A DNA stretch of 64,000 bases, taken from assembly GCA_017499595.2 (NCBI GenBank), contig CM039006.1, positions 1,798,001 to 1,862,000 of the forward strand, given 5' to 3'. Origin of the DNA: Psilocybe cubensis (Eukaryota). Of this stretch, positions 1 through 64,000 are shown in pieces; the first letter of the stretch is position 1; each line of letters opens with the position of its first letter. The notes beneath the pieces were generated by a model. The model was not told the DNA's origin, searched no databases, and saw nothing but the letters and a program-made list of their open reading frames with translations. Position numbers and translations under genes: made by a program.

Positions 1-1457
1 TCAGAACGAAAAAACCGTTGTATTGTATGCATACCACCGTAGCAAAATCAATGAAGCGGTTCAACTACTTTTTTGCGCGGGTGGCCAGGAGATTTAGGGC
101 GCCTGCCACTGTGGAAGTCAACTTGCACCGGTCGCCCCTTTGCTTATCTAAAAAAAAAGATGTACATCATTCAACATCTGCTCAGAATTCCTAAACCTTA
201 AAACTCAAAACAGCAGGCCTCTCACCCAGTCTTCCCTGGTCTTTGTCGGATGCATCTTCTATTCGGTGAAGGTAACAGTGATCTATTTTTAGAACGAGCA
301 TCTCATAAAATAAACGCCGAAAATCAGGAACCGGGATCTTCATTGCCAAGGAGATCAGATCACTTTTGAGTTAGTTGGTGTCAAAAGAAACACGCTGAAT
401 AATGGTGAATTGAGATTAAATTGCTTTTCTTTCAATGTCAACCTTCTTTCTTGACTCATGTGTTAGCAATTAGCAATATCTTGACCTCGCTGATAATAAA
501 GCCAATTACTTCAATCTCGGATCGGAAGCAACCTCCCGCTTTCTTCGTTCATGCCTTTAGGAGGCTTTACTACTGATTAAAGTAAGAAATATGATTATAC
601 AGTAATTCATGAATGAATGTAAGTGTTATTATATTCACTCGGAGTGCGAAGAAACTGTTCTCTAACGGCAATTCCGTCGCGATACTACAAGCTTGGATTC
701 GTGTCAAACTTGCCCTATATTAACCTCGACAGGTAGACAGCGCGATCATTTGTAAAGGTGGACTTGATTGTCAGTTTTTGTCCTTACGAATCACCTATCT
801 TCCCATTTGGTGCGCAAAAGCAGGATCAGGGAACAGTTTCGTGCATTACAGCGAACATTGCCTCAACGGTCACTCCATCAATACTGAAACACCGGGATGT
901 TTGAAGTTGATTATTATCGAGACTTCGGCTAAGTTAACGGAGGGGATTTTCTCCCAGTAGACGGTGTTGTTCATTGCATCATTATTTTCCGAATCCAATT
1001 CTGCATTAAAAGTAGAATATATATAGACCACCTTTTTCCATCCTAAGAGGTTTTTTGGGCCGCCAAATGAAGGACAAGCAATATTTCCCATTTGAAAAGT
1101 AACACTAGGATACACAACAGGTATTTGGGTCAGAAAAAACCGACCTAGTCAATGACACTGCGGTGATATCGGGGCAGTAGATTATTATGAAAGTTCCGTT
1201 CATTCTGGTACTTGAGACGCGAAAATAAAGTCGCTAAATCATTTTTCCAACAATGAAGAGTGGAGTAGAATTGCTCATCCAGCTCAAGTATTAGAAATAT
1301 TGCTAATGGATTAGAGATCAAGGCAAGCTGTGACACATGCAGACACGAGCTTGAAGGAAAGTCGTGTACATGTATGCTATGCAAGCTCACCTATATAAAC
1401 GACATTGATACAGGGACGAAAAAGCAATCTCATACCGTCTTCTTACTTGTCTTCTAA

Positions 1458-2782
1458 ATGTCCAACGAGTCACAACCACAACCTTTTCGCATTGACATCG
1501 ACGATGCAACCATTGACTGGATACAAGCGCGCGTTAGAAACGCTCGCATCGTTCCGGATGTTAAGCATCCCAAAGGAATGGAATGGGCAGATGGCGTACC
1601 TGGAAATGTGATGGATCGCCTTGTCAAATATTGGAGGGAGGAATATGACTGGAGAAAAGTCGAGGCCAAGTTGAATTCAACGTACAAGATGTTCACCCTC
1701 GATATCCCCGAAGGAAACGAGCTCATCAAGTTACACTACGTTCATCACCGCAGTGATAGAGCCGATGCTATTCCACTGCTTTTCTTACATGGGTGGCCGG
1801 GAAATTTCACAGAGGTACGCAGTTAACTGGGTGTTTAAAAATATATAAGATTGACATGATTGATAGGTCGAATATCTCTTGAGTTTGACCAAACCTGAAG
1901 ATCCAAGCCAACAGGCCTTTCACGTTATTGCGCCTTCACTTCCTGGATTTGTGTTTTCTTCATCTCCAAAGGTAAGGGTAGATTTGCTATGTTACACCAC
2001 CATAATTGAAAGAGGAATAAAAGGAAGCGGACTTCTCCATTTCCAAGATAGGATCTATCTGCAACCAGTTGATGTTCAAGCTGGGTTACACAAGATATAT
2101 TGGACAAGGCGGCGATTGGGGATCCTTCATCCTTCGCTCCATGGCGTCATCTTTTCCAAAGTCCTGCATTGGGATACATATCAACTTTTTGGCAGCAAAG
2201 CAGCCTTCTCCTTTCACGCACCCTTTGGCATATCTAAGGCTCCTAATAGGCGACTTCACCCCGGATCAAAAAAAGAGGATTGAACGTGGTCAATGGTTCT
2301 TCACAGATGAATGGGGCTACAGTGAGATCGCAGGAACAAAACCGCAAACTCTGGCCTATAGCTTAACAGATTCGCCAATCGGCATGCTTTCCTGGCTTTT
2401 CGACAAAATGACACCCCTTGTTCAGCCAGGCTACGTATGGGAACCTGAGAAGGTCATCACCTGGGTAATGCTATACCTCCTATCAGGAAGCTCTTGGCAT
2501 GCTAGAATCTACAAATATGGTGCACCGGTGATTCCTCCTCAAAACGATGTCAAGATTGTACCAGGCGAAGTCGAATTTGGAGCTAGCTGTTTCCCCTACG
2601 ATATAGGCTATATTCCAATTTGGTGGGCAAAGGCAGAGTTGGCAAAGAATATTATATTTTGGAAAGAACATTCCAAGGGAGGTCACTTTGCTGCCACTGA
2701 GAGCCCAGAGGTGCTGAAAGCGGATATACGGGAATTCGTAGAAAGATTATCTGATAAAGCACGGAAGTCGTTGAAGTATTAG
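1458..2782 (+). CDS. Microsomal/EHN-type epoxide hydrolase (alpha/beta hydrolase), 3 exons
   Basis: N-terminal EHN-like region (PFRIDI..., YWREEYDWRKVEAKLN), oxyanion motif HGWPG, nucleophile motif QGGDWG, acid residue in FPYD, catalytic His in GGHFA. Two GT-AG introns join the ORFs in frame. Confidence 0.93.
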
Positions 2783-2910
2783 ATTGTAAGATTGTAGTAG
2801 AATGAGGGACTTCATTATGACCTTGTAACTGTGTAGCTGAATAAATCGGTTGAGTCAGAATTTTTTACAAAGCGACAATTTATTTATACAGTAACCACAA
2901 AGACTCTTGT

Positions 2911-5900
2911 TCAATTCAAAAACTTGGACAACCATTGTTTTAGATCCCGCGTATTCCTCTACATTTGTAGCGTCAAATATGTAACGATACCTACCATCCG
3001 AAGAAAAATCGTACCTCAATGCAATTTGCTCTGGTATGGATACTTTCTAGACCTTGTGCTAAGGACTTGTTATAATCTGAGGTGTCTTTATCCTGCAAGG
3101 TTACAAAACGGGGGTTGGGACATGAGCATTGTTGAGATCACAGTAAAACCTACCTTGAAGAAATCAACAATATCCTGATAATCCTGTTTAGAGGAGTAAA
3201 ACTGGAATGCTCGCTGGGGAAATGATGCCTTAGTCTCCTGACTGATTACTGCCATTTTGTTGACCCACCGAAATTAAATAGCTGAATGACATGGTTCCTT
3301 TGAATCGGTCAACAAGCTGTAAAGCGGTAAGTAGCAGGATATTTATCTGCAAGGGATCTGGGAAAACTCACTTGGTCGTAGTTTTCTTTTATGAATGTTG
3401 TCAACATTCTTCTCGCCTTGTAATTTTTGGCCAGCGCAACGACAAAAATCAAGATATCCTGATCTCTTGCATTATTTAATACGAATATCAATGTTTCTTC
3501 AAGCAGATCGGTGTCTTGCGTGTTTGCCATTGCAAAACTTGGGTATTTTAGGTATGTGATGTTAGCCAGATACATCTCGGTTTGTCAAAAACTTACATAG
3601 CCGAATTTTGCTGGGTGGGTGACTTGGGATTATCGTATATGTTGCGCATAATTCTATACTCCTTCATACCACCATATCGGGTAGCCTATATCATCACAGT
3701 AGTTAACGTAGTTAGTCTTGGTGTCAATGGTAACATGGAGTTTACACGAACAGTCGTGTAAACCGTGTTTTGAAGGTCTACCGGTATCTGCGAGTCGTCC
3801 CCAGTCTCTATATAGGCGTCGAATCGACGTTTTAGCTCAGAAACGACGCTATTTTGGACAGGGTGATAAGTATGCGAAATTTGTAGTAAGCTAAGAGTTG
3901 AGGCATACCACTCATCGCCAGCGTCACATGCTTGCGAAATAGCTAGCGTCCTCAAAATTTTTGCATTCAAAGGTTCCCCGGCGGGATAGTTATAGCCTAG
4001 TTTTGATACCAGAGGCGAATAGAGAGACTGATAATAGCTCAGTTACGATTTTCAACCCAATGTTGAAGCTTACCCGGCGGAACTCTTGGAACTTGTTTGT
4101 GATAGCGAGGAATTCCCACCATATGTCTTGAATATCTGCAAGATTATCAGAGATAGCTTGCCAGACCATATCTAGATATGAATGTGTAAGTACTTCGAAA
4201 GGTAATAGAAAACCCAACATACAATCTTCCTCAAAATTGAACTGGGAAACAAAAGTCAAGGCAACGCTGAGCTTGGAATATCCGGCTAAAGCCAACGCTA
4301 TTGTGTCGTGAATGAGGCCAAGTCGGTCTTTAACGTCAAGGAGTGAATTTTCTTTCTTGGCTTCTGCAGCAAGTAGAGACAAGCGCTCAGGTGTATATAA
4401 AACTAGATCTATAAAAAAGTAAGGTCTATAGCCCTTGGGACATTGTGAAAAGATCAGAAAACGTACAAACTCCTTGGGTACCAGCATTTAACTTATATGG
4501 TTTATTGGTGTCCAAGGCAATGAAGTTCTCGCGTTCTTTTAGTAGGACAGATCTATCAATAACCGACCGGCCATTTTCAATCATCAGGATTGCCAACGGT
4601 ACAGTCCTTTTATAAAGATGAATAGGTTAAATACCTATTTGGACGGATATATTTTGCAAGAATTACCATAGTGTTTGATTATTCTCTGGAGATGCATGTC
4701 CAGCTTCTAAGAACCGATCTTGACGCACAATAATTCCGTTCGCATTCTCAGTAACACTGATTACAGGATATCCAGTTGCGGTAATCCAGGAATTCATGAG
4801 CTCGCCTATGTCGAGGCCCGTAGCTGCGCTGATGCCATCCCAGAGGTCGCGCGTGACACTATTGCCAAACAAATTTTTCTTGAGGTAGATGGAAACCCCT
4901 TTCAAAAAGGATTCTTCCCCCACAAAAGAGGACAGCATGAGAAGTACTTCAATGTGCAAATTTTTCAGCACAAGTAGCATGAAGAGAAACGTAGCAAATT
5001 AATCATACCAGACGCTCCCTTGGAGTACGATAAATTGTCGAAGATCTAATGCATATAATTGCGTTCAAGACTTGATCAATGCAAGGACAAAGTGGGTTCA
5101 CTTACTTGGTTTATATCGCTAGCATCTGGGGAATCAACTTGAACAGGATGGGAGGACAGCTTGGCGTCCTGCTTAAGCGCTCGAACAAGGTGCTTATTAA
5201 TAAATTCGATACCAAGACGAAATTCTGGGTATTTCCTAGAGGTAGGTTAGGTACAATTTATCATTAAAACACTAGAATCATACTTGTCTGTAAAGATTTG
5301 AGTAAGCCGATTAATCGACAATAAAAGATTTTCGTACCACAGAAAAATGCTTCACTGATCTAGTTACATGTATTAATAAACAATAATTTCCGTCAATAGG
5401 ATTGTTATCTTAGACGCACAAGCGTTGCAAAACCTACGTTCTAGTTAATTTTTGTAGTTCCTGCTAGGTGTAATCAGCATACCTTCATTTAGATAAACAT
5501 ATGTCCACCATTTCAAGGTAGTTATATTTCCAAACCTTTCAATAGATTTAGATGAGTAGTGGCGAAGATCGAGGATGCATACCACATATGCGCCACCTCA
5601 TGGCTTTGGATTGATGCCACCTCCTTCATCGCTCGAGTATCAGGACGGTCAGGGTCAATTAGCAAGGAGCTCAGCCGTCCCGTAATCAGACCCCAGTTCT
5701 CCATTGCAGCAGGGTCAAAGTCACTCGCCTATTTGTAACTTAATGGTTGGAATTTGGATATACATGAATTCACGCACCACAAGGGTGTCGAGTTTGGGAA
5801 GCGGATACTCGACGCCGAACATCTTTTCGTAGAGCGGCAATGCGGCAGCTTTTACATCAAGCGCAAATTGTGCTTGTCCAATGAGATCTGGAGTGGCTGA

Positions 5901-6885
5901 ATGCACACATTGAGAATGAAACACGGAAAAAGAGTATTTCCACAACTCACAGTAGATCCGCAATGGAATAGTTCTGCCACTCAAAGGCATTTTAATAGAC
6001 CTTTCTATGAACGCAAAAGGACCGTTCGCAAACGCCACGACATAGGAGGACATTGGGGGAGATACATCGAACTTGGTCACCTTCCACTCCCCCTTCGAGA
6101 AAGGGTAGAAGAGATTGTTACGATCGGTTGATATTATGCTGCTATCGAGCTCCTCGAGAAGCCTCTCGCTGACAACGGACATGTTACTTAGGTTCACGGT
6201 GCCCATGCGCGAGATCATTATCACAGAAAATGTTGCTTTGAGAAGAGGCTCATCCCAACAGGGAAAAGCTCGTCTAGCAGCAGTCGCCTAAAACGAATGT
6301 ACATGAATGTTCAGGCATTATTTGTGAGCAGAGTCAAAAGCTGGAAGTTCGTACCTCAAATTGCGTCAATGAGTAGTATTGTGTCTTCCCCTGAGTTTCC
6401 CAGCGCGATCGATAATATCCCATCATATTTCCGGTAAGACTTCCGGAGAAACGGATATTTAAAGCAGCTTTAGAACCTGTTGTAAGGGCTTCAGGCATCC
6501 TGTAGGTGACCCGCTCCAGAGTGTCGTCAATGGAGGAGATATCAACATCCTTTTCTGAGGTCCAGCAATCAGACGACACCCATCTAATCAAATGAGATGA
6601 ATGTTCTTCTTGGAAAATTTGAGACTTACGCTTTCCGCAGTTCCAAATCCTTTACATGAAGGACAAGTTCTGATGTGTCATCTTTAACGTCCAGACTTTA
6701 AACCCCGACATTAATTTCACAGAAACAACAAAACGAACATGTAGATTTGACCTTATTTTAACAAATCCCTCAAACTTCAGTTGTTCAAGGTCGGTTTTAA
6801 CGATGAGGTCGTAATGGTATGGTTTGACTTTTGTTGGTAGTCGATACCTATTATCAAAAATATTAGATGTTAGAATGGGTTTCAT
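2911..6885 (-). CDS. M1 family zinc aminopeptidase (Ape2/puromycin-sensitive type), many short introns including a 4-nt microexon
   Basis: RLPTKVKPYHYDL N-terminus, TQFEATAARRAFPCWDEP, YPLPKLD, AAMENWG, HEVAHMWFGN...LNEGFAT (HEXXH-X18-E), IFDNLSYSKGAS and a helical C-terminal domain. Manual splicing at GT-AG sites gives an open frame to TGA at 2911-2913. Confidence 0.92.
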
Positions 6886-7467
6886 GAGGGAATAATGAGG
6901 GGATAATAAGGGAGAGTTTGCGTGAGGAGTATTTTAGACGGCTTACTTTTAAACGGTGACCCGTGGGACACACGATGAAGAACCGTGAGTCGTATCTCAC
7001 GAACGGACATTTCGAGCGCTCATAGCTCATGCTTCCCTCAGAGACCAATGGGAAGCTTCAGTGACGGATGTACCAACATGGCTTTGTAATACTTACTTCA
7101 AAGCTTTATTATCAGCCGTACTGCGCATCCTAGTTAGCTCCATTTTGTCAGATATATGAACTTGTTAGATAATAACTTGCCCTAAACAACCATCGATTTC
7201 AGGTGGGGATGGCTCGTGCATGGCACTCACCATACTCCGGCCACGAGGCCAATCCTAAGTGGCAATCGGGAAATGACATATATTTGGATTCCGTATTCTT
7301 TCCACAGCTTCCAGCAGTTCAGATATACTCCGATATCCGATCGTTAGACGCGCAAAAACTATCCCTTTATCGATTGTCTTGTTTTAGTGAGCATGCATGT
7401 TGGTGAACGTCTGATTTTGAACCCTGATGCGTTATAAACACAGGGACTTATTTCAGGCAGTCACGTT

Positions 7468-8965
7468 ATGGATCTACCAGTGCCTTCTTCCAACGAAAAA
7501 TCCTCAGATATGAGCAGTTCAAATGCAGAAGGGTCAACACAGCCGCCGAAGAACGAGAATGCAAGCGATGGGAAACGTACTGTGGAGGAAACCGTTCATC
7601 AAGTTGCCACAAAAACCGATCCGGTTGTTCAACAACCCTCCGCGCACGTGGAACCAACAAAAGCAGGTTTGGTGCCTCTGTCAAGCCATACATCTCCCCC
7701 TCGTCGTGATAACCCCTATAACTTCCTCTGGGGAGAAGATAATGACCCCTATTTTCCCGTTAGAACGGAATTCGAAGTCCCAACAACTGGCGAGCCATCG
7801 GGATTGGTACGAACATCATCGGGATTAGCACGAACACCTTCCGCTGCATATAGTTTCGTTGGAGAAAAGTCGACCAATTCCGTTGAACTCGATGTCCCAC
7901 ACACGGAGGCGGCGGACGTGCACACACCGGTTGTGACTCAGGATATGCAGACCCTGTTCGCGCAACAGCAACGGGAGATTCGGGATGCTTTAGCAAAACA
8001 AAGTGAGAAAGCGCCTCCTCTGAAGGCACGTGCAGTTCCGGCCAAAGTTACGCCCAAACACACACCTAGTCAATCCACAGCGGCATTGGATGTACGAGAA
8101 TCTATTCTCGAGCGGCGCGAACGGGAATTCGATCGAAGGGAGCGAGAGATTGACCGTAGGGAGCGTGATTTAGAGCGTCGTGAACGCGAACTGGAGCGGA
8201 GACAACGGGAGTTTGACAACGACAGAGGGCGATGGAATACCAACGGCCATAATGTCCCATGGCAGTGGCAAGACGCGATGAAGAATTTTAAGGACCAGAT
8301 AACGGCCGATTTGTTAGCAGAAAGAAAGAAAGCGATTGAGCGCGAAGCCTCATTCGAAGAGAAGATCATCAAGAAGGTTAACAAAGTGCTCGAACATGAG
8401 CGACAGCTATTTGGTATGATGAGAATGTCAGAAAATGAAGTAAACGAGATGGTAGAAAATTCTGTTGGATACCTTTTGCACAATGTGAGTCGAATTCATT
8501 TTTTGCGTTGTTTTTGTTATGATTCACTCTGTATCGTAGGATGAAGACATCGCCGATCGCGTTCGCTTCCAAAGTCTGCTTCATCTTACACAAGAAAGAT
8601 TAGCGTCTGAAGCAGGTTTGACACCACCACCTGGATCGGACTCGTTTTCATTAGCCTGGCGGCTTGCTCTCGGTCCCTCGGTTGTTACGGAGGATCGGTA
8701 CAAGAAAGCTTTGGAATTACTGAAAGACAAGGTCCTCCAGGAAAGCACCAAAAAAGTTATGGAATGTAAAGCGGCCATGGAATATGCGGTCGAGTACACT
8801 TCGCACCTACGCAAAGACGGGCCTGAAACTGGAGATATTTCCTTCTCATTCGGTAGGATACCACGAAGCGACTACATGGAATCTGTAATACGCCACGCCA
8901 GCCAAGATCCTGGCCAATTGGAGGCGCTTACGATTTTGGTAGATTTTGTTGCTCCGGAAATATAG
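7468..8965 (+). CDS. Hypothetical protein: disordered N-terminus, E/R-rich coiled-coil, helical C-terminal domain, 2 exons
   Basis: 358-aa ORF joined in frame to ORF 8618-8965 through a gtgagt...cgtag intron (~8485-8539). Contains an ERRERE-type repeat. No family recognised. Confidence 0.7.
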
Positions 8966-9395
8966 GTCAACTTTGTTGTATACTTTCTATATTCCAATTT
9001 CTGACTTTTCGTTCTTCGATCCTGTATCAAAGGTGCGAAGTAAAAGTTAGGGGAATAAGTTGAGTTCATGTAAAGCTGACCAAAAGCGGATGAGTCGGCG
9101 TCTAAATGTATTTCGGCCAGCATATAGACTTGAGGAGATACTTAAGAAAAAACCACTTTCAATAACGCTAAGAATGCAATTTGTAGTACATTGAGCTCGA
9201 ATGTAATAGGTTTCACTGAGGTGTTGTTTGACTTTTCGTCGGACTTCTTTGCCGGCCGACGGAGTTGCTCGCAGAATTGATACTCCGCTAACCTTAATTA
9301 CTGTAACTGTACAGAACCAATCGCTCGGCGATTCCCGATAGGCGACACGATCAACACAGTTCAGCAAGCCAGCCCTCGTCGTCGTCGCCAGCAAG

Positions 9396-10070
9396 ATGGT
9401 CAACATTCCCAAGTGCGTTGTCCTTGCTTTTCGCCGTTTAAGACAGTGCTGACCGCTGCTTCACTTCTGCAGAACCCGCAGGACCTGTGAGTAACCTGTC
9501 AATTATGCATCGAAAAGGCAATATCTCAAGAGCCGTGTAATTTGTTAGTCTGCAAGGGCAAAACATGCAAGAAGCACACGTACGTCTCCTATGTCGTCAG
9601 ACGAGGCAGAATAACTCACTACAATTTGCTTCACAGTCCCCATAAGGTGACTCAGTACAAGAAGGGCAAGGATTCCCTCTTCGCGCAAGGAAAGCGCCGT
9701 TACGACAGGAAGCAGTCCGGTTATGGTGGTCAGACTAAGCCCGTCTTCCACAAGAAGGTGCGCCATCAAGTTATCTATCGTTAGGTTCTATATTGAATGC
9801 CGTTTGGACAATGTAGGCCAAGACCACAAAGAAGGTCGTCCTGCGATTGGAATGCACCGTCTGCAAATACAAAATGCAGCTATCCCTGAAGCGCTGCAAG
9901 CAGTGCGTACCATTCCATCCATTCCTATCCCTCTCACCCTCATGTATTTTTTTCAGCTTCGAGCTTGGTGGTGAGAAGAAGACCAAGGGCGCTGCTCTTA
10001 CCTTCGTACGTCATCTCGATCTTCAATTTCAATTCTCTTCGTTAATGTTGTACCCATTGATGTTTAGTAA
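9396..10070 (+). CDS. RPL42: 60S ribosomal protein eL42 (L44/L36a), 7 exons
   Basis: Spliced product [106 protein letters not shown], with six GT-AG introns. Confidence 0.98.
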
Positions 10071-10646
10071 GCGTATCATATCTCACTTGTTGCATTCTTC
10101 TTTTCTCGTCCTCGCTGCCCAATATGACAATATGAGCATATGTATATGTTTGCCGCCGCCGTTGAGCTTGTTGTCCTACATCGCATTTTTATGAGCTGGC
10201 TCTACTTCGAAATGCTGTGGCTTCTAACTAATCAGGTTAATGATTTCCTCCGGCTCAAAATGTGTGAACGCATTGCTCGGAATACACGCTTCATCATCGT
10301 AGTCACTATGATATCAATTCAACTGATGCGCTCTACACCACATTCATCAGAAATGCTTGTGGGTGAGCCCACAACTTTCATCACTCAGATACTTTCAAAC
10401 TCACACGGGAGCATCGAGACTAAAATATTCTTCGCAAAAGGAGACTACCTTTGATGGTGCTAATTCTGAATCAATGTAGATGATTTACACACGAGTCAGA
10501 CAGATCGGCTCTTCTAAAAGATAGCCGTATAAGTATGTTCATCCTTGCGAACAGACGCCCACTCTTCTTTCCTTTCTACTTCCATCGCTGTCTGCTTTCA
10601 TCGAGTTATTTCGATTCTTTTGATCGTCCCAGGAGAAATTCATTGG

Positions 10647-12662
10647 ATGGCTGGACGTGTTACGGTAGTCAAAGGTCTAAGTGGCCAAGATGCTCATTTC
10701 GACGAACTACAGCAATATTTCTACGAGATGCAGAAGGTCACTGTTGAAACAGCGACGCCCATTGATTTTGTGTCATTTGCAGCATGCGCCTATTTCTTTG
10801 GAGTGATCATGGCTGACTGCGACGCACCCGAGATGGAAGAGGGCGGAGACGAAGATGCTGAGGGAGAGTTAGAGGAAGATACGGAACCTGTCCTCGAGGC
10901 AGACTATCCGGAGTCATCGGCGCCTACGGTGAGATTACGTTTTTTTATCGTTTCCACGCATATGTAATGACTCGTTCGTATTTATTCTAGTCACCACCGG
11001 CGTCAAGTACTGCAAGCACTTTCTCCATTATCGATCCAAATAGAGAAACAAGTCAAGAGCCGGAGGACGACAGAATTATTTTTGAGCGATTCAGTCGTCT
11101 GTCCGAGCAAGATAAGGTTCTGAAATGGAGGGAAGCATTCATGGCGAAGGTAGATGATGTAGGGGAGGAGGATGTGCAGTATCCTTCACCTTCGAGATGC
11201 CGCATCGGAGTCGACTCTGACAATGAAGATGGACCGCTCTCATATGTTGGCAAGGGTAAAATGCCAGAAAATGGTGGCTCTTTTTTGGTCCCTCATTCCC
11301 CAGACAAATTCTCTGCAGTTATGAGCAATGTCAGCGACGACCCGGAAAGCTTTATCAATTGGCCCGAGGACTCGCCTATCGATAATGATGTCCAAGGACA
11401 GTCTTCATTCACTGATGACAGTCCATCTCTTGCAGCTGTCCCGGAGGTCTACAATCCTATTTCACCTGTTATTGTAGACAAGGATTTCGGCCGTGAATAT
11501 CTTGAAACCCCACGATACAGGGCTCCAGTCCGCCGACTGCCAAAACCTGCAGTAGATCCCGCATACCAAGCTTTGCTCTACGAAGAAGCGGTCAGACATA
11601 GGGACGAACTGCGCGCCAAACGGATTGCGGAATATGAACGCAAGCAAGTCAAACAAGCTCGCCAGTTGGGTTTGCAAATCAGGCCTCTTCCATCGACGCC
11701 CACCGTGGCGTCACATCCGCAAAAGGTGAACAAGCCGATCGGGCTCATCTATCTCTGGAACTCGCAAAATCTTGATGATCCATTGCACATGGGAGAGTGC
11801 AGCTTGGGGTTCTATATCACCCCTGAGTTCAGACAGAAGAAGCATCTTGTTGATGCTCTAAATGATGTCGTCAAGCAGGCATTCCAAGATGATCAGTGCC
11901 ATCGTTTGCAATCAATAGTCGTCGAGAATGACGACAAGCTTTACACGCAACAACTTCTCAGTGCTACGTACGTTCGCTGCCATTCCTTATCTCATCCTTT
12001 ATTGACCATATCTTTCATATAGTGGGTTCCGCCACGAAGGCACCCGACGACGTGCGTTCTTCAGTCCTACCGCCCAAGAATGGAAAGACGTCACCTACTT
12101 CGCTATGCTTGCGACCGAGTGGGTGTACGATAATAATAACACTTCTTCCTCTTCAGTCCGCCTTCGAACTACCTCTATATGGGATGAAATCCTCACTCGC
12201 CACCAACGCGAACTCGACGATCTACATCGTATGAAAGAAAAAATGCTCATACGAAGTCCCAGTCTCGAAACCATCCGCCAGCAAGTGCCGCTGACTGCAC
12301 CTTCGAGTCATACAAGTTCAGATACCAGAAGTACCGCTGACTCGGAGCTGCACGAGGGTAATAGGCTGTCGATTCACCCTCCACTGCAGCGCAAGAAGTT
12401 GGTCTTGGGGGCAGGCGCTCAAGCAAGGAGACCAAGGCAGGGCTCGATTTCTGCCGTTGGTACAAGTGGTTCGACTAGCGGGCAGGCAATGTCACCACGC
12501 TCTCCGACATCGCCCAGCGTTGTTCGTGCTCGTTATGGCCCAACCGTGCCTGCATCCCCTACAAGGCCGCGTAAACGATCCATAGGCGGACAAAGTTTGA
12601 GTAGCGCCTCCAGTAGCTCGGCGTCATCTCAATGGGAATTTGTGGAACGCATGGATGCTTGA
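10647..12662 (+). CDS. Hypothetical protein with a RimJ/RimL-like GNAT acetyltransferase-fold domain flanked by acidic and Ser-rich disordered regions
   Basis: IGLIYL...GECSLGFYITPEFRQK...CHRLQSIV...GFRHEGTRRRAFF...WKDVTYFAMLATEW resembles Acetyltransf_3. Two GT-AG introns keep the frame. The start codon is uncertain. Confidence 0.65.
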
Positions 12663-12911
12663 GGCCCCAGCTTTCAACAATTCTGAAAATTATTTGCGAT
12701 ACTTGAAGTTTTTCCTGACCTATTTATCATGATTTGTCTTGTAATAACTGCTTTCTGTTTCTATCTTGTTGTAAATCGTACTAGCTATATTGCTTTCAAT
12801 TTCCACCAACTATCGTGTTTGATACATTATGAAAAATTTTGTGTGTTTCTAAACCAAGCAAATTGAAATTAACCTATTATACATTGATGTTTGTTGACTT
12901 TTCGTGTGGCC

Positions 12912-15900
12912 TTAAACGCCTGTTCGACCAGCAGCCTTGATATTTCCGGCATTGGCCAATGTAGGCAAAGCCTTTTGGGGAGAGGGAAGAGAGGGAGAGG
13001 GAAGGAAGCCAGCACCGACCAGCCAAGCCAGATACAACCCCATAAGATCATCACCGACAGTGGCAGATAGCTGCGCGCCTCCCTGACGAAGAACGGCGAC
13101 GGTGTTGGAATCGTCCAACTCTGGCGATTTGGTGCTCGTCGGGAGATCATCGAGGACAAAGTGGAGGAGCGGGAAGAGCGCATTGTCTCCGACCTCCATG
13201 ACGTGCTGCTCGAGCTTGCGACGCCAAACGACGTATTCGCAAGATTCTGTCGGGAATCCGTACTGGACCAGTGATGACAGCATGCCGTTGAATGTAGGCA
13301 GTGGGCGCGCTGTGACATGACACACTGACAGAGGGGCGTCGGGTAAAGGTGAAACCGCTGCTAGCGAGGTAATGCGTGCGACATGGTCCACTGGAACCAT
13401 GTTGATGGAATTGTTAATGTCAGGAACGAGTCCCAGCTGGACACATCCCTTGACGAGACGCCAGATGAAGTCGTCCGTGTTAGTAACTGAATTTAAAGTG
13501 TTCATCAGGTGCATGCACTTCATTTAACGAAATCAATGGTTACACACCTGCTGTGTGCGAATCGCCGACCACGTATCCTGGACGGACGATGTGGCCCCTC
13601 AAACCACGTTTGCCAGCTTCAAAGAGCAACTTTTCAGACACCCATTTGCTCTGGCCGTAACCTGTCTTCAGAGCCGATTTCGCGCCTTCAAGGTCATCGC
13701 TCTCTGGAACACCTTTGGAGTCTGTCGACCCACGCGCCAAAGATTCGGACAGTTGAACGTAATGTTCTGTATCAATGGCAGAAGTCGACGAAACGAAGAC
13801 GAACACTTTTTGTTTTCCCGTAGATGCCAGATTGACGGCAGTGAGGGTACCGAGGACGTTTGGTGATCGGAGCTTTTCATATGGGAAGACCCAATGGACC
13901 TACAGATAGATTAAATGAACGATTAGAGGAAAAATAAGATTTCAGGACAAAAGACGATCGACTCACGAGAGCACCATTGTGTAATACGACATCCGCTTCG
14001 TTGGCGACGTTATTCCAAGTTTCCTGGCTTAGTCCAAAGTTATCCAATCCGAGATCGCCAGTTACTACCTCCAATCTCCCGCTGGAAACCCATGAATCTG
14101 ACCACACATTCCTGTCGGTCGAGCCTTCCTTCAGACGTTCGAGGCCTTGCTCGACAGTCTTGCCGCGAACCAAGCAGATGACCTTCTTTACTCTGTCCGT
14201 CCGCGAAAGGAGATCGTAGAGTACAAAGGCTCCCAGGAAGCCAGTAGCCCCGGTAAGGAATACAGTGATGGGATGATCGTTGAAATCCGCCGGCAGAGGA
14301 GCGTATGAGGGCTGGAGTTTTTCGATAAGGTTGAGATAATCCTGGCCATACTCGACATGCGGTGCAGCAGCAGCAACGCCTGCGTTCTTGACATCTGCCG
14401 AGGTAGTTGCGCCGGCCGACGCTGCTGAAGGCTCCTTGTACGCAAAACCAAGGTCGGCGTTGCGCAAAGCGTCCACAGCCTCGACCAGCCCAGCAATCGT
14501 TGGCTTCTCGAAGATGAGACCCAAAGGAGCGTTGACAACAAACACCTTGCGGATTTCGAAGATGAGTCTCGTAGCTAGGATCGAGTGGCCTCCGAGATCG
14601 AAGAAGCTTTCGTCGGTAGGTATGGGCTGGGGTGCGTTCGGCAGAATAGTCGACCAGATCTTCTGCATGGCGATCTCGGTGGCACTCGCTCCAGGTGCCG
14701 AAGGACCTGCAGCGTACGATGCTTGAGCAGTATCTGGGAAAGGAAGCGCTGGCTTGTCGATTTTGCCGTTAGGGTTCAGCGGCATTTTGCTCAAAGGTAC
14801 GAACACTAAAAAAGGATATGTTAGTATACAGAAGAGTGACGTTATCGAAAGAGAATGTGTACATACGTGACGGCACACTGTGCTTTGGAAGTTTCTGTTT
14901 GAGATGTTCGCGGATATCCTTGATCAGACGTCTGTATTTCTTCATTCCCTTGACCAGTCCCTTGCCATCATCTTCGTCGTCTGGAACGTTGCTAGCATAT
15001 CCCTCTAAAGCGGACCCTTCTAATGGAACGAAATAGCTGACGAGAATCTTCTCTTCGTCCTTGTCTCTGCGAACCAGAGTGACGTTCTCGCGGACGAGAG
15101 GGTGTTGGCTGAGATGGGTGTCGATCTCTCCGAGCTCTATACGGAATCCACGAATCTTAACCTGATCGTCGGCACGCCCTGAGCATTCAACAGTGCCATC
15201 GGGGAGATATCGACCCAGATCGCCAGAGCGATACATGCGATCCCGGATTCCCTTCCAGTACCGCGACTCCGGGCCAGCGAAGCCTTCTTCAGGATGCAGG
15301 ATCGTATCCTTGCGGGGAGGAGCATTGACAGCGAACCAGTTGTTGACAAACTTCTCGGCGCTAGCGTCCTGGTCTAGATAGCCTTCCGCGAGACCTCCTG
15401 AACGAACGTAGATTTCGCCGACCTCGCCCACAGCGCACGGCACGTTTCGATCGTTTCGGTTCACAACCAGGAGCTGCACGTCAATCATGCCCTCTCCAGC
15501 GGGCATGATGTCCTTTTGCGTTGCGAGGAACGTGGAGTCTTGAGATACAGGGGGAATGGCAAAGTAGGAGACGGCACGTTGAGTTTCTGTGGTGCCGTAC
15601 ATGTTAATGATACGGACGTTCGCGGCAAGAGCTTGTAAGCGCAAGCAGTCTCGCTTGGTCAGGACATCGCCGACAAAGAAAGCGTTGAGCAGGGTAGGAA
15701 TTTGGCGGGTTGCTTGTGCCGACAGTAATTGACCCATAGCTGGTGTCAAATGGGTAACCGTAACTTCACTTTCAGCCATCCATTCAGCCAGTCGTCCAGG
15801 GGTGCCGATATCATCCGCCGTTGGAACATGAAGTTGAGCTCCAAGGAAAAGAGGCGTGAACACTTGGAGAAGAATTGTCAGCTATGTATAACGATGATGA

Positions 15901-17516
15901 AAGTAGAAAACAAAACTGACTGTCTCTCTGAATGGGATCGTGAGCAATTCCACTTAGCATAGTAAACTTGGAGGTTTCGTCGAGACCAAATCGCTCGCTC
16001 ATCCATGGGAAAAAGTGAGTCAAACTGAAGTGTCTGCCCCGTACGCCTTTGGGAATTCCAGTGCTTCCACTAGTAAATGACAGGGTGCCGATGCTGTCAG
16101 GACCAAGGACGACATTAGGGTCGGTTTCACCGAGATGGTTATGAGCACGAAGAACATCTTCGCCAACAGGGTCCAATCCTCCAACGATATGACCATCGGG
16201 GAAAACTTCCAGGCCAGGAACTTCAACCTTGATTTTCAGTTCCTGTGCGAGGAACTCGCGTACTGTGGGTGAGATTGTCCCTGCACCCTTCAACATGATG
16301 AGACCTCGAGGTTTGGCCACTCCAAGGTATATAATTTGCCTAGACGGAGGATACGCAGGATCTGATCTGGCAGATGAGCGTTGTGTTATAACACACGGAT
16401 GAAGTGACACCGACCGACGACCGAGAATGTTGCTCCTGCCTTGAGTACTGCCATAACAGCGACAACAAGGTCGACGCTACGATGAGCATAAACCATGACC
16501 ACATCCTCCCTCTGAATACCATTCATGATCAAATGATGGGCGAGTACATTGGATGCACGCAAAATTGCACCGTAAGAGAAGATGACCTTGCCTTGAGGTT
16601 TGTCAGGGGATTCTGTTGGAAGGCTTTGAATAACACATGGGCGGTCAGGATTTTGACGAGCATTGCGAGAAAACACGTCGGTGATGGCACCCTTCCATCC
16701 ACACCAATTCAAATCACCAGTAGGATTGGGTAACACGGCTTTTTGGCTGGGTGTTAACAGAGGAACTGAGCCAACTGGTGAAAGAGGGGTCGCAGCAACC
16801 TTGCGCAAAAATACTGAGAGTTGGTCAAGGAACGACGTGATACGTGCCGACGTGAAAAGAAGCGAATTGTAGAGTACGCGGAGAGAGAGACGAGGAGCAA
16901 TCGATGCTCTTGTGGAGGCCGGAGGACGAGTAATGAAAACAGTTAAATCTGATGTGACACTGGTCGAGCCAATGAAGTTGTTAGTTGGTTCGTCGGTTTC
17001 GTCAAAGAAACGGACGCGGAACAGGGGTCGATCCAAGCTGTCCTCTTTTCCTTTGTTGAGGGCCTGTGTTATAACATCGTAAGGAAGAGCGTCGGCCTCT
17101 GCCTCTTTTTCTGTTTGCTGAACGTGTCTAACGACTGCCCAATACGGGTCTGCTGGATCAACAGATAATCTGAGAATTAGAGGTTCGCGCGCAGACGCCG
17201 ATGAGGAGCCAACGACAATGTCCGTGTCTCCTGTGTAACGGTGCAAAAGAACGATAAAAGCAGCCAATAAAAGATGGAACGCGGATGGTCTCTTGTGCGA
17301 TGACTCTACATCCTCCTCTTCTTCCTCATGATCTTCATCCTCCGAATACAAAGCAAGTTTGAGGAGACTGAGCGATGTCTGTTCGGATAATTGAGCAGTA
17401 TGAACTGATTCGATCAATTTGTTGGCCCCTGTGGGTCTTGGATAGTCGGTTGGAAGAGAAATTGAAGGGAGATTTTGGAGCCTCGATAGCACCCTTTCCA
17501 GGCGCTGATCAGCCAT
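12912..17516 (-). CDS. LYS2: L-2-aminoadipate reductase large subunit (NRPS-like ADA-A-T-R), 6 exons
   Basis: LPTDYPRP N-terminus. A-domain motifs [55 protein letters not shown] motif FFDLGGHS. Reductase motifs TGATGFLG and YGQSKWVSE. Confidence 0.97.
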
Positions 17517-18178
17517 GGTTGTGGCAAGAGTAGAGATTTTGAAATCGAGTCAGAATCGACCAGACGTTGTGCTCGCCAACTTTTTGTCCGACAATCAATC
17601 CGAAAGACCGAAACAGCGCTAGTATATCACGTCATGTGACCCTAATCTTATCAGTCCCAAAAAGGCAAGAAATATGATGCAGACCAAATCACCCATGGAT
17701 CCACCTCCTAGCTCAGTTTCTCCCAAGGATACAATACTCTGGCCATACGATCAAAGCGCACCAACTCAATCGTACCCTTTGCGGAATCAGGGCGGCACTT
17801 TGGATTCAATTCGGGTTCAAGTTCCAATTTCGAGTCGGCAATCCCCTTAGTCGGTGATCGCATCAAGTTAACCAGTCGGAATGGGCGTCATTGTAAATAC
17901 TTCAAGTTGTTCAGCTACACCAACGAAACTTTCTGTTTCTTTCGAGACAGATTTTAGGACATGCTCATACACAGAACCTTGTTCATTACGGCGCTGTTCA
18001 TGTCTTTCCCAAGGTGTAGACCCCTGTCGAAAATGTCATAAGACTTGTCCCATGACCAGCTTTAGTTTGGCTTTAGTCGTTTTGTTCTCAACGGACCGAA
18101 GGTCGCCGCATTTATCAACAAGGAAGTGCGATGTACTTGAACGATCGACGTTATCGTTAACCCCTACACTCAAAGACA

Positions 18179-19785
18179 ATGGCGACTATGGATGCCGTGT
18201 GTTATCATGCTGTAAGCCTTCGCTTTTCAACTTTGAAGCAATCCAATAGCTCATTTTGTCGAGCCCCGAAAAGCCCAGACAACTCGAGATAGTAACTGTC
18301 CCAATTCCTGAGATCAAGGAAGACCAGGTCCTTATCAAAGGTGCTTAGTACCCCTTCCATTCGAGATATCGTCTGACCAAAATTTAAATTCCAGTAACAC
18401 GATGTGGAATTTGTGGCACTGACCAGCACTTGGCAGAGGTCAGTGGATTTGTTGGCAAAGTCCTTCGCAATCGTCCCTAATACTTGTGTAAAAGGGAGAA
18501 TTCATCGGGAAATTTCCAGTGAGTTTATCGGATGGTGTTGGTGTTTTCATGGCTCAATCCACACTCAGCTCATTCCAGGACACGAAATCGTCGGCGTTAT
18601 TTCGCAAATCGGGGCTGCCGTTCACGGATTTTCAGTCGGCGATCGCTGCGTCGCGGATAACACAATACTTGTATGTAGTTCATATTCTTTTGAGTCACTG
18701 TTAACAATATCATGTTGCAGTGCGAAGCCTGCTTTTACTGTCGCCGCGGACAACATGTTCTATGCGAAAACTTCGAGAGTCTCGGCGTTACAATGGCGGG
18801 GGGCTTCGCAGGATATGTAGCCATGTAAGTCTCCGGTTCCTGTTCAAATCCCAGTGGCAGAAGTAAATCCTGATCTCTGAGGGATTTTCAGACAGAGCAA
18901 GAAAGTATATAAGATCAAGAATCTTACAGATGAAGAAGCAACCCTAGTGGAACCTGCTTCTTGTGCCATACACGGCTTGGACAAGCTTAACCCTGCTGTA
19001 GGAGTAGAAGCCTTGATTTTCGGTGCTGGTCCTACTGGTTAGCACATAATGTATTTCAATTGGGGCGTAATACCTCTTCTAATCCCCGATTTCTTAGGTA
19101 TCATTCTTGCCCAGCTCTTAAAGCTAAACGGTGCTTCAAAGGTTGTTATTGCCGCCAATAAAGGCATCAAAACCCAAATCGCACGCCAGCTTGAGGCCGG
19201 TGATGAGTATATCGAGCTCGACCGCAATGATCCAAGTTCTCAATGGAACAGAATGAAAGAAGAGTATAAACATGGTTTCGATGTCGTCGTAAGGCTTTTC
19301 CCCTAATTCCTTAATTTTCATTTTAATCACATGAACAAAAAGATCGAAGCGACGGGTTCGGAAATGGTGGCCAATCGTGCACTCGACTTTGTACGCAGAG
19401 GAGGCTCCCTCATGGTGTACGGTGTTTACTCAAACAGCGACCTTGTCCACTGGTCACCGGCTAAGATATTCCAAGACGAGATAAAAGTCTGTCTACCAAC
19501 TTGGTTCTCTACTCTGCACCATAATTGAACACCATCCAGATCATTGGTTCCTTTGCCCAAACACATTGCTTCCCTCGGGCCGTCGCATACTTGGACAGTG
19601 GCAAAATCAAGGTTAAAGGAATGGTGAGTATCTAAATTACGCGACAATCCACCATCCCTTTTCTGACAGCCCAGCGACCCTTGACAAATTCACAGGTTAC
19701 GGACGTTTTTTCGATCAAAGACTTTGATAAGGCGCTTGAGAAAATGAAGAGCAAGTCTGCCTGCAAAGTCGCATTGAAGCCGTGA
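18179..19785 (+). CDS. Zinc-dependent medium-chain dehydrogenase, probable D-arabinitol/polyol dehydrogenase, ~11 exons
   Basis: [13 protein letters not shown] (GHE motif), structural-Zn region [24 protein letters not shown], Rossmann [28 protein letters not shown] introns splice in frame. Confidence 0.88.
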
Positions 19786-20147
19786 TAGAAGCACTCGTTC
19801 GACAACTCTACCCATGTGAGTAATTATCTGATGGTGGTGTTGAAGCTTCTAGATACCTCCATCGTTTTCCGTACCCCATCCATGGGCTTTCCATCCATAT
19901 AAAAACATCTCAAAACCCGATGGAGACTTGATAGTCTCCTCGGACCATTTACTTCTGTCTGACATGCCGCCACAAAAGCATAAAATCTCATCGCGTTCTT
20001 ATTTCATAATGGGTCATACCCTGATTCCGCGTAAAAAGGTAGGTAAGCGGCACCCACCTTGGGGTCAATTTTAATGAACACGAACCGAAAAGAAGAAGTT
20101 ACAATAAGTGTCGAATTGAAAAAATGATAAACCAAAATTCAATTACA

Positions 20148-22682
20148 TCAGATACCACGGAAAGCGTTTTTGCTCCCGCTGCGAACCCCTTTTCTCCTCT
20201 GTGTCCTACCGTGTCTCTCCGAGTCGCCCATATCAACCTTCTCCTCGACACCACGTTCCAAACCAGCACCAAATGTCTCGACGCCCTTTCGTCGGACTTT
20301 GTCCTTGTTTGAACTTTTCCCTCCCTCCCCATCTCCACCATTTCTCCCACCAGATGATGATGAAGGAACCCAGCTTATCTCCATAGGAGCGTCGGCATCC
20401 ATGCGAGGCTTGCTTGGTCCGGTCTTTTTCGAAGGTAGTGGTGCTCGGCGCTGCCCAAATGTTGCATCTTTATCTCCCAGCTTTTGGGACTGTCCGCCGG
20501 TCTGCGGCACCATAGGTACCATGTTGACCTTTTTAAGTTGCTTCTTTTGCGCCCAGACTGCCCGATTACTGTCTCGTTCTCTCTGATAGGCTTCTTCCGC
20601 GCGTACATTTCTCTGTCCTGGGCGTGAACGAGGGTCGAACTTGGTAAGTTCTAAGTTGTGAAGACAATTAGCAACGGAGAATTCGATAAGGAAAAAAAGA
20701 ACGGGACTAACCGCCTTCAGCACTACTATCACTCGAGGCACCGTCGTCACTTTCCTCGTCACTCCCTTCAAGGTCATCGTCATCAGAGAATTTATCGCTT
20801 TCGTCTTCTTCATCTTCGACTGCGGTCTTTCCACGGCCAACAGAAGATGGATTGAGAAGAGCATACTCGCGCGAGTTCTCATCAATGGCAAACGCAGGAT
20901 CTTGGAAAACGCTCGCGAAACGAGGGTCTGACAGGATGGAGGGTCTAGATTCTTCCTGCTCTTCACCCGCTTCGTCGACATCCATCGCATCGGCTCCCGC
21001 CTTGCGTTTACTTTTGCGTTCAGCTCTAAGCTTGGCCTTTTCTTGGTCTCTGAGAACCTTCTCAGCCAGTGCTTTGTTAACCTTGACACCAGGGTCCTTC
21101 TTGGTACGAATGCGAGTCTCTGCCATTTTCTCCATCTTCTCGCGGACCAGCCTTTCACGATGTTCGTCGTAAGCAAAGGGATTTGCAATAAGACGAGCGG
21201 TTTCGTAAAGTTTGAGTGACAAGAAATAGCCATGCATGTAGGGTTTGAGAGCGGGTGTTCCCACAAGATGATCCAATCCAAGACTGCAGGAGGCTAGATG
21301 TCAGGGTGAAAGCGACGGTAAATGGAGATGGTGACCCACTTTTTGAGCTCGCTCCTTTCAACGAACTTGTAATCTTCGTAGACCGACCGTGTAGTCTGGT
21401 CTTCCATCTCTTCCGTGATGTTTTCGAGGAAACTTGCCCATTTTGGAGCAGGGCCAAGTTGGGGAATGTAATAAGTGGCCATCTGAATTCCTTCGTTGGC
21501 CGTCATGATAAGCCCACTTCCAGGAACATGATGTACATCGTTGAGGTCGGCAGCAGGTGTAACAGAAACAAAATTTGTAGCAGGCTGTGAAAAATTGTTC
21601 GTTGATAATACATGCAATAAAAATAAAGAGTGCGACGTACTGTGTTGCGATCCCAAATTTTAATAACCTTTTTGTCAGCACTGAGCACCATTCCGTCACC
21701 GGCCATTCGGCTGCCACCTTCAATCCATGAAACATTTTTGACGGGTAGACCATAACCTTGGTCTTTCAAGGCAAATGGTTTGGCGGCACGGATATCGTAT
21801 AGTAAAGTATGTCCTGTTGATGTACCAATAGCATACGACAGTCCATCGATGCGGGAAGCGATCGCCGTTACACTGAGAGCATCCTGAGTCGTTCCAACTG
21901 ATTGTAATCGTTCTCTGGGCAGTCGCAAAGTACCAACACGGGTTCTTGACCTTGGGTCCCAGAATTGTGTGGTCCCATTCCCATCGACACCAAATGCAAG
22001 AAGGTTATGTGCAGGGTTGATGTCAACAACGTTGATACCCAGTATATCTTCGTCTTCCTCTTCTTCTAGTACCAAAGGCGTCATGTATCGACCTTGGTCG
22101 AGATTTAGCCTGTAGACTTCGTTTCCTGACGCAGTGATATATGTGTCGCATGAAGAGAAATGGTAGGCCAACGAACGACCAAAACGGGGTATCCTCGTTC
22201 GGTAATGCATCCCACCTTGTGTATGTAACTCCACCGTCCTGTCATTTTGTAGGTGTATTGATTTTGTCCAGTCGTCAGACAGCGTCTAGCAGAGAAGAAG
22301 CATAATAAAAAGTTATTGTTGGCTTCAAGTTAGATACAACGATGGTGAACAACTCACGTACAACAAAATCAACATTCTCTGCGTCTGAATGTCGTTCAAA
22401 TTTCAGGGTAAGTTGGTCGAGATCCCAGACACGCATTTGTGGCTTGTATGTGCCAGTGGCGATGACATGATGGCCATCGCGGGTCGTTTTAATTCTGTTG
22501 CTGGCCTCTGGAAACTCGAATCCTTGGATGAGCTCGATTGTCCCTTCAATGTGCTCTCTCAATGCCCTCTTCCCTTTCTTTGCGGCACGCTTTCGGGTAA
22601 GCCAGTCCGGCAGAGACGAAGAAGAACCTGCTGTCGCTCCATTTACAGTATAGACCTTGACATTAGCTGCGTCTGAGGCCAT
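20148..22682 (-). CDS. ENP2: Ribosome biogenesis WD40 protein Enp2/NOL10 (NUC153 domain), 5 exons
   Basis: IELIQGFEFPEASNRI, ATGTYKPQ, LKFERH, YRTRIPRFGRSLAY, IPQLGPAPKWASFLENITEEME, YMHGYF, DPRFASVFQDPAFAIDE. Confidence 0.95.
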
Positions 22683-22801
22683 TCTTGGGACTTGGTGTGT
22701 TAAAGATGCAACTCCTTGAATGGAGCAAGGTGAATGAGTCTCTACGCCAAAAGATTCAGAATTATTTTTTGATAGTCATGTGACCCCACTATAATTAGAT
22801 A

Positions 22802-23344
22802 CACGGCGGGCAAAAGTGCTGACTAGTCAGCCTGGGAGTTGGTCTGACCAGTCACGTGACCAGTATGCTGACTAGTCACCTGACTAGTCATGTAGCTGTC
22901 ACGCATTTATTGTCACGCTGCTAAGTTTCTGTAATTCCGCTCATTGATTGTAGAACAGAGGATTTCTTTTCTATGCCACAGACTTACACAGGGCGGGCGT
23001 CGTGTACCTTCTAAACAACGTCGGGTGACCGTGCACAAGTACTCTGAAAGCGTGATTAGTTATTCATTTGTTTGAATAATGACCAAATTACAACCAAACA
23101 CAAGAAATATCCAATTCCGAGTCATTCATTGCTTTTCCTCAGTGACAGTGCTTCGGAAGACAATGGTTTATTCCCATTTAATCTTATGTTACTGAACTCA
23201 TTTACCAATACTAACCAGCGTGACAACATTTGTGTGACCTCTCCAGACTGGTCAGTTGATTCGTCACGGAACGCGTCACGATATGGTCACGTGACTGGTC
23301 AGACCAACTCCCAGGCTGACTAGTCAGCACTTTTGCCCGCCGTG
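22802..23344. mobile_element. Non-autonomous DNA transposon (MITE), 543 bp, CAC...GTG termini, 61-bp perfect TIRs, 3-bp ATA target-site duplication (CMC/CACTA-like)
   Basis: 22802-22862 is the exact reverse complement of 23284-23344. ATA flanks both ends (22799-22801, 23345-23347). AT-rich non-coding interior. Confidence 0.92.
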
Positions 23345-23879
23345 ATAGGACTTCTGGCACTCTGTTTCCGCAAGTCGTATAGGTTCGATCAAGGGATTCC
23401 TCGTTTCCTTGCTAGAAAACAAGAACAGCGCAAAAGTAAACTATGAAAGTCTTCTATCAAGTTGCATTTGGAAGACCGCAGCCAGTAATCTGGAGAAGGG
23501 AATGGTTTAACAAGTTCCATGAACCCGAACAGCAAGATTAGATTACAGCTTTTTCGCGGTCGTCGGGAACGCGGAGGTAGGAAATCCCTTGCGCTCCTTT
23601 GTAAAAGCCTATCACTTGAGATTCACGCGTACTTCGTGCGTATAGTTTGAGCCGGTGCTTACAACTGAATACTTAACAATCCGATCATACCTCCGCAGAT
23701 GACAACCGGTCCACAACATATTTAACTTTTGGATGGAGGAGATAGGGTAAATTACAAGGGTGTGCGAAGCGTGATGTTCAAGTCCCACACCAAGCGATAC
23801 TCCTCCATGATCAAATCCAGACGCGGAAATGAGTTCAGGAGCCTGTACAAATCCATGGGTAATAATGCAAACCCAACGT

Positions 23880-25143
23880 TTAATATGTCTTCTTTTTCTC
23901 GTCCACGGAGAGACCACCTAGGTAGCATTTCAGATATTAATGCTATCGCACAAGTAAAAGCTACGCACCAGGCCCCATGTTGACCAAAAGGATGAGACCA
24001 CCCACAATTGCTGCAGAAATAGTCGAATTAGAATGACAACATGTCAAAGAATATAAATAGAAGAAGAAAAAGACGAACAGAGTGTCTGGAAGAAGTCGTA
24101 TCTAAAAAAGTCAGGTTAGTATGTGTGAAATGTTTAATAATATAAGTGACATACTTCAAGAAATCGCGTTGTGGGTGAGCAGAGTGCACACTCCACCAAT
24201 TGTTGGCGAAGACATTGAAGATACTGAGGACGATAACGAGGAAAGCCGCCGACCACTTGGCCTTGAATCCAACAGCAACCATGACACAGGCGCCGAGCCC
24301 AATAATGGAAACAAAGACACGGACAATACTCCATGTACCCTGGATCATGAAACCAAGGAAGAGGAAGATAAGAAGAACACGGCCAGCAAGAAGGAAGCTG
24401 CAGCACAGATTAAATCAATTACATGGTTAAGTTAAATGAGATCTCTTACTATTTCTTTCGGTCAGTTTCGCTGATACTTGGAAGGCCAGCGAATACGCTT
24501 TTTCTAGACACCATCGAATCACTGAAGACCATGAATAATCCACCAATGACACTAAGATTACGCAGGAAGAAGTTGAGGTCAAAAATTAATCCGTATCCAA
24601 ACCCTTGAATAATAACAACAGCTAAAAGACCAGCAACAGCGTGTTCGGTGTTTTTCTTGAGAATGACCGCGGTGGACCCGACAAGCATAGTCTGTTTGGT
24701 TCGATATGTTAAGAATGTTCAAAATATCATGTTGAGTGATTGAAACATACAATAACATTGACAATAAGGAAAGTATGAGAGAGTCCCCAGGGGAAATGAC
24801 GGTGTCTGTAGATAGTGAGCGTCGCGCTGGCAGGGTATGCACAGGATCATACGCACTGTTGCAAGTACCAGATCTGGTCGCCCCATTGTGTAACAATGCG
24901 CAGTGCGTCCTCCAGGAAAGTCACCACAATCAGGAAACGACCAATTGCCGGCAAATGGGGTTTCAAAGGCTGAGAGTAGATTTCAACATTATCCTCTACG
25001 GTTTTGGCAAACGCTTTGATCTTCTCGAGCGGGTCATCAGGATCCGCGGCTCTGTATCCGGAAGACGGACGAGAATTAGAAAGACCGTGTGGGTCGACGC
25101 TGTAGTTGGTCTGTGGGCGAGCAATGTTAATTCTCGACGACAT
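23880..25143 (-). CDS. ERV29: SURF4/Erv29 ER cargo receptor
   Basis: LKPHLPAIGRFLIVVTFLEDALRI, FFLRNLSVIGGL, RDFLKYDFFQTLSIVGGL, GPGGLSVDEKKKTY* (C-terminal dilysine ER-retrieval signal). Confidence 0.96.
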
Positions 25144-28100
25144 GGTGGAGGAGTAAGGCGAAGGAGGACTCTAACGTGTCAATGTCGGTGGGTCACGACG
25201 TGGCCCCTGCTTATGTAACCACCATCACGACGCCCACGTAGGCCTAGCGCGTTTCACACTTCCCATCCATCATCCACCGACGTCAAATATGACATCCAAC
25301 GCAGGGCTCAAAAACAAATCCTTAAGGCTCGTATTCGAGGCTGAGGTCAGCCATCTTCTTGTGCAGTTTTCCAATATTGCTTCCAGTTCAAGCACTACCC
25401 AGCGGAGTCAACCAAGAGCTTAATTCCGGCTAACACGCATACTTCCGCATTGCCGACCGCGTTGATTGTCGACATGTTTTCTTTACCGATATGGACTTGT
25501 ATAAAATACGAAAAATCCCGAAAAAAATCTGTTCGGCCCCCTTCGTGTAGCCATGAAGACGTTTCGCAGAGGTTCCATATTCCTGGAGCCTGCGATTTCT
25601 GCAACGAACCTCTTTTCTTGTGGACCAGGAGTACACGGTCAACAACCGGAAACTACGTGTCATCTCTCAATTTGCCAAACGTAGTTGGTAATACCCAAGG
25701 CCGCAAAGGATAAAACGGCGTTCATCATAACCGAATGTCACTGCAAAGTCCAAATGTACAAAAAGCTACTCTTATACATGCATGTTGTCCGCATGCACAA
25801 GGCTGGTAATCTCAAGTAATCTTATATTTTATAAATTTACGACTGGTGGACAAACCAATCTAAATAAGCTTTACAATTTCTAGACATCATCACTCTTTCT
25901 GATTTGCACTACATCTTCCGGCGGTTGAAGGAGTTGCTATTCTCTGCAGCACAATTCAAATATGAAACGTGGCCAAAGAATCGCGACGCCGATGGACACT
26001 TGCAACGTGGAATCAATTTTACCAAGAAGGTTTCGCTCCATTCTACTCCCAGAGTCTGAGATACAGCTTCTACACATATATAGCGGTCCCTTTCCCATTT
26101 GCGATGTTCTTAGCAGAAAATCATCGGTTTCTCTTATCTCGCCACCTCTCCTACTACTGCCGTACCGAAACAATGTTCAGGCGGGTACTACAGTCCACCT
26201 CCAACAACCGAGACACAGTGGTGGCATATCAAGCTGAAGAATCGCCTGCGACTTTTTCCTTGCTCTACCCTCTTGATCATCTTATCCGAAATTTCATCAT
26301 CTTCTGTGAATATTCGCACCGTAGTTGTCCAGTCGTTTGCAGCCGAAATGTGGCCTGAGATGGGGAGATTCACCTCGAGATAATCCGCCATTGTTGGTGA
26401 CCAGCTCCGGTTTTCGATATGCATGTTCCAGTTTCCCCCCACTAAACGTTTTTCCTATCCGACTTTTTTTGGTGAGTTTAGCGGAGTTAACACATACGAC
26501 TCATATTTTGATAACTTGGGAAATCATGAAATTTGACGAAACTGCATTGTCATTTTCTTCGCAAAAAGCGTCGCGGCAAGTCACAGAAGGTCGCCCACAA
26601 GCCAAGCAAAGCACCTATAGTCTATTTCAGCAGGTGATGTAGCCTTGGCCTACGTAGTCTTCATGCAGGCCCTCTGATAGAGTTGTTGCTCCTTTGTTTC
26701 TCCGACGGCGATCGATCCAAGATAACATTCCCCGATTCTGCTCGAGTGACTGAAGCGATGACTCTCAAATAAACGGCCTGTGGCAGAGGATATTTATATA
26801 CAACAGTGCAGTTGATTTATAAACGATCTAGCTGTATGACAACCTCTTGAGATTCAGGGTTTCAATGCAACCGCAGGATTCAATTTTTTCCATGTCGACC
26901 GAAGATCCTTCAAGGGAAGGTGGCGACAGGGCTCGTTAATGCCGGGGCTGTACACAGCCTGTACACAAATGTCGAAGTGCCATTTCAGTCGAGAAAGATC
27001 GATATCACGCGTCAACGAAGGCTTACAACTAGCCTTCGAATGATCGGCTGAAATGTGTCCATCCACGCATCATTATTCCGTTCAGCCACGCGAGGTTCGT
27101 TCGCTCTCAATAACCTTAAATAATCTCCTATAATCTCCCGTGCATGGCATGCACTACTCGCTTCAGTTTCTTAATAGAACTTTGAGGCTTCAAGTGGATG
27201 CCCCCCATATTTTCTTCTAGAATTAAAAATCTATTGAACAGTACCTCTAATAGTCATTGAGTCAATGAATCAAAGTACAGGAGCTTGTGATAATTGATTG
27301 CAAGTGGCTCAATACCTGTTCAGTGCCAGTGCCATCACGAGATGGAGACTCACCTTAAATCACATAGCACTTGGTTCCGCAATCTAATTCTACTCCGCAG
27401 CTTTTTGAGAAACCACGTTATGATATCGATCGATGATCCACTCAGTTGATATTAGTTCTCAGTTTTCGCTGGAGTGATAATCTCGCGATGAACAGTTTCA
27501 TTGCAATCATAGTTACTAACATCTGCAGTGCAACTAAGGTTGCTGATTTTATGCAGCGTGAAGACGAATATATGTATTGGCCAAAAGTTAATCAGATTTT
27601 CTGCGTAGGTTTGCAACGACTATGGACCGATCTAGAAATTATCATAATTTTCTGTATACGATTACTAGAAAGCGGGATCAGTAAAGAGATCATTGATATC
27701 AATAACGAGGCGCCCCAGTGGTGCTGGAAATAGTCAGTAAATTTAGCAAAGGGAATGCATAAAGGCAATTGAAGACGAGAAAAGGGAAAAACTGATGGGC
27801 GATGGTTGAGATGGGGTGAGATCAGGTATGAGCACTGGGTCGAATCGTGATGCCTTGAAGTGAAATTCAAGACAAGCTTGGCCTCATACTTATTTGCTCC
27901 GAGGCGAGCCTTGAACTCTTCGATGAACAGTTTCTTTGGTCGAGTCCGTATCCTTCCATATCACGTCTCATAAGTTACTTACCCATGATGTACAACGATA
28001 TTCGAGCCATCGACTTCGATGATCATCTTCTTTCCTTGGAACCACGAGGGAGGGATCGACGTATCAAGCTGATGAAATGCATGGTCCGTGTTCCCAGCTT

Positions 28101-30193
28101 TGTACCAAAGTTGGAATGAAGCTATCTAGGTCGCCTGGTGAAAATATTTTTCTTCAATCCTGGTATATTTTAATGAATACAGCATAGTGAATTGTATACC
28201 AATTGATCGAAACCATCGAAACCTTGTAGTAGTGAAAATATTAGGGTTCCAGGGACTTTCCAATGATGTCGATAAATACCCCATGTACCTTTGTATCTAT
28301 TAGCTGAATGTAGCGAAAACAAGAGGAAGCCAAGTGAGCAGATATACGATTTTCTGATCCCGCGGCCTTCAAGAATAACATATGACACCAGTCCTTTCTG
28401 TTGCCAATCCAATTTTGTTTGGCGTGAAACAGTGCTCCATGAGCTGCAGGTCATTTCATTCCACAACAGAACATCCAGAGATATATTTTGCGAGGTGATT
28501 GATTGATCAACAAAAGGTGCGAGAGTGGAAAAAGAAGGGAAATGAACAGATCCAAGGTGGAGTATATACGATGCCCTAGATAGCCGAAACGAAGAACCTA
28601 TGTCAAAGGAGACAGGCGTCGGAAACATCCATAGGCCTTAGCTACAGTTATCGATGTGGTGTTAATTCGGAAGGGTCAAGATGAATATCATACCTTTTTC
28701 TTGGGTTCGTTCCATCATCGATTGAGGGCTTGAATTACGACCCTTGCGGATGTAAGGTATAATCACCGAATAGCCATGGGGAGAATATTCATTAACCTAG
28801 GAAAAGTCTGGGCTGCATGGCGTTTTATTTGAAGGCTGCCAGTGCAGGCGTTAAGGTCATTTTAGAGGGAGTAGATGCCGTACCTTCTGAGCTTCACAGC
28901 GTAAACCTCGCTCATCGCCCATCAGTCGTGAGGGAATCCTGTATGTAAGTAATCTAGCATAATCTAGCATAATGACATACGAGAAGGTTGTATGAAGGTA
29001 TAAAATGTTATTACGCTCCTGGTGACCGGTGGCCGGTGGGGGATGGATGAAAAGAAATATCTCTTTACTTCACTAGCATGAAGGAGTATACACCACATTC
29101 CCACGATCGCGATCACGTGAAATGAAATAAATTATAAATTGGTGCGACGCGTTCAAAGGTTAGGGCGTTAGGCATTCAATTGAAATGCATCATTTAAAAG
29201 GTTTATAAGTCAAACCAACCTGGGTCATTTACGCAAAATATTAGGGTCAAAATTACGCTTTCAAGTCGGCGGCCAAGAACAACCAACATCTAACTCACGC
29301 TCACCGGCCCGGAAAGAGGTAGTTACAGCCTCAGCTTGGAGGCACAGCACGTCTCAACGACCTCGCGTACATGCTTTTAATTAACAGTTTTTCGGTTTAC
29401 TGTTATTTTAGATAAGTAATGAACACACTCTACCCTCAAGCTGAAGGTGTAAGCGCTCATAAAATGTACTACTTTGTCGCAATGCTAAAGTTTTTCTACA
29501 TTGTTAGAAGGGATGCAGTCATGGCTGTAGAAGAAGGCCAGGAAGTGAATCAAAAGAAAGTTTTATTTTCAAGCCTGGCTGTAAATTCGCTCAGAATTGT
29601 ATTAATTTCCCTTCCTATAAGGAATTTGTTCATAGATATGCGAGGAAACCTACGGCATCGGCTTCTCAGGTACTACAAAGGCATTTCAATACAATTCAGG
29701 ATGTGTCAAAATGAATCAAGCTATTGAAATGCTCTGTGGCAAATGTCCTTGGGAAATCACAACCGTTTTCTGCGCCCCTTTCTCTCGACTAGCGCCAGAA
29801 AAATTCAGCCGAGATCGGGAAGAGGGCTAACTTAATGTTAAAATAACAAACGTGGAAATGTGCTAAGAAAGACAGCTCCCGGAGACCAATTGAATCACTT
29901 GAGAGAGATGCATGGCAATGGATGTGAAAGAGACAAGACGAGGACGGATTCCAGGTGATACTTACTGTCCTAATTTAGTAGTCGACCCATGACTTTTCTT
30001 TGCCGTTGCTTACCTTTGTTAGGAATAGCCTTTCAAATTATACAAACCCGACGAACTCGCTTTTGGAACTCACTTCCAATTCCATCCCTGCATCACTTTC
30101 ATCAACCTTTCAACGCCTCTCAACGCTTTCCAAGCTATCTCGGGTGTGAGAACGCGTCCCAAATTTCGGTATACTGTTCCAACATTGTATCTA

Positions 30194-32388
30194 ATGCCAA
30201 AGCGCCGACAACCACTTTCTGTGGATTCTCCGAACAGTGGTACTGACAAAGAAACCCCAAATTTCCTTGACGATTCTGAACATGAGGACGCGTCATTCAC
30301 TCCGACAACAAAAGCTCTCACAAGAAAGAAAAGGAAGGTGACTGGCACTCGAAACAGGAACGTAGACAACGCGTCACTTTCGCAAATATCAGGCTCGCAA
30401 GAACCCGATGGCTATGACGCACCCTGCCATTCGAGATCTACACACACCATTGTATCTCCAGGCCCCATGCGCAAGGCACTCTTGAGCTGGTTTAAAACCG
30501 TACACGACACTCGTGGGATGCCGTGGCGTCGCGCATACGACCCAAACCTAGGAACAGAGGAGCGTGCACAACGGGCATACGAGGTGAGTTAGATCACTTT
30601 GTTCGCAGATCAAGAGCATGCGACGAATCAATGCCGTCATCTAGGTGTGGGTCTCCGAAATCATGTTGCAACAAACCCAGGTCGCAACCGTCATTCCATA
30701 TTACAACCGCTGGATGGAGAAGTATGTATGGCACAAACTTGTCTCATCTGTCTTTGTGAACAAGTACAGATTGACAATTCGTTAGATTTCCCACCATTAG
30801 AGACCTCGTGAGTTACATTAACTGTCGTATAAGGTTGCGTTTAACCACGATTTCAGGCAGATGCGAGTATTGATGAAGTGAACAGCTTATGGAAAGGGTT
30901 GGGTTATTATAGCAGAGCGAGCCGGCTTCTCGCGGGTGCTAAAAAGGCGGTTGCAGAATACGATGGAAAGTTGCCTGACAATGCAAAGGATATGCAATCC
31001 AAAATTCCTGGCATTGGTCGGTATAGCGCTGGAGCAATTTGTTCGATTGCGTACGGTGAACGAGTACCTGTGGTATGATCAACTGAGCCAAATTGTCGTT
31101 TCGTTACTAAACGGTTAACTTAGCTTGATGGAAACGTACATCGTCTTCTTAGCAGGGTTCTCGCACTCCACTCCCCTCCCAAAGCCAAGCCGACTTTGGA
31201 TATACTGTGGGCAGCGGCACAGACCATGGTGGAAATAGAAGGTAAGGAATCCCGGCCATACCCCTACTCACTTATCAGATAGCATTCTCATATGTTTATA
31301 CAGACCGATCTGAGGGTTCTATTGGTGCCACGGAAAAGCAGGAATCCGACTTTTTGTCCCCTCAATATCCGGGCGATATCAATCAAGCACTTATTGAGCT
31401 TGGGAGTACAGTTTGTAAAGTGCGTGAACCTGACTGTAAGGCATGTCCCCTGCGGACATGGTGTTCCGCTTATCAAAAATACTCCTCTACCAAAACCTTG
31501 GAGGTGAGCGTCCTTGTTTTTATTCCTACCGCCATTTTACACGCAATAGATAAACACAGTTGCGGACATTGAGGATATATGTGATGTATGCGAGCCTTTT
31601 ACCGAACCGCCAGGAGTGACGGCTTATCCCATGAAAGCCGAACGCAAAAAGGCTCGAGAAGAGCTAGACGTCGTTCACGTTATCGAGTGGCATTCCGATT
31701 CGTCACCCCGCGATAGAATGTTTCTCATGGTTAGGCGTCCAGAAAACGGTAAAGAGTACCTTCTCTGTCTTCCACTTCTCCCGTTAACGAAATCGCATTT
31801 TCTGTCAACGAATAGGCCTCTTGGCAGGTCTATACGACTTCCCTACTTCCGTGGATGTCCCAATGAAGATTACTGTCCGGGATCAAGAAAGTTTAACGCT
31901 GAAAATTTTGCCGCAGATCATTCAAGGTGCATCACGTATCTCGAGGCAGAAAAAGCGTAATACAGTTGGACATAACCCTTCTCAGCCAGAAGATCTCGTA
32001 ATCGCTGAAATTCAGCCAGTTGGGGATGTCGTTCATGTATTCTCGCATATAAAGAAGACATACAGGATCCAACTGGTTGTACTAGAGGGTGGCGTTAAAC
32101 CGCCTGCAATCCTAGAGAATCCACTGCTACATGATGAGCGGCCAACAAAAATAGAGAGAAAAGAGGGGCGCGCCGCCAAAAATGTCAATGTCACAACTGC
32201 AATAGATGCATCGAAGCCAGCTATATGGGTTCCTCTAAACGAGGTTGTGGATACAATGTAAGTTTGCGCAGTTTGCGTGCCCGAGAAAACTCCTCACCTT
32301 CGTGCTTATGATTTTTAGCATGGGAAGCGGTGTTGTCAAAGTGTGGAATCTGACGAAAAAATTATGGGAGAGTACGGAGAAGTGCTAG
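30194..32388 (+). CDS. MUTYH: A/G-specific adenine DNA glycosylase (MutY/MUTYH homologue)
   Basis: [32 protein letters not shown], Hh[32 protein letters not shown], Fe-S motif [22 protein letters not shown]-like C-terminus ([20 protein letters not shown]). Confidence 0.96.
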
Positions 32389-32810
32389 TATTCTTCCGAT
32401 CCTTGTGGCTAATGGCAAGATCTATTTTGATCATACTTATATTATGTAGGTACGACAACGACTCGTTTCTATTAAATTCTAACGGTGATGTGTATTTAAT
32501 TATAATATATAGTTACATTTAATTAATCACCATGTATGTCTCTTTTTTTATCATACATGGGACATTGTCATTGTCAAGAGCCAACTGAAGCAGAGAGAGA
32601 GCAGCTTAACCTCCTTCGGCAAGTCTGGTCGAAGCCACGTTTGTCATTCCGATGACCAAAGGTCACGTGCCAATAAGGTATCTTACCTAATTTGCAGTCG
32701 GAGTGTTTTCGGGGTCTAAAATCTACCCACTGGCCGCAAACACGGTTCAAACAGGCCTGTCAGTTGTCAACCACATTCAAACGTTTCCATATTCTTGTTG
32801 ACTATGTGCT

Positions 32811-35246
32811 ATGGACAAAGAAACCGGAATTCATCGTAAGGCCGATGGGGACTACTTATAGTATGTCGCTTAAGTTTGCCTTTGGAAGTCTGACTGCGGT
32901 TTTGTCTGATTATATGTTTACAGTGCTGTACTGAATCTTTCAAAAAATGCTTCACAGGCAGAAATAAACGAACGCCACAGATCTCTTTCCCTTATATTTC
33001 ACCCGGATAAACAAGTAGATACGACTCTGAAAGTTACCGCAACGAAGGAGTTTCTCGAGATTCAAAAAGCATACCAAGGTATGTTTTGATGTCACGCGTA
33101 TGGAGTGGGTTGAACTCTTACGGAGAAGTCGGCAGTCCTTTCGGATCCGTTTCTGCGGTACGCTACAACGTCATCTGGTATAGGGCAGCAGCATCTCATA
33201 TTTGTATAGTCTGGTTTACGATACCCTCGGTGCGCATAGTTGGATATTTGCTTCGTTTTCTCCGTTCACATGTTCTTCATACAGGCTCCGATGGCCTGGC
33301 TGTACAATGGCCGCCAACCCTCCGCTTCCAGACGCAAGAGAAGGTCAGAGAATCATTTTACTGTGCAACACACAAGCGTATAGCTTACGGGTGAAAAGAT
33401 TATGGAAGTTTTAGATCATCATGGAAGTGAGATGAAACGACGACGTCTGAAGCAAATCATGTCTACCAAAGCAAAGGTCAATTGTTCGTTCGACGCATCA
33501 CCGCTTTTCAACCCCTATTTCTTGATTACAAGTAGAAGTTATACTTCTAGAATAAGAGAGCGCATACAAGCAACGCGTATTGTTTCGCAAAGTCTTGCCT
33601 ATACCATCGAGGTAGGTTTACTCAGAAATCATGGCGCAGTTGATCCTATAGTTCCTTTTTCTAGAAAAGGCTGAATAACAACACAACATTTTCATTCACT
33701 GGCCAGACCAATCCAAGCAAATCGAAAGTATCAATTCTTTCGTTTGTTGGAACTGTTCGGCATCAATTTTCCCCTCGCCTCAATGTTTTGGTGAGCTCCG
33801 CCGATTTTTGTGAATCCACATATCGACATTCCTAACTTTTGAACGGGAAGACGTCGATGACCTTTGTTAAACCTTATCCAACCAGATTTGAAGTCAACTA
33901 TGAAGCCACCGGAAACATAGTCAATTTCAAAACGGCTCTATCTCCGTTGCTTTTGGATTCGTATCCTCCAATCATGCTTTCCTTCTCCAGGCAGCTATTT
34001 CGTTCAGGACCCCAAAGAGCTAAAGTCGACCTCAATCTGACTCAGAGTCCCTCCCTGTCTTTTTTCTATATTTCTCCGCCCACGCTAAAAATAAATAAGC
34101 AAGAGGATGCAGTTCCTCCACAACTTGGGCCTCCGACAACGCTTGGCATCAAATACGTGGCTTTTGAAAGGGCTTATGGAGTGGTCTTCGACCGCATTCT
34201 GCCTACCCTCGTTGCAGAGACGAGTATGACCCTTGTGGAACTTTCCGTTCGCCTGAAGGCTTCCATTCAACTTGGCTTCTCAGGGGCTCTTTATAGCTTA
34301 GGCGCTCATTGGTCTAGTGAAAGTATCGAAGCTGGTTCTACCTTGATTCTAAACTCATCGGCTCTCGTTTTACAACTCGAGTTTGTGTGTTCCGTGTTCA
34401 ACTTATTGATAGCCTGGCTCACAAATTGTTAAGTTTAACCTATCTCGAGCAACAACTCACTTTGCCGATCATACTCTCAACGCAATTCTTTCCTCTGCTC
34501 GCCTTGGGAACGGCTCTTGTTCCTTCCGCTGCGGCTTTATTGACCTATCGTTTCCTGGTCGTTCCACGTCGTCGGGCGCGGAGATACGCGTAAGGAGTGT
34601 TGCTTGTTCGGACATTCAGTGTTCTTGATTCATATCATCAGACACATCCAAGCTGCTAAAAAAGCCTTCGACGAAGATAGTGACTCTAGAAGAGAGCGAA
34701 ATGCGGTTGAATCCTTACTAAAGGATGCCGTCAAGAAGCAATTGCGCCATGAGACTGAGGCCGAAGGTCACTTATTTCCTCCAAGGTTTCGTTGACTTTG
34801 ATCATCTGTTTTAATATTACATGCGTTTTCAGGTCTCATTATACAAGAGGCTACCTATGGCGTAGCAGAATCAGAACTTGGCGAAGGGAAAGACGCATTG
34901 TCATTGGATGTTAAAATTCCTTTACAAGCCTTAGTTCGCAAGTCACAGCTTCACATTCCTGGTGGTACTTCCAAGGTAATGGTCCTACCCGAAATTATTC
35001 GCCTGGTGTATTCTGATATTTTTGTTCCTCGTCTTGCAGACCGCGTTGCAAGGTTTCTCGGACCCTGCGCCATTTGCTTCCAAATCTCTGCGCATTCGCT
35101 ACTTGTTCCGTGGCCGCTTACACTACGCTGAGATTCCTGACTACATGCCTGTCGTTTTGCCTCTGTCGGGTAAGTCGGGAATTTCCATGGATAGACGATT
35201 CAGCACTGATCAATAACTTTAATTTTCAGAACACTTGGTGGGTTGA
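32811..35246 (+). CDS. DNAJC11: DnaJ-domain protein, DNAJC11-like (J domain plus DUF3395-like C-terminus)
   Basis: YAVLNLSKNASQAEINERHRSLSLIFHPDK (HPD), AYQVLSDPFLR..YD. C-terminal GLIIQEATYG...LDVKIPLQALV...LQGFSDPAP...LRIRYLFRGRLH. Confidence 0.88.
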
Positions 35247-37222
35247 TGGTCGGGTATATGACATCTACATTTAGGCCGGTCCTGCATGAAAGAAAGTCAG
35301 AAATGGCACAGAATCATCTCGACAGTGGACGGAGAAAACCTTTACGTATAATGACAAGTCTGAGTACAGGGTTTTTTATCTCTCCGACTGAATTCTAGGT
35401 GACTTCTTTCGTTGATTCTTGGTGTCAGACCTATATTCCTCAATAAGCGTAACGCTCTTTTCAAGTGAACATCCAATATATTGTTTCGTAGAACACTGCA
35501 TCGGTCTTCCGTCCGACAAATCGAACTTCTGGTCTGTTCGGAACCAAAAGCCAAAAACTCAAGATATGTGAATTATGAGAAACGTCAACGCAAACGATAC
35601 ATCTATTAGCTAATGTCACCTTGTGTTTTTCGTCACTCAAACCTGAAGTAGATCTTCAAGCAAGAAGACACGCGGTCCGTTCTTACGCGAGCGTTATCAA
35701 AAGACAAAATTCAATAAGCATTCAAAAATTTGTGGGGATGTTCGCGACAATCCATATTGTGTAATCGAGGTAAACCCACGAACCGGTTTTTTCCGTTGAA
35801 CAAGTCGATTGTTCTGCGTCTGGTGGAAATGTCGTCGGTGCACGATATGAAGTCAGAATTATGACATATCAAAGACAGGGTGTTTTTCAGGTGCATTGTC
35901 AAGAATCTTTTTGTTGGTTTATGCTGACATCATACGTACAAGGCTGCCAGTTATATCGTGAGCACACTCATTAAACGCGGTATTTAATCTTTCTTTTCAC
36001 TTTAATCATGAGTGAAGAGGAGACTATGATCTACATGCGGCTGACGCATGCTTCACTTCACATCTGTGGAAAGCGTCTGTTGGAAAACTAGTGTGGACTT
36101 AGGAAAACACGGATGCGAATTGGTTACGCGGAAATCGCCAGGTGTTCTGGTGAGCTAAGTGTGATATTCGAAGCTCTCACCCGCGCGCACACCTTAGTTT
36201 GTCCTTGACTTCTTCTCCCGAGCCTTCGCGACATGCTTGTCCTTGCTTGTCCACATGGATGGATGGTCAATCCCGGCCTCGACTACAATGCAATCACATT
36301 GCAAAGGACGTGCACATAGAAGGTTAATTAGCTGTTCGAGACAAAATTCAGGGACAGATATGCCTCTGAAGGATTGTCAGAGAGCAATCATCGGTAATTC
36401 AAGCCTGGGAAAGTTTTTTTGTCAGAGTTTTAAACTCCGGAAAACTGTCGGAAGATATACCGTGGTCGGTTCGCTCACTGAACAGATGTATCCATCATGG
36501 TCCCGACGAGAAGTGCCATATGCATAAGAATCGTGATCGGGTATAATCACTAATCTTAAAACGTTCCGTTATGGTGGGTCAGTTGCGTACGTGCTTCAAG
36601 TTTCGACCCGATACGCACTATGATTTCATGATTGGTAGTTGTCACTGGCACAGGAAGACCACGCGGGAGAGCTCTTTTAGGCAGAGTTGTTGCGTAGGTC
36701 GCTCAGTGGACGCCACGAATCTTTACGGAGACGACGGTTGATTTGGCGCCGTCAAAATTATGCTTCATTTACAGTTGGGATCTGTTTTCATGGAGATCGT
36801 CACTAATCTTAGATAGGCCCGCGAAGGACTTTAGTCAAACTCGGCGATTAAGTATCTCGATGGATTCCTTTATCAGGTACGGTCCAAAATATACTTCTGT
36901 ACACTTAACTTTGGCGTAACTTCTCCGCTCCGCCCTGCTAGCGACACCATCAAGCTTTTCAAATATAGGTTCCTACCGTGAGAGTCATGGATCGAATCCT
37001 TCGTACGCCTTGAATCCTCAGATCTCAATCCGATGGGTGTGTGCAACTTAATACCAACTCAAATATTTCATAGGATTCACATTTCGTGTCTTCTCTCGGT
37101 CCTGCCCACTTCTTTTTTAAAGTATCGTATAAATTGGGGGGGATGATTCTGCTACAGCCACCCTCCTCCTCCGCTTCGTCGCTGCCCTTGACCTTTGTCT
37201 TTCTCTTCTTTGCATACACCCA

Positions 37223-38535
37223 ATGCAGCATCCTACACTTCAAAATGTCCGCATCAGGTCTACTCGGGACGCGATGCAAGTCTTCAACGGTGTCGCCAAT
37301 CATTGCCTACCATTAATCACCAGGCGCTTGGACGCTGAAGAACGAAGGAATATAATTCCTGGGAATGTGTATGTGTGGTAAGTATATTTATTGGGGTCTT
37401 TTCAAGTCTTGATGGTGGACTGTTTTTAGGGAAGAGCGAGGGGCAAATACAGAGCCCACTGGACTTGGTATGGAACGATGGTACGTCGAGAGCGTGTGGA
37501 AATGGGAGTTATCTCATCACCATTCATACAGGACCGATGGCATGGGATGGGGTCCCAGTCGTGCGTAAAGCTGCATTTTCCTGCTTGTACAGCCATTAAA
37601 CGGCGTGTATTGGGTATTCGTTTAGGAGTTCGAGACGTGCGTTAATAATCTTAACATAAACCTTTTCATGTAACTCACGCTTCCTCAGGATTTTCTGTTT
37701 TATCATCAGAAGGACTCAGACGTGACTGACGATCTCGTCAACCCAGTAACTCCGTGGGCACAAATGATGAGGTCAGTTAATTCAGCCTATTTACGCCGCT
37801 CAATGAGATTTCGTAACAATGAAATGAGGCATTCTGCCTCATGTTAAACACTTATTGTATGCTACTATCAGAATCAGCACTGATCATGATTGCTTTGATG
37901 TATAGGAGACCGACAGGGCGGGTTAACAGACCATTTGTGGTCACGATTCAACCCATCCCTGAGGCTGAGCGCTTGATAAAACAAACCTACAGCGTTCATG
38001 TCTCGCTTCCTGCTGATCGACCAAGAGGGATCATCAGAAAATGGCATCTGAGTGTGTCATTTGTTTCTTTTACCGGTGATTATGGAAGCTCTAATACAAC
38101 GTCCCAGCTGCCTATTTCAGTCCACATAAGCTGGAAGAACTCGATACTATTGACAATATACGAGGCGTGGGTGATGTTCCAGTTCCCGAAGGTTGGTTTA
38201 GAAGCGCTCGAATTGGAAGGAACAGGCAGAACAGTCGCACCAACGGCATAATGCCACTTTCCCCCGATATTTCCAACCTCCCTCCCACACCGCCTGGTTC
38301 AAATTATCACTATGGCTCTGGTTCTCATCAGGCTCAGCCCCCATTATATATACCAATATCACCGCTTCCGTCTGGATACCCAAGCCCCGAGTCACCGTCG
38401 CCTCCCAGTAGTTCTAGTCACGACGGGGGTCATCGTTCCGGAAGTCAGCTCGTCCCACTGGAGGTCCTTGTCAGAACATCTGGGCCAAGGCGTGATCCTG
38501 CGGATGAGCAAACGTTACGAAGATTTGTGTCGTGA
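37223..38535 (+). CDS. Gti1/Pac2 (WOPR) family transcription factor; includes an 11-nt microexon at 37626-37636
   Basis: IRSTRDAMQVF...ITRRLDAEERRNIIPGNVYVWEE...GMERWTDGMGWGPSRVRDDFLFY...LIKQTYSV...KWHLTAYF, followed by a Pro/Ser-rich tail. Confidence 0.92.
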
Positions 38536-41500
38536 ACAGGTCCATTTAATCAAAATGACGTCGCTAGACTCAGTCAACAACAGTTGCGGAGCAGAGCTGA
38601 TGCATCTCCACCGTTTTCCAGCCTCTCCACCGCCACATTGATTGCATTTTCTTCAAATGCATTTTGGGTAGTTCCCAGTCGCAGTCGCCTCTTGCATATA
38701 CAAAATTAGAACCAGCTTGAATTTTCTCTAGCATTGCATCGTTGCATGGTTATGACTTTTCCATCTTTCACATAGACACTGACATCTTTGCCACTGCTCT
38801 TTGTTCACATAAATGTATTTTTGCCATAGAGAAAAGATGTACTTGTATGCTGTACAGATACCTATGATCATGTTTAACCAATCCTTCCTGCCTTGGATAA
38901 TTAACTGGGATCCATCACACATCCCAGTGAGCCCGTTTATGGTGAGTTTCACTCCTAACTAACTCGATACGATGACAATGCCACTTGCTCCAAACTATTT
39001 TGATGAATAGCGCCACTACGCACTCGTCTGATGTCTTGCGGTCTTGCTCTGAGCTGACCCCGAGTTATGGTTATGTATGGTCTAACAGATGTTTTTCTCG
39101 CAGGTTTAATTTACTAGGTCCTAGGTCCGCATTATACTACATACAGTCCTGCCGTAGACTTACCGCCAATCCCAGGTACTCCTAAAAAGCCATTTCATCT
39201 TCCATCGATGGTCAAGGTCTCGCTGATATCCTGGCTCCGATACCTTATTGTTCTGATTTGGCTTCAATTAAGCTTTCGCCCTGGCATTTCATTACTCTGC
39301 AGCTACAATTCGGACCGTAGAACGCGACCTCTGTCCTCCAGCTTGTCCCCTAATGACATGATAATTGACGAAATGTTTAGGACTCCGAGTCAGGGGAATA
39401 TAATTTATCATGAACAGGAAGCATCATTATGACAAAAATTTCTTGCCGAACACCACCCGCGAATTAGTTCCTGCTTCAATTCACAGTTGCAAGGGCGCAT
39501 ATTCTGAAGTCTGGATTTCTATGAGAAATAATTCAGCTGGCATCATAAAGAGCCGAGATATAGATATTAAGGTCAGGGAATCACCGAGAAAGCCTCATTT
39601 ATGGTCATGACGGATACCAACTAAGTTAAGATCATTACAATAATAAATTATCAGCGCCCCTTGATCCCAGGCGGTCAGCGAGTGGAATCGTGCTCAATAT
39701 TTCCCAGTAGACCAACTCCAGAGAGTTATAACTCTCCCATACTGTGGTCCGTCAGCGATGATATCTCGCTGCCGGGTGCGACTAAAGGCAACCGAGGAGG
39801 CGAGTTTCTCACTTGATATTACGAGAGTTTGAACACTCTTGCTTTCTTCTTCACCCTATCCCCTATCTGTGTGAACTACCGCTGGGACTGGAACTAGAGG
39901 CCCTTATTTTTGGATGGGCACTAATACTGGACGGCGACCTAATCATTTCATACACTGCGCAGCGTGTATGTTTTCCATGCCGTGAACGATTACACTTGAG
40001 CGGTTGATCTACGCAACTAATAGTAGAGAATATAATTCATCCCTGTATTTTGCATCAAAGCTCGGTTTGCTGTGACCATGCCTAGAAATCAATGAGGTGT
40101 ACATCACCGTTTGAAATCAGTGCTGAGATCATTGCTGCTTACCAGATACTGGTCGGGACCCTACCATACGTCCGTAAATCAATTCGGGTAACTCTAATTT
40201 CAACTGTGCCAAAGATACTTGTACACCCGGAGACAGGGCTTTGGGTCCACTCTACCTCAGTGCTCATGAGAAAACATATCACCGATTGAGGCTTGTCAGC
40301 AATAAACTGGACATTCAAAATCAATCTGACAATTGTATCTATGATATTGTGATTGATATAGTACACTCGCGTCAAATCGTCCTCAGCTATCACTACTGTT
40401 GTGTTGAGATCATACATTTCTGGTACCGGCACTGAGCCAACGAAAAGGTAACACTGCTTGATATTTCTCTATTAATTGGAATATCTTTACCATTGTCTTT
40501 CTAGCTCTGTTACCAATACACCGGGTGCATTTCAAGGTTTCGGAGAGTGGGATCCAATGCAATGAACATTTCATGTATGTGACATAACATAGCACTCACA
40601 TGCATTTAATTATGAGCCACCTGTCTACAGTTCCGGGCTAACAATTTGAGAAACTAACTTGATATTTACATCTTTGTTGCCGAAATGACCGTAAGGTCAC
40701 CAGTATCTACATTGAATGCGCCAGAATGGCTAGCAAATTGCTGTATTAATGAGAAATCCTTGATCAATGAATAAATCAAACTCAATTACCTCGATATCCC
40801 CGATATGGCTATGATGGATATGGTACTGCTATAGACCAAATATTGGCGTGGCTTATGCGTGCAACCTTCAAGCAGCACGAGCCGTTTATATGATAATCTC
40901 CATAAATAACCTGGCCCTGATTCCAAAAGCAAGTTCTACGATACATATCTCACGAGCTTCTAGCCTTAGATTAAAGCTAAAGAGCTATTAAAAGATATTT
41001 CGCAAGTCATGAAAACGCGTGGGTACGTCCTACAATCAGTAAAGTTCGAGAGTTATAATACTATATGACAGTATATGTGATGGAATAGCCTGTAATAGTG
41101 TGGGCTTATATTATCCATGTAGGGAAGAAAACCCAGAAATACATCGTTCTTTGAAGGCATCTATACGGCAGAATTCTGGTTGGTTACGCTCAAGCCTAAT
41201 CACAATCTTGTGGAGAAACTTGGGAATGTTCACGACAAGTCATCTATTAATAGAACAACTTAGAAAATCACGATCACCGGTCTATTTTTGTCATGAGAAC
41301 CCGAAATGAGGAATAACAGCAGGCGATTAATTTCAGAGTAATGTTAAATTTCATATATGATTTCAAGATGCGTTGTATCATTTTCTAGAAAACCCATGGC
41401 GTCACAGGTTCCGCAAGTGATAGTGACCAACGGGCAAAGCAAACTGTAAAGAATTATATAAAGCTATTATTTTCGATGACTTAGCTAAAGCTAAAATGAA

Positions 41501-41652
41501 GATAATATTACGTCATTGGTTATGGTAATTCACAACGGTGCTGGAGTCTCTGCCTGCCAGGATATCTTGGGATTTCTCATAACATTTCTGTCCATTCTGT
41601 CTTCTGAACGTCTGCAGTTATCTCAGCCATTCAAAGAAGATACCTAAACGAT

Positions 41653-43595
41653 ATGGATTCCAAACCTAGGGGCGCAAACAGGTCAACGAAAGTCGCAGGG
41701 AAACTAAAAGTCTTACCAGAACAACCTGAGGACCTGCCTGTTCTAGGTTCAAAACCTCCTTACTCACCCCCCAGAGACAACGTCGAAAGCACGGGAACAA
41801 CAGGGGATAGTGACGATGGTGATGTAGAAGAGAACGACGATTCACAGGAGTACGATGTTGAGGTGCGCACCACAAATTCAGCGTGTTTGGCAGTTAGGAC
41901 CTATAAATCATTGTTTTCCAGGTTTATAACCAGATATCTCTCATACCCGAGGGGACAGCTCGCCGAGACGCGTTGCGATTAACGAAGAAGAAAGCAAAGT
42001 CCCTACCACGAGTCACAGCATACGCTACAGCGAGGTAAAATATTCTTCGTTCGCTGGTTTAACACGGAGAACTTGACAACTTGCTGAACATTTTCCAGTT
42101 CCTACCGAATGAATGATTTGATGAAGTTTTTCAATGCCAGAAGAAATGCTTACCACACAGATCCAAAACTGATTGACGATGTAATATATACCCCTTATGT
42201 GTACGACCCGCCGCCCAACTCCCATGAAACACGGTCATCCCTGCCACCGACGGGCGATTTGTTAGGCATCCCAGAACTCAGAGAAGATGGGGACATGGAC
42301 CAGGAAGAACCAACTAAAAAGAGGAAATCGAGCAAATTTGACACTACGGCCACCCAGGCTGAGATATTTATGTTTGACTACGGCACTGTTGTAATTTGGG
42401 GCATGTCAGAAGCGCAGGAAAAGAGGTTTTTGTCGTCTATGTGAGTTTTCTCTCTCTATTAGAGCCAAATTAAGTTTCTTATGTGGAATTAGAAAACGTT
42501 TCGAAATCGATCGACTAGGTAATTATTCAATCTATCGACTTGGTTCTTATGACATGTAACCAGGTGTATAGCATCTGAGGACATTGAAATGGAAGATTTA
42601 AATTATTATTATGCAAACTATAGTCGGTCAGTCAATACTTTGACCCTTTGTTCTATCTATTCAACGTTTTACTGCAGAATATACAACGATGTTATAACAT
42701 TGCGGAAGGGCTCAAGTTATATGTATGCTGCTTGACTTTATTTCTTTTTTGCTATGAGTTATTCACGATCATCGTAATTAGGACGAAACTTTCATTATCG
42801 CACGCACTATCTCAATCAGTGAAAATCTCTTTGGTATTGAGTGATACATTCCTATCCTGTTTTCGCTTAATTGACGTCCAGCCCAAATAGTTTGAAGAAT
42901 TGATCTCATCTAAAATTGAAGAAACTAAAGACATCCCAGAAGTAATCAGCGAAACGGGAAAAATCGGAATGCCACACAAAGGTTCGTGGCACCGTGGATA
43001 CAGAGCGAAGTCGACTTGGAAAATTCTCAAATCAATTGAATAGAAATCATGCAAAAGATTGGACAACTGTTCCTCCTGCGTACAAATATCAATTCCGTCG
43101 GTTCAGTTCTCGATTCTCCTGTACGTAACCTTTTCCTTCGAATTGTAGATGAGACATTTGACACATGTTCATCATTAGGAAGTGTTTTGGGTGAGTGTTT
43201 TGCTCGGACGTCCTACATGCGTAAATGGATCACATAACCATTCACTCATAGACTTATCCCGATCTCCAACCGCTTTACGATGCTGCTCGGAGCTATCTCG
43301 AAATCCCACAGAGAATCAACCTGTTGAATACCCGTGTCGAAGTGCGTGTCGTCTGAACATCGACTCTGACAACTAATTCTCATCTACCCCCAGGTTCTTC
43401 AGGATATGCTCCAACTTCTGAAGGAATCGGTGTCTAGCAAACATGCTGAGCGCTTAGAGCAAATTGTCATTTTCTTAATCGGCATAGAAATCGGTAAGCT
43501 GCTGCTCTAGCTTCTCAAGACTAAACATCTCATAGTGGCTGCTTCTCTTAGTGCTAGGGATCATCACAATTCTTGTCGACCTAATGGCGGCTTAA
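41653..43595 (+). CDS. RMD1: Rmd1/DUF155 family protein (sporulation protein RMD1-like), ~11 exons
   Basis: LPRVTAYATASSY, EIFMFDYGTVVIWG, RIYNDVITL, KLSLSHALSQSVKISLFEE, VLDSPEVFW, YLEIPQRINLLNTRVEV, RLEQIVIFLIGIE. Confidence 0.92.
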
Positions 43596-44004
43596 ATTTT
43601 GCCACAAACCTTGTATTATAGGCTAAAAGTTGCTTTACCATTTATCATATCTACCTTACATGTTCTCCATCCACCGCGGATCATACCAAATTTCATCAAT
43701 AAATGGTGTACCGTTCAATACTCAGCACACGATCGGGAGATACTTTCGGATTCGTTCGGTTCTCGTGAATTCTGCTACTCACACATTCATAGATAGCTCC
43801 CTAATAATAGCCACACGAACGTGTTCTTAAGCCGGCGGATATTCCCTGATGGTCCGTAATTCTCTATTTAGATATTAGTAAACATAGATCGTCATGCTAT
43901 ATTACATGTAAATGGTATGAAATTAAGTATACAGAGCATGTGCATATGGTCCGCGCAGGATCCAATCCAATCCATAAATTTAAGATGACAGGATCGCTAC
44001 CTTC

Positions 44005-47000
44005 TTACGTTCTTTCGCTGCGTGATGGAGCCTTGTCTCGGGGCCGGGGGGCCGACGTTCCTCCACGACTGCTCGAAGAAGTGGATGACTTGGACTGCCT
44101 GAAACATAGGAACTCGATGCCCGTGGCACGGCGGGTCTCCGCGAGAGTTTTCTTGACACCATCCAAGTTGGCCTGGAGATTTTCATCACCAGGGCGCCGA
44201 GAGTAAGCCTGGGAGATACGGTTGTAAAGCTCAGTCAGCAGCTTGGCCGCTGCAGGGGTCACATATCGTCCTAATGTCTGATGCATAAATTCGATTTCAA
44301 GTGTAGCCTGGATTGTCACAAAAAATCGTAAGATTGTACGTATTTTCGGCGTGATGGTCATACGCACTCTGAGCATACCGCCCATGCCGAAACGTTTTAC
44401 CTGCCGGAAGCACCGGAGCGCCTCAGCAGCAAGCTCTTCCACGAGGGCGTGCAGAGCACGATCCAGAAGTGGTTCGGCCACATTGCAGACCTGCGCATGC
44501 ACGCTCACGAGCGTCATCAGTGTATCAAACATGTAGGGCCGAACATCTAAGAACCCCTGTCAATTGTCACTTAAATCGGCAAGGCTCTAAACGCAGCGTA
44601 CCAGTGGGTTGAGGTGTTTGGTACCAGTCCACATCGCTCTCGAGAATTCCGCGACGGAGAATGGACGTGACAATCTCTGATTTTGATTTAACGTACCCTT
44701 CGAAGAGGGTTTTGTCGAGCTCTGACACAACAGTCATCAAGGTCTAAATGTATGCACAGTCAAAAATATCGAATGCGAATCAGAACGAGAAATTTTACCT
44801 TTTTGTCTTCTGCAATGGAAGTATTGAAAGCACTCTCCAATTGGAGAAGCATACTCGGTATCACTGATTTAGAGAGGTTATTAAAGTTTGAGATGACAAT
44901 CAATAGTCGAGTATCCTGCAGAAAAAATGTAAGTGGGATTCTAGAACAGATGAGTTGACATACGCCGTCCTTGAGGTCAAGAAGTTCAATGGGGTTGATA
45001 CCCTCCCTATCCGTATTCAGGATAGCAGGTCCTTTGCCTTGAGCCACTGGGGACTCGTCAGAGGCTAGAAGCACCAGGCCGTCCAAGATAGCGTACACAG
45101 CATCCAAGAAGGCTTTTGTTATTTTGGACACGAATATAGGGGAAATCGGAGCCTGCTTCGCTCGCGATGACGAGGAAGAGCCGACATCAAGACCACCAGC
45201 AAGTTTATACGCTGCCGTAGTCATATGTCTTTGGAAAACGTCGATTTGGGCAAGGTAACATGTAGTAAAGGGATCTGTAGAACTTGTTATCCACGCTTCT
45301 GTCCAATAAAACATGCGTGCATCTATGAGTCATAAATGTCCCAGTTAGCAATTCGTTATGGGTTTAGGGTCGATGAGTATACCTCTCAGCCACCCATCTA
45401 TAAGTATATCTTCGAATCTCCATTTCACGCTTTCCAGCAGGCTCTTCAATCCGGTATCTTGGGCGATATCGAGAGCATTCAATTCATTGACTGTGTCTTG
45501 TATATCAGTATTAATTTTGATTAAATAATAAGCAGTGCATGGTGAGTGGGTATTCTTCGGGACCAAAGGAAGAGGAGCGGCGTTATAGGAGCCACCCATA
45601 GAGGTCATAACAGCAACATCAGATAACCTGAAAAATTCAGAGATAAGAGTTATATAAAGTTTGACGATATCCTGAGCCATAGTCCGGCATTGTGAGAAGC
45701 TTCGTCGGGTTCCAGATGTTCCAGCAGGAGGGTTTGCGGGCTATTCAAAAGAAAGGGGTGAATATTAAGGTTTTCGTGAGATGGAGTTTGGATAAACTAC
45801 CTTCTTGAATTTCCCGTCCATGAAACCTTTCGCGATTTTCCAAAAGCTGGGAAGCGACGACAACATGGCTTCAGATATATTTTTAATCATGTCGTGAATG
45901 GCCTGCCATACTGGCTCTCCAGGGGACTTGGCTAAATCATATCACCCTGCGATGAAAGAAAGTCGAGCAATCAGAAGAAACGATTGGAATTACCGATTAA
46001 TGTTTCAGGCTTGTGCGCCATCAGATCTGCGATGACGGTTTGAAGTTGAGTCTGGAGAGATGTTCCCAGAGAGTCGGAGGTTGGGGTATCGGCTAGGGTC
46101 TTTTGGATAGTGGCTAACTCAAATAAGACGAAAATCTTTTGCGGGGAAATGATTGCTTCTTTCGCGTACCTTCTATCACTTTCGCGGAAGAACGATATGC
46201 TTTGTTCATGGCGTCCAGGATATGCTTATGGTGGCTGTCAAAATAATTCCAGACAGGGTCATCGTTCGATTGCAACTCTACCAAGACCCTGATATCACGG
46301 TTTGAATATATGCGCGTCTGCCGAAAGTAATTCACTTACTCAAGAGTCTTTTCTTGTTCTTCCACGCTCCGGCTAGAATCCTGCAGCTGTGAAATAAGAA
46401 CGCTTCGCATTTGGGCAATGGCCTTCTCAACGCTCGTCCAAACTTTGTCCAAAATGCGACGTTGCTGCTGTTCGGCTGCATCGGCTGTAATGGTGTCCTT
46501 GAAGTTTCCAATGGGAAGCAATTGTCCCGGTCGATTCTCTAGCAGATATTTGCCTTTCTTGTAGTCACGCAGTGCAATTTCGTAACGACCCTGAAATTCG
46601 GCGAAAATAATGAGTGAATGTTCCACGGTACAAAATACAAGAGTGGTAATACCGCTTCAATGGATTCATAGATAAAACTGGGTAGATTGAAAAAGAACTT
46701 GGATCTCTCGAAAACTGAAAGCGTCGTCTGGATTTTTTGAGCTTTGGACGCGTTTTCCAAGACCGGTAGGAAAACCTGATTAGCCTTTTGCACACCATCT
46801 GAGAAAAAGGTCAAGTTTCGTCATTCACCGGCCAAATCAGCAGAAACAATTCTCACTCTTAAGATGGTCGCGGAGAGGCGAGGCAGAAAACTGGGTGCCC
46901 GGTGTCAAGATACCCTCCTTCATTTCCGCATAGAGAACTGGACAGAAATAAATATAAGTCTCATGGGAGATCCGTGCTGGTTTTGGCAATACCGTCTGTG

Positions 47001-47600
47001 GTCGATTTGACAGCAACGAAGCGGTCAAAATTATCCTCCACCAGAATGCGAAGAGCCTCTGACCGGGCTTCTATGGCGTTTTGCAGATGTGCAATCCCTC
47101 TGGCAAGATCCTGGTACGTCGCGTTCGGATGCATCGTCGACAAGAACACCTTCGGGTCAAAAGACTTTGAGGTGATGAGACAAGCTGCCTCTACAACAAC
47201 AACGAGGAGAGCGATTGAGTCAACAAGACACTCGCGTGACACGTAAGGGAGCGAGAGGGCAGCATACTCGTTTCCATATCCAAATCCTTCAGTCTAAGTC
47301 GGTGAGTACGCAGGTGTAGCTCAAAAATAACAGGATTCCCAAACACACTTGACAGAACTTCCCAATCCTATGGGATCCCCTTCACTGTCCCCGGCGATCG
47401 ATGGGCTGAGAATTGCGCCTGCAACGGAGTCTGCGAGCTCATGGTCCACTTCTTCCCACTTTCTAATTTCAGGGTAAGCCATAAGTAAACTTTTCGCGTC
47501 GAGCGCAGTTCGTACCGGGGACCTACGTTGGAGCTATCGATCCGATCTTGTACGCCTGGAGAAGAGCAGCCTCATCGATTTCAAAGTTCAATCTCGGCAT
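44005..47600 (-). CDS. SEC5: Exocyst complex component Sec5/EXOC2
   Basis: [91 protein letters not shown]. Canonical introns splice in frame. Confidence 0.94.
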
Positions 47601-48199
47601 TGTAACACGTCCGGGGTGGTGTCGCTTCTTGGTTCTGGTATCTCTGACTGGTATATACGTTGGGTATGACGAGCTTCAGCCTGCTGGTTATTAATCCGCG
47701 CGAGATCGCGCCGCGTCGCTGTGCAAGAGCTTCTGCCCTAATACAAGAGGAATAGGAAAGCGAAAAGCAAGAGTCTCCACAAGGTCGGTGTTGAACAATG
47801 AACACTGAGAATGGGTATTGAACACAGTGGTTAACGAATGAAATGCAATAGCAACCATTGTGATCAACATGCCCAACAGTGCCAAGCACAGGGTTGATCT
47901 ATTTGTGTCTATTGGTATCCATCAAAGTTCACACCTCTTTCATGCACCGTATTCCATGTATTCATTATCCATCTTTGCATGTACCAGAATTCTTTCATTA
48001 TGAACCTATAACAAGGCTCGGTATATTATCAATTTGTCCATCATGAAAAGCTAATTAATTCGAGGCGTAGATACATTTGGTCAACGTGTGCAATGAATGT
48101 GAGAGCACTGAGCGCAGAATACGATAGGGGCATAAACATGAGATGGGGTGAGTTCCATAATATTCGTCTAGGTCGAGAGTGGTGTGGGTATAGTGCAGT

Positions 48200-49694
48200 T
48201 TATACTGGGAGGACTGTGTTAAAGATGTAATCCCATATTTTACCTACAGAACCATTAGTTCGCCTGAATAATTTGTTGACAAAATGGCGAGGCTTACTGG
48301 TCACACCATAACCAAGTTCAAAGTTCTTGTAATGGTGAGCAAGATGATACTTCTTCATATCCTTGATGTACTGCGGCAACTTCTTGTGATGCAATCTGAA
48401 ATAAAATAATAAGAATAGAAGCCAATTTCTGAGTATAGGGTTTACTTACGCGTAATGCATGCAATCATATCCAATATCTAAAAAATAGGTCAGTACCAGG
48501 TGTCTGAAAAACAAGTGTAATTACACACAGAATGTGAATGCACCGGAGATGATGCCGTTTGCAACTGCCACCGGAAAGATGGAGTAAGCAAGCTGAGTGA
48601 ATGGTGTCTCAAGAACGATGAAGAGGAAAGGAGGCATGACCAGCCTCAACCTAAAAATAAGGGTACAAGAATGAATGAAAGCCGACTAGGTAATGAATTG
48701 TAAGCATACCTATCCATTGGAAGATAATGGTGAATTCCGTGCATCAGGAAATGAAGCATGAGGAAAATTGGCCTATCCGGAAGCATATCATCGACATGGA
48801 AGATGAATCGGTGCATCAGATATTCCAAGAAGGTCCAAATGAGATTTCCAAGGAAGAAACACGCCATAGTCTTCGCAATGGATTCCACAGGGATCATGTA
48901 AAGAGAAGAAATGGGCAATGCTGGATTGTCGAAAAAGTTGGGCAACGGTCCAGTGAATTGGAACAGCGACCGCAGGAACAGGTAGAAGGTAATGGGTCCC
49001 CAAAACACCGGAATAACCCACCACTCTGTTCTCGTGAACATCTGTATCGAAGGTGTGGGCGGATAGAACGCAGACACGAACAACAAAAATATCGCACCTC
49101 GAGGTAATCTGGGCCGAATAAACGCGCGGATTCCTTCAAGTGTCGGGGCTGATGTACCTGTTGTAGATAATAGGATTTACTGAAGAAGGCGTTCAACTTC
49201 GACTTGACAGCATGGTAATGCGCCGACTTATTTACCTCCAGTTTGCTTCCCAGACCTGTCGCAGCAGGGGCTTTCGAAGATCCAAAAACACATTCTTTTC
49301 GAAATCCCGAGCAGAATCGGTGTCTTCAGGGTGGAAGTCGTCTGTAGCTTCCCAGTCTATGACAGAACCCAATGAATGAGTGACGCCCACGATGCACTGA
49401 CAGTTCAATTCACATACCGTCACGAATTATGGACTCTCCCGAACCCAATCTTCCAATAAGATACTCATCCAACATGTCATATGCCGAGTCTGAGTGCTCA
49501 TGCTCGAGCTTGTCCTTCATAACCTCTTCGACATCCTTCCCCGCATATTGCAAAATAAGGTCGTCGCCTCCTGGATGGTCGCTCAGGAAAGCCGACACGT
49601 CGTAAACCTTGCCACCTCGTGATATCCAACAGCTGGAAGACTCTGTGTGAGACGCGACGTCTTCCGCGGTATAAATACGAATTCGTTTGGACAT
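48200..49694 (-). CDS. SCS7: Sphingolipid fatty-acid alpha-hydroxylase (cytochrome b5 plus hydroxylase domain), Scs7/FA2H
   Basis: Cyt b5 motif KVYDVSAFLSDHPGG. His boxes EYLMHRFIFH, HFLMHGIHH, YDCMHYALHH, KKYHLAHHYKN. Also PMDRLRLVMPP and GYGVTS. Confidence 0.96.
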
Positions 49695-50279
49695 GGGGGG
49701 CAGGGAGAGGGTGGAAGAGAGGTAAGACTCGTTACCGGACAACGGACGCTGACCAAAATGAGCCTTTCAAAATATTTAGTCTCACGACTTTTTAACGCTC
49801 CAATTTAGCCCCAATAAGGAAGTTATGGATCATGTGACGCCACTATTTGCCGGAAACGCGGGCAGTCGTCCTGCTCAAACGTACTCCGAGCAGAAAATTG
49901 TCTCGAATATGTGAGTTGACTCCAACGCGATCCTCTACCAGACAATATCTGAAGCAGAAAACATAGGGCGCAAGTATCTAGTGGCATCTGCATATCTCGT
50001 TGATTCAGTCCATTCTGCGGCTCGAATTTTCTCGGCAGGTCCAGAATGACCAAGACAGTGTCGGCGCTTAAGTAAAAGCGCAGCCGATCTGTGTCCAGTC
50101 CATTTCTCAAAGTCTCGTTTTTGCAACGAATCGCCTCGACTGTAATGCAAATCACGCTCTTAAATCCGCAGTAAAACAAGCTATAACAAGTCAGGAGATT
50201 CAAAAGTTCATTTCTGAACATTTAGAATGTGTTTTGACTCCTCTACCCCTGATGGATACCCGCCATCTGGACTAGTTGA

Positions 50280-52846
50280 TTAAACACTGACCCGTCCCAA
50301 ATTCTTCAATACCAAATCCTTGCTCCACTTGCGCAAAATGTGCTTCTGAACCTTGCCACTTGCCGTCTTTGGGAGCTCTGCAGGGTTACCATCCTCTCCA
50401 ATGAACCACACCCAAGCTGGGGCATTCTGTTCATATATTGCATGTCAATATATTTTCTAAGAACCTTCCTTGTAAAATGAACACACCTGGGGATTCATGT
50501 TTGTTGAGACAACCTGGCGGACTTCTTCCTTGGAGATATGCGTGTTTGGCTCACGGACAATCCACGCGCCTACTACCTCGCCATATTTAGCATCGGGGAC
50601 CGCGACTGCAGCTGCTTCTCGTATATCTGGATGAGCTGTCATAGCGTTTTCTATCTGGACTGGGAATAAGTTCTACCAAAACGATATTCGTTAACCATCA
50701 CAATAAACCACAAAGCGTTAAAACGTACTTCGCCACCCCGGATGATGATGTCCTAATCACAAGGTCAACCAACGTGTAAAGCTAATCATTTGGATCTTGT
50801 GTCCTACCTTGATCCTTCCAACGACTGTTCTGGTACGATCAATACGTTATTCTCCAGCAGTAAATATCGAAACTTGCCTCTTAGATAGCCTTCCTCATCC
50901 ATGATACCCTCGTCTCCCGTATGCATCCAAAGAGTCCCGTCCTCATCCCTTTTCATGACGCTCCTAGTCTGCTCGTCGTCTTCCCAGTACCTACACAAAA
51001 GCGACTTAGTGCTTCCTCGTGTTTCGAGCACCAAACCGTCAACGCCTACCCTTTTTGCAACAAATATCCAGCAACACAAATCTCGCCTGGTTTCCCAACA
51101 TCAACGACGTTGCCTTGCGTGTCGATGATTTTCGCCTTGACGTGCGGTTGAACTTTTCCTACAGTTTCTACGCGCTTGATGATGGGATCAGCCGGCGTGG
51201 TCTGGAATGATACTGGACTCGTCTCCGCTGCCACACATTTGTTGGTTACCCAAAGACCCAGGAGCTATGTCAATGACTCACTCATTCCATACGCGTTTGT
51301 CAATTCAGTCAAATTAAGCTCGGATATAAGATGCTTCATAAGATCTATAGGTATAGGTGATCCAGCTGCAATTCCAGTTCTGCGGGCCATAGATGTCAGC
51401 ATGGACTGAAGACCACTCAAAAAAAAACAATAGTTGGCTTACCTCAAAGTCGACATGTCAGGAGTTCTGCCATCTTGCTGACGTTGCTTAACTTCCGCCA
51501 AAACTCCCAGGAAATGCGTAGGTACGCCATGCAATGCTGTACACCTTTCTTCTACGACGGCATCGACGATTGACGGTGCGTCGAATATTGCAGATGGATA
51601 TACGATGGATGAACCGTGCGCCCAAGCCGCTAGGTTCCCTAAAACAAGGCGTATCGGCACAATACAGGTAAGTCAAACTGTCAGCAAAGGAAAAGGAATG
51701 GACATATCAAAGCAATGGAATAATGGCGGTACGTTGCAAACAATATCTTTCTCAGTGAGTCGCATACACCGACCGATAGAAATTGCATTGTTTAGGAGAT
51801 TGGAATGTGTAAGCTGTGAAGAGGTAAGAAAAACACAGAGTATAAGAAGAGTCATACTCACAGATACAGCTTTAGGTAGGCCAGTCGTTCCGCTTAAGCT
51901 GGAATTTAGAAACAATTTATGTTGCATTCATATAAAACATACCTCGTGAATTGTAAGTTAATAACCTCATCTTTATCTAAACCAGCATAAATATCCTTTT
52001 GTAGTCGCGCTTCACGACTGTCTTCTCTCCATACTAAAATTTCCCGCCAGTCAACCGTACCCTTAATGTGCAATGGTGCCAAATCTGCCCGATGTTCATC
52101 CTTGTTATCAACGACGACGAGGTTGCGCAAATGGGGTAGATCTGGAATTTGAAGTTCTCCAGGTTGATGGTTACGAATTTCGAGGAATGCTTCAGACAGA
52201 GTGCGAACGTATGTGGATGTTCGTATTTGAGGAACGACAAATAGATGTTTAACGGAAGATAGGTTCAGTGTGGACACCTGCAACCGAGTAAGCGCTAGAC
52301 AAGATTCCGAGCGAGAACAGTCAACGTACAAGCTCAGTCAAACGATAGGCTGGGTTCATTGTAACCAAAATGGCCCCTATACTCGCACAAGCCCATTGAA
52401 GCATAGCATACGAACTGCAAAAAGTATATATATCTTATGACGCTTCGCATTTCAAAGTTTTGATTGCCATACCTATTATTCCCCATAATCACCCCGACAC
52501 GGTCTCCCTTCTGCACGCCCATGGCCAAAAGCCCCCTCGCGAGTGCGTTTATGTGTCGATCGAATTCCATAAAATCCCATGCGAGGTGTGTCCCCACACC
52601 CAGGTTATGCGACGCTGGTCCACCATGGGCACGAGGAAGTTCTTCCCTACAGATCAATGCAGGTCGATCGCCAAACTTGCTCAACACCTCGCTGTTGAAG
52701 TATTCCGGGAGTGTCTTGAATGAGAGCGGAGGGTCCAGTGGGCCTTGGACTGCAGACTTCGTCAAGGTTCTGTTGGGGAAGGCATTCCGTGCCGCCGGGA
52801 ATGATGATGAGGATACATGGCGCAGAATTGCGCGCGTCACCGCCAT
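50280..52846 (-). CDS. AMP-dependent acyl-CoA synthetase (ACSF2/YngI-like) with probable mitochondrial presequence; has GT-AG, GC-AG and AT-AC introns
   Basis: INLQFTSGTTGLPKAV, PLFHCFGLVLGNL (needs the AT-AC intron), LHGVPTHF, AYGMTETSPVS, WMHTGD, VVGRIKDIIIRGGENL, PKTASGKVQK. Arg/Ser-rich N-terminus. Confidence 0.93.
50825..50877 (-). other. GC-AG intron (53 nt) in the acyl-CoA synthetase gene
   Basis: AGA G|GCAAGT...AACAG|TC GTT GGA AGG ATC AAG restores YLRVVGRIK. Confidence 0.85.
51651..51707 (-). other. Non-canonical AT-AC intron (57 nt) in the acyl-CoA synthetase gene
   Basis: Minus strand TGC TTT G|ATATGTCC...CCGATAC|GC CTT GTT restores the conserved HCFGLV. Read-through hits an in-frame TGA. 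Confidence 0.82.
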
Positions 52847-53219
52847 AGACGCACTCTATGAAGGTAAAAAGCAACCACTCTAATAACCGGATGCCATAAA
52901 GCCATTTCCCTTGACGTTACCGCACAACGTTCACATGAGCCACTAGCGCTGATCATGTGGGACATTGAGCTATCAGTGCTTCATGTCCTGGCAAACCAAT
53001 CCATAGTAATTTGCAACTCCTGCATTCATCGGAATTTCTAGACGTGTTATCTTGCTGAAAACAAATTGAAGTCAAAGTAATGTCCAGGAACAAAGCAAAA
53101 GTGACTCCTATTAGTTGATGCATAGTAACGGCACAACGGTCGGCATAGAAATCTGAGATTAAAATATAAAATCTCCGACTTTACACATCAATTCGCGTTT
53201 ATCTCGCGCACATTCATCG

Positions 53220-53359
53220 TCTCTGCTAGTATATCGGTTAGTACACGCGCCTGTCACGCGCGAAAGCTGGGTTCGACTTCCGCAACTGCCGTTCGTCCAC
53301 CATCGATCCAAAAGAATCTATTACCGGACCGTCGGCGGCGGGCGCTGTGTTTTATTTTT
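53220..53359 (+). tRNA. tRNA-Asp(GTC)-derived Pol III unit with disrupted or interrupted 3' half (tRNA pseudogene, SINE-like element or interrupted tRNA)
   Basis: A box TAGTATATCGG, D-stem GTAT/GTAC, perfect anticodon stem CGCGC-CTGTCAC-GCGCG, B box GGTTCGACT. The immediate 3' sequence does not close the acceptor stem. T-runs at 53350-53359. Confidence 0.7.
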
Positions 53360-53642
53360 CATCTACAGCACCCTCGCACTGATATTCAGAAAGGTATGCT
53401 GATCCTTTCCACGGTATAGATGATGTGATCTACTAAAAATACGAGCAATGTTCTTGAACTTATCACCGAAGTGCGTCTCTTTTGCTGCTCGAGGTCATGT
53501 TGCTCGAAGTTAACTGTATACACCGCCCAAGAGTCACCTTGAATTACTCTATTCATCTTGGATGGTCCAGGAATGACTGAAATCCTTGTCGACCATTTTA
53601 AATTGCCTCCTTGATAATAAACTGTCATCCATGACATTGACA

Positions 53643-56600
53643 CTCTCATTATGGATTTCTCTGGAGTTTAGACATCCGTCGGCACAAGATTGTTGGGGAC
53701 TTGATTGCGCCGCAAATATCAGTTCCTAGATGATTTTCATCGCCAGCATCCATCTTTTGCCCCGTACTATGACACCTTATTAATGATATACCTTTTGCAG
53801 CGGAACCATATTTGCAATCCGTTTCCCCGTCCAAGTTCAATTTTGAACGACTGTACTAAGCTGGGATACACCAATGCATGCTTTTTGGCTTAGCGTTTCC
53901 GGTTCTAAATATCGGCAGGTAGAATTGATGAAGCAGTGGTGCCGGTTCAGTCTCGACGACGATTTTCGACCCTCGGTTCGTAACCAATGTCTCACGATAT
54001 GGGGCCTAGAGTCTTATCTTCTCATCGTGTGGCTCCCAAATACTACGCCAAAACCTTGAACGATGCCTCATATTTGCTGTCGCTTCACTGTTGTTTCGGC
54101 ATATCCTTTTTTACTACGACGGACATCCCATAAAGCCTTACTCTGCCACGCCCACAACTGAAATCAGATGGGCTGCCTTGGTCCACCAAGTGTTTGAGGA
54201 ATATTGGGACTCGCCGCCTTCGGGAAGGATAAACTTGGATCTGCCCCATCGACTGCGCAATTGTGTCACATTCCAAACCTGTTTGAAGATATATTCAGTC
54301 GGAGCTCGTTTCTGCACTAGGTGCACACAACTGCTGGTACTACTAGGGCGATTTACCCTTGGCTAACTGGCATCGATAGATTTTCGAGCAGACGTATTCT
54401 GAGGTGTCACAGCAAGCCAGACCTCGATTGGATTCAAAGTTTGCAAGCTTACATATTCTGCATCCAATTGTGACTTGTATCTATCAAACGCCTTCAAGTT
54501 CACTCCCTGATCACACGGTCTCTAATGATAGACCTCCTCGGTCCCTCTTAGGAAGCAGTGCTCACACCGATTTTTGGCTATGCACTCACGATATAATCCT
54601 CAGGTAGACTTTAAATACTTCAAATTCGGTTGCTTGAAATGCCCTTTCCTTGGCCTTTTCGTTTGTACGTTGGACCCCTTCACCACCGCTCTTTCCGTAT
54701 AATGGCTCTCCAAATTGGGACCCAGGAGACGACAATGTTAGCGAATTCCGGTACTAGATCCAGACTGGTAGAGATAGGTCTGGGTATGGTTCTTCTGGGC
54801 GTAATATTTTCATCGATGTAAGCCTCTAAAGTAAAATAAAAATTCTCACATATACTCATTATATTGGCACTCATTATACCGGCAGAATGTACGGTATGAT
54901 GATAAGTCAGGCGCAGCAATACTTTGAGCGTTTCAAGAAGGATCAAACCATTGTGAAATCTCTGGTATTCATTCATTACTATCTCGACGTATTTTTCTGC
55001 AACTCTGACCAGAATGTCCGAAATACTAGGTGGTCCTTGTCATGTGGGTTTTGATTTTGACTCTCAATCACATTCATGTTAATCATGGCGCTGGTGGGAT
55101 ATAGCATCTTGAACACTGCGTCCATGCTCTTTGTTTGCCATGCAGGGTGGTCAGTATGCTAGACATCGGCTCAGGGTAGCATGAAAATAATACTTCCCCG
55201 TTATTCAGGTACTATCTCATTACAAATGGACCAGCAAGGGTGTCGGTTTGGTAGGTCGACGCATTCCAACGATCAATCCAATCGACTTGTTGACGGTATA
55301 CCAATAGGAGCTTGAACGTTGAATTAGCGCTATCTGTTAGTTACCATGACCTCCGGTGAAACGCGATACTGACTGGCGTACACAGATGCTTATGTCGGCA
55401 CTGACAGAATCGTAGGAGAAAATATTCCTTTCCTTGTGAGACAGAAGTGTTAATGACAAATTAGATTCCTCGCCTTCCGAGTATACAAGCGTACGATGAT
55501 TTTTGTCCTGACGTATGTTTATATTAACATAGGTTTCCAGTGAGCGGCAACAACGTTTGGCTTACAGGAATACTGGTGAGCGCTTACCTGGCATTCATCG
55601 ACATATGAGCGCTGACAGGCGCCTTTGCTACGTTGCATCAGCTTGCACTAGCTTTGATACATTTCGGTGAGTGTCAAAGCAGAGTATTTTAGCAACCTCA
55701 CAACGATTTACTTTTTCCCGGAAATCCAGTTAGTGGGGAAGGTAACGACCTAAAGCCGAGTTGATTGAACGTGATTAACGTCCTTCGAATTACAGTGGCT
55801 GCCATCGAGTTGCTACTTCTAAAAAAGCATGCTATGCTGACAAGCGGCAAGGTCAGATTTCCTGGCCGTTTTGGTTGCACACATTACTTAACATTTTTTA
55901 TTCCAAATGTAGGTACCGACAATCCTTCGTCTGAGCAGCGCCGTAGCCTGCGATACGGCGATAGCAGGCTCCCTGTCTTACTATTTGCACACGAAAAGGA
56001 CCGGTTTTAAGAGGTTTGACCGTTTTTATAGGGGCACCCTTTCACGGAGCTAACGTCTTTCAAACCAATAGAAGCGATAAAATGATTAATTATCTGATCC
56101 TTTTCTCTATAAATTCTGGATTGTTATTAAGGTGCATCAATCATTTCATAACCCTTTTAAAATATACTCAAGTTTCCTGTATTTAGTGCGACCTCCATCG
56201 GATCGTTAATCACTGTGAGAGCAACCATCATGATTGTACCGAACAAAAAATTGACCTAGCATCAGTATCTCCTCGTTCCCAAGCTTTGGGTGTACACTGC
56301 TCTTTGCTTCTTACTTAGCCGATGTACGTAATGGTATATGCCTAACATTTCTCCGTTCACTGATTTTTGAAAAGTGTATGCTACCACATTCCTTTCTTCG
56401 TAAGACAAACACTACCCGCCTCGAGAATATTTGCTCAGTCTTCCAACTAGGTTGAATTCTCGACAAGTGCTATTTAACGACACTTTTGACGAGAAAGATG
56501 GCCCTATCGTGAAAGTCAAACACTCTACCCGTCATCGAAGCCGTCGATCCAATGCTAATTGGGTAATCGACCGATCTAAAACACCAGATAAGGTGCGTGG

Positions 56601-56960
56601 TGAATATCAGACACATCTCCACCGGGTTCTCATCTATAATTCACAGACCCCTACTCAAATATATGTGGTTACCGAAACCATTATCGACAACGTCCCTCAA
56701 CACCTGGACCCTGAGATGGTGAGTGAGCGTAAATCCACTGGATGCAGGAAGGTCGTTTGATGCGTTTATGATCAGATTCGAAGTCCGAAAGATACCCAAG
56801 GGAAACAATTGTCGGAAAGCTCATCATCATCCGGAAGTGACTCCTCGTCTGAACTGGCATCTCAAAGAGGCGAGTCTGTGTAGAAGGTTGTTTACTGCAT
56901 GGGTTTTATTATTTGTCAATATATACCCATATTACCTGACTGTGCGGCCTAGTTGAGTTT
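53643..56960 (+). repeat. Diverged tandem segmental duplication, copy A (DUF6534 gene plus ~1 kb upstream and the 3' flank)
   Basis: Collinear matches to 60591-63956, e.g. ctcattatgg, gacatccgtcggcacaagatt/gacacccgtcggcagaagatt, tttccggttctaa, tctcacgatatggg, cctgactgtgcgg. Confidence 0.85.
54702..56883 (+). CDS. DUF6534-family multi-pass membrane protein, copy A, 20 exons
   Basis: Manual splicing gives MYGMMISQAQQYFERFKKD...WYYLIT...FLAFRVYKLSG...CDTAIAGSLSYYLHTKRTGFKRSDKMINYLILFSINSGLLLS...LYATTFLSSLNSR, the Agaricomycete DUF6534 signature. Confidence 0.85.
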
Positions 56961-57096
56961 GTGATTAAGGCCTGCCCAATTCCCAGTGGGGACTTTAGCG
57001 ACTTTGAATCTCGGGGACTTCTACTATGCTTCCGATATTTAATGAAAAATAAATTAATATTTCAATTGAGACTACAGTACTAGACTTCCTATGCAA

Positions 57097-60000
57097 TCCA
57101 CTTACCTATGTGTAGAGATTCGATGTACGCACAGCCAGCGCGATCAAAGCGCGATAAAGCGCGACGCGACGCGACGAACGAGCGTCACATGACGTTCGCG
57201 GGACCCGATCTCGGCAGCCTACTGCGTTCATATTAGAGACACTCTCCACTTGCTCTCCACTGACAATGACGCCCAGGCCGTGTTAACCAGGCAAACTCCC
57301 TTAAGCTTGTATCCTAGCCATTCCATGACATGCACGCCTACGAGGATGCGACTGACGACTCCTACGTATGCCCACATCCATCCTTAATACACGATGGCGA
57401 GGAGGCGGGGTAGACGGCACAATGCACAGGCCGCTGTTTGTGGGCGTGGGCATACCTTACCTACACGTTGTTGTCAACAGAGATTGGGGAGGCGGACTAG
57501 AGAGCACGATACGCTGGGCGCTGTGCATTGCTGTAGTGGTGGATGGCACAACTTGCAGGTGTCAATCTGAGCGCTGAGAGCAGCCGCGATGCGGTGCGGT
57601 GGCGATGGCGCACACACCTTCTGAGAGGCTGTGGGCAGAGAAAGCGGTGGGGATGTGGAGGCATACAGCTAGGCAATACACCTGTCGAGATGCCTCCAAA
57701 ACGGTGTGTATACCCTTTCACAGTTCGCACGCAACCACACGATGAACTTGATTCAGTCTGCGATCGTATACTAGTCACACACGCCCTTGCTATAGGTGGC
57801 TGACGAGGATGGCCGTCTGCCCTGCAATGATCAATCGTTGACGTGTTTTCCTGGCAGTCTATAAAAGCCCTGCTTCTCGCCTAGAGATCATCACTACAAC
57901 ATCAGACATATTCTTTATTCTTCACTTTCCTTCAACGGTTACCTGCAGCGAAAAGTACATCATCTTTCTCGTGCGCTTCATTGACAACGTACAACTAATT
58001 TATCCGACACATCAAACTAGGGATGACACGTTCAGTGTTGGTTGAGTACATCAAGACAAAGCCATTTTCGATGAAGAAGCATTTTTTTTTTCAAATTTCA
58101 TGCGAAGAGCAAGCTCATATAGAACTTCTGACAAGGCATTCTGGATGATTCTGTATGACGACTATGTCTCAAAGTCGGCTGCTCAAATGATACTCCAGGT
58201 GTTTCGATGATTATGTCAACACCAACGCAACAAGCGCCTTCGTCCCATTTGTTATGGACCGTATAGCACTGGTGTATTAAGCGATGAATACACCCCTAGC
58301 AGAGTACTAGAAATGTAAATGACAAGGTAGGTCTCCCTGATTAACGAAGGGGAACTGTAGTTATGAGGGTGATCCTCTAGAGCAACGAGTAAGATGTTAA
58401 GTAAACCGAGTAAGTGACCTACTTTACCGTGTAGTTCGCAGTTCACAAAGTCTGGAAAAGCGTCAGGACTTTCGTGAGCGAAGGTTCAAATTCACGCTGA
58501 AGTATTGGTAGGTAAAAAGTAGATTGCTTTGAGTCTTATTTACTTCTTCCTTTTATACAACCTATTTACTAATGGTCTAGTATATTCTACAAGGTGCTGA
58601 GAGCCTCTACGAGGCTCTCAGTCGTGCTACAAAGTACTACAAGTCCATTCCTGACTAAGTAACTCAATTTGATAAGTCGGTGTTCGGTCATGTGGTCCGA
58701 GGTTTCGAAAAGCTATTTGAGTTCTTCAGGCAAAACGAAAAGGTCCGTTAGCTATCTACGAGTAGCTACGTATTATACAGCCGATTGGTCGGTTCCAAGA
58801 AAATCCAAGGGAAATATGAAGAGGAGGAGAGTTATTACAAAAAAAAGGTGGGAGCCGTCGATGGCACCATAACACCATTTCAATTAGTACTCGACGACAT
58901 GGATTCTACTACCTGTCTTTGTGCAGCGCATTCAGCCAAGCCTTAGATTGCTCTGCGCAGTAAAAACCCTGTTTTGCCTTCACGCTGAAGATCTTGAATT
59001 AGGCGGACCCTCTCGCCGGATCGATCTTCTTACTTTTATGGATGCGTGGTCTTCAAGAATCGCTGCGCTGTCTACATCACCAAATTCCGACAAAGCGAAC
59101 CGTTGATGGGCAATTCCTCTTCCCTGAATGGCTATCTTAGGTTCTGCACACCCCTCAGCATCGATCGCTTTCTCAAATCTTGGTCACGTATGTCAGGACC
59201 GCTTCGTCCTATTTTCCTGAGACGATGTCGCTTCTGATGAATGTAAATCAAGAATCTACCTTGACTTGCATTCTTTCTCAAATCTTTCAGGATCTACATC
59301 TTTCTCGTGGATCCAAGATGTCGATGCAATCAGAACACGCTGAGATCCAAACAGCAAAATATAGAAAATTTGTCTGCTTGCTTTACTACTTGGATGGGCT
59401 CCTCTGGTTGACGGACTACGTCCTATTTTTTTCTGTGTTGGGCCGCTCTCTTTGGAACTATGTTTGTCTGTGGGTTCGATGTGTCTCCCTGGTGCTTAGT
59501 TTCCAACAATTGGAGTCTTGCTACTTCTGTACGAATGTCTCTATATGACCCTAGGATTGACATCCTCGTACATGCGCCCAGTTCTCATGACTCCTTTTCG
59601 GTATGGACTGCAAAGCTGAACAGCTAGACAAGGTTTTGTATCTTCTAAACTTTGTCTTCCGGAGAGGTAAAACTTTTCCTTTTTGCAGTTATCTGGTCAT
59701 TGTCCTTTTGACTTTGGAACACAGGTATCCACGTCCTTACAGTACCCAAATGCGATCCGTTACAACCTAGCGCCACCTGGTCTGCTTGAGGAGTTTAGTA
59801 CGGCTTTGGAACAACGGCACATATCGTTTTACTCCCTCTTCGCGATATGCGGTGTTGATCTCAGCGCCTCATTGCGCGTTCTTCGATTAGCCTGCTCATC
59901 GTCGATTCGAAGACTTTGTCGCCTCAAGCCACTTCGATGGACCCGTTCCAATTTCCGGGACCTGAAAGTCGTCCATCGCCATCAACATAGTAATGCATGC

Positions 60001-60134
60001 AGCTAAAAAAAAGTGTGGTCATACGCATGGTGTGTTTGTTGTGTTTGCCCTATGTGTACTGTGAATGTCTGTTAATATATGCGTTTGATCACCTATATGT
60101 TGATGGCCCGGGATTGGCCTTTTGATATTTCTAG
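57097..60134 (+). mobile_element. Possible decayed non-autonomous Helitron carrying a pseudogenised gene
   Basis: Candidate 5' A|TC at 57096/57097, followed by a CpG-rich repeat tract. Candidate 3' GGCC-N7-GGCC hairpin (60105-60119) lies 11 nt before CTAG|T (60131-60135). No Rep/helicase ORF seen. Confidence 0.3.
57860..60006 (+). pseudogene. Decayed intron-containing gene remnant of unknown family
   Basis: TATAAAAG at ~57861, a pyrimidine-rich leader, GT..AG-bounded coding-like segments (e.g. VRGFEKLFEFFRQNEK / KIQGKYEEEESYYKKK) interrupted by stops and frameshifts. Confidence 0.35.
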
Positions 60135-60590
60135 TTGGTGATGAGATTTCGAAAAAAATTATATGGATGTTATATCAGATACTACCTGTCGAAATGGTGA
60201 TGTCGGACAGTGGGCATGTCGCAGGATAGTTGGAATACCCATTGGTATCTGTTCTAGTATGGAGGCAGACTCATTGATGACAGCGTAGCTTCCCGCAGTG
60301 AGGCTCGAAACTTTTGAAGGCACCGCGCGGAATTTTGGAAACAGCAAACTGGAAGCAAGGGAATAAGAATCCAATTGTTTAGCATCCCTGTCCGGGGCCC
60401 TCTGCTCGTCAACCATGTATTGAGTGAGTGAATTTAAAACACATTCTGAAATACTCTGGAGACATGTTTCATGTTTTGCAAAGTGGCATGTTGCATAAAG
60501 TTTGTGGATGGCATCTTGGATGAAGTCATGCAAATCTCACCGATTGTTTTAATCAATTCTTGATTTGAAGAAACGGTCATGTCGGTCTCA

Positions 60591-63500
60591 TTCTCATTAT
60601 GGCTTTTTACTCTCTCGAGTCTGGACACCCGTCGGCAGAAGATTATTGGTGTCTTGATATCAGTAGTGCCTGGATGATTGTCATTATTATTTCCATCTAA
60701 GTGTTATCATTGATGCCCTCTTACGTCCAGTGGATGCTTATTTGCACTTCTTTTCCGGTTCATTTTTTTTCTTCACACAAATCTAGACGTCTTCACCTGT
60801 CTTTACCAAGCCTGGATGCACCGAAGCATGTTTTTTGAATTAGCCTTTCCGGTTCTAATTGTCGCCAGGTGGAATTTACGAAGCAGCGATGCCGGTGCAG
60901 TCTCAGCGACAACTTGATTCCTCGGTTGGCAACAATTTCTCACGATATGGGAGCTTGGAGATTTTACTCTCTCATCGGTTTGGAGCTCCGCGATACCGCG
61001 TCAATACCTCAGACGATTCCCCATATCTGTTGTTGCTTCAAGATTGATTCGGTCTGTTCTTTTTTATCGACAAGATCATCACATAAAGCCCTACTATGCC
61101 ACAATCGACTAAAATCTGATGGCCTGCCGAGGTGTAAAGGGTGGTTGAAAAATCCTGGAACACTCGGAAGGGATAATCTTAATCTGCTCCCACCGACTGC
61201 GCATATACATTATGTCCCATCCCAAGCCTTTTGAACATACAGCCAGTTGGCGCTCACTGTCACAGTGCGCACATAGACCTGGCGGTTTCCATTATCACTG
61301 GCCCAACTGGCGTCCACAAACTTATGAGCGAGGAGCGTTGCTGTGCGTCACAAATAGGCCAGACGTCAGTCTGATCCAATCGACATCTGCCAGGCCTACT
61401 TTATCCAAACGACATGTATCTGTCAAATGCCTTCACACCATGATCACACGCTCCTCTAAGGATAGCCCGCCTCGGTCCCAGTTAGGAAGCATCGCTCACA
61501 CCGTTTTCGTGCTACGAACTCACGATGCGAACCGAAGGCAGAATTTAAATACTCTAAACTCGGTTTCCAGGAAAGCCCTTTCCTTGGCCTTATTGTTTAT
61601 ACGTTGGTCCCCCTCCACCGCCTGTCTTTTCTAATTTGCAACGCTAGCGGACAACCATGGCGACGAATGGGACAGTGCCGATGAATCCTAGTGCAGCGCT
61701 ACCCCACAGGAACAGACTGCAGCAGGTGTCTCTGGGTATGGTGTTTTTGGGCGTGATATTGTCATCGATGTGAGTGGACCAGACAACATGGCTTCTCATA
61801 TTCATACTCATAATATATGAAGACTGTACGGTGTGATGATAAGTCAGACACAGAAATACTTCGAGCGATTTAAGAAGGATCAAGCCATTGTGAAAACCTT
61901 GGTACTACTCATTCACTATATTATCGCCCTTTGTCGCCGCGTCGCTGACCCAGAAATGGACGATAGGTGTTCGTTATCCTGTGGGTCTTGGTTTTGCCTC
62001 TCAGTAGAATTTTTGTCAATCATGTTGCTGGGTTGATATAGGATCTTGAACACTGCTTCCGTGATCTTCGCCTGCCATGCCGGATGGTGAGTCACCTCGA
62101 TATTGGCTCGGGGTAGCGTCAAAATAACGTTCCTTCAAAATTCAGGTATTACCTTATTACAAATGGATCACCAAAGCTGTCGATTTGGTAGGTCGACGTA
62201 TTCCAAGGATCGTCCGAGTTTGCATGTTGACGCAATATTAATAGGAGTCTCAACGTTGAATTAGCGCTATCTGTCAGTTGTCATGTCCTCGGCGGGTGTA
62301 ATACATACTCAATGACGTACACAGATGCTTATGTCTGCACTTACCGAAACGTAAGGGAACATATTATTTTGCATGTGATGCCAATGTATTAACGACAAGT
62401 TAGATTCCTTGCTCTCCGTGTATACAAACGTACGGCGGCTATCTTCTCCCTCAAACGCGTTATGGTATTAAATGAACAATTTAGTTAGCGGCAATAATGT
62501 TTGGCTTACAGGAATATTAGTGAGCCATACGTCTGACATGATTCGTTGACATATCAGCGCTGACAGACGCCTTTCTTATGTTCTTGTAGCTTGCGCTAGT
62601 GTTGCTACATTTCGGTAAGTGGCACGGCACATTGTTTTGGAAATCTCGCAATGATTGACTGGTCTCCGTAAATGCAGGTAGTGGCGAAGGTAACAACCTA
62701 AAGCCGAGTCATTTGTTGGACGTGACTAATGGCGATGGAAATACAGTGGCTGCTATTGAGTTGCTACTTTTGAAGAAACATGCTATGGTTACAAGTGTCA
62801 AGGTCAGCGCTGATTTACTGGGTTCCTTTGGTCGACTCTAAAGCGTTTCTGATTCTGGATGAAGGTACCGACGATCCTTCGTTTGAGCAGTGCTGCATTC
62901 TGCGATACGGCAATAGCAGTCTCACTTTCCTATTACTTACACACGAAAAGGACCGGTTTTAAGAGGTTTGGAGTAATCTCTGGCGCCGCATCCATCATCG
63001 GGGCTAACGTCTTTCAATCAATCCATTAGAAGCGATGAAATGATCGATTATCTGATTCTTTTCTCAATAAACTCTGGCCTAATGCTCAGGTAAATGAAAC
63101 ATCTTGAAAGTGTCTTTTGTCGATGTATTCAAGTTGTGTGTGCTCAGCGCGACCTCGCTTGGATCGTTAATTTTGGTGAGAGCGGCTATTATGGTCTTCC
63201 TGAGAAAATTTTGACTTTGTGGCAGTACATCGTCGTTCCCAGTACCTGGGTATACATTGCATTTTGCTTCTTACTCAGCCGGTGTAAGTATTTCTTTCAA
63301 ATTTGTTATTTCGCCATTCACAAAAACTGATTTTCGAAAAGTGTATGCCACCACATTCCTTTCTTCGTAAGCCACAAACATCATCACTTAAATACAATCA
63401 CTTATTGGTACTAATAAACTAGGCTAAACTCTCGACAAATATTATTTAACGACACCTTTGACGAGAAGGATGGTCCTATTCTGAAAATCAAGCCCTCTAC

Positions 63501-63956
63501 CCACATCCGCCATCGCAGTCGACGCTCCAATGTCAATTGGGCGCTCGACCGGCAATCACAAACACCAGATAAAGTGCGTGATATGTGATATTACAAGACA
63601 AACGACTGGGTTCTCATATGCAATAAATTAAACAGACCCCTACTCAGATCTATGTGGTGACGGAAACTATTACAGACAACGTCCCTCAACACTTGAACGC
63701 TGGGTTGGTGCCAGTGAGTAGACCTAACTTTATTCAATACAAGCAAGAAGCGTCGACTGATGCGTGATTCCTTCATGATTAGATTAGTAGGAGTCCGATA
63801 GACGTATCTGTGAAAGAACTACCGGAAACTTCTTCATCTGCTGGTAGTGACTCTGAGTCTCAGAGTGGCGATTCTTCCGAGTCTATGTAGCAGCATGGGA
63901 TTTATCATTTGCCAATATATACCCGTGATGCCTGACTGTGCGGTCAAGTTGAGTTC
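60591..63956 (+). repeat. Diverged tandem segmental duplication, copy B
   Basis: Collinear with 53643-56960 in both exons and upstream non-coding sequence. Confidence 0.85.
61657..63890 (+). CDS. DUF6534-family multi-pass membrane protein, copy B (paralogue of 54702-56883), 20 exons
   Basis: Same intron positions and phases as copy A and an open spliced frame. Contains CDTAIAVSLSYYLHTKRTGFKRSDEMIDYLILFSINSG. Confidence 0.85.
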
Positions 63957-64000
63957 GTGGCTGCGATCTATTTATTTCTAGTCGATTTTCCTTGCCCAAT

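Follow-up and report, generated by a model that had tools for sequence, protein, structure and literature searches.

We ask whether a 57-nt insert that begins with AT and ends with AC, and that splits a conserved motif of an acyl-CoA ligase gene in Psilocybe cubensis, is a true intron and, if so, which spliceosome would remove it. All positions refer to the window, that is, the whole 64-kb stretch of DNA that was analysed. Our reading is that the insert is very probably a genuine AT-AC spliceosomal intron, removed by the major spliceosome by virtue of compensating A and C ends and frozen in this state since at least the ancestor of the Agaricomycetes.

The insert (51651..51707, minus strand) is intron 5 of 12, lies in phase 1 within the Gly codon of PPLFHCF-G-LVLGNL and contains an in-frame TGA. 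Read on the minus strand, the region runs CCA TTA TTC CAT TGC TTT G / ATATGTCC...CCGATAC / GC CTT GTT TTA GGG, with flanks that translate as LTHSNLLNNAISIGRCMRLTEKDIVCNVPPLFHCF upstream and LVLGNLAAWAHGSS... downstream; the two open reading frames 51673..51927 and 51439..51672 share one frame and are parted by the TGA inside the insert. The donor ATATGT (51702..51707, minus strand) is preceded by exonic TTTG and is a fungal site of the GTATGT type whose first base is A, while the acceptor TAC (51651..51653, minus strand) is followed by exonic GC. Branch-site candidates CTGAC, TTGAC and CTTAC (51669..51684, minus strand) place their A at 30, 22 and 18 nt from the 3' end, and the same three motifs are likewise found near the 3' ends of GT-AG introns of this gene. 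Excision restores a stop-free frame of 633 aa in 13 exons, collinear with the 631-aa Pholiota conissans protein P0033, which upholds the claim of an earlier note that this is a true AT-AC intron; the predicted junction in the P. cubensis mRNA would read ...TGCTTTG/GCCTTGTT....

Other ways of accommodating the insert were considered and rejected. The only nearby GT...AG pair, GTCCAT...TTTTAG, changes the frame, as had been claimed and as is read directly from the sequence; GTCCAT...GACAG meets the TGA; and use of an upstream GT donor (AAC/GTACCG) would cost the protein its PPLFHCF motif. That the TGA is read through or recoded is opposed by the absence of the insert from transcript-like contigs and by the intron length of relatives, which in 37 of the 74 sequences is not divisible by three.

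The whole gene spans 50280..52846 on the minus strand, and its 12 introns comprise 10 GT-AG, one GC-AG and the AT-AC intron. Exon 5 (51708..51813, minus strand, 106 nt) encodes LTHSNLLNNAISIGRCMRLTEKDIVCNVPPLFHCF plus the G of the split codon and covers positions 182-218 of the Pfam AMP-binding profile; exon 6 (51443..51650, minus strand) begins with GC and continues as LVLGNLAAWAHGSS...MSTLR, its 3' border being the RNA joint 51379>51443. The GC-AG intron (intron 9; 50825..50877, minus strand) has the donor GCAAGT and lies upstream of a 17-nt micro-exon (50824..50808), where an X2 RNA contig skips 50754>50878 with 15 letters in between. Pfam domains PF00501 (AMP-binding) and PF13193 (AMP-binding_C) were found on both the public P. 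cubensis protein P0003 and P0033, the gene product carries the SGTTGxPK and PLFHxxG motifs, and the best NCBIfam match, under its cut-off, is a fatty acid CoA ligase family. Outside the mis-modelled parts, identity to 'Acyl-CoA ligase sidI [Psilocybe cubensis]' is 100 %. With these features the predicted product qualifies as an AMP-forming acyl-CoA ligase of the ANL superfamily. The name 'sidI' is the depositor's.

Further contigs of P. cubensis were available in four sets, two of DNA size (X3 and X4) and two RNA-like (X1 and X2), whose RNA nature is a guess. Both X3 record 14 (50250-51910) and X4 record 28 (51587-52900) span the intron; they differ from the window by 11 and 7 letters, respectively, and are identical to it at 51651/51652/51706/51707. 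The sole variant within the intron is G>T at 51667, in X1 and X4. Because DNA contigs of two other runs, with SNPs elsewhere, keep both the AT and the AC end, the intron ends are not an assembly or sequencing artefact, and the assembly error named earlier as a possible refutation falls away. In the RNA-like contigs X1 and X2, seven introns of the gene are seen as sense joints, and the sense introns either side of the AT-AC intron are spliced. The joint 51650>51708 was not found in X1 or X2, a result that is uninformative either way, exon 5 being without a contig there (X2 coverage is absent at 51585-51940).

Relatives supply the transcript evidence. Two intron-free sequences, L071 and L072, have unbroken frames of 638 and 647 aa, and FHCFGLVLGNL is read in transcript-like proteins on contigs of roughly 2 kb. 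The cDNA-like L072 and the genomic L075, which come from close relatives and different genomes, match at 95 of 102 exon 6 bases, and the L072 joint ...ctttg/gtcttg... falls at the exact site of ATAAGT...CTCTAC in L075.

We then consider conservation in 80 environmental fungal loci, independently sampled, chosen by exon peptides alone and, being without taxon labels, placed by their nearest named proteins. At the same codon the ends are AT-AC in 71 of the 80 loci, AT-AA in two and GT-AG in none, which answers the earlier call to establish the intron type in orthologues; this recurrence of AT-AC is far beyond chance. The remaining loci consist of one that is cut but ends in AC, two intron-free transcript-like ones, two with displaced GT-AG introns and two that fall short of the site. 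Clustered at 90 % exon identity, the 74 sequences fall into 39 groups; their median third-codon-position identity is 36 %, and the intron interiors are unconserved. Among 70 donors, the hexamers are ATAAGT (48), ATGAGT (16), ATATGT (3) and ATAAGC (3), and the last three intron bases are TAC (36), CAC (32) and TAA (2). One of the AT-AC loci, L078, lies closest to Tulasnella. The intron is very old and conserved in this gene throughout mushroom-forming fungi rather than peculiar to a single genome, a point that the earlier note had missed. The displaced GT-AG introns lie at -10 nt (L077) and +5 nt (L079) in two divergent loci. These two loci are Phallomycetidae-like and ascomycete-like.

The neighbouring intron 4 behaves differently: 48 loci have a GT donor there and eight a GC donor, always of the form GC[AG]AGT, and the intron is sometimes lost. 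RAGT at +3..+6 occurs in just 13 of 56 intron 4 donors, all 8 GC donors among them.

Automatic annotation had been expected to mis-model the AT-AC intron, and it does so widely: 75 of 159 retrieved fungal models, that of P. cubensis included, are broken at the junction. The public P. cubensis protein P0003 skips exon 5 and misses 38 residues, PPLFHCFG among them. Many broken models are without the PLFHCFG core motif, and read-through leaves the signatures FHCFD[KENM] (G/AT followed by AAG, GAG or ATG) and R-LVLGN (C/GC). Named models bearing such signatures come from Agaricales, Boletales, Russulales, Polyporales, Hymenochaetales and Cantharellales. Gene finders restricted to GT/GC-AG are unable to accommodate the intron; they either skip the exon or run on through the insert. 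The junction is a practical annotation trap, with nearly half of the retrieved models wrong, and fungal gene finders that admitted AT-AC introns with the donor ATRAGT would repair these models and probably others.

To assign the intron to a spliceosome, U12-type signals were scored, the U12 branch box motif being CCTTRAC. A U12 donor ATATCC occurs in none of the 70 donors and a CCTTRAC box in none of 60 distinct introns; the combination of a U12 donor /ATATCCTT with a branch box lying 10-15 nt before the 3' end was not found, and the best branch-box match does not exceed that of a neighbouring GT-AG intron used as control. The donor is of major type, as first proposed, in P. cubensis (ATATGT) and in all four forms seen in relatives. 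Rfam gave no match in the 64-kb window, which is too short a span to judge snRNA presence. U2-type AT-AC introns are described with a strong /ATAAGT donor (PMC5029451, PMC1557818), and minor introns and minor snRNAs are reported as absent from Dikarya in the relevant passages of three surveys (PMC10639083, PMC2846911, PMC11347168), in line with what the earlier note had stated.

From the sequence taken together with this Dikarya literature, we infer that the major spliceosome (U1/U2/U4/U5/U6) removes the intron. Its two end bases aside, it has the look of an ordinary short fungal intron, with a YAC acceptor, a CTNAY-type branch site 18-30 nt from the 3' end and all other donor pairings to U1 and U6 presumably kept. 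The first and last intron bases are described as pairing, with A-C able to replace G-G (PMC11585973). At exon ligation, the non-Watson-Crick G-G pair of these bases would here be replaced by A-C, as yeast genetics and spliceosome structures suggest. The A at +1 would then be compensated by the C at -1, and vice versa, because the A-C pair stands in for G-G, and the state would be frozen, since a reversion at one end alone would disrupt the pairing. AT-AC would have occupied this codon since at least the Agaricomycetes common ancestor, with a donor that appears nearer to consensus (RAGT at +3..+6) than those of neighbouring introns, as in GC-AG introns.

A different history is conceivable, though unlikely: the intron could descend from a U12-type AT-AC intron of an early fungal ancestor that switched to the major spliceosome when Dikarya lost the minor one, with only the terminal bases kept. 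Its age, at least that of the Agaricomycetes, would suit such a descent, as would the minor introns and minor snRNAs reported in early-diverging fungi (PMC10639083, PMC11347168) and the nematode precedent of a small splice-site shift turning a U12 AT-AC intron into a U2 one (PMC2846911). The displaced GT-AG introns in the Phallomycetidae-like and ascomycete-like loci could on this account be alternative escapes of one ancestral U12-type intron, of which the AT-AC ends would be the last trace, a proposal we regard as unlikely. U12 donor and branch motifs, however, have left no trace, and two substitutions suffice to turn GT-AG into AT-AC, with GT-AC and AT-AG introns annotated in Ganoderma lingzhi (PMC11590231, Table 1). 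No literature match was found for human ACSF2 as a minor-intron gene. Were this descent true, the intron would be a relic by which the loss of the minor spliceosome in fungi could be dated, and a U12 intron at this site in early-diverging orthologues would make it a record of minor-intron conversion at the loss in Dikarya.

The earlier note had further suggested a regulated, rate-limiting splice, in which a weak AT-AC pair slows splicing and retention leads to a premature stop, NMD and a tuned enzyme level. Splicing rescued through C at -1 when +1 is A is indeed described as falling short of wild-type efficiency (PMC1557818), and one RNA-like contig, X1 record 3 (51592-51719), the only one across the AT-AC intron, is unspliced there. 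This contig is attached, however, to the plus-strand GT..AG joint 51519>51592, one of three such joints (with 51952>52005 and 52208>52263; 51520..52262, plus strand) in X1 records 3 and 4 that fit a spliced antisense transcript over the middle of the gene. Because of that attachment, the unspliced contig probably derives from antisense RNA, with retained sense pre-mRNA as a conceivable alternative. The predicted consequence of retention holds in part: 64 of 74 sequences shift frame or meet a stop, but in the other 10 the intron is in frame and open. The near-consensus donor, moreover, looks selected for efficient rather than weak splicing. No junction or retention evidence for this intron is assignable to the sense strand; the suggestion is unsupported, and we consider regulation of this kind quite improbable.

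An unnoticed, persistent minor spliceosome would account for AT-AC ends, which are typical of one U12 intron subclass, yet the missing ATATCC starts and CCTTRAC boxes and the three surveys' reports of no minor snRNAs or introns in Basidiomycota make it most improbable. That the gene is a pseudogene or misassembled, with an insert that is never removed, could appeal to the sense junction absent from the RNA-like contigs and to the exon skipped in the public model, but is barely credible given an otherwise intact gene with its 633-aa frame, spliced flanking sense introns, the same ends in two further DNA contig sets and the same arrangement in 71 other loci.

Major-spliceosome removal of a genuine AT-AC intron is the reading we carry forward, and with it the P. 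cubensis intron is a deeply conserved new case within the known class of U2-type AT-AC introns. For exon ligation across an A1-C(-1) pair by the major spliceosome it is a substrate that is natural, obligatory and deeply conserved, and it provides a useful test of the terminal-base-pair constraint on intron evolution in organisms reported to be without the minor spliceosome. Animal members of the class (type II) include introns of the sodium-channel genes SCN4A and SCN5A and of TAF2 (Sheth et al. 2006, PMC1557818). As described there, they share the AT-AC ends, an otherwise major-consensus donor (/ATAAGT) and the lack of U12 motifs, and their position and ends are kept over long evolutionary distances, from human to puffer fish and from human to Drosophila. 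The intron type found here differs in its fungal host, which by the literature has no minor spliceosome, in its length of about 50-65 nt, in its class-wide conservation and in a U1/U2 dependence that is predicted.

Within the same fungal class, Ganoderma lingzhi has 13 annotated AT-AC introns, and RT-PCR with Sanger sequencing confirmed one of them (PMC11590231); the ends are the same, and missed recognition broke earlier gene models there too. The confirmed case lies in a different gene, whose product has a DNA polymerase delta zinc-finger domain, and the relevant passages of that paper discuss neither cross-species conservation nor spliceosome type. Our search for a prior description of the sidI-like intron found general surveys only, and the orthologue may be among the 13 G. 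lingzhi genes with annotated AT-AC introns.

In yeast, engineered A1/C(-1) double mutants and a nested RPL30 AT-AC intron (Parker and Siliciano 1993, via PMC5029451 and PMC11585973) are likewise cases in which, according to these accounts, the major spliceosome of a U12-free organism ligates exons with A-C in place of the terminal G-G. They are artificial or minor events (about 1-2 %), and the RPL30 donor is unlike /ATAAGT, whereas AT-AC splicing in P. cubensis would be the sole route to a conserved protein. Finally, the intron resembles GC-AG introns, in which the remaining donor positions match the consensus almost perfectly and so offset a deviant donor dinucleotide. The difference lies in what evolution permits: GC and GT interchange freely between species, as in the neighbouring intron 4, whereas the AT-AC intron appears frozen, with GT-AG at its site in none of 73 loci.

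The minus-strand acyl-CoA ligase gene is interrupted by a 57-nt AT-AC intron (51707..51651, minus strand), whose borders were read from the sequence. On this strand, ...GTA CCG CCA TTA TTC CAT TGC TTT G precedes the intron start ATATGTCCATTCC, and the intron end GTGCCGATAC is followed by GC CTT GTT TTA GGG AAC CTA; the flanks translate as ...CNVPPLFHCF upstream and LVLGNLAAWAHGSS... downstream. Since 57 is a multiple of three, both flanks share one frame, and an ORF scan places within the insert a TGA that closes it. The lone GT...AG pair within reach of the insert either shifts the reading frame or meets the TGA. The earlier note's description of the insert (borders, size, in-frame TGA, failure of the GT...AG alternative) was exact. 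The AT-AC ends are not an assembly error: the region is present in four public sequencing runs (X1 to X4), and in the two with genome-sized contig sets (X3 and X4) contigs span the intron and are identical to the window at both intron ends, with 11 and 7 letters differing elsewhere. The sole variant within the intron, 51667 G>T (plus strand), is common to X1 and X4 and leaves the termini unchanged.

Metagenome contigs were scanned with the exon-6 peptides VLGNLAAW and LHGVPTHF, a selection blind to the intron ends, and yielded 80 loci. An alignment of orthologues had been proposed to see whether the position is held as AT-AC or GT-AG: 71 of the 80 loci have an AT...AC intron in the same Gly codon and none has GT-AG at the same site. 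Two others have AT...AA in that codon (L001 and L053, unrelated to each other; ATGAGT...CCATAA and ATGAGT...TTCTAA), one has an intron ending ...AC that is cut by the contig end (L010), two are transcript-derived with uninterrupted frames of 638 and 647 aa (L071, L072), two have the junction outside the contig (L076, L080), and two have a GT-AG intron a few bases off (L077, L079). With the window, 73 loci give 74 sequences in 39 clusters (90 % identity across the initial 150 nt of exon 6); median third-codon-position identity is 36 %, intron interiors are unalignable between clusters, positions -1, +1, +2 and +5 are invariant, and +4, +6, -3, -2 and -1 are nearly invariant. In L077, a distant homologue with long exons that is ascomycete-like by gene structure, the GT-AG intron (1393-1489) falls within the His codon of PLFH, 10 nt upstream of the usual site, and the Gly codon is intron-free. 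L079, which lacks the AT-AC intron, has a 55-nt GT-AG intron (1446-1500) displaced 5 nt downstream, so that it separates Leu from Val in GLVLGNL; this could reflect replacement or sliding. An additional GT-AG intron follows ...D.LC upstream of the junction in L035, L037, L048, L062, L075 and L079; with it, the exon 5' of the AT-AC intron is only about 29 nt long (GC AAT G.. CC. CC. CT. TT. CAC TG. TTT G).

Splicing at these borders is visible in relatives. The cDNA-like L072 agrees with the genomic L075 in 95 of the 102 exon-6 bases compared and reads ...tctttcactgctttg/gtcttg... at the junction, where L075 has ...ctttg/ATAAGTCC...CTCTCTAC/gtcttg...; the cDNA bases adjoining the borders are not those of the intron, which leaves no ambiguity about the junction. 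Transcript-like proteins, encoded by full-length frames on contigs of about 2 kb, read FHCFGLVLGNL and share up to 63 of 66 residues with exon 6 of AT-AC loci. For P. cubensis, contigs of the RNA-like runs X1 and X2 skip seven sense introns, which read CT..AC on the plus strand. No contig of these two sets carries the joint 51650>51708, exon 5 likewise having no aligned contig there, and the X1 record 3 contig, unspliced across 51592-51719, sits on an antisense-type joint; use of the AT-AC borders in P. cubensis itself is for this reason something we infer. Three plus-strand GT..AG joints were found, 51519>51592 in X1 record 3 and 51952>52005 and 52208>52263 in X1 record 4, which also has sense intron 3 unspliced. 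Their simplest reading is a spliced antisense transcript across the gene's middle part (51519-52263), in Logan contigs that are unstranded and may merge antisense RNA with sense fragments. In unstranded annotation such joints would appear as 'CT-AC introns'.

The donor is not of the U12 type, as had been argued from its sequence. Among 70 sequences the donor hexamers are ATAAGT (48), ATGAGT (16), ATATGT (3, window included) and ATAAGC (3), none starting ATATCC, and the introns end in TAC (36), CAC (32) or TAA (2); no CCTTRAC box occurs among the introns examined, and the best U12 branch-box match is no better in the AT-AC intron than in the neighbouring GT-AG intron. The final CTNAY motif lies 6-24 nt from the 3' end (median 17), and CTTAC, CTGAC and TTGAC motifs also serve GT-AG introns of the gene. 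Intron 4, compared at 63 loci where both flanks were found, is GT-AG in 48 of them and GC-AG in 8, and is missing from 7; of the 56 introns, only 13 carry RAGT at +3..+6, all 8 GC donors among them. By this contrast the AT donor is kept close to consensus, in the manner of GC donors, consistent with its making up for a weakened U1/U6 contact. Ascomycota and Basidiomycota are described as lacking both minor introns and minor snRNAs in the sources consulted (PMC10639083, PMC2846911, PMC11347168).

Public protein models carry traces of the intron read through, namely FHCFD with K, E, N or M as the next residue (G/AT-AAG, GAG, AAY or ATG) and R ahead of LVLGN (C/GC). These signatures occur in models of Schizophyllum, Mycena, Flammula, Gymnopilus, Collybia, Infundibulicybe, Amanita, Lentinula, Armillaria, Pisolithus, Paxillus, Gyrodon, Leucogyrophana, Lactarius, Multifurca, Trametes, Coniferiporia, Sanghuangporus, Tulasnella and Botryobasidium, genera that we take to cover Agaricales, Boletales, Russulales, Polyporales, Hymenochaetales and Cantharellales. 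A divergent AT-AC locus, L078, has its nearest proteins in Tulasnella (70 %). The Phallomycetidae-like L079, with the GT-AG intron at +5, has its closest proteins in Hysterangium, Clathrus and Sphaerobolus (84-88 %); in its group the four named full-length models readable at the site (Hysterangium, Sphaerobolus, Gautieria, Ramaria) are all intact there, and the Clathrus model is not. Because signatures and AT-AC loci span these groups, the AT-AC state dates back to the Agaricomycete common ancestor or beyond, roughly 300 million years ago in published time trees, with one lineage having apparently replaced it.

The terminal bases of an intron meet at exon ligation in a non-Watson-Crick G-G pair, for which A-C can substitute (PMC11585973, with reference to Parker and Siliciano 1993 and to P-complex structures). 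The initial A and final C would compensate each other, and selection would act against reverting only one of them, which would account for the long stasis; to judge from the two AT-AA loci, an A-A terminal pair may be tolerated as well. Nothing in our analysis supports the earlier note's proposal of a regulated or rate-limiting splice. Its expectation that retention gives a premature stop holds in part: retention would cause a frameshift or stop in 64 of the 74 sequences, whereas the remaining 10 would gain an in-frame insert free of stops.

In practice, the intron leaves many fungal gene models wrong at the junction. As had been foreseen for automatic predictors, 75 of 159 are broken there, 41 of them with read-through signatures (counting the retrieved fungal models of 450 aa or more; seven bacterial-like matches and one protist match excluded). 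The closest protein, 'Acyl-CoA ligase sidI [Psilocybe cubensis]' (P0003), is 100 % identical across the covered part, which places the window in this species or a closely allied strain. Open frames and joints from RNA-like contigs give a 13-exon model with 12 introns of 48-63 nt (ten GT-AG, one GC-AG, one AT-AC). An X2 contig backs the order of GC-AG intron (50877..50825, minus strand, donor GCAAGT), 17-nt micro-exon (50824..50808, minus strand) and GT-AG intron within 50753-50877. The stop-free translation of 633 aa aligns with the 631-aa Pholiota conissans orthologue (P0033) without gaps except one of three residues near the N-terminus. Relative to this model, P0003 lacks 38 residues (LTHSNLL...PPLFHCFGLVLG) and has three additional ones (GKT) at the micro-exon; its Pfam AMP-binding match falls into two stretches, against a single one in P0033.

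Introns of this kind are in print, as far as the sources consulted describe them. Major-spliceosome AT-AC introns are known in animals, where U2-type examples are conserved between distant species, and have been proposed to occur in fungal xylanase genes (PMC1557818); a tally for a rust fungus includes AT-AC introns that are not of the U12 type (PMC2846911, Table 2), and Ganoderma lingzhi has 13 annotated AT-AC introns, one verified by RT-PCR (PMC11590231). In the surveys and article texts consulted, we found no description of the ligase intron or its conservation. The ligase AT-AC intron is therefore counted as newly described and unusually well conserved, within a kind already known.
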